38,700 nucleotides of DNA, taken from the IMG/VR virus record IMGVR_UViG_3300033515_000012, positions 1-38,700 of that record. One strand, written 5' to 3'. The notes under the pieces are model-generated. The model saw only the letters and a list, made by a program, of their open reading frames with translations. It had not been told where the DNA came from and searched no databases. Source of the DNA: a virus. Lineage: Duplodnaviria > Caudoviricetes. This document shows positions 1 to 38,700 of the stretch, piece after piece. Numbering within the stretch: position 1 is the stretch's first letter; each line of letters opens with the position of its first letter. The position numbers and the translations under genes are program-made.

Positions 1-400
1 GAATGATTATTTTGTAGCTTACTTTACCAGCATTTTCATAAAACCCTCTCTCAGGTTCAACAAACTCGCAATTTGGGTTTTTTACAAACCATTCCAAAAA
101 TTGATCATCGATAGCTTGTACTCCGTCTTTGATTAAGTCTTGGGCTGTTGTTAGGATTATTTTAAACTCTTTATCAACAGTATTATAACCTGATTTTGCA
201 ATTGCTTGAAAAATTTTATTTAATCTTTCATTGTAATAATAATCTCCTTCTTTAATTTCTTCATCAGAAGTGATGTAGATGTTTTGATTAGTAGCTCCTT
301 TGTCAATCTTGTAATCTAATCTTAAAATATCATTTTTAAGTTGATATAACCTACTCTCTTTATCTGTTGGTATTAACCATAAATTCTTTTTACTTTCCAT
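1..400 (-). CDS. Hypothetical phage protein (3' end truncated by window edge), paralog of 14287..15018
   Basis: Manual translation from ATG at 400: MESKKNLWLIPTDKESRL...NQNIYITSDEEIKEGD...KIILTTAQDLIKDGVQAIDDQFLEWFVKNP; open to position 1; absent from ORF track. Confidence 0.8.
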   Translation of the reverse strand, partial: MESKKNLWLIPTDKESRLYQLKNDILRLDYKIDKGATNQNIYITSDEEIKEGDYYYNERLNKIFQAIAKSGYNTVDKEFKIILTTAQDLIKDGVQAIDDQFLEWFVKNPNCEFVEPERGFYENAGKVSYKIII

Positions 401-593
401 AAACATCGTTTTTAAAATATTGTTGTAGTTCGGTTGTTGATAAATTCCAATTATTTCTGTCGTTATTTTTATAAGTGGATGCCCAATTAAAAAACTTAAC
501 AGTAAAATCATCTGTTACTTGCTCCAGCTTGTTTAACGTTTCTTTATTTAAACCATCAAACGGCTTTGCTAATTTTTCTCTTAATTTATTCAT
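390..593 (-). CDS. Hypothetical protein
   Basis: 67 aa ORF overlapping neighbours in tightly packed minus-strand operon. Confidence 0.7.
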   Translation of the reverse strand: MNKLREKLAKPFDGLNKETLNKLEQVTDDFTVKFFNWASTYKNNDRNNWNLSTTELQQYFKNDVYGK

Positions 594-729
594 ATTTTAA
601 ATCTTTGTTATATTTGAAATAAACATTTTTTCCACAATAACTGCCATTTCTGTATATAGGCTCTTCTTTTTTACAGATTAAATTCATTTCATAAAGTTTA
701 ATGCAAATATCGTATGTATCAGTAAACAT
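586..729 (-). CDS. Small hypothetical protein (47 aa, MFTDTYDICIK...)
   Basis: Manual translation; fills gap and overlaps start of 390..593. Confidence 0.45.
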   Translation of the reverse strand: MFTDTYDICIKLYEMNLICKKEEPIYRNGSYCGKNVYFKYNKDLKYE

Positions 730-733
730 CTTG

Positions 734-988
734 TTATGTGATATTTACGCAGTTGACTAAAGCGTACCACATTCCTTTTTCATCATAACAAATTTCAGCT
801 TCTTTATTTATTTTAGCTATTTTAAAAATTAAACCGTTGCAATAATTTACTGTATCTCCGACAGAAAAAACATCACATAACATTGGTTTTGACTTATTGC
901 CACATTCGGTTAAATTTTCAGTTTGTTTTGTAATTTTTTCTAAAGCTGTTAAATTTTCTAAAAATTGAGGTTCGTTATTTATTGCCAT
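734..988 (-). CDS. Hypothetical protein
   Basis: 84 aa ORF; C-terminal half bounded by GTTATGTGAT/ATCACATAAC inverted repeat. Confidence 0.7.
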   Translation of the reverse strand: MAINNEPQFLENLTALEKITKQTENLTECGNKSKPMLCDVFSVGDTVNYCNGLIFKIAKINKEAEICYDEKGMWYALVNCVNIT

Positions 989-992
989 TATT

Positions 993-1388
993 TTATATTT
1001 TTAATTTTCCATCTTTAATAAATTTTTCTAAATATTTAATACTTGAAGTACCGTAATAATAATTTGAACCATAATTACCTTTTTTATTTTCAATTACATA
1101 TTTTTTAACATTAGGACAATACAACATTTTTAATTGATTATTTTCATATAAATTTATCAATACTTTAGATACATCACTTTTACTATATTTTGCTTTCAAT
1201 AAATTATAACAAATATAATTTAATGTTACTCCTGTATAATATTTACGATATTTATTATCTAATACTTTTAAACAATTAAATGTTCTACCTGTTTCTTTAT
1301 TAAAAAAAGTAAAAGTATCATTAAGATATTTTAATATTTCTTTTTCAATATTACCATTCATCATTAAAATCTTCAAAATTATTTTCAT
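993..1388 (-). CDS. Hypothetical protein (true start likely at the MMNGN methionines)
   Basis: ORF track; operon packing. Confidence 0.65.
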   Translation of the reverse strand: MKIILKILMMNGNIEKEILKYLNDTFTFFNKETGRTFNCLKVLDNKYRKYYTGVTLNYICYNLLKAKYSKSDVSKVLINLYENNQLKMLYCPNVKKYVIENKKGNYGSNYYYGTSSIKYLEKFIKDGKLKI

Positions 1389-1545
1389 TTATTGAAAATA
1401 TAAAATCTTCTGCTATTTGATTATCTACATAACCACTACCATTACACAAACTACAAGTTTTATATTCAAAACCTTTAGTTTTTTTAGCTTCCATTATTTT
1501 ACCTATCCCTAAACATTTAGGACATTCTGTTAAATTATCTTGCAT
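1351..1545 (-). CDS. Small DnaJ-type zinc-finger protein
   Basis: Two CxxCxGxG motifs (CPKCLGIG, CSLCNGSG). Confidence 0.75.
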   Translation of the reverse strand: MQDNLTECPKCLGIGKIMEAKKTKGFEYKTCSLCNGSGYVDNQIAEDFIFSINENNFEDFNDEW

Positions 1546-1738
1546 ATTTTATTTTGTTTGATTGTTTTTCATAATCTTCTAATTTATTAATATTCATATA
1601 ATCTGCAATTTGATGTATTGAATATTCTAAACCTAAATCTTCTTCAATTTTTTCAGCAATAATTATAGGATTAGATGTTTGATATTCGTATGATACTAAA
1701 TCTACAGCTATTGCTAATTGTGAGTATGCTTTTATCAT
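1535..1738 (-). CDS. Hypothetical protein
   Basis: 67 aa ORF overlapping downstream gene. Confidence 0.7.
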   Translation of the reverse strand: MIKAYSQLAIAVDLVSYEYQTSNPIIIAEKIEEDLGLEYSIHQIADYMNINKLEDYEKQSNKIKYAR

Positions 1739-1739
1739 G

Positions 1740-2342
1740 TTAAGGTATATATAAATTAGTTGGATTATCTTTATGAATATCTACAATATTTTCTCTACCA
1801 TAAGATTTAAATTGACCTATATTAAAAGGTAATGTAATTAAGTGATAACCATTTTTAGAAGGAATTACACTTAATATTTTATTAGTATTTGGATCACATT
1901 TGTTTATCCAAGACATATAGATTTCTAAATCTTTGTTATTTAAACGAGATTCTTTTGTGTTATCTAAGTCTATTATCCATTTCTTTTCAGAATCATTATG
2001 ACCTAAACCACAAGCTCTATCGTAAGATGCTTTAAGAAAACTGTATTCTTTATTCATCATAGTATTAGCTAAATTTGTCATACATTTAAATCCTACTTTT
2101 TCAAATGAACGTTTATTTAAACGAATCATTGCTCTAGCATTAAATACTTCACAAAGTTTTTTAATTTCATCATATCTATCTAATAAATATTGTTTAGATT
2201 TAATATAATAAGTTTTAATAACTTTTGAATTACTACCTAATTGAGGATTTTCTTTTTTACGTTGAAGAATCTGTAAATAATAAAAATCATCTTTTGACTC
2301 AAATTTTAAGAAAGGTAAAATTAATTGTATATTATCTATCAT
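1740..2342 (-). CDS. AEP (primase-polymerase) superfamily-like protein
   Basis: hhhDhD motif (WIIDLD) and S-x-x-G-x-H motif (SKNGYH), as in AEP motifs I and II; TAATG-coupled to RNA ligase. Confidence 0.55.
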   Translation of the reverse strand: MIDNIQLILPFLKFESKDDFYYLQILQRKKENPQLGSNSKVIKTYYIKSKQYLLDRYDEIKKLCEVFNARAMIRLNKRSFEKVGFKCMTNLANTMMNKEYSFLKASYDRACGLGHNDSEKKWIIDLDNTKESRLNNKDLEIYMSWINKCDPNTNKILSVIPSKNGYHLITLPFNIGQFKSYGRENIVDIHKDNPTNLYIP

Positions 2343-3556
2343 TACTTTTTACTATCATATTCAAGATTCATTACTTTAGCTGAAAATTTACTATCAAGAG
2401 TTCTAACTACAATACCTTCAATCATATTCTGTTTGAAATAAGCATTACACTCTGCAAGTAAATCTTCTTTAGAAATAAATTCTCTATTAAACACTTCAGT
2501 TACTCTATTAAATTGTAGTCTATAAGGTAGTGTCGAAAGTAAATTTGTAATTCCAAGAAAATCAATATAAGGTAATTTTTCTGCAACTCCATTAATTACA
2601 TTATCAACTCCAAAGAATTTAATATTAGCTTTTTCTTTAGATGCTGGATTATTTTTATTACCAGAACCTTTAAGACTTCCACCATTCAATTCTCCTCTTA
2701 ATATACAATTATCAAGGTTATAATAAATCATTTCATCCAAATATGGTTTAGCATATTTTACAAAATCATCATCATTCTCAATTTCCGCATAAACTTTTAA
2801 ATCAGGAATAATACCAAATAAAGATTTAATCCATTCCCAAATAGTTGGTTTTCTGTAATCTACTACTTTCTTAATAGTCAAAGGTTTATTAACATTTCTT
2901 GAACAAATAAATGGTTCACCTTTTTTAATACCAAAAGTAATAGAACTACCATCTACTTTTTCAGTACCTACTAAAGTAACAGGATAACCTATTTTATTCT
3001 CTAAATGCTTCCAAAGATTATTAATATTTTCTTCATCAGTTTTATAAACTCCTTCAGGAAATACTTTACCAGCACCAGTTTTAATACCATATTTATTAGT
3101 ATGTTCTGGTTCTTCGTATTTAGTAATACCTAATAATTCAGTTAATTTTTCTACTGGATATTGATTTAAACTATTTTTAAAAGTTTCTTCTAACCAAATA
3201 TTAACTTCAAATAAAGGTAATAATATTCCATTAGAATAAACAGGGTCTCCATTAGGTACTTTAGATAGATTAAATTTCTTTGCTCTAATTCTTCTTGGTT
3301 GTCCTTCTACTTTTCCTAACATTGATTTACTTTCATCACCATTAGGTCTAATAAATGAATCAAACAAACTTATATCAGATAGGTTATAATCAGGTTGAAT
3401 TAATACAGCTTTATCACCTATCTGGTATAAAGTTTTATTTGCTACTAGTTCATAACCTACTTCTTCTAATTCTATTATTTCAATAGTATTAGCTTGTTCT
3501 TCTCCTTTATATAAAGGAATTTTTGATTTTATTGTTACAATTTCTACTGGATTCAT
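2342..3556 (-). CDS. ATP-dependent RNA ligase, DRB0094/Rnl2-like family
   Basis: Nucleotidyltransferase motifs EKVDGSS (I), RGE (III), FFGVD (IIIa), EGIVVR (IV), AKV (V); N-terminal OB-like domain. Confidence 0.85.
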   Translation of the reverse strand: MNPVEIVTIKSKIPLYKGEEQANTIEIIELEEVGYELVANKTLYQIGDKAVLIQPDYNLSDISLFDSFIRPNGDESKSMLGKVEGQPRRIRAKKFNLSKVPNGDPVYSNGILLPLFEVNIWLEETFKNSLNQYPVEKLTELLGITKYEEPEHTNKYGIKTGAGKVFPEGVYKTDEENINNLWKHLENKIGYPVTLVGTEKVDGSSITFGIKKGEPFICSRNVNKPLTIKKVVDYRKPTIWEWIKSLFGIIPDLKVYAEIENDDDFVKYAKPYLDEMIYYNLDNCILRGELNGGSLKGSGNKNNPASKEKANIKFFGVDNVINGVAEKLPYIDFLGITNLLSTLPYRLQFNRVTEVFNREFISKEDLLAECNAYFKQNMIEGIVVRTLDSKFSAKVMNLEYDSKK

Positions 3557-3557
3557 T

Positions 3558-3797
3558 TTAAGATAATTTAATTTTTATATTTTTTCTAACTGGTTCAAAA
3601 TCATCAGTTAAACCAGCTTCACTTACTTGTTTACCATTTTTATCAGCTACAAATAAACCATAAACTTCATAAATTTCAGCACCAAATAAACCAAATGTTA
3701 CAAAACCTTGTTCAAATATACTATCTCCAATATAAATAGCCACTTCTTGACCTAAATAGAAAATTTTATTTCCTATTTTAAATTGTATTATATCCAT
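3558..3797 (-). CDS. Hypothetical protein
   Basis: 79 aa ORF between polymerase and ligase. Confidence 0.7.
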   Translation of the reverse strand: MDIIQFKIGNKIFYLGQEVAIYIGDSIFEQGFVTFGLFGAEIYEVYGLFVADKNGKQVSEAGLTDDFEPVRKNIKIKLS

Positions 3798-3798
3798 T

Positions 3799-5682
3799 TT
3801 AAGTAAATAATTTTAATTGATTATTATTGTTAAGTTCATCTATTATTTTTTGAACTGATGAGATGTAATATTGGTAATTGATTTTGTAATCACACCATTC
3901 TTTTTTTTCGTAGTTATTAAAGAGTTTAACACCTTCTCCAACATTGACATGTTGCATTGTACCAACGCCATGTTTTTGTTTGAATAAATATGGTTCATTT
4001 TTGCTAAAATAATACCTATTAAGTTGTTGTTGGATTTTTCCATCATGATAAACTATAAAGTCTTTAGATATTTTATTAGATTTACAATAGTCATATATAT
4101 GTAAATCATATTTATCTGGGTTAGTAATAAATTCTTTTGGTTCAATACCATTTACATAATAAGCATTTAAAGCTTTAGCAATTACTTGTTCATTACAAGA
4201 ATCACCTAAAGGTACTTCACGTTTATTATATTCATTAAACGGTAATTTAAACATACCTTTACGTTTAATAGAACCTGATTCTGTTACAGCTAAATAATTA
4301 TTAACATTAGAATATATAATTTTAGAATAATTTTCATATTCTAAATTAAGATTAAACTTTTGAGCTTCGTTTTGAGTCAATTCATAAAATAAATTTAATT
4401 CAGATTTTGGTACAAGAGCTTCAATTCCATCTGTATTGTATGAGATTGTTTTCCAGTTATTTAAAATACATATTTCACCAATTTTAGTTAATATTAATTG
4501 ACCAATTAATCTTAATTTCATTGCTCCTTCAGGATAATATAACCATGAATGTTCATTGTCAAGTAAACCTGATGTTGAATTTAAAATAAGTTTAAGAAAA
4601 CTATCTTTAGATTTATTTTTTTCTTTTTTAGCAATTACTCTTTCTTCTCGAACTTGATTATATTTATTTAATACTTCAGGTTGTCTAATACAATTATAAT
4701 TTAACATTAAATTTGGGTATAATGAAGTAAAATCTGCAGTAACAACTTGAATTTCATCATTAGAGGAATATTGTTCATTATTATTAACACTATGTAATCC
4801 CCCAATACCATAAGATAATTTAATAGAAGTATTATTGTGATTTACAATTAATTCTTTACTAAAACTATTTTTAGAATTACAAACATCTAACCATAATTGT
4901 TGGAATATAGGTAATTTAAATTGTGGTTCAAAACCTTTTAATAATTCACCTAAATACAATATAGGTTTTTCAAATCTTTGTTTTCTGACTTCTTTTTTGT
5001 CTTTAACTGTAGATTTACAATAATCATCTAATAATGCTTCAGATGCAATTTTAGGTGCATCCCATGACCAACAATCTAATCCATATTCATTTACAATAGA
5101 ACCTCTTAAATTAATATCAGGTTCCATTTCAATTAATAACATTTCAGTAATACCTAAATCATGTACTTTATTATAATGTCTTAATTTTGGTAAATCTTCA
5201 ACAGTTAATATAGTATCTGGTTTATAAGGTAATTCTTGAATTGTGTCATAACCTAATTGAACAGCTAATGATTTTAATGACATTTTTTTAGATATTCTAA
5301 GCATCTTAGACCAATAAGCAAATAAATCTATAGAAATATATTTTTTTTTATACCATTTTGCTTGTTTAATATCTTTATCGTTAAAATCATCATTAATTAA
5401 TTTATCAGAAAATTGTTTTAATCTTTTACAAAATTCATTTAAAGGTAAATGTTTAAAAGTATTATAATTTAGAACTAAATGATTTAACACAACTTCATCA
5501 TAATGTAAGGAGTTAAATCCTATCATGAAACCTTTAAAAGTTGTTATATATTGATAAATTTGTATTAAATCATTATGTTCTTCAGAAAGTTCATAGAATT
5601 GTATTTCTTTAGTATTAAAATCTTTAATACCTATACAAAAGTAATTCCAATAACATTCTATATCTATTATGTGTTTATCCAT
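3799..5682 (-). CDS. DNA polymerase family B with 3'-5' exonuclease domain
   Basis: ExoI DIE, ExoII GFNSLHYD, ExoIII YNKVHD; motif A DFTSLYPN, motif B KLILNSTSG, motif C YNTDG. Confidence 0.92.
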   Translation of the reverse strand: MDKHIIDIECYWNYFCIGIKDFNTKEIQFYELSEEHNDLIQIYQYITTFKGFMIGFNSLHYDEVVLNHLVLNYNTFKHLPLNEFCKRLKQFSDKLINDDFNDKDIKQAKWYKKKYISIDLFAYWSKMLRISKKMSLKSLAVQLGYDTIQELPYKPDTILTVEDLPKLRHYNKVHDLGITEMLLIEMEPDINLRGSIVNEYGLDCWSWDAPKIASEALLDDYCKSTVKDKKEVRKQRFEKPILYLGELLKGFEPQFKLPIFQQLWLDVCNSKNSFSKELIVNHNNTSIKLSYGIGGLHSVNNNEQYSSNDEIQVVTADFTSLYPNLMLNYNCIRQPEVLNKYNQVREERVIAKKEKNKSKDSFLKLILNSTSGLLDNEHSWLYYPEGAMKLRLIGQLILTKIGEICILNNWKTISYNTDGIEALVPKSELNLFYELTQNEAQKFNLNLEYENYSKIIYSNVNNYLAVTESGSIKRKGMFKLPFNEYNKREVPLGDSCNEQVIAKALNAYYVNGIEPKEFITNPDKYDLHIYDYCKSNKISKDFIVYHDGKIQQQLNRYYFSKNEPYLFKQKHGVGTMQHVNVGEGVKLFNNYEKKEWCDYKINYQYYISSVQKIIDELNNNNQLKLFT

Positions 5683-5794
5683 ATATTTAATTTAAAGTGA
5701 GTCATACTTTAAATAATGGATTTAAAAGAAATAATTAGGCTGAACATCCTCTAGTTCATTTATCTATTCATGAGAATAGCACCTAATTATTAAA

Positions 5795-6046
5795 TTATTT
5801 TATAATTATTGTACCTTCAATTAAACCAAAAGAAGATTTTTCATTAAAATAATATTTGTTTTCAATAGTATCTTTAGAAAGAATCCATAAACTAGTTTTT
5901 TTCCAAGTAGCATTTACAAAAATTCTGTTTGAAGGTAAACTAATATTTTCAGTTCCACCCCAATGTCTAGCTCTAGCATTTTCAGTACAACTTATTAATG
6001 TCAACATTAACATTAATAATAATAATAATAATAATAATTTTTTCAT
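5795..6046 (-). CDS. Putative lipoprotein
   Basis: MKK + poly-Leu hydrophobic stretch + lipobox-like LISC. Confidence 0.75.
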   Translation of the reverse strand: MKKLLLLLLLLMLMLTLISCTENARARHWGGTENISLPSNRIFVNATWKKTSLWILSKDTIENKYYFNEKSSFGLIEGTIIIK

Positions 6047-6301
6047 TATTTTTTAATTTTTAAATATTTAAATAATATATTTTTTTTACCAAAATCACTT
6101 GTTGATAATTTATTACTTGGTGTTACAATTAAATATATCATATGTCCTATAAATACTAAAAAGAAAATAACAGCTATAATAAAAATAACTGTGATTATAA
6201 TTATATTAATCATTAAAAATATTTTTCATTATCCTCGTCATTTGATGGTGCAGTTAACGATGCTAAAATAAAAACTCCTAAAATTATAATACCTATAATC
6301 A

Positions 6302-6475
6302 TTATACTTCAAATTTAATAGCACCTAAATCCCACATAGTATCTTCAAATACTTTCATAATTTGTTGTTGAGAACGTAAACGTCCTTTATCATCACGTAA
6401 AACAGCATTGTTTATTTTACATACTTGTTTACAACCATCTTCAAAATGATATGTAACTGTTGTTAATTCATCCAT
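6302..6475 (-). CDS. Small hypothetical protein (57 aa, MDELTTVTYHFEDG...)
   Basis: Manual translation; TAATG coupling with 6475..6633. Confidence 0.6.
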   Translation of the reverse strand: MDELTTVTYHFEDGCKQVCKINNAVLRDDKGRLRSQQQIMKVFEDTMWDLGAIKFEV

Positions 6476-6633
6476 TATTTTTTCTCTGTTTTAATTGTTA
6501 TTTTTGAATTGCAAACTGTACATTTTGCTTCAGTTTCTTTTTCATTAATATTGAACACTCTATTGTTTTTACCATAAATTTCATCTTGAAACTGATGTGT
6601 ACATTTACATTTTAATACTTTTGTTCCTGACAT
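6475..6633 (-). CDS. Small putative zinc-binding protein (52 aa)
   Basis: Manual translation MSGTKVLKCKCTHQFQDEIYG...KCTVCNS; CxCxH and CxxC. Confidence 0.65.
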   Translation of the reverse strand: MSGTKVLKCKCTHQFQDEIYGKNNRVFNINEKETEAKCTVCNSKITIKTEKK

Positions 6634-6635
6634 AA

Positions 6636-6914
6636 TTAATAAGATAATTTAAAATTAGGTTGTTTACATTGACTACCAAATTGTTTCCATAATTCACCAA
6701 CAATTGGTTTAGGAAAAATATTATTATTCATAACATAATCCATAAGTTTTTTGAATGCATATTTTCTACCAACAATTTTTTCTGGTTTATCACCATGGCG
6801 AAGTTTAACTTCTCTTGAAGCTAATTCTTCATTTGTTTCTAAATTTTTAGCAATAGCTAATGTTGTACCATTTTCTTTGTATTTAAAAAATACTTTCACA
6901 TTTTCTGCTTTCAT
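6636..6914 (-). CDS. Hypothetical protein
   Basis: 92 aa ORF in operon. Confidence 0.75.
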   Translation of the reverse strand: MKAENVKVFFKYKENGTTLAIAKNLETNEELASREVKLRHGDKPEKIVGRKYAFKKLMDYVMNNNIFPKPIVGELWKQFGSQCKQPNFKLSY

Positions 6915-6927
6915 AATTGTTTAATAT

Positions 6928-7689
6928 TTAATTTGTTTTTAATTTTTGTTTTATTAATTCTGTTAAATTATTAGTATTTATTTTGTTCATTTTTTTAAAA
7001 ATAGTTTTAATATCATTAAAAGATAAACAAGGTTTATTCATTAAAATATATTCTTCGGCTTTTTCTTTTGTTGAAAAATATTTATAAACAGAACTTCTTT
7101 CAAAATATTTTGATTTAATAACTCTATCAATATCTTTAAATATTAATTTAGTTCTATCTATAGAAAATATTTTATCACCTTCAAAAATATCAACACCATC
7201 TTCAGTTGTGAATAATGGTTGTTTAACTTTTTGTGGTATTTCAAAACAATCTAAAGCTTTGCAAATTGTATAACCAAATGGCATTTGATTATCAATTCCA
7301 GTTAAATATATATCATTACCATATATTTCTAAAGATGTAATTTTTCCTTTACAATCTTCACATTTAACAATATCACCAATAGTAAACACTTCACCATCAG
7401 ATAATCTTTTAACTGAATGGATTTTAAAATTTAATCTTTCTAATATTTCTGAATTATCTTCAATAGTAAAAATATTATTATTATCGGAATAAGATAACAC
7501 TTCATAATCTTTTTCAATAATTTTTTGCCAAAATTCAGGATAATTTTCTACTAATTTTTGTTGTAATCCAAAATACTCATCATGATAAATGTTTTTTAAA
7601 TTTTGATAAGTATCAATATCGTTTAATGTTACTATTGTTCCTAATTTAGGAGAACATGGATAAGTTCTTATAAGTTTGTATTTTTTCAT
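6928..7689 (-). CDS. Hypothetical phage protein, shares SVKRxxDGxxFxIGD module with 10772..11062
   Basis: 253 aa ORF; motif KIHSVKRLSDGEVFTIGD. Confidence 0.8.
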   Translation of the reverse strand: MKKYKLIRTYPCSPKLGTIVTLNDIDTYQNLKNIYHDEYFGLQQKLVENYPEFWQKIIEKDYEVLSYSDNNNIFTIEDNSEILERLNFKIHSVKRLSDGEVFTIGDIVKCEDCKGKITSLEIYGNDIYLTGIDNQMPFGYTICKALDCFEIPQKVKQPLFTTEDGVDIFEGDKIFSIDRTKLIFKDIDRVIKSKYFERSSVYKYFSTKEKAEEYILMNKPCLSFNDIKTIFKKMNKINTNNLTELIKQKLKTN

Positions 7690-7783
7690 GATGTTACAGT
7701 ATTACCTAAAAACCAACCTTCTTCTTCCATTTTATCTAAATAATTTTCTTCATTGTTTTTCATAATATTTATTTTTAATGATT

Positions 7784-7879
7784 AAAAATGTGAGCTACTT
7801 AGACATAGTATGACTACCTCTTTATTTCACTCACACTCAACTAACTAACTATCTATTACACATTATGAAAGTATAATAG
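7784..7879 (-). ncRNA. Candidate antisense sRNA against early-gene start regions
   Basis: 9-bp stem (one G-U) with loop UUUCAUAAU, then AUAGUUAGUUAGUUG, then UGUGAG...CUCACA stem and U5. Confidence 0.5.
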
Positions 7880-7880
7880 T

Positions 7881-7963
7881 TGTGAAGATGGGATTTGAAC
7901 CCTACATTTTTAACTTTGGAAGTTAATGTCTTACCGCTGGATTCACACCTTAGACGACTTCAC
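7881..7963 (-). tRNA. Degenerate tRNA-Trp(CCA) with enlarged D-loop
   Basis: Acceptor GTGAAG/CTTCAC, D stem GTCT/AGAC, anticodon arm TTAAC-TTCCAAA-GTTAA, T-loop GGGTTCAAATCCC; imperfect T stem. Confidence 0.6.
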
Positions 7964-8040
7964 GTGATGTTTTAAAGCTATGGGTTCTCTTCCCACTCAG
8001 ACAAATGAGTTTTCTAAATAGTCAATAAAACAAAGCGATA

Positions 8041-8102
8041 AATTAGTGATAGGAATCAAACCTATCAAATCAGAATAGCTTTACATTTAAGCTTAACTAA
8101 TT
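8041..8102 (-). ncRNA. tRNA-like element lacking an anticodon arm
   Basis: AATTAGT/ACTAATT acceptor, AGCTT/AAGCT D-like arm, GATAGG-TTTGATT-CCTATC T-like arm, only ~10 nt between D and T arms. Confidence 0.55.
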
Positions 8103-8172
8103 TATCTATTTGTAAGCGATGCTCAGTATTACCTTTCTCTTCTTACTACACTATTGAAGGTTGTGTTTCCTA

Positions 8173-8667
8173 TTATTTTATAAAATAATCAATTAAATAT
8201 AGTTTTGGTGCAAGTAATATATATAATAAATTATATGAATTAATACTAATTTGAGTAATTGAAACTAATGATCCAATACTAAATATCACCCATGCAGTAT
8301 ATATACCATTCTCTGGATATTCATTTATTGAATATCTTTTAAAAAATTTATTAGAATATTTACCTTGTGATTCTGTTTTATTCATCCATATATAAGGAAT
8401 ATATCTACCTAATAAAAATATAACTATTCCCAATAATATTCCTAAAATAGATTTTGAAATATTCCAATTATAAAACTCTTGTAATAATAATGGAGATTGT
8501 TCAATAACAAATTCTCCTGTTTTTTCAGCAACAATTAATGCTTTTTTTATAACTTTAGACAATACTTCATCTGTTTTTTGAAATTTATCTACCGATATAG
8601 AATCTTTAACTTGTGCATTTATATTTATTGAAAATGCTAAAATGAATAATAATAATAATTTTTTCAT
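8173..8667 (-). CDS. Putative membrane protein with signal peptide
   Basis: MKKLLLLFILAFSININAQ signal peptide; two further hydrophobic segments. Confidence 0.8.
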   Translation of the reverse strand: MKKLLLLFILAFSININAQVKDSISVDKFQKTDEVLSKVIKKALIVAEKTGEFVIEQSPLLLQEFYNWNISKSILGILLGIVIFLLGRYIPYIWMNKTESQGKYSNKFFKRYSINEYPENGIYTAWVIFSIGSLVSITQISINSYNLLYILLAPKLYLIDYFIK

Positions 8668-9078
8668 ATTTATTTAATTTAATAGTTAGTTAATCAACGA
8701 TAGGGAGAACTGGGAAAGAATCATTTCACATCCAGTTCTCGATAATATCGTCGCTACAATAGATAATTAAGCCTCTATATAAAGCTGAAACGAGTCATTG
8801 GGACTTAATACGTACAATTACCAAATACGTCGTTTATAAGTTAAATTTAGAAAAAGAGATTGTATATTTATTTATTATCTAACTAGAACAAAATGTAATA
8901 TACAACCTCAATTAAACATTAATTCAGTGGCGAGTTCTGAAATACTTTTATATTAATTCAATTCTGGAATTGTACTGCTTGAAATTATAAATAAATTTAT
9001 AAAAACTTCAGACTATGACCAACCATGATTAATATAATTATATGTGACCATTTTACTTAATATTTAATTTTTTCTAAA

Positions 9079-9606
9079 TTATTTTAATTTTTTAAATTCA
9101 GAATATAGATAATCTATTGGATGAATAAATATAATATTTTCTTCAAATTCCTCATTTCTAAAAGGATTTAAGTGATATGATAATTTTTCACTAAACCAAT
9201 TTGGATATTGATTATTTGTATAATCAGCTTTAGACAAACCTTGTTCAGTAAATTCTTTTGATAATTGCACAATTAAATGTGTCATACAAAATTCAAACCA
9301 ATGAATACCTTCTACATATATTTCACAATAAGATTCACCTTGTTTCACAGTATTTGTGTCATAATCCATTTCAAAACAACCTTGTTTAGTATTATTTACA
9401 ATACCTTCTGGTTCAGATGATCTGTATTTTTTATATGGTATTTTATGATTAATGTGTGTAACATCTAAATAATCTAATCCATGATATTCACCACCACATT
9501 CTGATGAATAAAACCCACCAAAACCAAATTCTTCATCAGGAAATAATATTTTACACATTTCTAATAATTTAGATTTGTGTTCTTCTGTTAGTTTAATTGA
9601 TTTCAT
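9079..9606 (-). CDS. Hypothetical protein, paralog of 9593..10009
   Basis: Shared KLxxMCKxLFP and IHWxxF motifs. Confidence 0.8.
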   Translation of the reverse strand: MKSIKLTEEHKSKLLEMCKILFPDEEFGFGGFYSSECGGEYHGLDYLDVTHINHKIPYKKYRSSEPEGIVNNTKQGCFEMDYDTNTVKQGESYCEIYVEGIHWFEFCMTHLIVQLSKEFTEQGLSKADYTNNQYPNWFSEKLSYHLNPFRNEEFEENIIFIHPIDYLYSEFKKLK

Positions 9607-10009
9607 GATTTTTTTTTATTAAATTATAATAATTAAAAGTTTTTTTATCAATTTTTTCAAATTGTTCATACATTTTATCAACTAATGCTGAATTAATACC
9701 GTTTGAACATATTAATTCTTCAAAATAATCACCGCCTGTACCATTAATATATGTATCATACACAGTATATAATTTATTTTGAAAATGTGTTAATAAAAAA
9801 TCTAACCAATGAATTTTAATTAAATATTCCCCTTCATTTGACGAATTTCTATCTAATATCCACAATCCTATTTTATTTTTATAAATTTTAGGTTTACATT
9901 CAGGAAATAATGTTTTACACATTATTGATAATTTGCATATTTGTATTTTTGTTAATATTATTGGATTCATAAACAAGCTTTTATAAATAAATAAATAAAA
10001 AACAACCAT
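9593..10009 (-). CDS. Hypothetical protein (start probably at MNPIIL, 9970)
   Basis: KLSIMCKTLFP...IHWLDF similarity to adjacent gene. Confidence 0.75.
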   Translation of the reverse strand: MVVFYLFIYKSLFMNPIILTKIQICKLSIMCKTLFPECKPKIYKNKIGLWILDRNSSNEGEYLIKIHWLDFLLTHFQNKLYTVYDTYINGTGGDYFEELICSNGINSALVDKMYEQFEKIDKKTFNYYNLIKKNHEIN

Positions 10010-10094
10010 AAAATAATAAATATACCAATTATTGAAAATAATAAAATATCATATAAATAATATTTTAACCAATTAATAAATAATTTTATTTTTT

Positions 10095-10367
10095 TCATTT
10101 TAATTGAAGTTTATCAAAATTAGATTTTAAATATTTTAAATTATCTTCAGATTCAAGTATTTGAATTTCTTTATCTTTGATTTGAGTTTCTCTTTTTTCA
10201 ATCATATTAAGTTTTAATTCTTCTAATATAATTAATTGTGAGTTTTCATCCCAATTATCAAATATGTGATCAGCTAATCTTTTAGCTTCCATAACAGCTA
10301 ATTTACTTGTGCCAGGTACATAACTTAAGAATTTATAAGTTATGTACCGTTTAAAACGACGTATCAT
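10095..10367 (-). CDS. Hypothetical protein with coiled-coil C-terminus
   Basis: 90 aa ORF. Confidence 0.7.
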   Translation of the reverse strand: MIRRFKRYITYKFLSYVPGTSKLAVMEAKRLADHIFDNWDENSQLIILEELKLNMIEKRETQIKDKEIQILESEDNLKYLKSNFDKLQLK

Positions 10368-10373
10368 GTTTAT

Positions 10374-10556
10374 TTATGTTAATTTAACATTCATATTAAA
10401 TGAATGACGTTTATTATTTAACATAGAATCTACAAGATACGCTTGTAATTCTTGTTTTGTTTTAAATTCTTTTTCTGGTTTAGAAAAAGGTTTTTTAAAT
10501 ACTTTATTACTGTTACTATTATTTGCAGTAATTTTTGGTGTATTTTGTGTATTCAT
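10374..10556 (-). CDS. Hypothetical protein
   Basis: 60 aa ORF preceded by ACATTATG start context. Confidence 0.7.
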   Translation of the reverse strand: MNTQNTPKITANNSNSNKVFKKPFSKPEKEFKTKQELQAYLVDSMLNNKRHSFNMNVKLT

Positions 10557-10579
10557 AATGTTTTAATTTTATTAGTTAT

Positions 10580-10753
10580 TTATTTAATTTGAAATTCTGT
10601 ACTAAAAGGTATAAATACTGAAGTTTGTGAAGATCCATTATATTCTATACAAAGTCTTCTAAATATCCAACCTCCTGGAACTCTAGTGATATGATAATCT
10701 GTAGAATGATCTTTATAAGATTCTCCAAATTTTAATTCGTATATTTTATCCAT
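10580..10753 (-). CDS. Small hypothetical protein (57 aa) with RVPGGW motif
   Basis: Manual translation MDKIYELKFGES...ITRVPGGWIFR...VFIPF. Confidence 0.65.
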   Translation of the reverse strand: MDKIYELKFGESYKDHSTDYHITRVPGGWIFRRLCIEYNGSSQTSVFIPFSTEFQIK

Positions 10754-10771
10754 AATTAATTTTATTAATTT

Positions 10772-11062
10772 TTAAATTAAATAATCAATATGTAAATTTA
10801 ACATATTACTTCCTTTAATGATTTTAGAACCATATTTATGTGAAAATTTATGTAAATGCATTATATGACAAGAACCATCACCAAACATTTTAAATTCTTT
10901 AATTATTCCAGTAAATGTTTGATCATGATACCCACATTCTGGGTCTTCATCAATATTTCCTTTAGAAAACCATTTAAATTTATCTCCTATTGAAAATATT
11001 TTACCATCTAATTTTCTTTTAACTGAAAGTATTTCAATATTATTTTTCATTTTGTAATTCAT
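10772..11062 (-). CDS. Hypothetical protein (start likely 11050)
   Basis: EILSVKRKLDGKIFSIGD module shared with 6928..7689. Confidence 0.7.
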   Translation of the reverse strand: MNYKMKNNIEILSVKRKLDGKIFSIGDKFKWFSKGNIDEDPECGYHDQTFTGIIKEFKMFGDGSCHIMHLHKFSHKYGSKIIKGSNMLNLHIDYLI

Positions 11063-11393
11063 TTAAAATTTTCATACCAATATGTTGTGGTTCAACATTT
11101 TTTACTTTCTTTTCAACTTCTTTATTTTCTAAAGGTTTAGTCGCAATTAAATCATATTCTTTTAATTGTAAATTCGTTAAAGGTATTCTATTAAGACACC
11201 CATAATGATCATTTTCACAATAATAATAAGTATTATTAAATGAATTATATCTAATATCGTCCTCATCATCTGTTTTTGACCAACATACAAATTGATAATG
11301 TGGTTTAAATACTATCAATAATAAGATAATAAGTATTGTAAATACAGTTATCATACTACATAAAACAGGGTATTCACATAATAACTCATTCAT
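11040..11393 (-). CDS. Hypothetical membrane-anchored protein
   Basis: N-terminal hydrophobic helix; C-terminus shared with 11386..11721. Confidence 0.7.
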   Translation of the reverse strand: MNELLCEYPVLCSMITVFTILIILLLIVFKPHYQFVCWSKTDDEDDIRYNSFNNTYYYCENDHYGCLNRIPLTNLQLKEYDLIATKPLENKEVEKKVKNVEPQHIGMKILNELQNEK

Positions 11394-11721
11394 TTTCTAA
11401 AGATTTTAAGATTTGCATACCAATATGTTGACTTTCAACATTTTTAATTTTGGTAACTTCTGTCCATGATTTATTAGATTCATATCTAAAATCATTTAAT
11501 ACAAAGTTCCAATAAAGGTTCCATAAATAACTAAAATATGGTTGTGTTAAATAACCTAATTTATTGTATCTGTTTTTAACTCTAGCAAATTCATCTTGTT
11601 GTACAAGACGTAAATGTTTAAATATTTCTTGTGATTCAATAGCTTTAATCATTGACATCACTTTAGTTCCTTTATATCCAGCTTTTTCAAGTTGAGATAT
11701 AGATGATTGTTGTTTTTTCAT
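11386..11721 (-). CDS. Hypothetical protein
   Basis: 111 aa ORF with TAACTAAC...ACATTATG leader. Confidence 0.75.
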   Translation of the reverse strand: MKKQQSSISQLEKAGYKGTKVMSMIKAIESQEIFKHLRLVQQDEFARVKNRYNKLGYLTQPYFSYLWNLYWNFVLNDFRYESNKSWTEVTKIKNVESQHIGMQILKSLENE

Positions 11722-11741
11722 AATGTTTTTTGTTAGTTAAT

Positions 11742-11990
11742 CTACCATTCTATATTTGGATCTACACAAGATTTACCATTAATAAATAATTCTATACTAA
11801 TAGAAGTGTTTTTTATTAATATACTATCTATTGATTGTGGTACATCAGAAGATTCTTCTAAATCATCTTCTGTAATTGTTTTTGTTGCTTTATCAATTAA
11901 GTCATCTTTAGCAATTAATAATCCATAATAACATGTTTCTAAAATATCAAGTTTTTGTTTTGATAATTTTGTTAAATCTAAATTTTTCAT
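11742..11990 (-). CDS. Hypothetical acidic protein
   Basis: 82 aa ORF with TAACTAAC leader. Confidence 0.7.
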   Translation of the reverse strand: MKNLDLTKLSKQKLDILETCYYGLLIAKDDLIDKATKTITEDDLEESSDVPQSIDSILIKNTSISIELFINGKSCVDPNIEW

Positions 11991-12320
11991 AATATTTAAT
12001 TGTTAGTTAATAATTTTTTAATAGTTAATAATAAAAAAAATGTTGAAGCTTCACATACTAGAGATAAATCCTACTTCAACTGGTAACATTGAGCTGTTAC
12101 AGGGAAACTCACGATGCTTATCTTCATCTAGTTTCACGTTATTATCCTAGTGATAAGTTCAAATAACCGTTATTTTAAAAAACAACACTATAGTTTGTCA
12201 ATCTACATTTCCCCAATTATAAGTTTTATACTTATGTGCTGACGACCAAGTAAGACACTGCTTATAATTGTTATCCACGTGGATAGGGTGCTAGACATTT
12301 GCACTAAATGTTGTTTTAAG

Positions 12321-12392
12321 TATTCCTAGAGAGAATCGAACTTTCGTTATCTGGTCGAAAACCAGAGGTCCTAACCACTAGACGATAGGAAC
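12321..12392 (-). tRNA. tRNA-Glu(TTC)
   Basis: GTTCCTA/TAGGAAT acceptor, GTCTAGTGGTTAGGAC D arm, TCTGG-TTTTCGA-CCAGA anticodon arm, GAAAG-TTCGATT-CTCTC T arm; CCA not encoded. Confidence 0.9.
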
Positions 12393-12454
12393 AAATGTAA
12401 GCCTTACACTTACTCGATAGTTCCATTGAGCGTTCATGTCACTATTAACCATTC

Positions 12455-12835
12455 TGGTGGAGCATCTGGGAGTCGAACCCAGGTCTTTCTTAAAATTCAA
12501 TATAATAAAATATTACAGTTTAGCTATAGATTAATGTGTTTAACTACACGAGGTCAACTGATAAATCAGCGATTCCACCACTTCATTTAATCTAATGAAG
12601 AAATCTTAAAATAATCTAAAAATTCTATTAAGCTGCTAATTCTAATTCACCTATTACAGTGTCAGATTTAACTGAAAGTTCATCAATACCGTTTAAAATA
12701 TTATGAACTACTTGCATGTTTGCTCTTGTTTGAGCGATCGTATTCTTGTCATTTCTTGTATTCACCTTAGTTTACGGTTATCTCTCCGACTGTTTATTAT
12801 ATTTACTACTTAAAAAATCAAATCCAGTATGCCCC
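12455..12835 (-). ncRNA. ssrA: tmRNA (381 nt)
   Basis: 5' GGGGCATACTGGATTTGA; 3' GACCTGGGTTCGACTCCCAGATGCTCCACCA; G3-U wobble in acceptor stem; helix-2 pairings AATATAATAA/TTATTATATT and ACAGT/ACTGT; tag frame ending ELELAA-TAA-TAG. Confidence 0.93.
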
Positions 12836-12984
12836 ATAGTTTTGTTGTTTAAGGTACAACAAAATAAACCTATTTTAGCACCCTCTTTCTTATATCAGTT
12901 CTATATACACTTAAAAGCCTATGTGATGTACTATAAGAGTAGGGTCATGTAGTTCATAAGAGGCTTTACAAACGCACATTAAAC

Positions 12985-13408
12985 TATTTTGTTACGTTAT
13001 TAAACTACTTGCTGAAAACTCATTTGTGTTGTAGTACGGCGACTTTTTAAAATTCATCACTTGATACTCTCTATGTTTTCACCTATTCCTTTCTCAAGGG
13101 AACAACACATCTACCATCTCTGATAGTATCTTTATGTAAATTACGGATATATATCCTTTAAACTGTGTCTATCACAAGAATAATTTACAAAGGTATTCAA
13201 TGTTTAACCTGTTTTAATATGCAGACTATAATACATATTTTATTATAAAACAACATATCCTTCAAGATAGGGATATATATACTTTCATGCACAAGTAAAT
13301 TAGCTTGCAACAATCCATCACCTACATATCGGTGCATTGGGGTACTATATCATACTCAACAAACATAACACCTCTTGATAGTGTTTAGAATCGTCACGTT
13401 ACAAAATA
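12985..13408 (-). ncRNA. Large multi-helix structured RNA, family unknown
   Basis: 12/13-bp closing stem plus many nested helices; no long ORF. Confidence 0.65.
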
Positions 13409-13483
13409 AATTTTATAAGAGGACGTGAATAATCAATTTATATTCTATTTATTGTTTTTCTATATGTTGTTTATATTTTTGTT

Positions 13484-13828
13484 TTAAGCTATTGTTTTAC
13501 TAACTGTTTTACGTTCACGTTTTTTCAAACTTCTAACTTTTGTAGGTTCTTTTTGAATAACATCTTTAATATGTTCAGATAATTGTCTAACACCTTTTGT
13601 TTCATGTGTAGGACATTTTTCTTTTTCTACAAAATCAACATTTAAAAGTTTATTTTCTAATTCGATATTGTTTTTATTATCAACATCTTTTGTTATTTTT
13701 TTTGTAATAACATCTTCAATACCATCTTGTGTTGTAAATTCGGAAGAATGTGGAGCATTAATTGCTGGATATATTTGCCATATAATTACACCTAGTAATA
13801 ATAATACAAAAATAATACTTGTCATCAT
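13484..13828 (-). CDS. Membrane-anchored hypothetical protein
   Basis: N-terminal hydrophobic helix, basic C-terminus. Confidence 0.75.
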   Translation of the reverse strand: MMTSIIFVLLLLGVIIWQIYPAINAPHSSEFTTQDGIEDVITKKITKDVDNKNNIELENKLLNVDFVEKEKCPTHETKGVRQLSEHIKDVIQKEPTKVRSLKKRERKTVSKTIA

Positions 13829-13932
13829 AATGTTTAATTTAATTTGTTAATATTTATAAATTACTGACTGTAACAGTTTAATATTGATACTATCTCTATT
13901 AAGTTTTGAATTTCACAATTTTGTAAAAATAT

Positions 13933-14238
13933 TTATATTACTAAATATTTCTTTTTAGGTTTACCTGTTTTTTCAGATATACCTGTAATAATGTAATATT
14001 TTCCTTTATTGTTTTGATAAACATCAAATACTTTACCTTCTTCTGAAGTGTAAGTTTTATTTGTTTTAACATCAACTTTTTCGTGAAAATTACCTTGAGA
14101 ATCAACTGTTGTGTTTGGAACTTTTGGTTTCTCTTGTTTTACAACATTTGTGTTAATTGTTGGTAATTTCACATTTACTGTTTGAGCTGTAGCTGTTAAT
14201 GACATAATTAACATTGCTAAAAATAGAACTTTTTTCAT
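13933..14238 (-). CDS. Putative secreted protein
   Basis: Signal peptide MKKVLFLAMLIMSLTATA-Q. Confidence 0.8.
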   Translation of the reverse strand: MKKVLFLAMLIMSLTATAQTVNVKLPTINTNVVKQEKPKVPNTTVDSQGNFHEKVDVKTNKTYTSEEGKVFDVYQNNKGKYYIITGISEKTGKPKKKYLVI

Positions 14239-14250
14239 TTTTAATTTGGT

Positions 14251-14284
14251 TTTTAATTGTTTTTAATTGTTTTTAATTGTTTTT
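14251..14284. repeat. 10-bp tandem repeat (TTTTAATTGT)x3
   Basis: Directly visible, immediately upstream of 13933..14238. Confidence 0.85.
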
Positions 14285-14286
14285 AT

Positions 14287-15018
14287 TTATAAATTTTGTT
14301 CAATCCATTTATTCATTGTAGGTGTAGATAATATCTTATCACTACTTGTTTTTAAAATACTCGGTACATCTTCATTAAAATTATTTAATAATTCAATAAC
14401 TTCTTCTCTATCCCAACTATCTTTAATTGATTTAATTGTAATAGTATTGTCAGAATTTACTTTTAAGTTAGTAAAAAAATCTGTTTCACATTTAGGTTCA
14501 TTTGGCATTTTATTATCTTGACACCCCCATATATATTCTGTTTTCCCACAAATAATACATTTAGATATACAAGTATATTCAACTAATACATCACTAATAA
14601 CATTTCCTTTGTTATATTTTTCAATGTATTCTTCAATAAATTGTTTTGATGGTTGAGGTAATGAATTAGCTCCACCAACACCATTTCTATAATAAGCATC
14701 AATTTCAGATTCTATTTTTAATGAAGAATCTGTAGAAGCCAAAACTTTATATCCTTCATTATTAATATTAGGATAATCAATTAAATCTTGTTTAGTTACT
14801 TGATGTATCCATTTTTTATTAATAGGTTTTACATGAAATTTAATATAATTGCTTTCTTTTATTTCATCATCTGAAATAATGTATAAATTTTGAGGTTTAC
14901 AATAGGAAGTATATTCTAAATTATTACCAAAACATAATCCATTATCACCTATAAATCCAATATTACTTGTATTTTTTGTTGGTAATATTATTACCTTTGC
15001 TTTTTTAAATTGTTTCAT
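14287..15018 (-). CDS. Hypothetical phage protein, paralog of 1..400
   Basis: ILPT...QNLYIISDDEIKE...KVLASTD...QFIEEY parallels the partial ORF at the window start. Confidence 0.8.
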   Translation of the reverse strand: MKQFKKAKVIILPTKNTSNIGFIGDNGLCFGNNLEYTSYCKPQNLYIISDDEIKESNYIKFHVKPINKKWIHQVTKQDLIDYPNINNEGYKVLASTDSSLKIESEIDAYYRNGVGGANSLPQPSKQFIEEYIEKYNKGNVISDVLVEYTCISKCIICGKTEYIWGCQDNKMPNEPKCETDFFTNLKVNSDNTITIKSIKDSWDREEVIELLNNFNEDVPSILKTSSDKILSTPTMNKWIEQNL

Positions 15019-15143
15019 AATATTATAGTTTAGTTAGTTAGTTAATAATTTGTTTTAAAAATAAACTCTACAAGGTTGCACCTTGCTATAGCTCCTATTA
15101 AATGAGATTAATGATTAGCCTGCAATTGGATAGAGTTTTAAAA

Positions 15144-15326
15144 TAAATATTGGTAGTTAGTTCTTCTACGTATGAGGTAAGCTAAACATAGCCCACACAA
15201 CCTAATTATTCTACCAATATTTAATAATTTGTTTGCATTTTACACCTAAAACTTTAATAGTTAGTTTTTCTACATTTCACGAACCTACACACGGTGTGGT
15301 ATGGAAACAACCTAATTATTCTATTA
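15144..15326 (-). repeat. Two copies of a bipartite structured motif
   Basis: TAGTTAGTTyTTCTAC (15154, 15258) and ACAACCTAATTATTCTA (15197, 15307) flanking variable hairpins. Confidence 0.8.
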
Positions 15327-15369
15327 TAGAAACTGGTGTTCTCAATGACTTGAAAAGTTATTAAGTTTT

Positions 15370-15540
15370 TTAAGGTTCATAATCAGCTATCATCATACCT
15401 AATTTTATAAGTATTAATAATGGTGATAATATAAAGAATAATAATGGATATAATCCACTTGTTGTTAAATCTTCTTTATATGATTGATATGTACAACCTA
15501 TACCTATTATGTATGATATTGTGATAATTTCTACTATCAT
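15370..15540 (-). CDS. Small membrane protein (56 aa)
   Basis: Manual translation MIVEIITISYIIGIG...LYPLLFFILSPLLILIKLG; ACATTATG start context. Confidence 0.6.
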   Translation of the reverse strand: MIVEIITISYIIGIGCTYQSYKEDLTTSGLYPLLFFILSPLLILIKLGMMIADYEP

Positions 15541-15552
15541 AATGTTAAATAA

Positions 15553-15783
15553 TTATTCATCTACAGGATTTAAATATACTGTATTTTCATTAGTAGTTAA
15601 TTGTAATTGTCTAATACCATCTTGTGGTATATCTGATTCTAAACCTTCCCATTTAAATTGAATAGAATTATCAGATTTGTTTTGTTTATTTTCAAGTTTA
15701 TTATATCCACGATATAATTGAATATTTAATATTACTGAAAATATTAATATTATAGTTAATATTAATTGAAATGTTGATTTCAT
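15553..15783 (-). CDS. Membrane-anchored hypothetical protein
   Basis: N-terminal hydrophobic helix; TAACTAACTAAC...ACATTATG leader. Confidence 0.75.
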   Translation of the reverse strand: MKSTFQLILTIILIFSVILNIQLYRGYNKLENKQNKSDNSIQFKWEGLESDIPQDGIRQLQLTTNENTVYLNPVDE

Positions 15784-15801
15784 AATGTAAAAATGTGTTA
15801 G

Positions 15802-15891
15802 TTAGTTAATGTTCCAAATAATGTAATATAATAATGAGAATATTACAAATGTAAATAAATAATACATACCTATTGACGCTTGTCTTTTCAT
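15802..15891 (-). CDS. Very small hydrophobic peptide (29 aa)
   Basis: MKRQASIGMYYLFTFVIFSLLYYIIWNIN; same conserved leader as neighbours. Confidence 0.55.
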   Translation of the reverse strand: MKRQASIGMYYLFTFVIFSLLYYIIWNIN

Positions 15892-15920
15892 AATGTTGTA
15901 AAATTAGTTAGTTAATGTTG

Positions 15921-16106
15921 TTAAAATTGTAATTTATTACTATCATCATTGCTATAAATGATAAATAATGTAATTATAAATATAATATATAATGCCATAA
16001 TATATGATGATTTGGTTAATAAAAAAGCTATTAGAGTTAAATAAATTGATGATGTGATGTATTTGAGAGATTTGTTTGAACTAAAATGGTTTTGATAGCC
16101 CCGCAA
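15921..16106 (-). CDS. Small membrane protein
   Basis: 61 aa, two hydrophobic segments; non-ATG start uncertain. Confidence 0.45.
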   Translation of the reverse strand: MRGYQNHFSSNKSLKYITSSIYLTLIAFLLTKSSYIMALYIIFIITLFIIYSNDDSNKLQF

Positions 16107-16342
16107 TTACACTACAATATTAATAAATATAAACATCTAAAATAAACAAATATTCAACTGTCACAAAGTAGTTAGTGAACTGTAAATAAACTATTTTTAT
16201 GAAGTAAATAGTATTTATTTTAGATGTATATATATTAAGGTATAAATTAATTGTAGCTTTGTAGAAAGTTGACTAAGTCAATATTAGCTTTGTGGAAAAT
16301 TTATACACAAAACAGTAAATGATAAATCTACTTAAATACAAT

Positions 16343-16372
16343 AAAAATAGAGAGTGAATTAACACTCTCTAT
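16343..16372 (-). terminator. Intrinsic terminator after 16381..16836
   Basis: TAGAGAGTG/CACTCTCTA stem followed by a T-tract on the minus strand. Confidence 0.85.
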
Positions 16373-16380
16373 AGTTTTAA

Positions 16381-16836
16381 TTAGGCAGTAGCATTCACAG
16401 CTTGTTCTGCTGTTACTAATAATGCGCTCAAATCGTCTGCAATAGATGCATCAAGACCTGCAACTACTCTCAATCCGCCACAAGACAAGTTGGTACGTGT
16501 TCCGTCTTCAGATTTACGAGCTGTAATCCAATACTGAGAACCTTTTTCAACGTTGTCAATAGTAGAACCTGCAAATAATACAGGCGCATTCTTAACTTCT
16601 TTACCTCCAACATTGATATCAGCTGTACCTTGATAGTATGTTTTACCTGAAGCTTCATTAACAAGCTCTTTAGGGTTAATACTAACTACAGTTCCTGCAA
16701 CTTGCATGTCCTGTGTACCTTGCTGATTCATTGAAGGTACTAATTCTCCTGCGTCGTTTTTAACTAACGCCAATCTTGGGTTTGTTGTCATGTGTGACAT
16801 AATGGTGTATGGTATTGTGTTACGTTGCTGATACAT
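16381..16836 (-). CDS. First gene of left arm; possible OB-fold ssDNA-binding protein (start may be ATG at 16800)
   Basis: Beta-rich pattern (VAGTVVSI, TYYQGTADI, YWITAR); higher GC than neighbours; own terminator; function is inference. Confidence 0.5.
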   Translation of the reverse strand: MYQQRNTIPYTIMSHMTTNPRLALVKNDAGELVPSMNQQGTQDMQVAGTVVSINPKELVNEASGKTYYQGTADINVGGKEVKNAPVLFAGSTIDNVEKGSQYWITARKSEDGTRTNLSCGGLRVVAGLDASIADDLSALLVTAEQAVNATA

Positions 16837-16879
16837 AGCTTAACGTAACTGATTATATAAACAAGAACTATTCTTGCCT

Positions 16880-16976
16880 AAACTTTATGAATGTGATGAT
16901 GACTCTACTTTATTTACAAAATAAAGGTACGGGTACATCCCCAAAACTTTATGAAGGTAGGGTGATGTCTCTACTT
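16880..16976. repeat. Imperfect direct repeat AAACTTTATGAA...TGATGwCTCTACTT x2
   Basis: Copies at 16880-16910 and 16944-16976. Confidence 0.8.
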
Positions 16977-17027
16977 ATCCAACACTTACATTAATAAAAA
17001 ACATTTTGAAAAAAAATTTTAAAAAAA

Positions 17028-17059
17028 TTTGGAATTGTCATTTATTTGTTGTATATTTG
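17028..17059 (+). promoter_or_regulatory. Bacteroidota sigma70-type promoter
   Basis: TTTG-N20-TATATTTG matches the -33/-7 consensus. Confidence 0.75.
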
Positions 17060-17121
17060 TAGTTATAAATAACAAAAAAGCTATTAGGAGATAAAATATT
17101 TTGAAAATAATCACTAAAATA

Positions 17122-17153
17122 TTTGGATTTGTCAAATAAATGTTGTATATTTG
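17122..17153 (+). promoter_or_regulatory. Bacteroidota sigma70-type promoter
   Basis: TTTG-N20-TATATTTG; upstream AGCTATTAG box at 17079. Confidence 0.78.
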
Positions 17154-17159
17154 TATTTT

Positions 17160-17424
17160 AAAATAAAATAGCAACTAGTTTAGGATATTGTTGCCTTTAT
17201 TAATAGTGGACACGGCACTAACGTTTAGTTTAAAGGGTATGGGTTTTGCGAGGTATGACAACTTCAATAACACTGGCTAGCCAAGATTTCTACAAGAACA
17301 ACAGTTTTTGTGGAAACCTCGCTATGTTTAATAATTAGATAATATATAAATTATAATATACGTTATAGTTATAGGAAACTTATATCTACAACCCACTTTA
17401 ACTTATGTTTTAGTGGGTTTTTTT
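17160..17424 (+). ncRNA. Candidate structured RNA with own promoter and terminator
   Basis: Nested helices, no ORF over 30 aa, flanked by promoter and terminator. Confidence 0.5.
17390..17424 (+). terminator. Intrinsic terminator
   Basis: AACCCACT/AGTGGGTT stem plus T-tract. Confidence 0.8.
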
Positions 17425-17473
17425 ATGTTTTTTAAATTATTTTCACTATTTTTAAAAAATAAATCACTTTTTT

Positions 17474-17505
17474 CTTGCATATGTCAATTTTATTTTGTAT
17501 CTTTG
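17474..17505 (+). promoter_or_regulatory. Bacteroidota sigma70-type promoter for the right-arm operon
   Basis: CTTG-N20-TATCTTTG, about 25 nt before ATG 17530. Confidence 0.75.
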
Positions 17506-17529
17506 TACCAGATTTAAAATTAATAAATA

Positions 17530-17721
17530 ATGACATACCAAGAATGGTTTAAAAAAATAGTTTGGTTAAGAGAAAGAGTAGTATTACCAGACGGTAAATC
17601 AATAAGTAAATTAAATTATACTACAAAAGATGGTTTTGAAATAAAAGGTTTTGATAGTTTATTATTTCAAGAATATAATAAACAATATCCAGTAAGTGAT
17701 GGAAGAAGATATAAAAAATAA
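17530..17721 (+). CDS. Hypothetical protein
   Basis: 63 aa ORF just after promoter. Confidence 0.7.
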   Translation: MTYQEWFKKIVWLRERVVLPDGKSISKLNYTTKDGFEIKGFDSLLFQEYNKQYPVSDGRRYKK

Positions 17722-17819
17722 ACTACAACTTCCAATGAAATGTGGTTTAAATAAAAACCATCACTACATATATGTAATATGTTGGAATAAAATAAATGAA
17801 TTAATAACAAAAGAATATA

Positions 17820-18086
17820 ATGATAGAACAAATACACGATATAATTAGACAAGACTTAATAGTAAACAGTAAAGATTTATTTAATTTATATCATTATTAT
17901 ACACATAAATGGAGAAGTAATGATAGATTAGTTGATATTAATGTAGGATTATTTAGAAATGATAAACAACAACTTACAGCTCAAATATATGTAGCAGATA
18001 AGAATACTAAAATAAGAGAACAATTATTTTTAAATGAAAACTTAGTAATAATAGATAACGATTTAATAATTAAAAGATATAATTAA
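17820..18086 (+). CDS. Hypothetical protein
   Basis: 88 aa; TAATG-coupled to next gene. Confidence 0.75.
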   Translation: MIEQIHDIIRQDLIVNSKDLFNLYHYYTHKWRSNDRLVDINVGLFRNDKQQLTAQIYVADKNTKIREQLFLNENLVIIDNDLIIKRYN

Positions 18087-18388
18087 TGGAAGACATAATT
18101 TTATATAAAAACCAAACACACGCTATTAACTTAAATAATAGTGGAACAATGAATCAATCAAGTTTAGATTTTGCAAAACGTACAATGTTATTTGATGTTA
18201 TTAGAGAACATACAGATTTAGTTAAAACTAAACAAGGTTATCCTGAAAATGATATTTCAGATGTAAGTATGGAAATTGATTGTGTTGTTATGAGTAGAAA
18301 AAGATATAATAAATTAATTAATTTTGAAAATAAAGGATTGTTTGTTGATAATAAAAAATATTTAAAATTTCCTAAATTAGAACCATAA
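18086..18388 (+). CDS. Hypothetical protein
   Basis: 100 aa; TAATG coupling on both sides. Confidence 0.75.
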   Translation: MEDIILYKNQTHAINLNNSGTMNQSSLDFAKRTMLFDVIREHTDLVKTKQGYPENDISDVSMEIDCVVMSRKRYNKLINFENKGLFVDNKKYLKFPKLEP

Positions 18389-18672
18389 TGAACACATATA
18401 GTAAAAATGGTTTAAGACAAGTTAAACTAGCAGAAAGAAAGAAAACAAAAGAACATATAAAATCATTTTATAAGATTATAAATCAAATAAATGACATTTC
18501 AGAATCATTAGATAAAACAATTGATTATAATGAAGAAAATATAAATGATTATGTTAGACCTATGTTAGGTAGAGATTTAGATTCAACTGAAAAAATGTTA
18601 TTATTAAGTAAGTTATCTAATTATAAAGAAGTAATAGAAAATAACATTGAGGTTAAACATGGACCACAATAA
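18388..18672 (+). CDS. Hypothetical protein
   Basis: 94 aa ORF in operon. Confidence 0.75.
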   Translation: MNTYSKNGLRQVKLAERKKTKEHIKSFYKIINQINDISESLDKTIDYNEENINDYVRPMLGRDLDSTEKMLLLSKLSNYKEVIENNIEVKHGPQ

Positions 18673-18952
18673 ACCTAAAATTAATTTACACAATATTAAA
18701 TCTTTTATAGAAGGTAATATACAACTTGGATTAGAAGAATTTGGTTTACAACCATTGCATATACAAGAACAAATAGCTTATAGACGTTTGATATGTAAAG
18801 ATGATTGTGCTGTAAATAATAAATGTATTATATGTGGTTGTGATTTTAAAGGTAAAACATCAGTTAAAGAATCTTGTAATAAAGATAGATTTCCTGATTT
18901 AATGAATAGGATAGAATGGGATAAATTTAAAAGAGAACATGAAATTAAATAA
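18647..18952 (+). CDS. Cys-rich putative zinc-binding protein (start probably ATG 18659)
   Basis: CKDDC...CIICGC...C pattern. Confidence 0.75.
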   Translation: MRLNMDHNKPKINLHNIKSFIEGNIQLGLEEFGLQPLHIQEQIAYRRLICKDDCAVNNKCIICGCDFKGKTSVKESCNKDRFPDLMNRIEWDKFKREHEIK

Positions 18953-19097
18953 TAAAAATAAAGACATTATAATTGCAATACTTGGAGCTTTAAAAAAAGA
19001 TATTAAAACAGATAAAATTAAAATTGGAAGTATTGTTAAATATGAAATAAATGATATTATTATTGATATTAAAATAACAAATGACACATTTAAATAA
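18939..19097 (+). CDS. Small hypothetical protein (52 aa)
   Basis: Manual translation MKLNNKNKDIIIAILGALKK...; bridges the operon gap with overlaps on both sides. Confidence 0.55.
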   Translation: MKLNNKNKDIIIAILGALKKDIKTDKIKIGSIVKYEINDIIIDIKITNDTFK

Positions 19098-19308
19098 TAC
19101 ATATATAATTCAAAACAAACCAATTAAAGAATTATTGGATAATTTAGATAATTTTTTAACAAACATGGATAAATTTAGAAATAAACATAAAAATTATAAT
19201 TATAACATTAATATAGAAGCTGAAAAAACAAAAGGATTATGGAAAGCTGAGATACATATAAATTATGAAAAGCAAAATAATAATAAGATATCTGAAAGAA
19301 TATCTTAA
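19081..19308 (+). CDS. Hypothetical protein
   Basis: 75 aa ORF in operon. Confidence 0.7.
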   Translation: MTHLNNTYIIQNKPIKELLDNLDNFLTNMDKFRNKHKNYNYNINIEAEKTKGLWKAEIHINYEKQNNNKISERIS

Positions 19309-19582
19309 ACATATGAAATATTACAATAGTATGGCTCCATTTCCAGTATTTGATACCAGCTATGTAAATGATGTAGAAAATAAAATAAAAGAAATAATGA
19401 GTGATAAAACAAAAGAATATGATGAAGAACCAGTTGTAGCATGTAGACATTGTAAAAGCTTACATATTATATCAGATGATGTTGATAACAATGTATGTAT
19501 GAGATGTGGTTCTGTTAACGAATTAAAAGAATTCAATGATATATATCAATATAAAGAATGGTTAAAAAATAAAGATGAATAA
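19265..19582 (+). CDS. Zinc-ribbon protein
   Basis: CRHC...CMRC pairs. Confidence 0.75.
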   Translation: MKSKIIIRYLKEYLKHMKYYNSMAPFPVFDTSYVNDVENKIKEIMSDKTKEYDEEPVVACRHCKSLHIISDDVDNNVCMRCGSVNELKEFNDIYQYKEWLKNKDE

Positions 19583-19970
19583 TAGTAAAACAGCTAATAT
19601 TAATATAAAGTTAAAATTATTATTTTTTAGATGGTTAGATATACTTAAACCTTGGCATAATCTTAATAATCAACAACAACAGGTATTAGCTCTTTTATTA
19701 TATTATCATTATTTATATAAAAAAGATATTACAAACGATAAAATATTATGGAAAATAGTATTTGATTACGATACAAGACAAAAGATTATTGAAGATGAAT
19801 GTTGGAAAAAAGGTATGACAATAAACACTTTAAATAACATACTTACAATGTTAAGAAATAAAAAAGCTATTGTAGATAATAAAATATCAAATGTATATAT
19901 ACCTGAACTAGATATTTCTAGTAAAAACTTTAAAATGATATTTAACTTTAATATTGTAGACAATGAGTAA
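19575..19970 (+). CDS. Putative winged-helix DNA-binding protein
   Basis: MTINTLNNILTMLRNKKAI resembles an HTH recognition helix; position ahead of IHF-like gene. Confidence 0.55.
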   Translation: MNNSKTANINIKLKLLFFRWLDILKPWHNLNNQQQQVLALLLYYHYLYKKDITNDKILWKIVFDYDTRQKIIEDECWKKGMTINTLNNILTMLRNKKAIVDNKISNVYIPELDISSKNFKMIFNFNIVDNE

Positions 19971-20241
19971 AGTTGATGATGATAAAGTTAAAGCTCTTAT
20001 ACATAGTATAGGATTAAAACATAACTTACAAGATGATATAATTGATAAAATTATAAAAACACCTTATAAGTTTACAAGAGAAAAAATATCACAGTTAGAA
20101 ATACATGATGATATTACAGAAGAAGATTATAATAAGTTAAAAACAAATTTCATATATCTTTATATAGGTAGGTTATATACTAACTTTGATATATGTACTA
20201 AATTTTATAAATTAAAGAAATGGAAGAAAAAAGAAATTTAA
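19963..20241 (+). CDS. IHF/HU-like DNA-binding protein
   Basis: Two N-terminal helices then NFIYLYIGRLY, resembling the HU strand/GxF motif; crAss-like packaging-module context. Confidence 0.6.
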   Translation: MSKVDDDKVKALIHSIGLKHNLQDDIIDKIIKTPYKFTREKISQLEIHDDITEEDYNKLKTNFIYLYIGRLYTNFDICTKFYKLKKWKKKEI

Positions 20242-20582
20242 ATCAGGATGATGTGTTAGAATTAATTGGAAATTTCCCATTAGAACCATTGTTTAACGGT
20301 GTTTATATTACAGTTAATAAATTAGAAGCAGATGGAAATTTAATATTATCCGATAATGTTTTATCAGATATACAATATGTAGTTGCTGCAGGAGAACATT
20401 CAGTTGTTAAACCAGGTCAAAAAGTATTGATTGATATTGAAAAAATGATGGTACCTGTTAAACAAGAATCTAACAATGTATATGAAACAGTAATGCAAGT
20501 TAAAGTTGATTTAGTAGAAGTTAATGGAGATATTTTTGCATTAGTAAATGATAGAGTAATTAAAGCAAAAGATAACAGATAA
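20220..20582 (+). CDS. groES: GroES-like co-chaperonin
   Basis: LEPLFNGVYI...VVAAG...VKPGQKVL...LVNDRVI mirrors GroES PLxDRVxV/VVAVG/VKxGDxV/xxExDI. Confidence 0.7.
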   Translation: MEEKRNLNQDDVLELIGNFPLEPLFNGVYITVNKLEADGNLILSDNVLSDIQYVVAAGEHSVVKPGQKVLIDIEKMMVPVKQESNNVYETVMQVKVDLVEVNGDIFALVNDRVIKAKDNR

Positions 20583-21148
20583 TGAAATTATTTGAAATGA
20601 AAGAATTTAACCTCCATGTTACAGAAGAAGCATGGGGGTTACTTCCATTTAAAGCAATATTAAAAAGAGATAAAAATCGTAATAAAGAAACAGCATTTAA
20701 AGAAATGTTATTTATTTATTATTACACAGATATACGTTCTGACTATGTTTATATTATAGATGATAAAGAACGATGTAAAGAGATTATAAAAGATATTGGA
20801 TTACCTGTAGATTGGAAAATAGATGATGTTATTAAAACAGCAATTGCTTTTTATAATTCAATGTCATTAAGTCCAATTGCTAAATTATATAAATCATCTT
20901 TAAAAGCTGCTGATGATATATCTAAGTATTTAGAAATGACAGATCTTTTATTAGCTGAAAGAACAGATAAAGGTGCTACAGTAACTACATTAGCTACTAT
21001 TACAGGTTCACTTAAATCTGTACCTATTATTATGAAAGATTTAAAAGCTGCATACAAAGAAGTATTAGCAGAACAAAAAGAATTAGAAGGTAAAACAAAA
21101 GGAGCTAGGAGTTTTGGACTTTTTGAAGATGGCTTCACAATAAATTAA
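20582..21148 (+). CDS. Conserved phage protein, putative terminase small subunit
   Basis: Helical 188 aa protein with coiled-coil C-terminus upstream of TerL; function inferred from position. Confidence 0.5.
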   Translation: MKLFEMKEFNLHVTEEAWGLLPFKAILKRDKNRNKETAFKEMLFIYYYTDIRSDYVYIIDDKERCKEIIKDIGLPVDWKIDDVIKTAIAFYNSMSLSPIAKLYKSSLKAADDISKYLEMTDLLLAERTDKGATVTTLATITGSLKSVPIIMKDLKAAYKEVLAEQKELEGKTKGARSFGLFEDGFTIN

Positions 21149-21150
21149 TT

Positions 21151-22632
21151 ATGAAAGAAATATATTTTAAAGAAGAAGCAAGAAATAAATTATTTAAAGG
21201 TATTCAAAAACTACATGATGCAGTAGCATCTACACTTGGACCAAATGGTAAAACTGTTATTATTACAGATGAATATGGTAAGCCTTATGTTACTAAAGAT
21301 GGTGTATCTGTAGCTAGAAAAATTTATTTTAAAGATGCTGTAGAAAATGTAGGTGCTGAATTAATTAAAGAAGTATGTGAGTTACAAGTTAAACAAGCTG
21401 GTGATGGAACCACAACTGCAATTGTATTGGCTAATGCTTTTATACAAAATTTAAAAGATTTTGATTCAAAAGATATTAATAAAGCTTTTGATGAAATTAT
21501 ACCTAAAGTAATTGAACAACTTAAACTTAATTCAAAAGAATTAAAACGTGAAGACATTAAATATGTTGCTAGTATATCTGCTAATAATGATATACAAATT
21601 GGTGAACTTATTCAACAAGCTTATAACTTTTCTAATATAATTAAAGTTGAAGAATCTAATAATTTAGAAGATTCACTTGAAAATATTGAAGGGATGAAAT
21701 TAGATGTATCTTATATGTCTAAAAGATTTACTAATACACCTAAAGAACATTGTGAGTTAGATAATCCTTATGTGTTACTTTTAGATGGTAAACTTGAAGA
21801 TTTAATGTCTTTAAAAGTAATACTTGAAAAAGTTTCGTCCACAGACGAATCTATTTTAATTATTACAGAATATATATCTGAAAAAGAATTACGTAAATTA
21901 GAATCATTAGTATTATCAGGTAATATTAAATTATGTGTTATTAAAACACCTGGATTTGGTCCTGTAAGAAAAGATTTTATTAGAGATTTATCTGACTTCA
22001 CTGGAGCTGAAATAATTAATATACAACCAGGAAAACAATATTCATTATCATGTTTAGGTAAATTAAAATCATGTACTATTACTAAAAATAATAGTTTACT
22101 TATTAAACATGAGGATGTTAATGTGGATGAAATTGTAGAAGGATTAACAGAATTATCTAAGAATAAAGAACTTACTAATTATGATGTTGAAGTAATTAAT
22201 AAACGTATTGAAAATCTAACAGCTAAAGCATCTATAATTAAAGTAGGTGGTGGTTCTGAAATAGAAATGAAGGAACGTAAAGATAGATATGATGATGCTG
22301 TATTAGCTGTAGCATGTGCATTAGAAGAAGGTATTGTTGAAGGTGGTGGAGTAGCATTATTTAAAATAGGAATTGAACAAGAAACAGAAAAAAATAAGTT
22401 AAAAGAAAAATTAATAGATAGTTTATTAATTCCGTATTTAGTAATATATTCTGAAAGAGTAGAATATTTTAAAAATGAAACAATCTACAAATATCCTTTA
22501 GAAGATAAATTTAAAGAAAATATTATAGACCCACTTAAAGTCACTAGATGTGCTTTAGAAAATGCTGTATCAATAGCTAAAACAATATTGTCAACAGACA
22601 CAATTGTACTTAATGAAAGAACATGGAGTTAA
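21151..22632 (+). CDS. groEL: GroEL-like chaperonin (493 aa)
   Basis: TLGPNG, TKDGVSVA, AGDGTTTA, ISANND, KTPGFG, KVGGGSEIEMKERKDRYDDA, EEGIVEGGG, IIDPLKV. Confidence 0.95.
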   Translation: MKEIYFKEEARNKLFKGIQKLHDAVASTLGPNGKTVIITDEYGKPYVTKDGVSVARKIYFKDAVENVGAELIKEVCELQVKQAGDGTTTAIVLANAFIQNLKDFDSKDINKAFDEIIPKVIEQLKLNSKELKREDIKYVASISANNDIQIGELIQQAYNFSNIIKVEESNNLEDSLENIEGMKLDVSYMSKRFTNTPKEHCELDNPYVLLLDGKLEDLMSLKVILEKVSSTDESILIITEYISEKELRKLESLVLSGNIKLCVIKTPGFGPVRKDFIRDLSDFTGAEIINIQPGKQYSLSCLGKLKSCTITKNNSLLIKHEDVNVDEIVEGLTELSKNKELTNYDVEVINKRIENLTAKASIIKVGGGSEIEMKERKDRYDDAVLAVACALEEGIVEGGGVALFKIGIEQETEKNKLKEKLIDSLLIPYLVIYSERVEYFKNETIYKYPLEDKFKENIIDPLKVTRCALENAVSIAKTILSTDTIVLNERTWS

Positions 22633-24860
22633 ACAAATATCAAAGCTTAATAACAGAAGAACTAAAAGAAACACTTCCTCGTGAAGTTTACGAAAATCTT
22701 ATAGAATATACTTCTACTATTAAGTTTATTAAAAATCTTATTGCTCCTGAACATATTAGAGGATTTGCTAAAGATAGACCTAAATCTATATTATACGATG
22801 ATGGTAGAATTGATGTAGATATAACTAATCCTCATATACTTGAGGATATGGACTATTTTAGACAACCTGCTATATTTTTTGAAAAAAACGGCAAGTACAC
22901 TAATATACCACCTAATAGTAATCCTAAATCAGAATATGCTGAATATTGGAAAGAAGAATTACGTAAATGGAAACATGGTGTAGTAAGACCTTCTGATGGT
23001 GAATGGGTTCCTGGTGAATTATATTTTTATTGGAATTATAGTCCAATATGGTTAGTTGAAACTATTGCTACAAGTGGTAAAGGAGAACGTAGTCAGGGTG
23101 AACGTGTAAAAAAGTTTGCTAAACCATGGTTAGGTGATTATTTATATTTTCATTATACAGCAAAAGCAAAACGTTTAGGTAAACATGGTAAAGTTCTTAA
23201 AACAAGAGGTATTGGATTTAGTTTTAAAAATGCATCTGAATCTCCTAGAAACATGTATGTGTTTCCAGGTTCAGGTAATCCTAATTTTCATTTAGCATCA
23301 GATAAAGGATTTTTATCTGGTGATAAAGGTATATGGGGTAAAGTATTAGATACACTTGACTGGATTGCAGAACACACACCATTACCTCGTATGCGTACTA
23401 TTGATGCAACAAAAGAAATGAATATTCAATTAGGATATAAAGATGAATATGGTTCTCGTAAAGGATTATTGTCATCTGTATTTGGTATATCTTTAAAAGA
23501 TAATCCTGATAAAGCCAGAGGTATTCGTGGACCACTTATTCATTATGAAGAAGATGGTTTATTTCCAAATCTTGAAAAAGCTTGGAATGTAAATAGAAAA
23601 GCCGTAGAAGATGGTGGTGTATCGTTTGGATTTATGTTAGCTGGTGGAACAGGTGGTGTTGAAGGAGCTTCTTTTGCTGGTTCTGAAAAATTATTTTACA
23701 AACCTGGAGCATATAATATATTAGGAATACCTAATGTTTTTGATAAAGGTTCTAATGGTGATTTAGAATGTGGATTTTTTTGGGGTGCATATTTAAACCG
23801 TAATGAATGTTATAATGAAGAATGTGGTGAACCAGATGTAATTAAAGCTTTAATTGAAATTTTATTAGATAGACATCAGGTAAAATATAATTCATCTGAC
23901 GCTAGAGCTATTACTCAAAAGAAAGCTGAAGAACCTATTACACCACAGGAAGCTATTATGCGAACTGAAGGAACAGTGTTTCCTGTTGCAGACATAAAAG
24001 ATTATCTTGAAAGTATTGGTCCTAAAAAAGAATCATTTTTAGCTGAACATTATATAGGTGAATTAATATATGATAATGAAGGTAATGTTAAATGGAGTTT
24101 AACAACAGATAAACATCCTCTTAGAGCATATGATAGTTCTGATACTGACAGAACAGGTTGTTTAGAAATATTTGAAATGCCTAAAAAAAATGCTAATGGA
24201 GAAATTGCTAGAGGAAGATATATATTTGGTATTGACCCTATTGATGCTGATACAGGAACTTCATTATTTAGTATAATTGGTTTAGACACATTTACAGACA
24301 GAATTGTATGTGAATACACAGGTAGACCAAGATTAGCAAACGATGCTTATGAAATAGCTTTACGTGTTTTAAAATTTTATAATGGAGAAGCCAACTATGA
24401 ATCTAATTTAAAAGGTTTATTTAGTTATTTTGATGCACGTAATTGTTTACATTATTTATGTGATGTACCTCAGATACTTCGTGATATGGATATGGTTAAA
24501 GCAACTAATTTATATGGTAACAAAGCTAAAGGAACACACGCTAATAAAGAGATTAATAAATGGGGAAGATTATTACAAGCGCAATACATGTTAACACAAT
24601 ATAATGAAGCCGATGAAGAAGATAATAGTTTAAAGTTACATCATATAAGAAGTATTCCTTATTTGGAAGAATGTATTGCGTGGAATAGTGATGGTAATTT
24701 TGACCGTGTATCTGCTGCAGGTATGTTATTTTTATTAAGAGAAGATAGAGTTAAAAGAACTAACTCAATGATAGCAAATCAAGATAAACAAAGAAAAACA
24801 CTTACACAAGATAAATTTTTTGAAAAAAACTGGAATGCTAAAAAAGCTATTAGCAGATAG
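22623..24860 (+). CDS. terL: Terminase large subunit
   Basis: Walker A-like LKTRGIGFS, Walker B-like IHYEEDG, nuclease GIDPID and NFDRVSA. Confidence 0.92.
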   Translation: MELNKYQSLITEELKETLPREVYENLIEYTSTIKFIKNLIAPEHIRGFAKDRPKSILYDDGRIDVDITNPHILEDMDYFRQPAIFFEKNGKYTNIPPNSNPKSEYAEYWKEELRKWKHGVVRPSDGEWVPGELYFYWNYSPIWLVETIATSGKGERSQGERVKKFAKPWLGDYLYFHYTAKAKRLGKHGKVLKTRGIGFSFKNASESPRNMYVFPGSGNPNFHLASDKGFLSGDKGIWGKVLDTLDWIAEHTPLPRMRTIDATKEMNIQLGYKDEYGSRKGLLSSVFGISLKDNPDKARGIRGPLIHYEEDGLFPNLEKAWNVNRKAVEDGGVSFGFMLAGGTGGVEGASFAGSEKLFYKPGAYNILGIPNVFDKGSNGDLECGFFWGAYLNRNECYNEECGEPDVIKALIEILLDRHQVKYNSSDARAITQKKAEEPITPQEAIMRTEGTVFPVADIKDYLESIGPKKESFLAEHYIGELIYDNEGNVKWSLTTDKHPLRAYDSSDTDRTGCLEIFEMPKKNANGEIARGRYIFGIDPIDADTGTSLFSIIGLDTFTDRIVCEYTGRPRLANDAYEIALRVLKFYNGEANYESNLKGLFSYFDARNCLHYLCDVPQILRDMDMVKATNLYGNKAKGTHANKEINKWGRLLQAQYMLTQYNEADEEDNSLKLHHIRSIPYLEECIAWNSDGNFDRVSAAGMLFLLREDRVKRTNSMIANQDKQRKTLTQDKFFEKNWNAKKAISR

Positions 24861-24888
24861 AATAAATTGTGTTATTTCTAATAAATTA

Positions 24889-24920
24889 TTTGGAATAACA
24901 CTTTTTATTTTGTATATTAG
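24889..24920 (+). promoter_or_regulatory. Promoter for portal gene
   Basis: TTTG-N20-TATATTAG; AGCTATTAG box at 24845. Confidence 0.65.
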
Positions 24921-24950
24921 TAAGTTATTATTAAATTTAATAAATTATAT

Positions 24951-27353
24951 ATGTCAACACCTAGAATAAATTCTTTAATTTTACCTAGACAAAAAGTACC
25001 TTACAAACAAAAAAATAAAGAATGGCGTAAAGATTGTATTGATTACGCAGATCGTCATTCATTTTATAATAACGAAAGAGTAAGAAAAAGTCTTCAAAAT
25101 AAAATTATAAATCTTAATCTTTATAATGGTATTGTAGATATTAGAGATTTAACGAATGTCGTTAACCCTCATCAAATAGATGCTTCATTTGTACCAGACA
25201 ATATTCCACATCATCCTATAATGGTTCCTAAAATAGATCTTTTAGTAGGTGAAGAAATTAAAAGAAGATTTGATTGGTCTGTTATTGTAACAAATGCAGA
25301 TGCTATTAGTAAAAAAGAAGAAGATAAAAAAGCTTTTCTTCAACAAAAACTTACTGAGTTTTTACAAGCTAATTATGAAGAGGATGAATTAAAAGTTAAA
25401 ATGGATGAACTTGCTAAACATATGAAATATAGTTGGCAAGATATTCGTGAAAAAATGGCTAATCAAATTCTTAAACATTACAGTCAGGAACAAAGATTTG
25501 AAAGATCTTTTAATGATGGTTTTAAAGAAGCTTTAATATTTGCAGAAGAAATATATCAATGTGATATTATACATGATGAACCTATAATGAAAAAATTAAA
25601 TCCACTTAAAGTACATAGTGTACGAAGTGGTAATTCTGATAGAATAGAAGATTCTTCTATTATAATTATACAAGATCATTGGAGTCCTCATAAAATTGTT
25701 GATGATTTTCATGACGAATTAAAACCTGAAGATATTGATTATATTATGGAATATACTCAAACATCTTCTAAAGGTTCATATTCAGATGACCAAAATAATC
25801 ATGTTCTTTTACGTGATGCTCTTAATACAGGAGTAGAAGGAATGTATGATACAATATTTAATTTAGCAGAACTTAATGGTCATTTTTTTGGTTCTAATTA
25901 TACAGATGATACAGGTAATATCCGTGTTTTAAAAGTATTTTGGAAATCGTTAAAAGAAGTTAAACGTGTTAAATTTTATGATGAATATGGAGAAGAACAA
26001 TATAAAATTGCTTCTGAAGAATATATTCCAAATAAAAATTTAGGTGAAGAAGTAGTTTCATTATGGGTTAATGAATGGTGGGAAGGTGTTAAAATAGGAA
26101 AAGATATTTATCTTAACATTAAACCACGTAAAGTTCAATATAATAAAATAAACAATCCTTCTATATGTAGTCCTGGTATTATAGGTCAAATATATAATAC
26201 AAATCAATCTAAAGCAGTATCATTAGTTGATAGGTGTAAAAACTATCAATATATGTATGATGTAATTTGGGATAGACTTAACAAAGCAATATCTACAAAT
26301 TATGGTAAAATATTTGAACTAGATATAGCTAAAGTTCCTGAAAATTGGGAAATAGAAAAATGGATGCATTTTGCAGTAGTTAATAAAATTGCTGTAATAG
26401 ATTCATTTAAAGAAGGACAACAAGGAGCTGCTACAGGTAAATTGGCAGGTAGTATGAATACACAAGGTGGTCGTGTAATGGATATGGAAACAGGTTCATA
26501 TATACAACAACATATTCAATTACTTGAGTTTATTAAAATGGAAATGGGTGAAATTGCTGGTGTATCTGCACAACGTCAAGGTCAAATTTCTAATAGAGAA
26601 ACTGTTGGTGGTGTAGAACGTTCTGTAAATCAGTCTAGTCATATTACTGAATATTGGTTTATGTTACATGAACAATGTAAAATTAGAGTTTTAGAATGTT
26701 TTCTTGAAACTGCTAAAATAGCATTAAAAGGTAATAATAAAAAAGTACAATATATATTAGATGATCAATCTATTCAAATATTAAATTTAGATGCTGAGGA
26801 ATTTTGTGAAAATGATTACGGTTTAGTTATAACTTCTAGTTCTAAAACACAAGAATTAGAATCAATGATAAAACAAAATGCTCAAGCATTTTTACAAAAT
26901 GGTGGGACAATGTCAACTATAATGGATATTTATTTTAGTCCATCGTTATCTGATATGAGAAGACGATTGGAAGAAGCAGAAGAACAAATTCATCAAAGAA
27001 ATTCAGAAGCATCTCAACAACAATCTAAAGATAATCAAGCTGCTATGCAACAAGCTGCAGAACTTGAAAATAGAAAATTAGAACTTGAAGATTTAAAAAA
27101 TCAAAGAGATAATGAAACTAAAGTCTATATTGCCGAATTAAACAAAGAACTTAATACTGAAGAAACATCTGAAGATGGTATTATAAATCCTTTAGATGAA
27201 GCTAAATTTCAATTAGATTCTCAAAAAAGAAAAGACGATTATGTTTTAAAAATGAAAGCACTTAATCAAGATATGTTAAAGCATAAAGATTTAATGGATG
27301 CTAAAAAAATTGATCAAAGTATTAATAGAATTAAAAAGAAAAGTGTAAAATAG
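24951..27353 (+). CDS. Portal protein
   Basis: 800 aa gene after TerL; LPRQK N-terminus, PKIDLLVGEE, GVSAQRQGQI, coiled-coil C-terminus typical of crAss-like portals. Confidence 0.9.
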   Translation: MSTPRINSLILPRQKVPYKQKNKEWRKDCIDYADRHSFYNNERVRKSLQNKIINLNLYNGIVDIRDLTNVVNPHQIDASFVPDNIPHHPIMVPKIDLLVGEEIKRRFDWSVIVTNADAISKKEEDKKAFLQQKLTEFLQANYEEDELKVKMDELAKHMKYSWQDIREKMANQILKHYSQEQRFERSFNDGFKEALIFAEEIYQCDIIHDEPIMKKLNPLKVHSVRSGNSDRIEDSSIIIIQDHWSPHKIVDDFHDELKPEDIDYIMEYTQTSSKGSYSDDQNNHVLLRDALNTGVEGMYDTIFNLAELNGHFFGSNYTDDTGNIRVLKVFWKSLKEVKRVKFYDEYGEEQYKIASEEYIPNKNLGEEVVSLWVNEWWEGVKIGKDIYLNIKPRKVQYNKINNPSICSPGIIGQIYNTNQSKAVSLVDRCKNYQYMYDVIWDRLNKAISTNYGKIFELDIAKVPENWEIEKWMHFAVVNKIAVIDSFKEGQQGAATGKLAGSMNTQGGRVMDMETGSYIQQHIQLLEFIKMEMGEIAGVSAQRQGQISNRETVGGVERSVNQSSHITEYWFMLHEQCKIRVLECFLETAKIALKGNNKKVQYILDDQSIQILNLDAEEFCENDYGLVITSSSKTQELESMIKQNAQAFLQNGGTMSTIMDIYFSPSLSDMRRRLEEAEEQIHQRNSEASQQQSKDNQAAMQQAAELENRKLELEDLKNQRDNETKVYIAELNKELNTEETSEDGIINPLDEAKFQLDSQKRKDDYVLKMKALNQDMLKHKDLMDAKKIDQSINRIKKKSVK

Positions 27354-27395
27354 CTATTAGGAGCTTATTAAAAATGTAATATTTTTAAATATTTA

Positions 27396-27427
27396 TTTGG
27401 AATAAGCTCAAAAATAGTTTATCTTTG
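27396..27427 (+). promoter_or_regulatory. Promoter for scaffold/capsid genes
   Basis: TTTG-N20-TATCTTTG; AGCTATTAG box at 27352. Confidence 0.75.
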
Positions 27428-27456
27428 TAAACTTTATAAATAACGGGAGAAAAATT

Positions 27457-28533
27457 ATGGAAGATGAAGATTTAATGTCAATTTTTAATAACGGTCAGGA
27501 ATTAAATTTTGATAATCAGTTTGTAAATACTGATAACACAGATGATGAAAATGTAGAAACAGATGATGTTGATACAAATAAAGATATTAAAACTATCGAG
27601 GGTGAAGACTCAGAGGACGTAGATAGTAATGAAGACGATGATAATGAAGGTGATGATCAAGATGATGATTCTTCTCCCAATTTATATTCTTCTATCTCAG
27701 ACGTTCTTTTTGAACAAGGTTTATTACCTTCATTAGAGTCTTCTAAAGAAATTAAAACAGTTGATGATTTTACAAATGCTTTAAAAATAGAAATAGAAAA
27801 TCAAACTAATTTAAAAGTTAATGATTATTTATCAAATCTTGATTTAGAAAAAATTGCAATTTCTAAAAAAGCATTAATTGAATTAGATGCTATTGATGAA
27901 GATTATTTAAAAAACAATCTTGAAGTAGCTAAAGATATAATTTTAAAAGATTATATAAATCAAGGTTTATCTGAAGACAGAGCGCGTAAAATGCTACGTA
28001 AAACAATTGATTTAGGTGAAGATATACTTTTAGAAGATGCTTTAGAATCTAAAGAAAGTTTAAAAGTTTTTGAATCAAAACAAACAGCTTTAGAATTACA
28101 AAGAGTTGAACAAGAAAAAATTAATCAAGCAAAAGAACAAGAACAAATTAATAATGAAATAAAACAATTTGTATTTGAATCTAAAGAAGTAATTAAAGGA
28201 ATACCTAATACTAAAGCAATTAGTGATAAAGTATTTAAAACAATGACTGAAGTTATAGCTAAAAATCCAATAACTGGAGAATTAGAAAATAAATTTATGA
28301 ATGATAGATCTAAAAATCCAATTGTATTTGATACAAAAATGTATTATTTATATGAATTAACAAATGGTTTTTCAGACTTAACAAAAATAAAAACAACAGT
28401 AACTTCATCAGCAACAAAAAATTTAGAAAAAGCTTTACGTAAAGTAAAGTTTGAAGATAACGGACAACCAGGTTATCTAACAGATCCTAACAGTTATTCA
28501 GGTTCGGGATTTGGTAGTGAATTGGTTTTTTAA
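27457..28533 (+). CDS. Putative capsid scaffolding protein
   Basis: Very acidic N-terminus, coiled coil, located between portal and MCP. Confidence 0.7.
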   Translation: MEDEDLMSIFNNGQELNFDNQFVNTDNTDDENVETDDVDTNKDIKTIEGEDSEDVDSNEDDDNEGDDQDDDSSPNLYSSISDVLFEQGLLPSLESSKEIKTVDDFTNALKIEIENQTNLKVNDYLSNLDLEKIAISKKALIELDAIDEDYLKNNLEVAKDIILKDYINQGLSEDRARKMLRKTIDLGEDILLEDALESKESLKVFESKQTALELQRVEQEKINQAKEQEQINNEIKQFVFESKEVIKGIPNTKAISDKVFKTMTEVIAKNPITGELENKFMNDRSKNPIVFDTKMYYLYELTNGFSDLTKIKTTVTSSATKNLEKALRKVKFEDNGQPGYLTDPNSYSGSGFGSELVF

Positions 28534-28559
28534 TAATTAAACAATTAAAATTAAATTAA

Positions 28560-30065
28560 ATGAGTTTAGGTAAGTTTGTAATGACCAAAGGAAAAGCTTG
28601 GTCAGGTTTAACACTAAAAAATCACATTGGTGCTATTTTTGGAAGTCAACCACAATTAGTTTCTCCATTAACAACAGTGTTGTTACAAAACTCTGGGATG
28701 AAAAACTTAGATACAACTTTGTCTTTGTTTCCAGAAAAAGTATTAAATACTGCAGATGATTTTGTATGGAAAGTAGTTGGAAGTGATGAAAGAAATATTC
28801 CACTTGTTGAAGCAAGATTTCAAGGTTCTGTAGTAGATGCTAATACTGTAGGTGTTGGTATAGCTAGAACAAAATTCCAATTAGTATTTGGAGAAAAATG
28901 GTTTACTAAAATGCATGTTATTGCAGGTCCAAGACCAGATGTTTACCAAATTAGAATTTTAGATGAGCCTTTTGAAGAAGGAAGTCTTTATGTTTATGAA
29001 TGTGAAGTTTGGGGTGGTCAAGAATCATTGGCAGGTATTCCTGGAGATGAACTTGTAGCAGGAAACAGATTCTCTATTGAAAGTGCTTATTCTGAAGATG
29101 AACTTTCCATTCAAGGTGCTGGTATTCAATTTACTTCACCTTACTTAATGAGAAATTCAGTTTCTACATTACGTATGGAACATAAAGTTTCTGGAGCAAT
29201 GATTGATTGTAAAGTAGAACCTGTTTATTTTGCAGGTATTGAAACAAGAGATCCTAATACAGGAAAAGTTCATAAATCTGCAACATGGATGCAGGAAGTT
29301 TATTGGCAATTTGAAAAAGCTTTCTCAAGAATTAAATCACGTACAATTATGTTTGGTAAAACAAACAGAGATGAAAACGGACGTTTCTTGAATAAAGGTA
29401 ATGCTAATATTGAAATTAAAGCAGGTTCTGGAATTAGAGAACAAATGGAAGTAAGTAATACTATTACTTATAATATTTTTTCTATGCGTTTGTTAGAAGA
29501 TGCTTTGTCTGAATTATCAGAAGGTAAATTAGATTGGGATGAACGTACATTTATGTTACGTACTGGTGAAAGAGGAGCTGCTCAATTTAACAGAGCTGCT
29601 ACTGCTGCAGCATCAGGTTGGAAGTCAATGTTTGATAACACAAATCAAAATGCTATCAATAAAACAACTTCTAAATTTAATGAAAATGCATTTAAAGGCG
29701 GTTTCCAATTTACAGAATGGTTAGCTCCTAATAATATTAAAATTATGTTGGAAGTAGATCCAATGTATGATGATAAAGTTCGTAACAAAATTCTTCATCC
29801 AGATGGAGGTGTTGCTGAATCTTACAGATATGATATTCTTTACATTGGTTCAATGGAAGAACCTAATATTCAAAAAATTAAAGTACGTGGTGATGATGAA
29901 TTACGTGGTTATATGGCAGGTATTAGAGATGCTTTTTCTGGACGTAGAGGTGGAGTAATGCAATTAATGGAAGATAGTGCTACTATGACAGCAATGTGTG
30001 GTACTGGAGCGATGGTAAAAGATCCTTCAAGAACTATGACTTTCAAACCAGCAATTTTAGATTAA
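28560..30065 (+). CDS. Major capsid protein
   Basis: 501 aa; WSGLTLKNHIG N-terminus, KAGSGIREQ, TGERGA, GGFQFTEW...PN, crAss-like gene order; followed by strong hairpin. Confidence 0.9.
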   Translation: MSLGKFVMTKGKAWSGLTLKNHIGAIFGSQPQLVSPLTTVLLQNSGMKNLDTTLSLFPEKVLNTADDFVWKVVGSDERNIPLVEARFQGSVVDANTVGVGIARTKFQLVFGEKWFTKMHVIAGPRPDVYQIRILDEPFEEGSLYVYECEVWGGQESLAGIPGDELVAGNRFSIESAYSEDELSIQGAGIQFTSPYLMRNSVSTLRMEHKVSGAMIDCKVEPVYFAGIETRDPNTGKVHKSATWMQEVYWQFEKAFSRIKSRTIMFGKTNRDENGRFLNKGNANIEIKAGSGIREQMEVSNTITYNIFSMRLLEDALSELSEGKLDWDERTFMLRTGERGAAQFNRAATAAASGWKSMFDNTNQNAINKTTSKFNENAFKGGFQFTEWLAPNNIKIMLEVDPMYDDKVRNKILHPDGGVAESYRYDILYIGSMEEPNIQKIKVRGDDELRGYMAGIRDAFSGRRGGVMQLMEDSATMTAMCGTGAMVKDPSRTMTFKPAILD

Positions 30066-30078
30066 TACATGGGCTTTT

Positions 30079-30107
30079 AGGGATGAGCCCAAAATCATCC
30101 CTTTTTT
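30079..30107 (+). terminator. Intrinsic terminator after MCP
   Basis: AGGGATGA/TCATCCCT stem plus T-tract. Confidence 0.85.
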
Positions 30108-30129
30108 AAATAACTAATAAGAAGATACA

Positions 30130-30975
30130 ATGGGAGAAGTATTAGAAAAATTTACATTACCAGATACAAAAGTAATTGTAAAATACATTAAAAGAAAAAA
30201 AGGAATGGCTTCCAACGTTAGTGAAGACCATGTTATTTCGGGAGGAATGTTAGCAGGATCTGTAAAAAGATATTGTACACCACTTATGAGAAATGGTTCA
30301 TTAGCTAATGTGTTAACAAAAGATGAAAAAGAATATTTAGAAAGTGTTACAGGTTTAAAATTATCTATATATGAAGATTTTTGGAAAGAACATTATGTTT
30401 CTTTATTTAAAGATGATAATATATTAGATTTAAGTAATCCTTTAGATTATATATCGTATAAAATTTTATTATCCTATAAAAACGAAGTTTGTCCAAATTG
30501 GAAAGATAGAAATTTAAAACAAACATATGAGTTTGTAATTGTTTCAGGAGATGAAGAAATAACTGAGAAAAAAGTTGGTTTTGATTCTAAAAAAGAAGCT
30601 TTTAAATTATATGGTAAAATTGAAGATGATAAAGATAAATTATTAGGAGTACTTAAATTACTTACAAATAAACCTATTTCTATAGATTCAACTATTAAAT
30701 GGTTACAAACTAAAGTTGAAGAATTTATAGATACTAAACCAGCAGCTTTTGTTAGTTTAATCAAAGATTCAAAATTTGAAACAAAACTTTTAATACAAAA
30801 TGCTGAAGAAAAAGGTATTATTAAAAAATCAGGTAATAAATATTCTACAATTGATGGTTTAGATTTATGTGAAAATAGTCAAGTTCCTACTTTTGAAAAT
30901 ACAATTGCTTATTTAGACAACCCAAAACATCAAGATGTTAGAGGATTAATAGAAGCTAAACTTTTAAAAAAATAA
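30130..30975 (+). CDS. Conserved crAss-like protein downstream of MCP
   Basis: 281 aa; LDLSNPLDYISYKIL; syntenic position. Confidence 0.75.
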   Translation: MGEVLEKFTLPDTKVIVKYIKRKKGMASNVSEDHVISGGMLAGSVKRYCTPLMRNGSLANVLTKDEKEYLESVTGLKLSIYEDFWKEHYVSLFKDDNILDLSNPLDYISYKILLSYKNEVCPNWKDRNLKQTYEFVIVSGDEEITEKKVGFDSKKEAFKLYGKIEDDKDKLLGVLKLLTNKPISIDSTIKWLQTKVEEFIDTKPAAFVSLIKDSKFETKLLIQNAEEKGIIKKSGNKYSTIDGLDLCENSQVPTFENTIAYLDNPKHQDVRGLIEAKLLKK

Positions 30976-30979
30976 TTAA

Positions 30980-31714
30980 ATGACTAATTTAGAATTTAAA
31001 AACGAATTTAATATTCATTATAATTCAATTGCAACTCAAAGTGCTCCAAATATAGATGATTATGAATTATCTGTTTATCTTACAAAAGCACAGTTAGAAA
31101 TTGTAAAAAATTATTATGATCCTTCTAGTAATAGAAAAAAAAGAGGTTTTGAAAATTCTGAAAAAAGAAGAGTTGATTTAAAAGAATTAGTTAAAGAGTT
31201 TAATACAAATACAGTTCTTACAACAAATATAAAATTAACAAATGAATCAAAAGTATTTAAAATACCTGATGATGTTTTTATAATTATATATGAATCTGCT
31301 AAATGTAATATAAATAATTGTGGTGAAAAACAACTAAATATTGTTCCTAAAACACATGATGAATTTAATATTCAGTATTCTAATCCTTTTAAACGACCAA
31401 ATAAAAATAAAATTTGGAGATTAGATATATCTAAAATTAATAATGATAAAGTTGTAGAATTAATATCTGATTATAATATTAATGAATATAAAATCAGATA
31501 TATAAAATATCCAAAACCAATTATAATTTCTGATTTAAATACTATTTTTCCAAATGAAAATTTAAGTATAAGTGGTTTTTCTACAATGCAACAATGTGAA
31601 TTAAATCAAGAAATACATTCTGAAATATTAGATAGAGCTGTAGAATTAGCACTTAGAGATTATAAACCTTCTAATTTAGAATCAAAAATTCAATTAGATC
31701 AAAGAAATGAATAA
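30980..31714 (+). CDS. Head-tail connector/ring protein
   Basis: EFNIHYNSI..., LTKAQ, GFENSEKRR, RYIKYPKPII, HSEILDRAVELA; crAss-like synteny. Confidence 0.7.
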   Translation: MTNLEFKNEFNIHYNSIATQSAPNIDDYELSVYLTKAQLEIVKNYYDPSSNRKKRGFENSEKRRVDLKELVKEFNTNTVLTTNIKLTNESKVFKIPDDVFIIIYESAKCNINNCGEKQLNIVPKTHDEFNIQYSNPFKRPNKNKIWRLDISKINNDKVVELISDYNINEYKIRYIKYPKPIIISDLNTIFPNENLSISGFSTMQQCELNQEIHSEILDRAVELALRDYKPSNLESKIQLDQRNE

Positions 31715-31736
31715 TAAATTAAAATTAAAATAAATT

Positions 31737-32759
31737 ATGTACGGACCAAACCAAATTGGTGAATTAATAATTGGTAATGCAGTAGCTACCGAAGCAACAA
31801 TTCAAACATTTGTTGCTACAGCAAGTGATAAAGAGTTAAAAGTTCTCTCTGCTGACGGTACTGCAGTAGCTGCAAATGTTCCTTTTAAATTAGTTCAAAA
31901 AACAGCAGGTGATGCTGGTAAAGGATTAGACTATGAATTTTCAGATGTTATTGATCCAAAATATGTTGAAAAAGTTACAGTAAAAGCTTATGCTCCTGAA
32001 GTTCAAAAATCAGTAGCTGTAGCTGGATTTACAGGTAATGTTTTAGCTAACCATACTTATGTAGCTGAAATTAGATTGTATAATGATGGTGGTTCATTAT
32101 CTCCTGAAAATTTTGCAGTTATTTCTGGTTATTACACTACTGGTGCTAATATTACTGGAATTACAGACGCTGTAATTAGAGATGGTGTTTTAGCTTCATT
32201 AAGAAAAAATCTTATTAAAAGAGGTGATTCTGAATTTGTAACAGCAACAACTTCTTCTCCAGTAGGTTTCACAATCACTGGTAAAGTTCAAAAATACGTT
32301 CCTGGTAAAATTGAAGGTAGATTAATTGAATTTGATGTAATTGTTAAAACATATCAAAACATCCAAAATTTAACACAACCTCAACAAAATTTAGGATTGT
32401 TAACTGCTACAGTTACAGCAACAGCTAATCCTGGTTCAGGAACTGCTAAGTTTGCAGCTAATTTTGAATGGTTTGTTAAAGGTGTAAAATATGAAGTGTA
32501 CAGACAAACAGGTTATCCTGCTGATTTTGCTACACCATATTATGCTAGTCCTACAGGATTATATAATATAATTCAAGTTGTTTATTATAGTCCACGTAAA
32601 GAAACTAGTGTTGAAAGACAATATAAAGTTTTAACAACTTTAGTTGATAAAGGTACAAATACTTTAGCTAACAATGCTAATACAAATACAATTCTTACTT
32701 CAATTAGAACTGCTGTTGGTACAAATGCTGTTGTTCCAGCTAACTTACCTGTAGCATAA
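31737..32759 (+). CDS. Virion structural protein, probable auxiliary capsid protein
   Basis: 340 aa, Ala/Thr/Val-rich, followed by strong terminator; syntenic inference. Confidence 0.65.
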   Translation: MYGPNQIGELIIGNAVATEATIQTFVATASDKELKVLSADGTAVAANVPFKLVQKTAGDAGKGLDYEFSDVIDPKYVEKVTVKAYAPEVQKSVAVAGFTGNVLANHTYVAEIRLYNDGGSLSPENFAVISGYYTTGANITGITDAVIRDGVLASLRKNLIKRGDSEFVTATTSSPVGFTITGKVQKYVPGKIEGRLIEFDVIVKTYQNIQNLTQPQQNLGLLTATVTATANPGSGTAKFAANFEWFVKGVKYEVYRQTGYPADFATPYYASPTGLYNIIQVVYYSPRKETSVERQYKVLTTLVDKGTNTLANNANTNTILTSIRTAVGTNAVVPANLPVA

Positions 32760-32775
32760 TAAATAAAAATAACCT

Positions 32776-32806
32776 AAAAGGAGAGGAGAAATCTTCTCCT
32801 TTTTTT
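32776..32806 (+). terminator. Intrinsic terminator
   Basis: AAAAGGAGAGGA-GAAA-TCTTCTCCTTTT plus further T's. Confidence 0.9.
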
Positions 32807-32820
32807 ATAAAAAAAAATAA

Positions 32821-33399
32821 ATGAGTATAGTTATAAATAATTTTTCTATAATTGAAAACGGTACTAAATTAGCAATTGATGTAGAAACAACAATTGGTTA
32901 TAATATTACTTCTATTTTGTTATGGGATATGAATTCTTTTAAAGATTATTCTTTGTCTATAAATTTAAATTATAAAATAGAAGCTATAAATAATAAAGAA
33001 GTTTTTATTGTAACGGCTAGTGAATTAAACATTTTAAAATTTGAAGATGTTTATTTTATAGAAATAGAAAGCGATGCTCCAAGTCCTACATGTAGTAATT
33101 GTTTACTACCTGCATTAGGAATAACTTATAATTTATTACCTTATTACGCTTGTATGTTAGATTATTTATTAAAATCAGAAATAACTGATTGTAGTACATG
33201 TAATAACTTAACAGCTAAAAATTTAATAGTTACAATTAGTTTATTAATAGATTCTGTGAAAAAATCAATTGAACTTGGTTTTTATTTACAAGTAATTTCA
33301 AATATAAATAAATTAAAAAAACTATGTGAACTTAAACAATGTAAAGGTTGTAATCAAGTTCAATGTAACTCTTGTGGTCAATTTAATCAAATAAACTAA
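32821..33399 (+). CDS. Cys-rich structural protein
   Basis: CSNC, CSTC, CKGC, CNSC motifs; virion module. Confidence 0.7.
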   Translation: MSIVINNFSIIENGTKLAIDVETTIGYNITSILLWDMNSFKDYSLSINLNYKIEAINNKEVFIVTASELNILKFEDVYFIEIESDAPSPTCSNCLLPALGITYNLLPYYACMLDYLLKSEITDCSTCNNLTAKNLIVTISLLIDSVKKSIELGFYLQVISNINKLKKLCELKQCKGCNQVQCNSCGQFNQIN

Positions 33400-34049
33400 T
33401 GTTAGAAATAAATGAACAAAATAATACAGCTGTATTAATAAGTTCTTTAGATAAAATATTTAATCAAGGTAAGTTAAACGGAAAATTAAATGCTATTGAT
33501 TTATATATATTAAATTTAACACATAACTTATTAAATAATTGTTGTATTGAATTAACACATGAGCAAAAAAAATCTTTAGAAGATATATATAGAAAAATCT
33601 ATTTTAATTCTGAAGAAATATGTTATGTTAATAATATTCAAAAATATAATATTCAACCTACTATATCTTTTGTTCAAGCAGAATCAGAAGATTGTAATCA
33701 ATATCCTCAATTTAATAAAATATTTTATTGGCAAGAATTAGATTATAATTCTAATTTTGAAGATATTAAATTATTATTACCTACTACAAATTATTTAAGT
33801 CCAAAACAAAATGATACTTTTTTATCTTTTGAAATTGGTAAAAGTATAAATTATACAAATATTGGTAGAATTTGTTTTGCTTTAATTGAAACATTATCTA
33901 CTGATAATTATAAATTATATGACGTATTAAATAATGATGTAACACATGCTTTTGATACTTACTATGAAACTATAAATAATTGTAGATTATTTGTTTCTAA
34001 AAATATATATTCACATGGTGAAATTAATTTTAAAATTAAAAAAATATAA
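33399..34049 (+). CDS. Putative structural protein
   Basis: 216 aa; TAATG-coupled in virion operon. Confidence 0.7.
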   Translation: MLEINEQNNTAVLISSLDKIFNQGKLNGKLNAIDLYILNLTHNLLNNCCIELTHEQKKSLEDIYRKIYFNSEEICYVNNIQKYNIQPTISFVQAESEDCNQYPQFNKIFYWQELDYNSNFEDIKLLLPTTNYLSPKQNDTFLSFEIGKSINYTNIGRICFALIETLSTDNYKLYDVLNNDVTHAFDTYYETINNCRLFVSKNIYSHGEINFKIKKI

Positions 34050-35041
34050 TGTCTGATTTTAATAATATACCGATAGGTTTAAATATAACTACACAAATAC
34101 CATTAGATGTTAAAACAATATCTTTAACAGAAATTGAATTATCTTCTTTAGGTATTAGTGATAACAAAGCATTTACTTATTACGATGGTTTAAAAATATT
34201 TTGTTTAGACACTCGTAAAACATATGAATGGAGAGAAGTTGGTGTTGGTGAAGCAAATACAGGTCTTGTAACATTAGATTTTACATATCCAAATAATACA
34301 ATTACTTTTGGTGTTGATTATTCAAATAAAATATTTAATTTTTTTGAAATACCTTATGCTTTATCTTCAGATATTAAAGATATTGTTTCTCCAAACAATA
34401 CTGTAAATATTACAGAAACATCTACACAAATACAATTAACAGTAACACCTCCTAATGGTTCTGAAACTAAAATTGTAAACGGTTTACAAACAACTGTTAC
34501 AGGTACAGGTACAACTCTTGATCCATATAAAATAGATGGTAAACTATATCAAGCAGGAAATGGTATTACTATTACTGGTTTAGGTACTTCAGTTTCACCA
34601 TATATTGTATCTGTAAATAATACAAATGGTAATATAGGGTGGTTGAAAGGTGATACTAAAGAAGTAGTTTGTACTAAAGCATATCTAGCATTAAATTTTG
34701 ATGGGACAGGGTTAGGTATAAATGAAAGAGTTGGTTGGGCTATAATGAATGGTAATAATGGTACACCAAACGATAACGGAAGAGTTGTTGTTGCATATGG
34801 TACTAATTATCCGACATTAGGTGTCGTAGCAGGAAATAAAGATGCAATAGTTGTTGAACATTCTCATACATATGATAAAGTTAGAAATGGTGCTGGAGCA
34901 GGAATAGATATTGGTGTAGAATATGTTGGGGATGATGGACATATAGGAGCGGTATCTACAAATACAAGTACTGTAGGTGTTTCAGCAATAGACGCTAATA
35001 TGCAACCATATGTTGTAAGATTAAGAATAATAAAATTATAA
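34049..35041 (+). CDS. Tail fibre-like protein with tail-collar-like domain
   Basis: VTGTGTTLDPY / ITGLGTSVSPY repeats; GWAIMNGNNGTP...GRVVV; HSH; NMQPYVV. Confidence 0.75.
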   Translation: MSDFNNIPIGLNITTQIPLDVKTISLTEIELSSLGISDNKAFTYYDGLKIFCLDTRKTYEWREVGVGEANTGLVTLDFTYPNNTITFGVDYSNKIFNFFEIPYALSSDIKDIVSPNNTVNITETSTQIQLTVTPPNGSETKIVNGLQTTVTGTGTTLDPYKIDGKLYQAGNGITITGLGTSVSPYIVSVNNTNGNIGWLKGDTKEVVCTKAYLALNFDGTGLGINERVGWAIMNGNNGTPNDNGRVVVAYGTNYPTLGVVAGNKDAIVVEHSHTYDKVRNGAGAGIDIGVEYVGDDGHIGAVSTNTSTVGVSAIDANMQPYVVRLRIIKL

Positions 35042-35043
35042 AA

Positions 35044-35646
35044 ATGATAAAAGTAACAAACGAATTATCTCGTTATAATGAAAATGTATTAACTCAAGAT
35101 TTTACATTTAATAATAATAAATTATGGACACTTCCTGTAGGAGGTGGTACAGGAGCTGTGGTTGAATCTTCAACAGATGAATACTATTGTATTGAAAAAT
35201 CTTTAAAAATATCACATCCCCAATATGATTTAAATGATATAACTTTCAGACCAACTGTATCTACGGATTATGCTTTCACAATACCTAGAACTGGTAAATA
35301 TATTTTTTCTTTTAGATGTTTATTACCAGGAACTACATGGTTGCCTGAATTAGTAGGTGGAATAAGTTTTTATATAAATGGTTCAGGAAGTCCTTATGTC
35401 ACATTACCCTTTAATATAGGAAATAATTCATTACCAGAATTTACTTTTGTTTATAATGCTTGGCAAACTTTTTATGATGAAGTTACTTTTACAGCAGGTC
35501 AAGTTATAACTTTTAGTATTCATTTATCAGCTGAACCAACTTGGGCTCCAGGTTATTTAGAATTTTTCTTAGATGGTTTTAAATTAGAATATGTTGAAGA
35601 TAAAACTTATTCTCGAGCTACAATTTATACTTTACCAATAAATTAA
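35044..35646 (+). CDS. Beta-sandwich (carbohydrate-binding-like) virion protein
   Basis: KSLKIS, GKYIFSF, WQTF, FFLDGFKLE pattern resembling CBM4/9-type folds. Confidence 0.55.
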   Translation: MIKVTNELSRYNENVLTQDFTFNNNKLWTLPVGGGTGAVVESSTDEYYCIEKSLKISHPQYDLNDITFRPTVSTDYAFTIPRTGKYIFSFRCLLPGTTWLPELVGGISFYINGSGSPYVTLPFNIGNNSLPEFTFVYNAWQTFYDEVTFTAGQVITFSIHLSAEPTWAPGYLEFFLDGFKLEYVEDKTYSRATIYTLPIN

Positions 35647-35652
35647 AATAAA

Positions 35653-36051
35653 ATGATACAATGTAATGAAATATCTCAAACTGTAAATGAACTTTTAATA
35701 GCTTTTGCAGATTGTAATAAAATAAAAAATGAAGATTTAATTAAGTTGGTAGAATTAGTATCAGCAGTTAATACTTGTGCAAACGGAGGTATTAATTATA
35801 ATACTGAAATAACAGTATTTTATGAACCATTGGTAGATGAAGTAATAACTTACCCTATTAATTCTTTACATAGTTATTCATTAATGATATTAGAGGGTAA
35901 TATTACAGAACAAGTAAACTCTCAATTAATAACATATCCTACAAGAACTGTTTTAAATACAGAATTTACAAATTTAAATCAAACACCAATTGTTTATACT
36001 GTATTAGCAGGAAGTAAAGTAGTTTTTAAATATTTAATAGAAACAGTGTAA
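35653..36051 (+). CDS. Hypothetical structural protein
   Basis: 132 aa ORF in tail operon. Confidence 0.7.
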   Translation: MIQCNEISQTVNELLIAFADCNKIKNEDLIKLVELVSAVNTCANGGINYNTEITVFYEPLVDEVITYPINSLHSYSLMILEGNITEQVNSQLITYPTRTVLNTEFTNLNQTPIVYTVLAGSKVVFKYLIETV

Positions 36052-37076
36052 TGGCAAAAATAAATAATATATTACCTCCGATTACAAATAATAGTGGTGG
36101 AGGAACATCCGTACACAATGATTTATTAGGTTTAAATGTTGGTAATTATATTCATTTAACAGCAACTGAAAAAAGTAAATTAGTAGGAATTGAAGCGGGT
36201 GCAGAAGTTAATGTAAATGCAGATTGGAACGCAACAAGTGGAGATGCTGAAATATTAAATAAACCAACTATTCCAAGTATAACAGGATTGGTTGCAAAGT
36301 CAGATTATACACCTGCACACTCTTTATTAGTTCAACAAAATGGAACAGGAAGTCCTACATCGGTTGCAATAGGTACTAATGAAATTTTAGGTAGGTTAAG
36401 CGGTGGAGGTTCAAATATAGAGGGTTTGTCAACAACGCAAGTTAAAACTTTATTAGATTTAAGCGGTACAAACACAGGAGACAACGCAACAAATACAACT
36501 TCAAACGCTTATGCAGATGCAAAAGTAACCGATGCAATAGTTGACGGAGTTACAACGGTTGCTCCAAGTCAAAATGCGGTTTTTGATGCTTTGGCTTTAA
36601 AACAAAATAATATACTTATAGTAAGTAAATCAATAGCATCAACAATAGTAACTGGTACAACTTCAGAGAGTATTTTAGAAACAATTTTTATTCCAGCAGG
36701 GACGTTACAAAGTGGGCTAGTTTTATATTTAAGAAATAGAATTATTAAACCAACTGGAGCATCGGGGTTTACAATTAGATACAGAATAAACTCATCAAAT
36801 ACATTGTTAGGGAGTTCAGTTTTAGGGTTTGCAACTTTACCAAATGGTAGCTGGCGTTCACAAGGAATGGAAAGAACAATAAATTTTAGACCCTCAAATA
36901 TAGTAGAAGTAATAGATAACACTTCAAGTCATGCTTACGAAAACTCAACAACTAATATTGCAAATGTTAATATAACGCATAATTATAGCAATGATACATG
37001 GATATTTATAACAGCACAATTAATTAATTCAGCCGATACAATAGCAAATTCAAATTATATATTACAACAAATTTAA
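36051..37076 (+). CDS. Tail fibre / receptor-binding protein
   Basis: KLVGIEAGAEVNVNADWNATSGDAEILNKPTIP, LSGTNTGD and DGVTTVAPSQNAVFDAL fibre-shaft motifs; distinct C-terminal domain. Confidence 0.78.
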   Translation: MAKINNILPPITNNSGGGTSVHNDLLGLNVGNYIHLTATEKSKLVGIEAGAEVNVNADWNATSGDAEILNKPTIPSITGLVAKSDYTPAHSLLVQQNGTGSPTSVAIGTNEILGRLSGGGSNIEGLSTTQVKTLLDLSGTNTGDNATNTTSNAYADAKVTDAIVDGVTTVAPSQNAVFDALALKQNNILIVSKSIASTIVTGTTSESILETIFIPAGTLQSGLVLYLRNRIIKPTGASGFTIRYRINSSNTLLGSSVLGFATLPNGSWRSQGMERTINFRPSNIVEVIDNTSSHAYENSTTNIANVNITHNYSNDTWIFITAQLINSADTIANSNYILQQI

Positions 37077-37078
37077 AT

Positions 37079-37426
37079 ATGAAATACTATCAAATATTAA
37101 ATATAAAAACTTTAGAGGTATTTGTTTCTCAAGACCTAGAAGAAGCTCCTATAAATTCAATTCCTTTTTTTGAGAATGATTTTATGAAGCCTATTTTTGA
37201 TAAATATCCAAATCCATTAGAAGTTGTTGAAGGAATTACAAAAGAAGAGATTGACGAGTTCAATGCTAAATTCAACAACGAATTAGATATTAAGTACACT
37301 AAATTAATTTCTGATTTAGTTGATAAGCACGTTCAAAAATTAGCAACAAGACAAATACCAATACCAAAAGAAATTTTAGAAGAGCAACAAAGATTAATAA
37401 ACGAATATAAACAATTGATAAAATAA
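37079..37426 (+). CDS. Hypothetical protein, possible tail fibre assembly chaperone
   Basis: 115 aa directly after fibre gene; function inferred from position. Confidence 0.55.
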   Translation: MKYYQILNIKTLEVFVSQDLEEAPINSIPFFENDFMKPIFDKYPNPLEVVEGITKEEIDEFNAKFNNELDIKYTKLISDLVDKHVQKLATRQIPIPKEILEEQQRLINEYKQLIK

Positions 37427-37441
37427 AAAATTTAATACAAT

Positions 37442-37897
37442 ATGAATGAAGAAATTCAAAATCATTTAATAAAACTAAAAACAGAAATTGGTATTTTGTT
37501 ATTTACATTTTTTTCTTTTTTAACTCCTATTTATGGTATGGTTTTACTGGTAGCATTTTCAGTATTTATTGATACTTGTGCTGGTATTTATGTAGCAAGA
37601 AAACACAATGATTATCAAAGTCATAAACTTTTTAATATAGTAGTTAAAACATTTTTTTATATGACTACAATATTATTAGCATTTTTAATTGATACTTATA
37701 TTTTTGATAAAAAATTAGCTAATATTGGTTATTTAAGTTCAAAAATAGTTACTATGTTTTGGATATACATTGAATGTAAAAGTATTGATGAAAAAAGTCA
37801 AAAATTAGGAAATAAACCATTTCACGAAATACTTACTACATTAATTAAAAGAATTAAATCTTGGAAAAAAGATATTAATGAAATTAAACAAGACTAA
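37442..37897 (+). CDS. Holin
   Basis: About 3 hydrophobic segments, IDTCAG, ECKSIDEK motif, charged C-terminus; TAATG-coupled to endolysin. Confidence 0.8.
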   Translation: MNEEIQNHLIKLKTEIGILLFTFFSFLTPIYGMVLLVAFSVFIDTCAGIYVARKHNDYQSHKLFNIVVKTFFYMTTILLAFLIDTYIFDKKLANIGYLSSKIVTMFWIYIECKSIDEKSQKLGNKPFHEILTTLIKRIKSWKKDINEIKQD

Positions 37898-38391
37898 TGA
37901 AAACAAATAATGAAGGAATTAATTTAATAAAACATTTTGAATCACTTCATGATGGAGATTTAACTTTAATAGGATTACAACCTAAAATGTGTCCTGCAGG
38001 TATTTGGACAGAAGGTTGGGGTCAAACAATCAGAGATTCAAAAGGAAATTTTGTTAAAGGTATTGATAATAAATCTTTAGCTTATAAATTAGCTAAAGTA
38101 AAAACAAAAGAAGAAGCTGATAAATTATTAAAACAATCTTTAGATTCATTTGAATCAATTGTTTTAAAAAACATTAAAACAACATTAACATCTAATCAAT
38201 TTAGTGCATTAGTATCTTATGTATATAATACAGGAGGTTCTTCAACATTATATAAATTGATTAATAATAAAGCTTCTGATAAAGTAATTAGAGATTGGTT
38301 TGAAACTAAATATATTACTGCAGATGGTAAAATATTACTTGGTTTAATACGTAGAAGAAAAGCAGAAGCAGATTTATACTTTAAAAAATAA
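37897..38391 (+). CDS. Endolysin, GH24 lysozyme
   Basis: GINLIKHFES, CPAGIWTEGWG, NQFSALVSYVYNTG, GLIRRRKAEADLY. Confidence 0.92.
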   Translation: MKTNNEGINLIKHFESLHDGDLTLIGLQPKMCPAGIWTEGWGQTIRDSKGNFVKGIDNKSLAYKLAKVKTKEEADKLLKQSLDSFESIVLKNIKTTLTSNQFSALVSYVYNTGGSSTLYKLINNKASDKVIRDWFETKYITADGKILLGLIRRRKAEADLYFKK

Positions 38392-38396
38392 CAAAT

Positions 38397-38700
38397 ATGA
38401 ATATAATTTTAGACAAAAGTTTAATAACAGATAGTAAACAACCTAAAGTTTTTGAACTTGGTCAAATTACTACAACATTACAAAATTTACTTGATAATAG
38501 TACAATTGTAATAAATGGTGAACAAACAATTATTTTATCAGTAATTGATGAAAATAATAATAACTTAAAATATTTATTACCTTTAGATTATAAAGGTGAA
38601 AGTTTTTATGGATTAGGTAAAAATATAGTAGAATCTAATTTGATTTCTTTAGGTAGTGTTGATTCAAGACCTTATAAAGTTTATACAGCTTTATTAACTC
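38397..38700 (+). CDS. Hypothetical, possibly structural, protein (truncated by window edge)
   Basis: Manual translation MNIILDKSLITDSKQPK...RPYKVYTALLT; open to window end. Confidence 0.7.
   Translation, partial: MNIILDKSLITDSKQPKVFELGQITTTLQNLLDNSTIVINGEQTIILSVIDENNNNLKYLLPLDYKGESFYGLGKNIVESNLISLGSVDSRPYKVYTALLT

Follow-up and report, generated by a model that had tools for sequence, protein, structure and literature searches.

A conserved structured RNA behind a tRNA-like gene in phi14:2-like crAss-like phages, with predicted pairing to upstream gene starts

The window analysed here is a 38.7-kb, AT-rich virus record. On its minus strand, behind a tRNA-Trp-like gene, lies a unit of about 96 nucleotides composed of a hairpin (P1), an open tail and a second hairpin (P3) that ends in a U tract. 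Comparative evidence from related sequences identifies this unit as a real, conserved structured-RNA family of phi14:2-like Crassvirales. The antisense-regulon idea of the original prediction is backed comparatively in one part, namely that a minus-strand structured RNA behind a tRNA is directed at the phage's own upstream leaders. That it is released by tRNA processing and represses the phage's own immediate-early genes is a further step, which we consider rather probable. The literature, searched to the exclusion of the supplements of structured-RNA catalogues, yielded no description of the unit, which is apparently undescribed so far.

The plus strand of the window carries the GroEL, terminase, portal and capsid genes, and the minus strand carries small ORFs, DNA polymerase, RNA ligase, a tmRNA and tRNA-Glu. 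The window phage is a crAss-like, phi14:2-like phage: its capsid protein shares 62.5% identity with the one of Cellulophaga phage phi14:2, which belongs to Crassvirales. We infer a flavobacterium as its host. In the account published for phi14:2, the virion polymerase transcribes the replicative arm, which is early, the early transcripts are described as having no common promoter motif, and abundant intergenic RNAs without known function are reported (bioRxiv 10.1101/2020.03.07.982082). By analogy with this replicative arm, the minus arm of the window is taken as early. Pfam gave no family above cut-off for 13 early-arm window proteins, promoter scans remained at chance level, and a nucleotide search of cultured phages returned only short chance matches. 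Long non-coding stretches of higher GC content surround the tmRNA and tRNA-Glu (12060-12320 and 12840-13400, minus strand) and have no Rfam match, and tandem AAAACAATTA repeats occupy the leader of the gene at 14238 (13933-14290, minus strand).

Table 1. Elements of the RNA unit, its neighbourhood and the predicted target leaders (window coordinates; cofolding energies in kcal/mol).
Feature	Position	Strand	Details
Hairpin P1	7853..7879	-	9-bp stem 7879-7871/7861-7853 with one G-U pair; 9-nt anti-start-codon loop UUUCAUAAU at 7870-7862
Single-stranded tail AUAGUUAGUUAGUU (UAGUUAGUU)	7839..7852	-	complement of leader tag AACUAAC; predicted toehold
Hairpin P3 and U tract	7784..7838	-	hairpin 7838-7786, U5 to 7784; terminator-like 3' end
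tRNA-like scaffold	7880..7964	-	acceptor 7963-7958/7887-7882; enlarged D loop; anticodon CCA 7919-7917; 3' end abuts P1
Second conserved non-coding motif, upstream	7966..8025	-	small hairpin and GGG-AWGAGAA-CCC; 13 sequences, 3 consensus pairs, 0 compensatory
76-aa gene at 15783, leader and start	15777..15807	-	11+11 nt match; cofold -16.8; predicted target
243-aa gene at 15018, leader and start	15012..15043	-	9+13 nt match; cofold -19.3; predicted target
29-codon ORF at 15891, leader and start	15885..15914	-	11+10 nt match; cofold -18.9; predicted target
82-aa gene at 11990, leader and start	11984..12009	-	9+8 nt match; cofold -11.7; predicted target
111-aa gene at 11721, leader and start	11715..11739	-	11+8 nt match; cofold -11.2; predicted target
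164-aa gene at 8667, leader	8661..8692	-	7+11 nt match; cofold -14.5, tail pairing only; predicted target

Structure and conservation of the unit

The stem, loop, tail, hairpin and U5 proposed for the minus strand at 7784..7879 are all present at those positions, including the one G-U pair in the 9-bp stem, and the scaffold ends at 7880, immediately beside the first base of P1 at 7879, so that the proposed location directly 3' of the tRNA-Trp-like gene also holds. The preference for this strand is borne out by folding: the minus-strand fold reaches -26.8 kcal/mol (z -3.7, with 0 of 200 shuffles as good) versus -10.9 (z -1.0) for the plus strand. P3 contains a conserved GAA (7828-7826) opposite AGUA (7799-7796), an internal motif which we take to resemble a bulged-G motif, and a variable apical insert. 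AACTAACTAAC occurs a single time on the plus strand of the window, at 7839, in agreement with the claim of one inverted motif copy, and the number of inverted copies of this kind expected from base composition is about 1e-5. Hairpins of at least 7 bp with a UCAUA loop form at 4 of 105 sites in the window; such a hairpin alone is thus not rare, and the case for the unit rests on conservation. No covariance model of Rfam 15, C4 included, matched positions 7784-7879, and the whole window searched at E up to 1 gave only tRNA, tmRNA and one chance match.

Pattern scans of viral and metagenome contigs gave 38 candidate hairpins, of which L263, L268 and L272 were discarded as chance matches, leaving 35 distinct copies. 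In one scan 17 of 27 matches proved to be ordinary leaders on the opposite strand, and a loose T-loop-plus-loop scan gave mostly unrelated sequence among the at least 120 listed of about 1600 stretches. A model built from 24 copies and searched against 45 chosen loci recovered 38 matches, 37 of them distinct. Across these 37 copies 97.7% of cells are paired and 14 of 17 pairs show compensatory changes, versus at most 51% of cells paired in slid controls of the alignment; because the alignment was fitted to the model, these pairing counts lean towards it. Two-sided changes were found at all eight modelled pairs of P1 and compensatory changes at six of nine pairs of P3. The P1 loop measures 8-11 nt (9 nt in 21/35) and is invariant while the stems co-vary; the exceptions, L175, L203 and L468 (G078), are natural variants with an intact P3 and no CAU loop. 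The tRNA that precedes the unit in L203 is tRNA-Met(CAU). When the loop was left free in the scan it was present in 9 of 23 matches, and when the tail was left free it was present in 15 of 21 hairpin-bearing matches.

Within the alignment, G-U cells outnumber A-C cells by 52 to 3, which fixes the strand as minus. The original prediction had itself raised the alternative of a plus-strand transcript leading an MKV mini-ORF, and the plus strand at the unit does read like an ordinary leader (ATG AAA GTA TAA TAG). However, the mini-peptide ranges from 3 to 29 codons across copies with nothing conserved beyond MK, the G-U bias and the U tract both point to the minus strand, and the P1 loop is invariant on co-varying stems. 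That the plus strand is the functional one, or that the unit is a neutral inverted relic of a leader, we find hardly credible.

Each of the 10 genome records with a strong match carries one copy, flanked by the block of small ORFs and the DNA polymerase gene. Among 185,579 prokaryote genomes there were 11 pattern matches, of which one 104-kb contig alone fits the model. This contig (L345) comes from an alphaproteobacterial metagenome bin, has the same model coordinates and score as virus record G002 (78.9 bits) and is probably a mis-binned phage. No unit copy was found in phi14:2, where the best match (E 0.48) is a leader read backwards. The tRNA-trailer pattern was present in 2 of 121 Bacteroidota genomes, the control likewise in 2, and is therefore not a host feature in the genomes searched. 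P3 is swapped for a plain terminator in G076, G080, G081, L007, L012 and L016, so its core role is probably to form the 3' end. In four copies (L006, L022, L265 and L279) P3 is enlarged by about 75 nt that include a separate T-loop-like hairpin, and P3 of L111, L246 and G084 carries another conserved insert.

The tRNA-Trp-like gene was missed by default ARAGORN and called only at relaxed threshold; its Rfam score of 26.4 bits falls short of the gathering score, 29. In 28 of 32 copies 20-24 nt separate the T-loop from the first base of P1, which places the start of P1 at the CCA position, and the unit starts where a tRNA 3' trailer would start. With the threshold relaxed, ARAGORN called a neighbouring tRNA in 20 of 39 sequences; nine identities are represented, besides some calls that could not be assigned. 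L299, which among the relatives is closest to the window, has kept the scaffold with a different anticodon. This variety of identities, with about half of the genes uncalled, is as expected of a processing scaffold, and the tRNA-like gene looks like a handle for processing. The exceptions are L007, L012 and L016, smaller phage records (one complete at 35 kb) in which the hairpin, tail and plain terminator stand with no tRNA. Farther upstream, the intergenic DNA at 7966-8175 (minus strand), together with L285, L280, L254, L266 and L468, contains further conserved blocks: a GGAA-CA-AACC block, GAGCATCGC and the GGG-AWGAGAA-CCC hairpin. A partial tRNA-like fold lies at 8040-8110 (z -3.3), and the blocks are possibly parts of one long non-coding RNA.

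The position of P1 behind a tRNA, the RNA ligase encoded in the window and the YUCAUAA that the P1 loop shares with Met anticodon loops (L124, L203) would also suit a decoy, in which P1 would imitate the anticodon loop (CAU) of tRNA-Met and so titrate a host anticodon nuclease or some other protein that binds RNA. A mimic of this kind should present a 7-nt loop on a 5-bp stem, yet the loops are 8-11 nt long in 35 of 35 copies and the P1 stems are AU-rich and variable. A decoy also fails to account for the tail and its spacing or for the leader tag that accompanies the unit, and the jumbo-phage trailers described below keep the sequence without the hairpin. We regard this explanation as very improbable.

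Leader tags and predicted targets

The leader tag complementary to the unit reads AACUAA...UUAUG; it contains UAA and can overlap an upstream stop codon, as in the leader at 15783. The five leaders originally proposed to be complementary to loop and tail (15783, 15018, 15891, 11990 and 11721) match as described, and a sixth, at 8667, had been overlooked. When nine carriers were each scored with their own copy, the best-matching starts in most cases shared the strand of the unit and lay 1-12 kb upstream of it.

For a comparison across genomes, the upstream block was defined independently of the unit as the genes on the early strand that lie no more than 14 kb from the start of GroEL, with ORFs from a crude caller (first ATG, 45 aa or more). 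In 10 carriers, duplexes of -14 kcal/mol or better were predicted for 30 of 159 upstream-block leaders versus 7 of 934 other genes. The tag, AACTAA followed by TT-ATG, was present in 53 of 159 block leaders of these carriers versus 4 of 88 in five non-carrier or decayed genomes (genome-level p 0.0013). The data had already been seen when the tag was defined and the cut-off (-14) and the extent of the block (14 kb) were set. The set of five comprised G077, G078, G082, G083 and phi14:2; G076, which is incomplete, and G081 were left out.

These relatives derive from 80 capsid-selected records, of which 30 were searched and eight new long ones read fully or nearly so. Among the eight, G076, G080 and G084 carry the unit, G081 has it with a variant tail, and G078 is decayed, keeping scaffold, hairpin and P3 with the CAU loop absent; no unit was found in G077, G082 or G083, all read fully or nearly so. 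In the TerL tree (in which the G004 row is a fragment and was ignored, and G007 is missing), G078 and G077 are nested among carriers. G082 and G083 are likewise nested in that tree but fall outside on long branches in the GroEL tree, which was built without G002 and G080, so the independent losses may be only two. Individual genomes depart from the overall pattern: carrier G001 lacks a significant excess in the upstream block (p 0.19), non-carrier G082 shows one (p 0.006), and G008 has strong sites at 0 of 20 leaders. Cross-matching of tails against genomes gave no clear own-genome preference, the variant tail of G081 ranking its own leaders second of 17. Covariation of unit and leaders across related phages had been suggested as a check: the tag is rare in relatives without the unit, and genome-specific co-adaptation within the family was not seen.

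The same antisense RNA could instead be aimed mainly at host mRNAs for membrane proteins, possible receptors among them, with the phage leaders merely using a strong host-type initiation signal. The exact two-part tag is present in 50 of 61 Aquimarina-family genomes, at 0-8 copies each. Sampled host-type starts reached -14 or better in 3/169 and 2/198 cases (1-2%), scored over 200 kb from each of two stand-in genomes that may not represent the true host; the best-scoring starts in one sample were those of OmpA, a sodium:solute symporter, MscS and a TonB-dependent receptor. There is also a precedent in FopS, which represses SusC-like transporters by start pairing (PMC11697453). However, tag density is far higher in the phage block than in host-type genomes, and host targeting leaves unexplained the concentration of the tag in one phage block, its rarity where the unit is absent and the changed tag found with a changed trailer. 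We therefore judge a mainly host-directed role rather unlikely.

Proposed mechanism and comparison with known antisense systems

In the mechanism that we favour, repression of the phage's own early leaders, the early operon would be transcribed through the scaffold, by analogy with the early replicative arm of phi14:2. A host tRNA 3' nuclease would then cut behind the scaffold, leaving P1 at the 5' end of an RNA of about 96 nt whose 3' end is formed or protected by P3 and the U tract. The open tail would bind AACUAAC about 10-25 nt before the AUG, P1 would open, and the loop would pair over AUUAUGAAA, masking the A-rich initiation region on which Bacteroidota ribosomes rely in place of a Shine-Dalgarno sequence. 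Ribosome loading would be blocked on what are probably immediate-early mRNAs. From its place at the far end of the block, the RNA would build up later than the early proteins and so confine their synthesis to a pulse. Some host mRNAs may be hit too, a side effect that we find plausible.

Cofolding of the unit with the five originally named leaders, in a pseudoknot-free model, has the tail pairing with the tag, P1 opening and the loop pairing over the AUG, with a gain of 11-19 kcal/mol. In this model binding starts at the tail and P1 unfolds, so the loop probably does not act on its own by kissing. In Flavobacterium, adenines at -3, -6, -12 and -13 tune initiation (PMC6847099). The predicted duplex covers these positions, which makes translational repression of the tagged leaders the likely outcome. 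An alternative is that the pairing is real and leads to mRNA cutting or turnover, by nuclease guidance or by cis fold-back within a long early transcript, rather than to a steric block by a free RNA. The unit and its targets do share one strand and possibly one transcript, and the predicted duplexes span 25-30 nt. On the other hand, bulges interrupt these duplexes, and a single copy facing five or more targets favours an abundant free RNA; cutting as the main outcome seems to us distinctly unlikely.

The unit has the general hallmark of a trans-acting antisense sRNA, a conserved seed complementary to the initiation regions of co-occurring targets, and it lies outside each known family tested. 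The original prediction knew of no described equivalent. This was too strong, because the unit would work like FopS/GibS, the csRNAs and P1 C4, though it belongs to none of those families. FopS/GibS RNAs of Bacteroides, which pair across start codons and block translation (PMC11697453, PMC7366714), are the closest known mechanism, and those of Bacteroides thetaiotaomicron come from the same phylum. FopS-10 is reported to pair next to the start codon and block translation, with compensatory rescue (PMC11697453). As is proposed for the unit, FopS directs a U-rich seed against several mRNA start regions, the FopS consensus UUUCAUA is present in both, and both have a 3' terminator hairpin (PMC11697453). 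The FopS seed, as described, is single-stranded at the 5' end and followed by a terminator only, whereas the anti-AUG of the unit sits in the loop of a covarying hairpin and is joined by a separate tail. FopS RNAs are multicopy, encoded on Bacteroidaceae chromosomes and driven by their own promoters, whereas the unit is a single-copy, phage-borne tRNA trailer whose best matches are the phage's own genes. One phage also carries a FopS sequence.

The closest phage logic is that of C4 from phages P1 and P7, which is cut from a precursor by a tRNA-processing enzyme and pairs with its target through two separate segments, one of them over the ribosome site (PMC5320573), an arrangement that is predicted for the unit as well. 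C4 itself is a three-stem RNase P substrate cut at its 5' end, unlike the two stems and tail found here 3' of a separate tRNA-like element, and it controls immunity genes (PMC5320573), whereas the tag of the unit is spread over a whole gene block. The csRNAs of Streptococcus pneumoniae combine anti-RBS and anti-AUG sequences and share the anti-AUG seed; they are described as chromosomal, CiaR-driven and anti-Shine-Dalgarno, and no tRNA link is part of that description (PMC4507080). In origin the closest counterpart is Escherichia coli 3'ETS-leuZ, a functional base-pairing RNA from a tRNA 3' trailer, which is reported to sponge the sRNAs RyhB and RybB and not to target mRNA starts (PMC10455298). 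The tag, finally, resembles the Start Associated Sequences of Cluster K mycobacteriophages, which are repeated, oriented tags before the starts of non-structural genes; their authors left open whether RNA or protein binds them, noted K1 phages with one inverted copy and, in contrast to what is proposed here, described no antisense partner (PMC3203893). We considered the inverted copy of phage Angelica as an analogue of the tRNA trailer and rejected it; in the 15.6 kb examined it lies within gene 92 and is therefore intragenic.

Related trailers in other phages

The scan with a free tail also identified tRNA trailers in unrelated phages that have the same anti-AUG sequence and a terminator and no P1. 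Three of these are jumbo-phage trailers (L559, L585 and L523, from G219, G220 and G221, respectively) that lack the first hairpin and have a different tail. In two jumbo phages this different tail matches a different leader tag: their 401 and 317 kb contain 7 and 6 matches, none farther than about 10 kb from the trailer and one in each case being the trailer itself. Since nearby leaders supplied the tag pattern, only the lack of matches elsewhere serves as a test. The jumbo tag did not occur in two crAss-like carriers, and in the third jumbo record, G221, it was found only in the trailer copy. Across 32 trailers, 11 ranked their own locus in the top 4 and 21 did not favour it.

We put forward tentatively, as possible rather than probable, a more general timing circuit: unrelated Bacteroidota phages would tag their immediate-early mRNAs, and one antisense copy of the tag, behind an interchangeable tRNA-shaped handle at the end of the block, would end the early phase. 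If so, host tRNA maturation would release the RNA that closes this phase, a lineage that changed its tag would change its trailer as well, and many 'degenerate' phage tRNAs would serve to release an RNA and not to decode, giving odd phage tRNAs a non-decoding reason to exist. For the way in which crAss-like phages end their early phase, the unit is a concrete candidate, an RNA switch of a whole gene block in a host that does without Shine-Dalgarno sequences. The arrangement, if true, could also serve as a template for RNAs that knock down several targets at once in Bacteroidota.

Three further recurring trailer types begin with TTCATAAT behind tRNAs (L532, L551, L573, L588 and L598; L520, L546, L586 and L590; L549, L580 and L602), and most show no preference for their own nearby leaders.

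What the first reader, a model, noticed from the sequence alone, without database searches (positions are those of the whole stretch)
12985..13408. ~425-nt ornate RNA of unknown family
The ends pair (12985-12997 with 13396-13408, 12/13 bp). Nested helices include TTATGTTT/AAACATAG (13361-68 with 13071-78), TGTAAATTA/TAATTTACA (13135-13189), CTATCA-GAGA-TGGTAG (GNRA loop), TTCCC-TTGAGAA-AGGAA and ATATCC/GGATAT, plus a crossing GTGTTGT/ACAACAC pairing (13102-08 with 13026-32). G-U pairs indicate the minus strand. Size and tRNA-adjacent phage context recall ROOL/GOLLD-class RNAs, but I cannot assign it. RNase P and group I intron core signatures were not found.
Basis: partly seen in the sequence, partly recalled or inferred. 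Interest (0 to 1): 0.8.

Follow-up and report, generated by a model that had tools for sequence, protein, structure and literature searches.

The report
Two uncatalogued knotted phage RNAs
The flagged stretch is not one 425-base RNA but the abutting halves of two conserved, folded non-coding RNA genes that the RNA family catalogue lacks; the larger one is spread across unrelated phages beside tRNA and tmRNA genes and likely works as a stable decoy for a host RNA-binding protein during infection.

Summary
Most local helices are real and the minus strand is right; the boundaries are wrong. In this crAss-like phage the region straddles RNA-A (13472-13248, 225 nt) and RNA-B (13211-12875, 337 nt), then tmRNA and tRNA-Glu.

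RNA-B: 183 distinct copies held; 6 pairs beat a tree-based null; 33 of 50 model pairs change on both sides. RNA-A lies upstream in only 14 of 145 copies. No Rfam family matches.

The only cultured carrier found is Cellulophaga phage phi14:2, where the copy starts just after g004. That junction is reported as highly and persistently transcribed (mapping inferred). There is no constant protein neighbour, and HNH endonuclease cassettes invade the RNA yet restore its core.

Function is untested. Best guess: a trans-acting decoy (0.4). Rivals: RNA-only multimer, ribozyme.

The parts
13248..13472 (-). RNA-A, 225 nt, uncatalogued. Closing helix P1 13472-13462 with 13258-13248; P2 about 13456-13451 with 13363-13358; hairpin P3 13384-13368; hairpin P5 13271-13259; two variable arms
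   Evidence: 28 distinct copies by anchor. P1 paired in 22-26 of 26 copies per position with several pair types. The four best-scoring column pairs all lie in P1 or P5, E 0.07-0.60, none below 0.05. P2 24-26 of 26, P3 26 of 26 at best register
13263..13377 (-). Predicted kissing loops of RNA-A: CAAGA 13377-13373 with UCUUG 13267-13263
   Evidence: 26 of 26 complementary but invariant and fixed by my anchors; one extra flanking pair is U-A in 13 copies, C-G in 2, unpaired in 11
13212..13247 (-). 36-nt A/U-rich linker between the two RNAs
   Evidence: Spacing differs among tandem loci, 20-177 nt from the RNA-A 3' anchor to the RNA-B start
12875..13211 (-). RNA-B, 337 nt, uncatalogued. P1 13210-13208/13193-13191 with loop UAAACAUUGA; P2 13189-13183/13141-13135; P3 (GNRA) 13126-13121/13116-13111; P4 13109-13103/13031-13025; P5 13102-13099/13089-13086; P6 13008-13003/12954-12949; P7a 12945-12941/12884-12880; P7b 12937-12933/12893-12889; 3' GGUGCUAA; four variable arms
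   Evidence: median length 311 nt, range 246-514, in 134 copies capped at 520 by my filter
13012..13097 (-). Predicted pseudoknot of RNA-B: P5 loop UUGAGAA 13097-13091 with UUUUCAG 13018-13012
   Evidence: Complementary in 152-159 of 164 rows per position, mostly invariant (some rows mis-anchored). Two-sided changes in L262, L515, L529, L543. Not significant against the tree null
12455..12835 (-). tmRNA, starting 40 nt after RNA-B
   Evidence: ARAGORN; Rfam RF00023 39.8 bits, below the gathering score of 47, E 5e-14; spacing
12320..12392 (-). tRNA-Glu(UUC)
12049..12167 (-). Third conserved non-coding element of the island, not analysed further
   Evidence: 76% identical over 119 nt to L111/L429 (one contig), which also carries RNA-A and the RNA-B start
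13484..13828 (-). 114-aa ORF of unknown function whose stop lies 12 nt before RNA-A; likely the upstream part of the same transcript
   Evidence: no PHROG or Pfam match

Best explanation
The region holds two separate conserved RNA genes, RNA-A and RNA-B, in a phage tRNA/tmRNA island; they are likely cut out of an early multi-gene transcript, are predicted to fold into compact loop-locked shapes, and likely act in trans as long-lived decoys that bind a host RNA-binding protein of the translation or RNA-cleaving defence machinery. Shown by comparison: two independent units, their boundaries, strand, helices P1-P5 of RNA-B and P1 of RNA-A, spread across unrelated phages, no constant protein neighbour (about 0.9). 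Inferred: release by host RNases at the neighbouring tmRNA/tRNA ends; high, lasting abundance, taken from the phi14:2 homolog; the pseudoknot and kissing loops. Guessed: the decoy role and its target (about 0.4).
For: Units: in 92 copies anchored on the 3' motif, the P1-loop anchor lies upstream in 76, the P4 3' anchor in 62 and the RNA-A anchors in 8-9. Structure: 134 copies, effective 107; 6 of 15,931 column pairs exceed all 40 tree-based nulls, 5 in P3 and 1 in P5; four P4 pairs at E 0.2-0.6. In 50 compact copies 94.5% of cells pair against 83.6% in shuffles and 36-51% in slid controls. RNAalifold alone finds P3, P4 and P7a, 13 of 18 pairs with two-sided change. Trans-acting and host-directed: the commonest neighbouring protein family is in 13 of 240 loci. 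Carriers include crAss-like and other phages: a crAss capsid match in 15 of 27 records, 12 of 19 near-complete ones. Of 75 copies with full flanks, 18 have an ARAGORN tRNA or tmRNA, all on the same strand, and a T-loop-like motif lies on the same strand in 38 against 3 on the other. Abundance: phi14:2 carries RNA-B at 2912-3359, just after RefSeq g004 (ends 2904), and a tmRNA at 4031-4500. The preprint 10.1101/2020.03.07.982082 reports the g004-g005 and g005-g006 junctions as more abundant than most genes, present from 40 min and not declining. Selection to keep it whole: in L103, L207, L246, L263 and L282 an HNH-type ORF sits inside the RNA and is followed by a recoded P3-P5 segment and the intact 3' core (Pfam HNH_3 for the three scanned).
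Against: No call shows binding, a target or a phenotype. 57 of 75 copies have no ARAGORN tRNA or tmRNA within 1 kb. No run holds half the words of this stretch, so expression of this copy is not shown. The invariance of the unpaired motifs, pseudoknot, P6 and P7a is partly forced by my search anchors, and none of these pairs beats the null. The pseudoknot is broken on one side in some copies (L217, L343, L377, L522). RNA-B alone folds no better than shuffles (z -0.65). RNA-A has only 26 aligned copies and no pair below E 0.05. The mapping to the preprint's junction rests on RefSeq gene names; g005 is not listed there and the preprint's tables were not seen.
Confidence: 0.4

Rival explanations
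1. RNA-B (and RNA-A) assemble into RNA-only multimers, as ROOL and GOLLD do, with the complementary loops pairing between molecules.
For: Same setting as ROOL and GOLLD: phage tRNA islands, abundant, no protein partner, kissing loops (PMC12286853 passages). A conserved GNRA hairpin and near-invariant complementary loops.
Against: About half the size of ROOL (659 nt) and GOLLD (over 800 nt), with fewer conserved helices. The only long palindrome (13156-13145) lies in a variable arm. Sequence comparison cannot tell pairing within a molecule from pairing between molecules.
Confidence: 0.2
2. RNA-B is a ribozyme of a new class that processes or repairs the island's tRNA/tmRNA transcripts, or cleaves itself.
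For: Near-invariant junction nucleotides with optional peripheral arms (P2 and P6 can be lost). Endonuclease ORFs sit inside it, as in group I introns. Its P4-P5-loop core also occurs alone directly 5' of tRNA and tRNA-like genes: tRNA within 1 kb in 31 of 42 such copies, within 40 nt downstream in 16.
Against: No Rfam match to RNase P, group I/II or small ribozymes at E up to 10 in the window or in 20 homolog loci. Flanks are A-rich linkers, not exons. Most copies have no ARAGORN tRNA nearby.
Confidence: 0.17
3. The folds are cis-acting leaders or stability elements of the phage transcript, or DNA-level signals such as promoters, not free RNAs with a job of their own.
For: Each RNA starts just after a stop codon or another RNA. 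TAnnTTTG, a recalled Bacteroidota promoter motif, occurs at 13367 and 13195. A shortened core sits right after a gene in G002 and G021.
Against: Downstream genes vary and no family exceeds 13 of 240 loci. The TAnnTTTG at 13195 changes with P1 covariation. The phi14:2 junction RNA persists after early mRNAs decline.
Confidence: 0.13
4. One 424-nt ornate RNA closed by the 12985-12997/13396-13408 stem.
For: The stem is in the minimum-energy fold of that exact stretch. A and B are adjacent in 14 of 145 copies, far more often than chance would place them.
Against: Chance-level stem, not kept in 5 other tandem loci, and absent from the fold of the full 602-nt A+B region. It cuts through covarying RNA-A P1 and conserved RNA-B P6/P7.
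Confidence: 0.04

Closest known systems
Unnamed abundant 'long non-coding RNA' of the g004-g005 junction of Cellulophaga phage phi14:2 (bioRxiv 10.1101/2020.03.07.982082)
   Same: RNA-B's homolog (82.7% identity over half the query in 4 pieces, E 2e-4; all motifs in order) begins 7 nt after RefSeq g004, on the strand reported as transcribed, upstream of a tmRNA.
   Different: The passages read give no boundaries, structure, family or function. No RNA-A match was found in phi14:2. The junction mapping is inferred.
ROOL and GOLLD RNAs (PMC12286853)
   Same: Phage-encoded, near tRNA islands, pseudoknots or kissing loops, no known partner or function.
   Different: No match to their Rfam models; 225 and about 310 nt against 659 and over 800 nt; multimer formation untested.
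Theta (HDV-like) ribozymes of gut phages (PMC10879173; search listing and abstract start only)
   Same: Small pseudoknotted RNAs beside phage tRNAs; the free-standing P4-P5 core is also tRNA-adjacent.
   Different: The core here lies 5' of the tRNA and has a different helix order (HDV fold recalled). RNA-B is far larger. No Rfam HDV-like match.
Group I introns with homing endonucleases (recalled)
   Same: Conserved core with variable peripheral arms; HNH/NUMOD4 ORFs inside some copies.
   Different: No interrupted gene and no Rfam match. The HNH cassette duplicates and recodes part of the RNA, which looks like a free-standing homing gene protecting its target.

Membership tests
ROOL | Match to the Rfam ROOL covariance model | tested here: not met
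   No match at gathering score or at E up to 10
ROOL | Phage-encoded, often near tRNA islands | tested here: met
   feature as stated in PMC12286853
ROOL | Self-assembly into an RNA-only nanocage | not testable with these tools
   Needs cryo-EM or mass photometry
GOLLD | Match to the Rfam model, conserved 3' domain, often over 800 nt | tested here: not met
   No match; median 311 nt
Bacterial RNase P RNA | Rfam RNase P models; P4 motifs GGAAAGUC and CGGCUUA (motifs recalled) | tested here: not met
   No match; motifs absent from the alignment consensus
Bacterial RNase P RNA | Cleaves pre-tRNA 5' leaders | not testable with these tools
   Needs an in vitro assay
Group I intron | Catalytic-core model match | tested here: not met
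Group I intron | Interrupts a gene, with exons on both sides | tested here: not met
   Immediate flanks of the copies shown are A-rich linkers, stop codons or ends of other RNAs; in the window RNA-A precedes and tmRNA follows
Group II intron | Domain 5/6 model match | tested here: not met
HEARO / omega RNA (HNH-associated RNA) | Constant pairing with an HNH/IscB ORF (recalled) | tested here: not met
   The NUMOD4-HNH cluster is in 7 of 240 loci; none beside the window's copy; no Rfam match
Small self-cleaving ribozymes (HDV-like/theta, twister, pistol, hatchet, hammerhead) | Rfam model match | tested here: not met
Small self-cleaving ribozymes (HDV-like/theta, twister, pistol, hatchet, hammerhead) | Self-cleavage in vitro | not testable with these tools
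   Needs a co-transcriptional cleavage assay
phi14:2 g004-g005 junction RNA | Sequence homolog in that junction on the transcribed strand | tested here: met
   junction limits inferred from RefSeq names g004 and g006

The most novel reading that the evidence does not exclude
RNA-B, RNA-A and the free-standing tRNA-leader form are a family of phage RNAs built on one loop-locked core, and RNA-B is a new class of large catalytic or self-assembling RNA that phages of Bacteroidota-type hosts trade as a counter-defence or tRNA-processing device, valuable enough that invading homing endonucleases rebuild it.
Probability: 0.25. Interest if true: 0.9.

Novelty: new variant of a known kind. Interest (0 to 1): 0.64.

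Why it matters
Few large bacterial or phage RNA classes are known, and those of unknown function (ROOL, GOLLD) have proved structurally surprising. RNA-B gives boundaries and a covariation-backed fold to a transcript that a published phage study flagged as abundant and unexplained. It does so in a cultured phage-host pair (phi14:2 and Cellulophaga baltica), so the question becomes directly testable. RNA-A is a second uncatalogued family, and the shared core in front of phage tRNA-like genes hints at a wider RNA toolkit in phage tRNA islands.

Tried and rejected
- Neighbour protein 14287-15018 found no related loci (14 pattern matches, none confirmed).
- Sliding 120-nt folding z-scores over 12985-13408 were unremarkable, none below -2.
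- Sigma-70 promoter scan: 12 sites against 13.5 expected; no minus-strand terminator.
- TAnnTTTG promoter reading rejected.
- A 9-nt complement of RNA-B's 3' end downstream of tRNA-Glu occurs in 1 of 111 copies, the window only; rejected.
- Pairing of the P1 loop (CAUU) with AAUG: complementary in 129 of 134 but without two-sided change. Eight copies with AACG/AACA have a different P1 region with no clear restored pairing. Unresolved.
- AGCA/UGCU pairing between 13013-13010 and 12877-12880 is invariant and competes with the pseudoknot; unsupported.
- My first helix coordinates for RNA-A, and for A-P2/A-P3, were out of register; corrected.
- The P1-loop pattern scan also returned chance matches: 35 of 69 with room had both downstream anchors, and most of the rest had no profile hit.
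- Sequencing runs: 20 of 22 rows hold a small share (at most 0.14), none half. In 4 RNA runs, contigs of relatives cover conserved blocks of RNA-A, RNA-B and tmRNA. DNA carry-over is not excluded and no coding-region control was obtained, so this is not counted as evidence of expression.
- Cultured-phage searches found only phi14:2 for RNA-B and nothing better than E 0.8 among the 20 of 70 rows listed for RNA-A.
- Flavo-1 guess (recalled) dropped: no Rfam match.
- Literature: 9 searches gave no description of either RNA among the listed rows, beyond the phi14:2 remark. Motifs were absent from 4 searchable supplement files of PMC10690425; its two zip files and three large files could not be searched and may hold these RNAs as unnamed candidates, as may the database of bioRxiv 10.64898/2026.10.21.760802.

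Full report
Setting. The window is a 38.7-kb virus record, 38% complete. Its major head protein, portal and terminase match PHROG 11589, 6547 and 6681; reading these as crAss-like is from recall, backed by the phi14:2 homolog. Between an ORF ending at 13484 and one starting at 11990 lies a minus-strand stretch with no credible gene (only one 68-codon plus-strand ORF is listed). It holds tmRNA (12835-12455) and tRNA-Glu (12392-12320). Rfam has nothing at 12985-13408 at gathering score or at E up to 10.

Observation. All quoted strings exist. The 424-nt stretch folds modestly better than shuffles, z -1.99 minus and -1.84 plus, so folding alone proves little and I went to homologs.

Homologs. Related phages were fetched through the GroEL-like gene (47 loci). 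Whole-record searches (44 searched) showed short conserved blocks in fixed order separated by variable arms. Motif scans gave: P4-P5 motif, 123 stretches, about 370 estimated in IMG/VR; 3' motif, 99; pseudoknot strand, 119, about 290 estimated in metagenomes; RNA-A motif, 29. Among 185,579 prokaryote genomes the P4-P5 motif matched 12 times. A profile hit 7 of those 12, six of them metagenome bins of discordant taxa, which I infer to be mis-binned phage contigs.

Two genes, not one. In 92 copies anchored at 12953, the P1-loop anchor is upstream in 76, the P4 3' anchor in 62, the terminal motif downstream in 75, and RNA-A anchors in only 8-9. With a looser anchor RNA-A precedes 14 of 145 copies. 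Of 27 RNA-A copies, 11 have the RNA-B start within the sequence held, and G010 has one RNA-A copy in front of a protein gene.

Structure of RNA-B. I aligned 134 copies of at most 520 nt and tested 15,931 column pairs against 40 tree-based nulls. Six pairs exceeded every null: 5 in the GNRA hairpin P3 and 1 in P5. Four P4 pairs had E 0.2-0.6. A first run on 60 copies gave 4 pairs at E up to 0.02. On 50 compact copies (the window plus 49 of the 50 picked; L117 left out), a 50-pair model pairs 94.5% of cells against 83.6% in shuffles and 36-51% when slid, with two-sided change in 33 pairs. The model was drawn from these sequences, so the count leans its way. RNAalifold alone recovers P3, P4 and P7a. 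The likely pseudoknot is the P5 loop with 13018-13012: complementary in 152-159 of 164 rows per position, with two-sided changes in L262, L515, L529 and L543, one-sided breaks in several others, and no significance against the null. P6 and P7a are nearly invariant, partly because of my anchors. P2 and P6 can be lost.

Structure of RNA-A. In 26 copies the closing helix pairs in 22-26 of 26 per position with A-U, C-G and U-A swaps. The four best column pairs all fall in P1 or P5, though none passes E 0.05. P2 and P3 hold. The CAAGA/UCUUG kissing loops are complementary in all 26 but fixed by the anchors.

Context. No neighbouring protein family exceeds 13 of 240 loci; the named ones are SPFH, an exonuclease, NUMOD4-HNH, VRR-NUC and DUF3799. 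Of 28 large carrier contigs picked by hand, 27 were searchable: 15 match the crAss-type capsid family, and 7 of 19 near-complete ones do not, including genomes of 124-373 kb. The RNA therefore occurs in unrelated phages. Of 75 copies with full flanks, 13 have a tRNA and 7 a tmRNA, all on the same strand, and T-loop-like motifs are on the same strand in 38 against 3. In 5 of 10 long-spaced loci examined an HNH-type ORF lies inside the RNA, followed by a recoded P3-P5 segment and the intact 3' core; a sixth, L254, has a GIY-YIG-like ORF (recalled motif, not scanned). The P4-P5 core also stands alone with a 3' hairpin whose loop complements the P5 loop: 73 copies, tRNA within 1 kb in 31 of 42 with full flanks; 78 of 87 copies from a loop-free pattern have the upstream hairpin.

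Expression. The only cultured carrier found among 50,697 phage records is phi14:2. Its copy starts 7 nt after RefSeq g004 and is followed by a tmRNA at 4031-4500. The preprint 10.1101/2020.03.07.982082 (passages and section 4 read) reports the g004-g005 and g005-g006 junctions as rightward, more abundant than most genes, early and persistent, function undetermined. Assigning them to RNA-B and tmRNA is my inference; its supplementary tables could not be seen. For the window's own copy there is no expression evidence.

Mechanism. Shown: two independent, covarying RNA genes in an RNA island. Inferred: co-transcription with early genes, release by host RNases and long life. Guessed: with no phage partner, spread among unrelated phages, strongly kept unpaired motifs and tRNA/tmRNA company, the likeliest role is binding a host component, as a decoy for translation-surveillance or RNA-cleaving defence proteins (0.4). 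That phage tRNAs counter such defences is recalled and appears in the abstract start of PMC13096335 (listing only). Rivals: RNA-only multimer (0.2), ribozyme (0.17), cis element (0.13), single 424-nt RNA (0.04).

Comparison. It works like ROOL and GOLLD in setting (PMC12286853, passages) but is a member of neither, nor of RNase P, group I/II introns, HEARO or small ribozymes. Other papers seen: PMC10690425 (passages and 4 supplement files), bioRxiv 10.64898/2026.09.22.753630 and 10.64898/2026.10.21.760802 (abstract, outline and passages), PMC8375218 (passages), PMC10879173 and PMC2864571 (listings only). None of what I saw describes these RNAs; unnamed candidates in files I could not search remain possible. 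Earlier notes of this scan report RNA-B on other genomes and gave the phi14:2 lead, which I checked; they are not independent support.

Verdict. Interest 0.64.

Noticed in passing
   Followed up: partly
L086, L095, L105, L106, L124, L126, L153, L169 and others: The free-standing P4-P5 kissing core is followed within a few bases by tRNAs or by tRNA-like RNAs with a common acceptor stem and a large, variable insert in place of the anticodon arm.
   Followed up: partly
L103 1560-2200; L207 755-1520; L246, L263, L282: HNH cassettes inserted in RNA-B carry a recoded second copy of P3-P5 that restores the 3' core, as expected of a homing gene protecting its own target.
   Followed up: partly
L080 3150-3290; L081 3410-3495: Shortened core without P1-P3 or the 3' domain, close behind the stop codon of one conserved gene family; in G010 RNA-A sits at the same place.
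   Followed up: no
L108, L199, L221, L225, L241, L264, L291, L464: A subfamily of RNA-B lacks the UAAACAUUGA loop (most have a different P1 loop) and has AACG or AACA in place of AAUG, a correlated change that may mark a tertiary contact.
   Followed up: partly
window 12455-12835 (-): The tmRNA scores below Rfam's gathering threshold (39.8 against 47) and has a long predicted tag, ANMQVVHNILNGIDELSVKSDTVIGELELAA.
   Followed up: no
KC821624.1 3106-4519 (L206): The GenBank record of phi14:2 annotates small hypothetical ORFs across RNA-B and the tmRNA; RefSeq removed them but annotates neither RNA.
   Followed up: yes
L472, L520, L499: Partial or duplicated RNA-B copies: a 5' domain alone, or a copy lacking P4-P5 but keeping the 3' domain.
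   Followed up: no
window 21151-22632 (+): GroEL-like chaperonin gene directly before the terminase, with 47 related viral loci.
   Followed up: no
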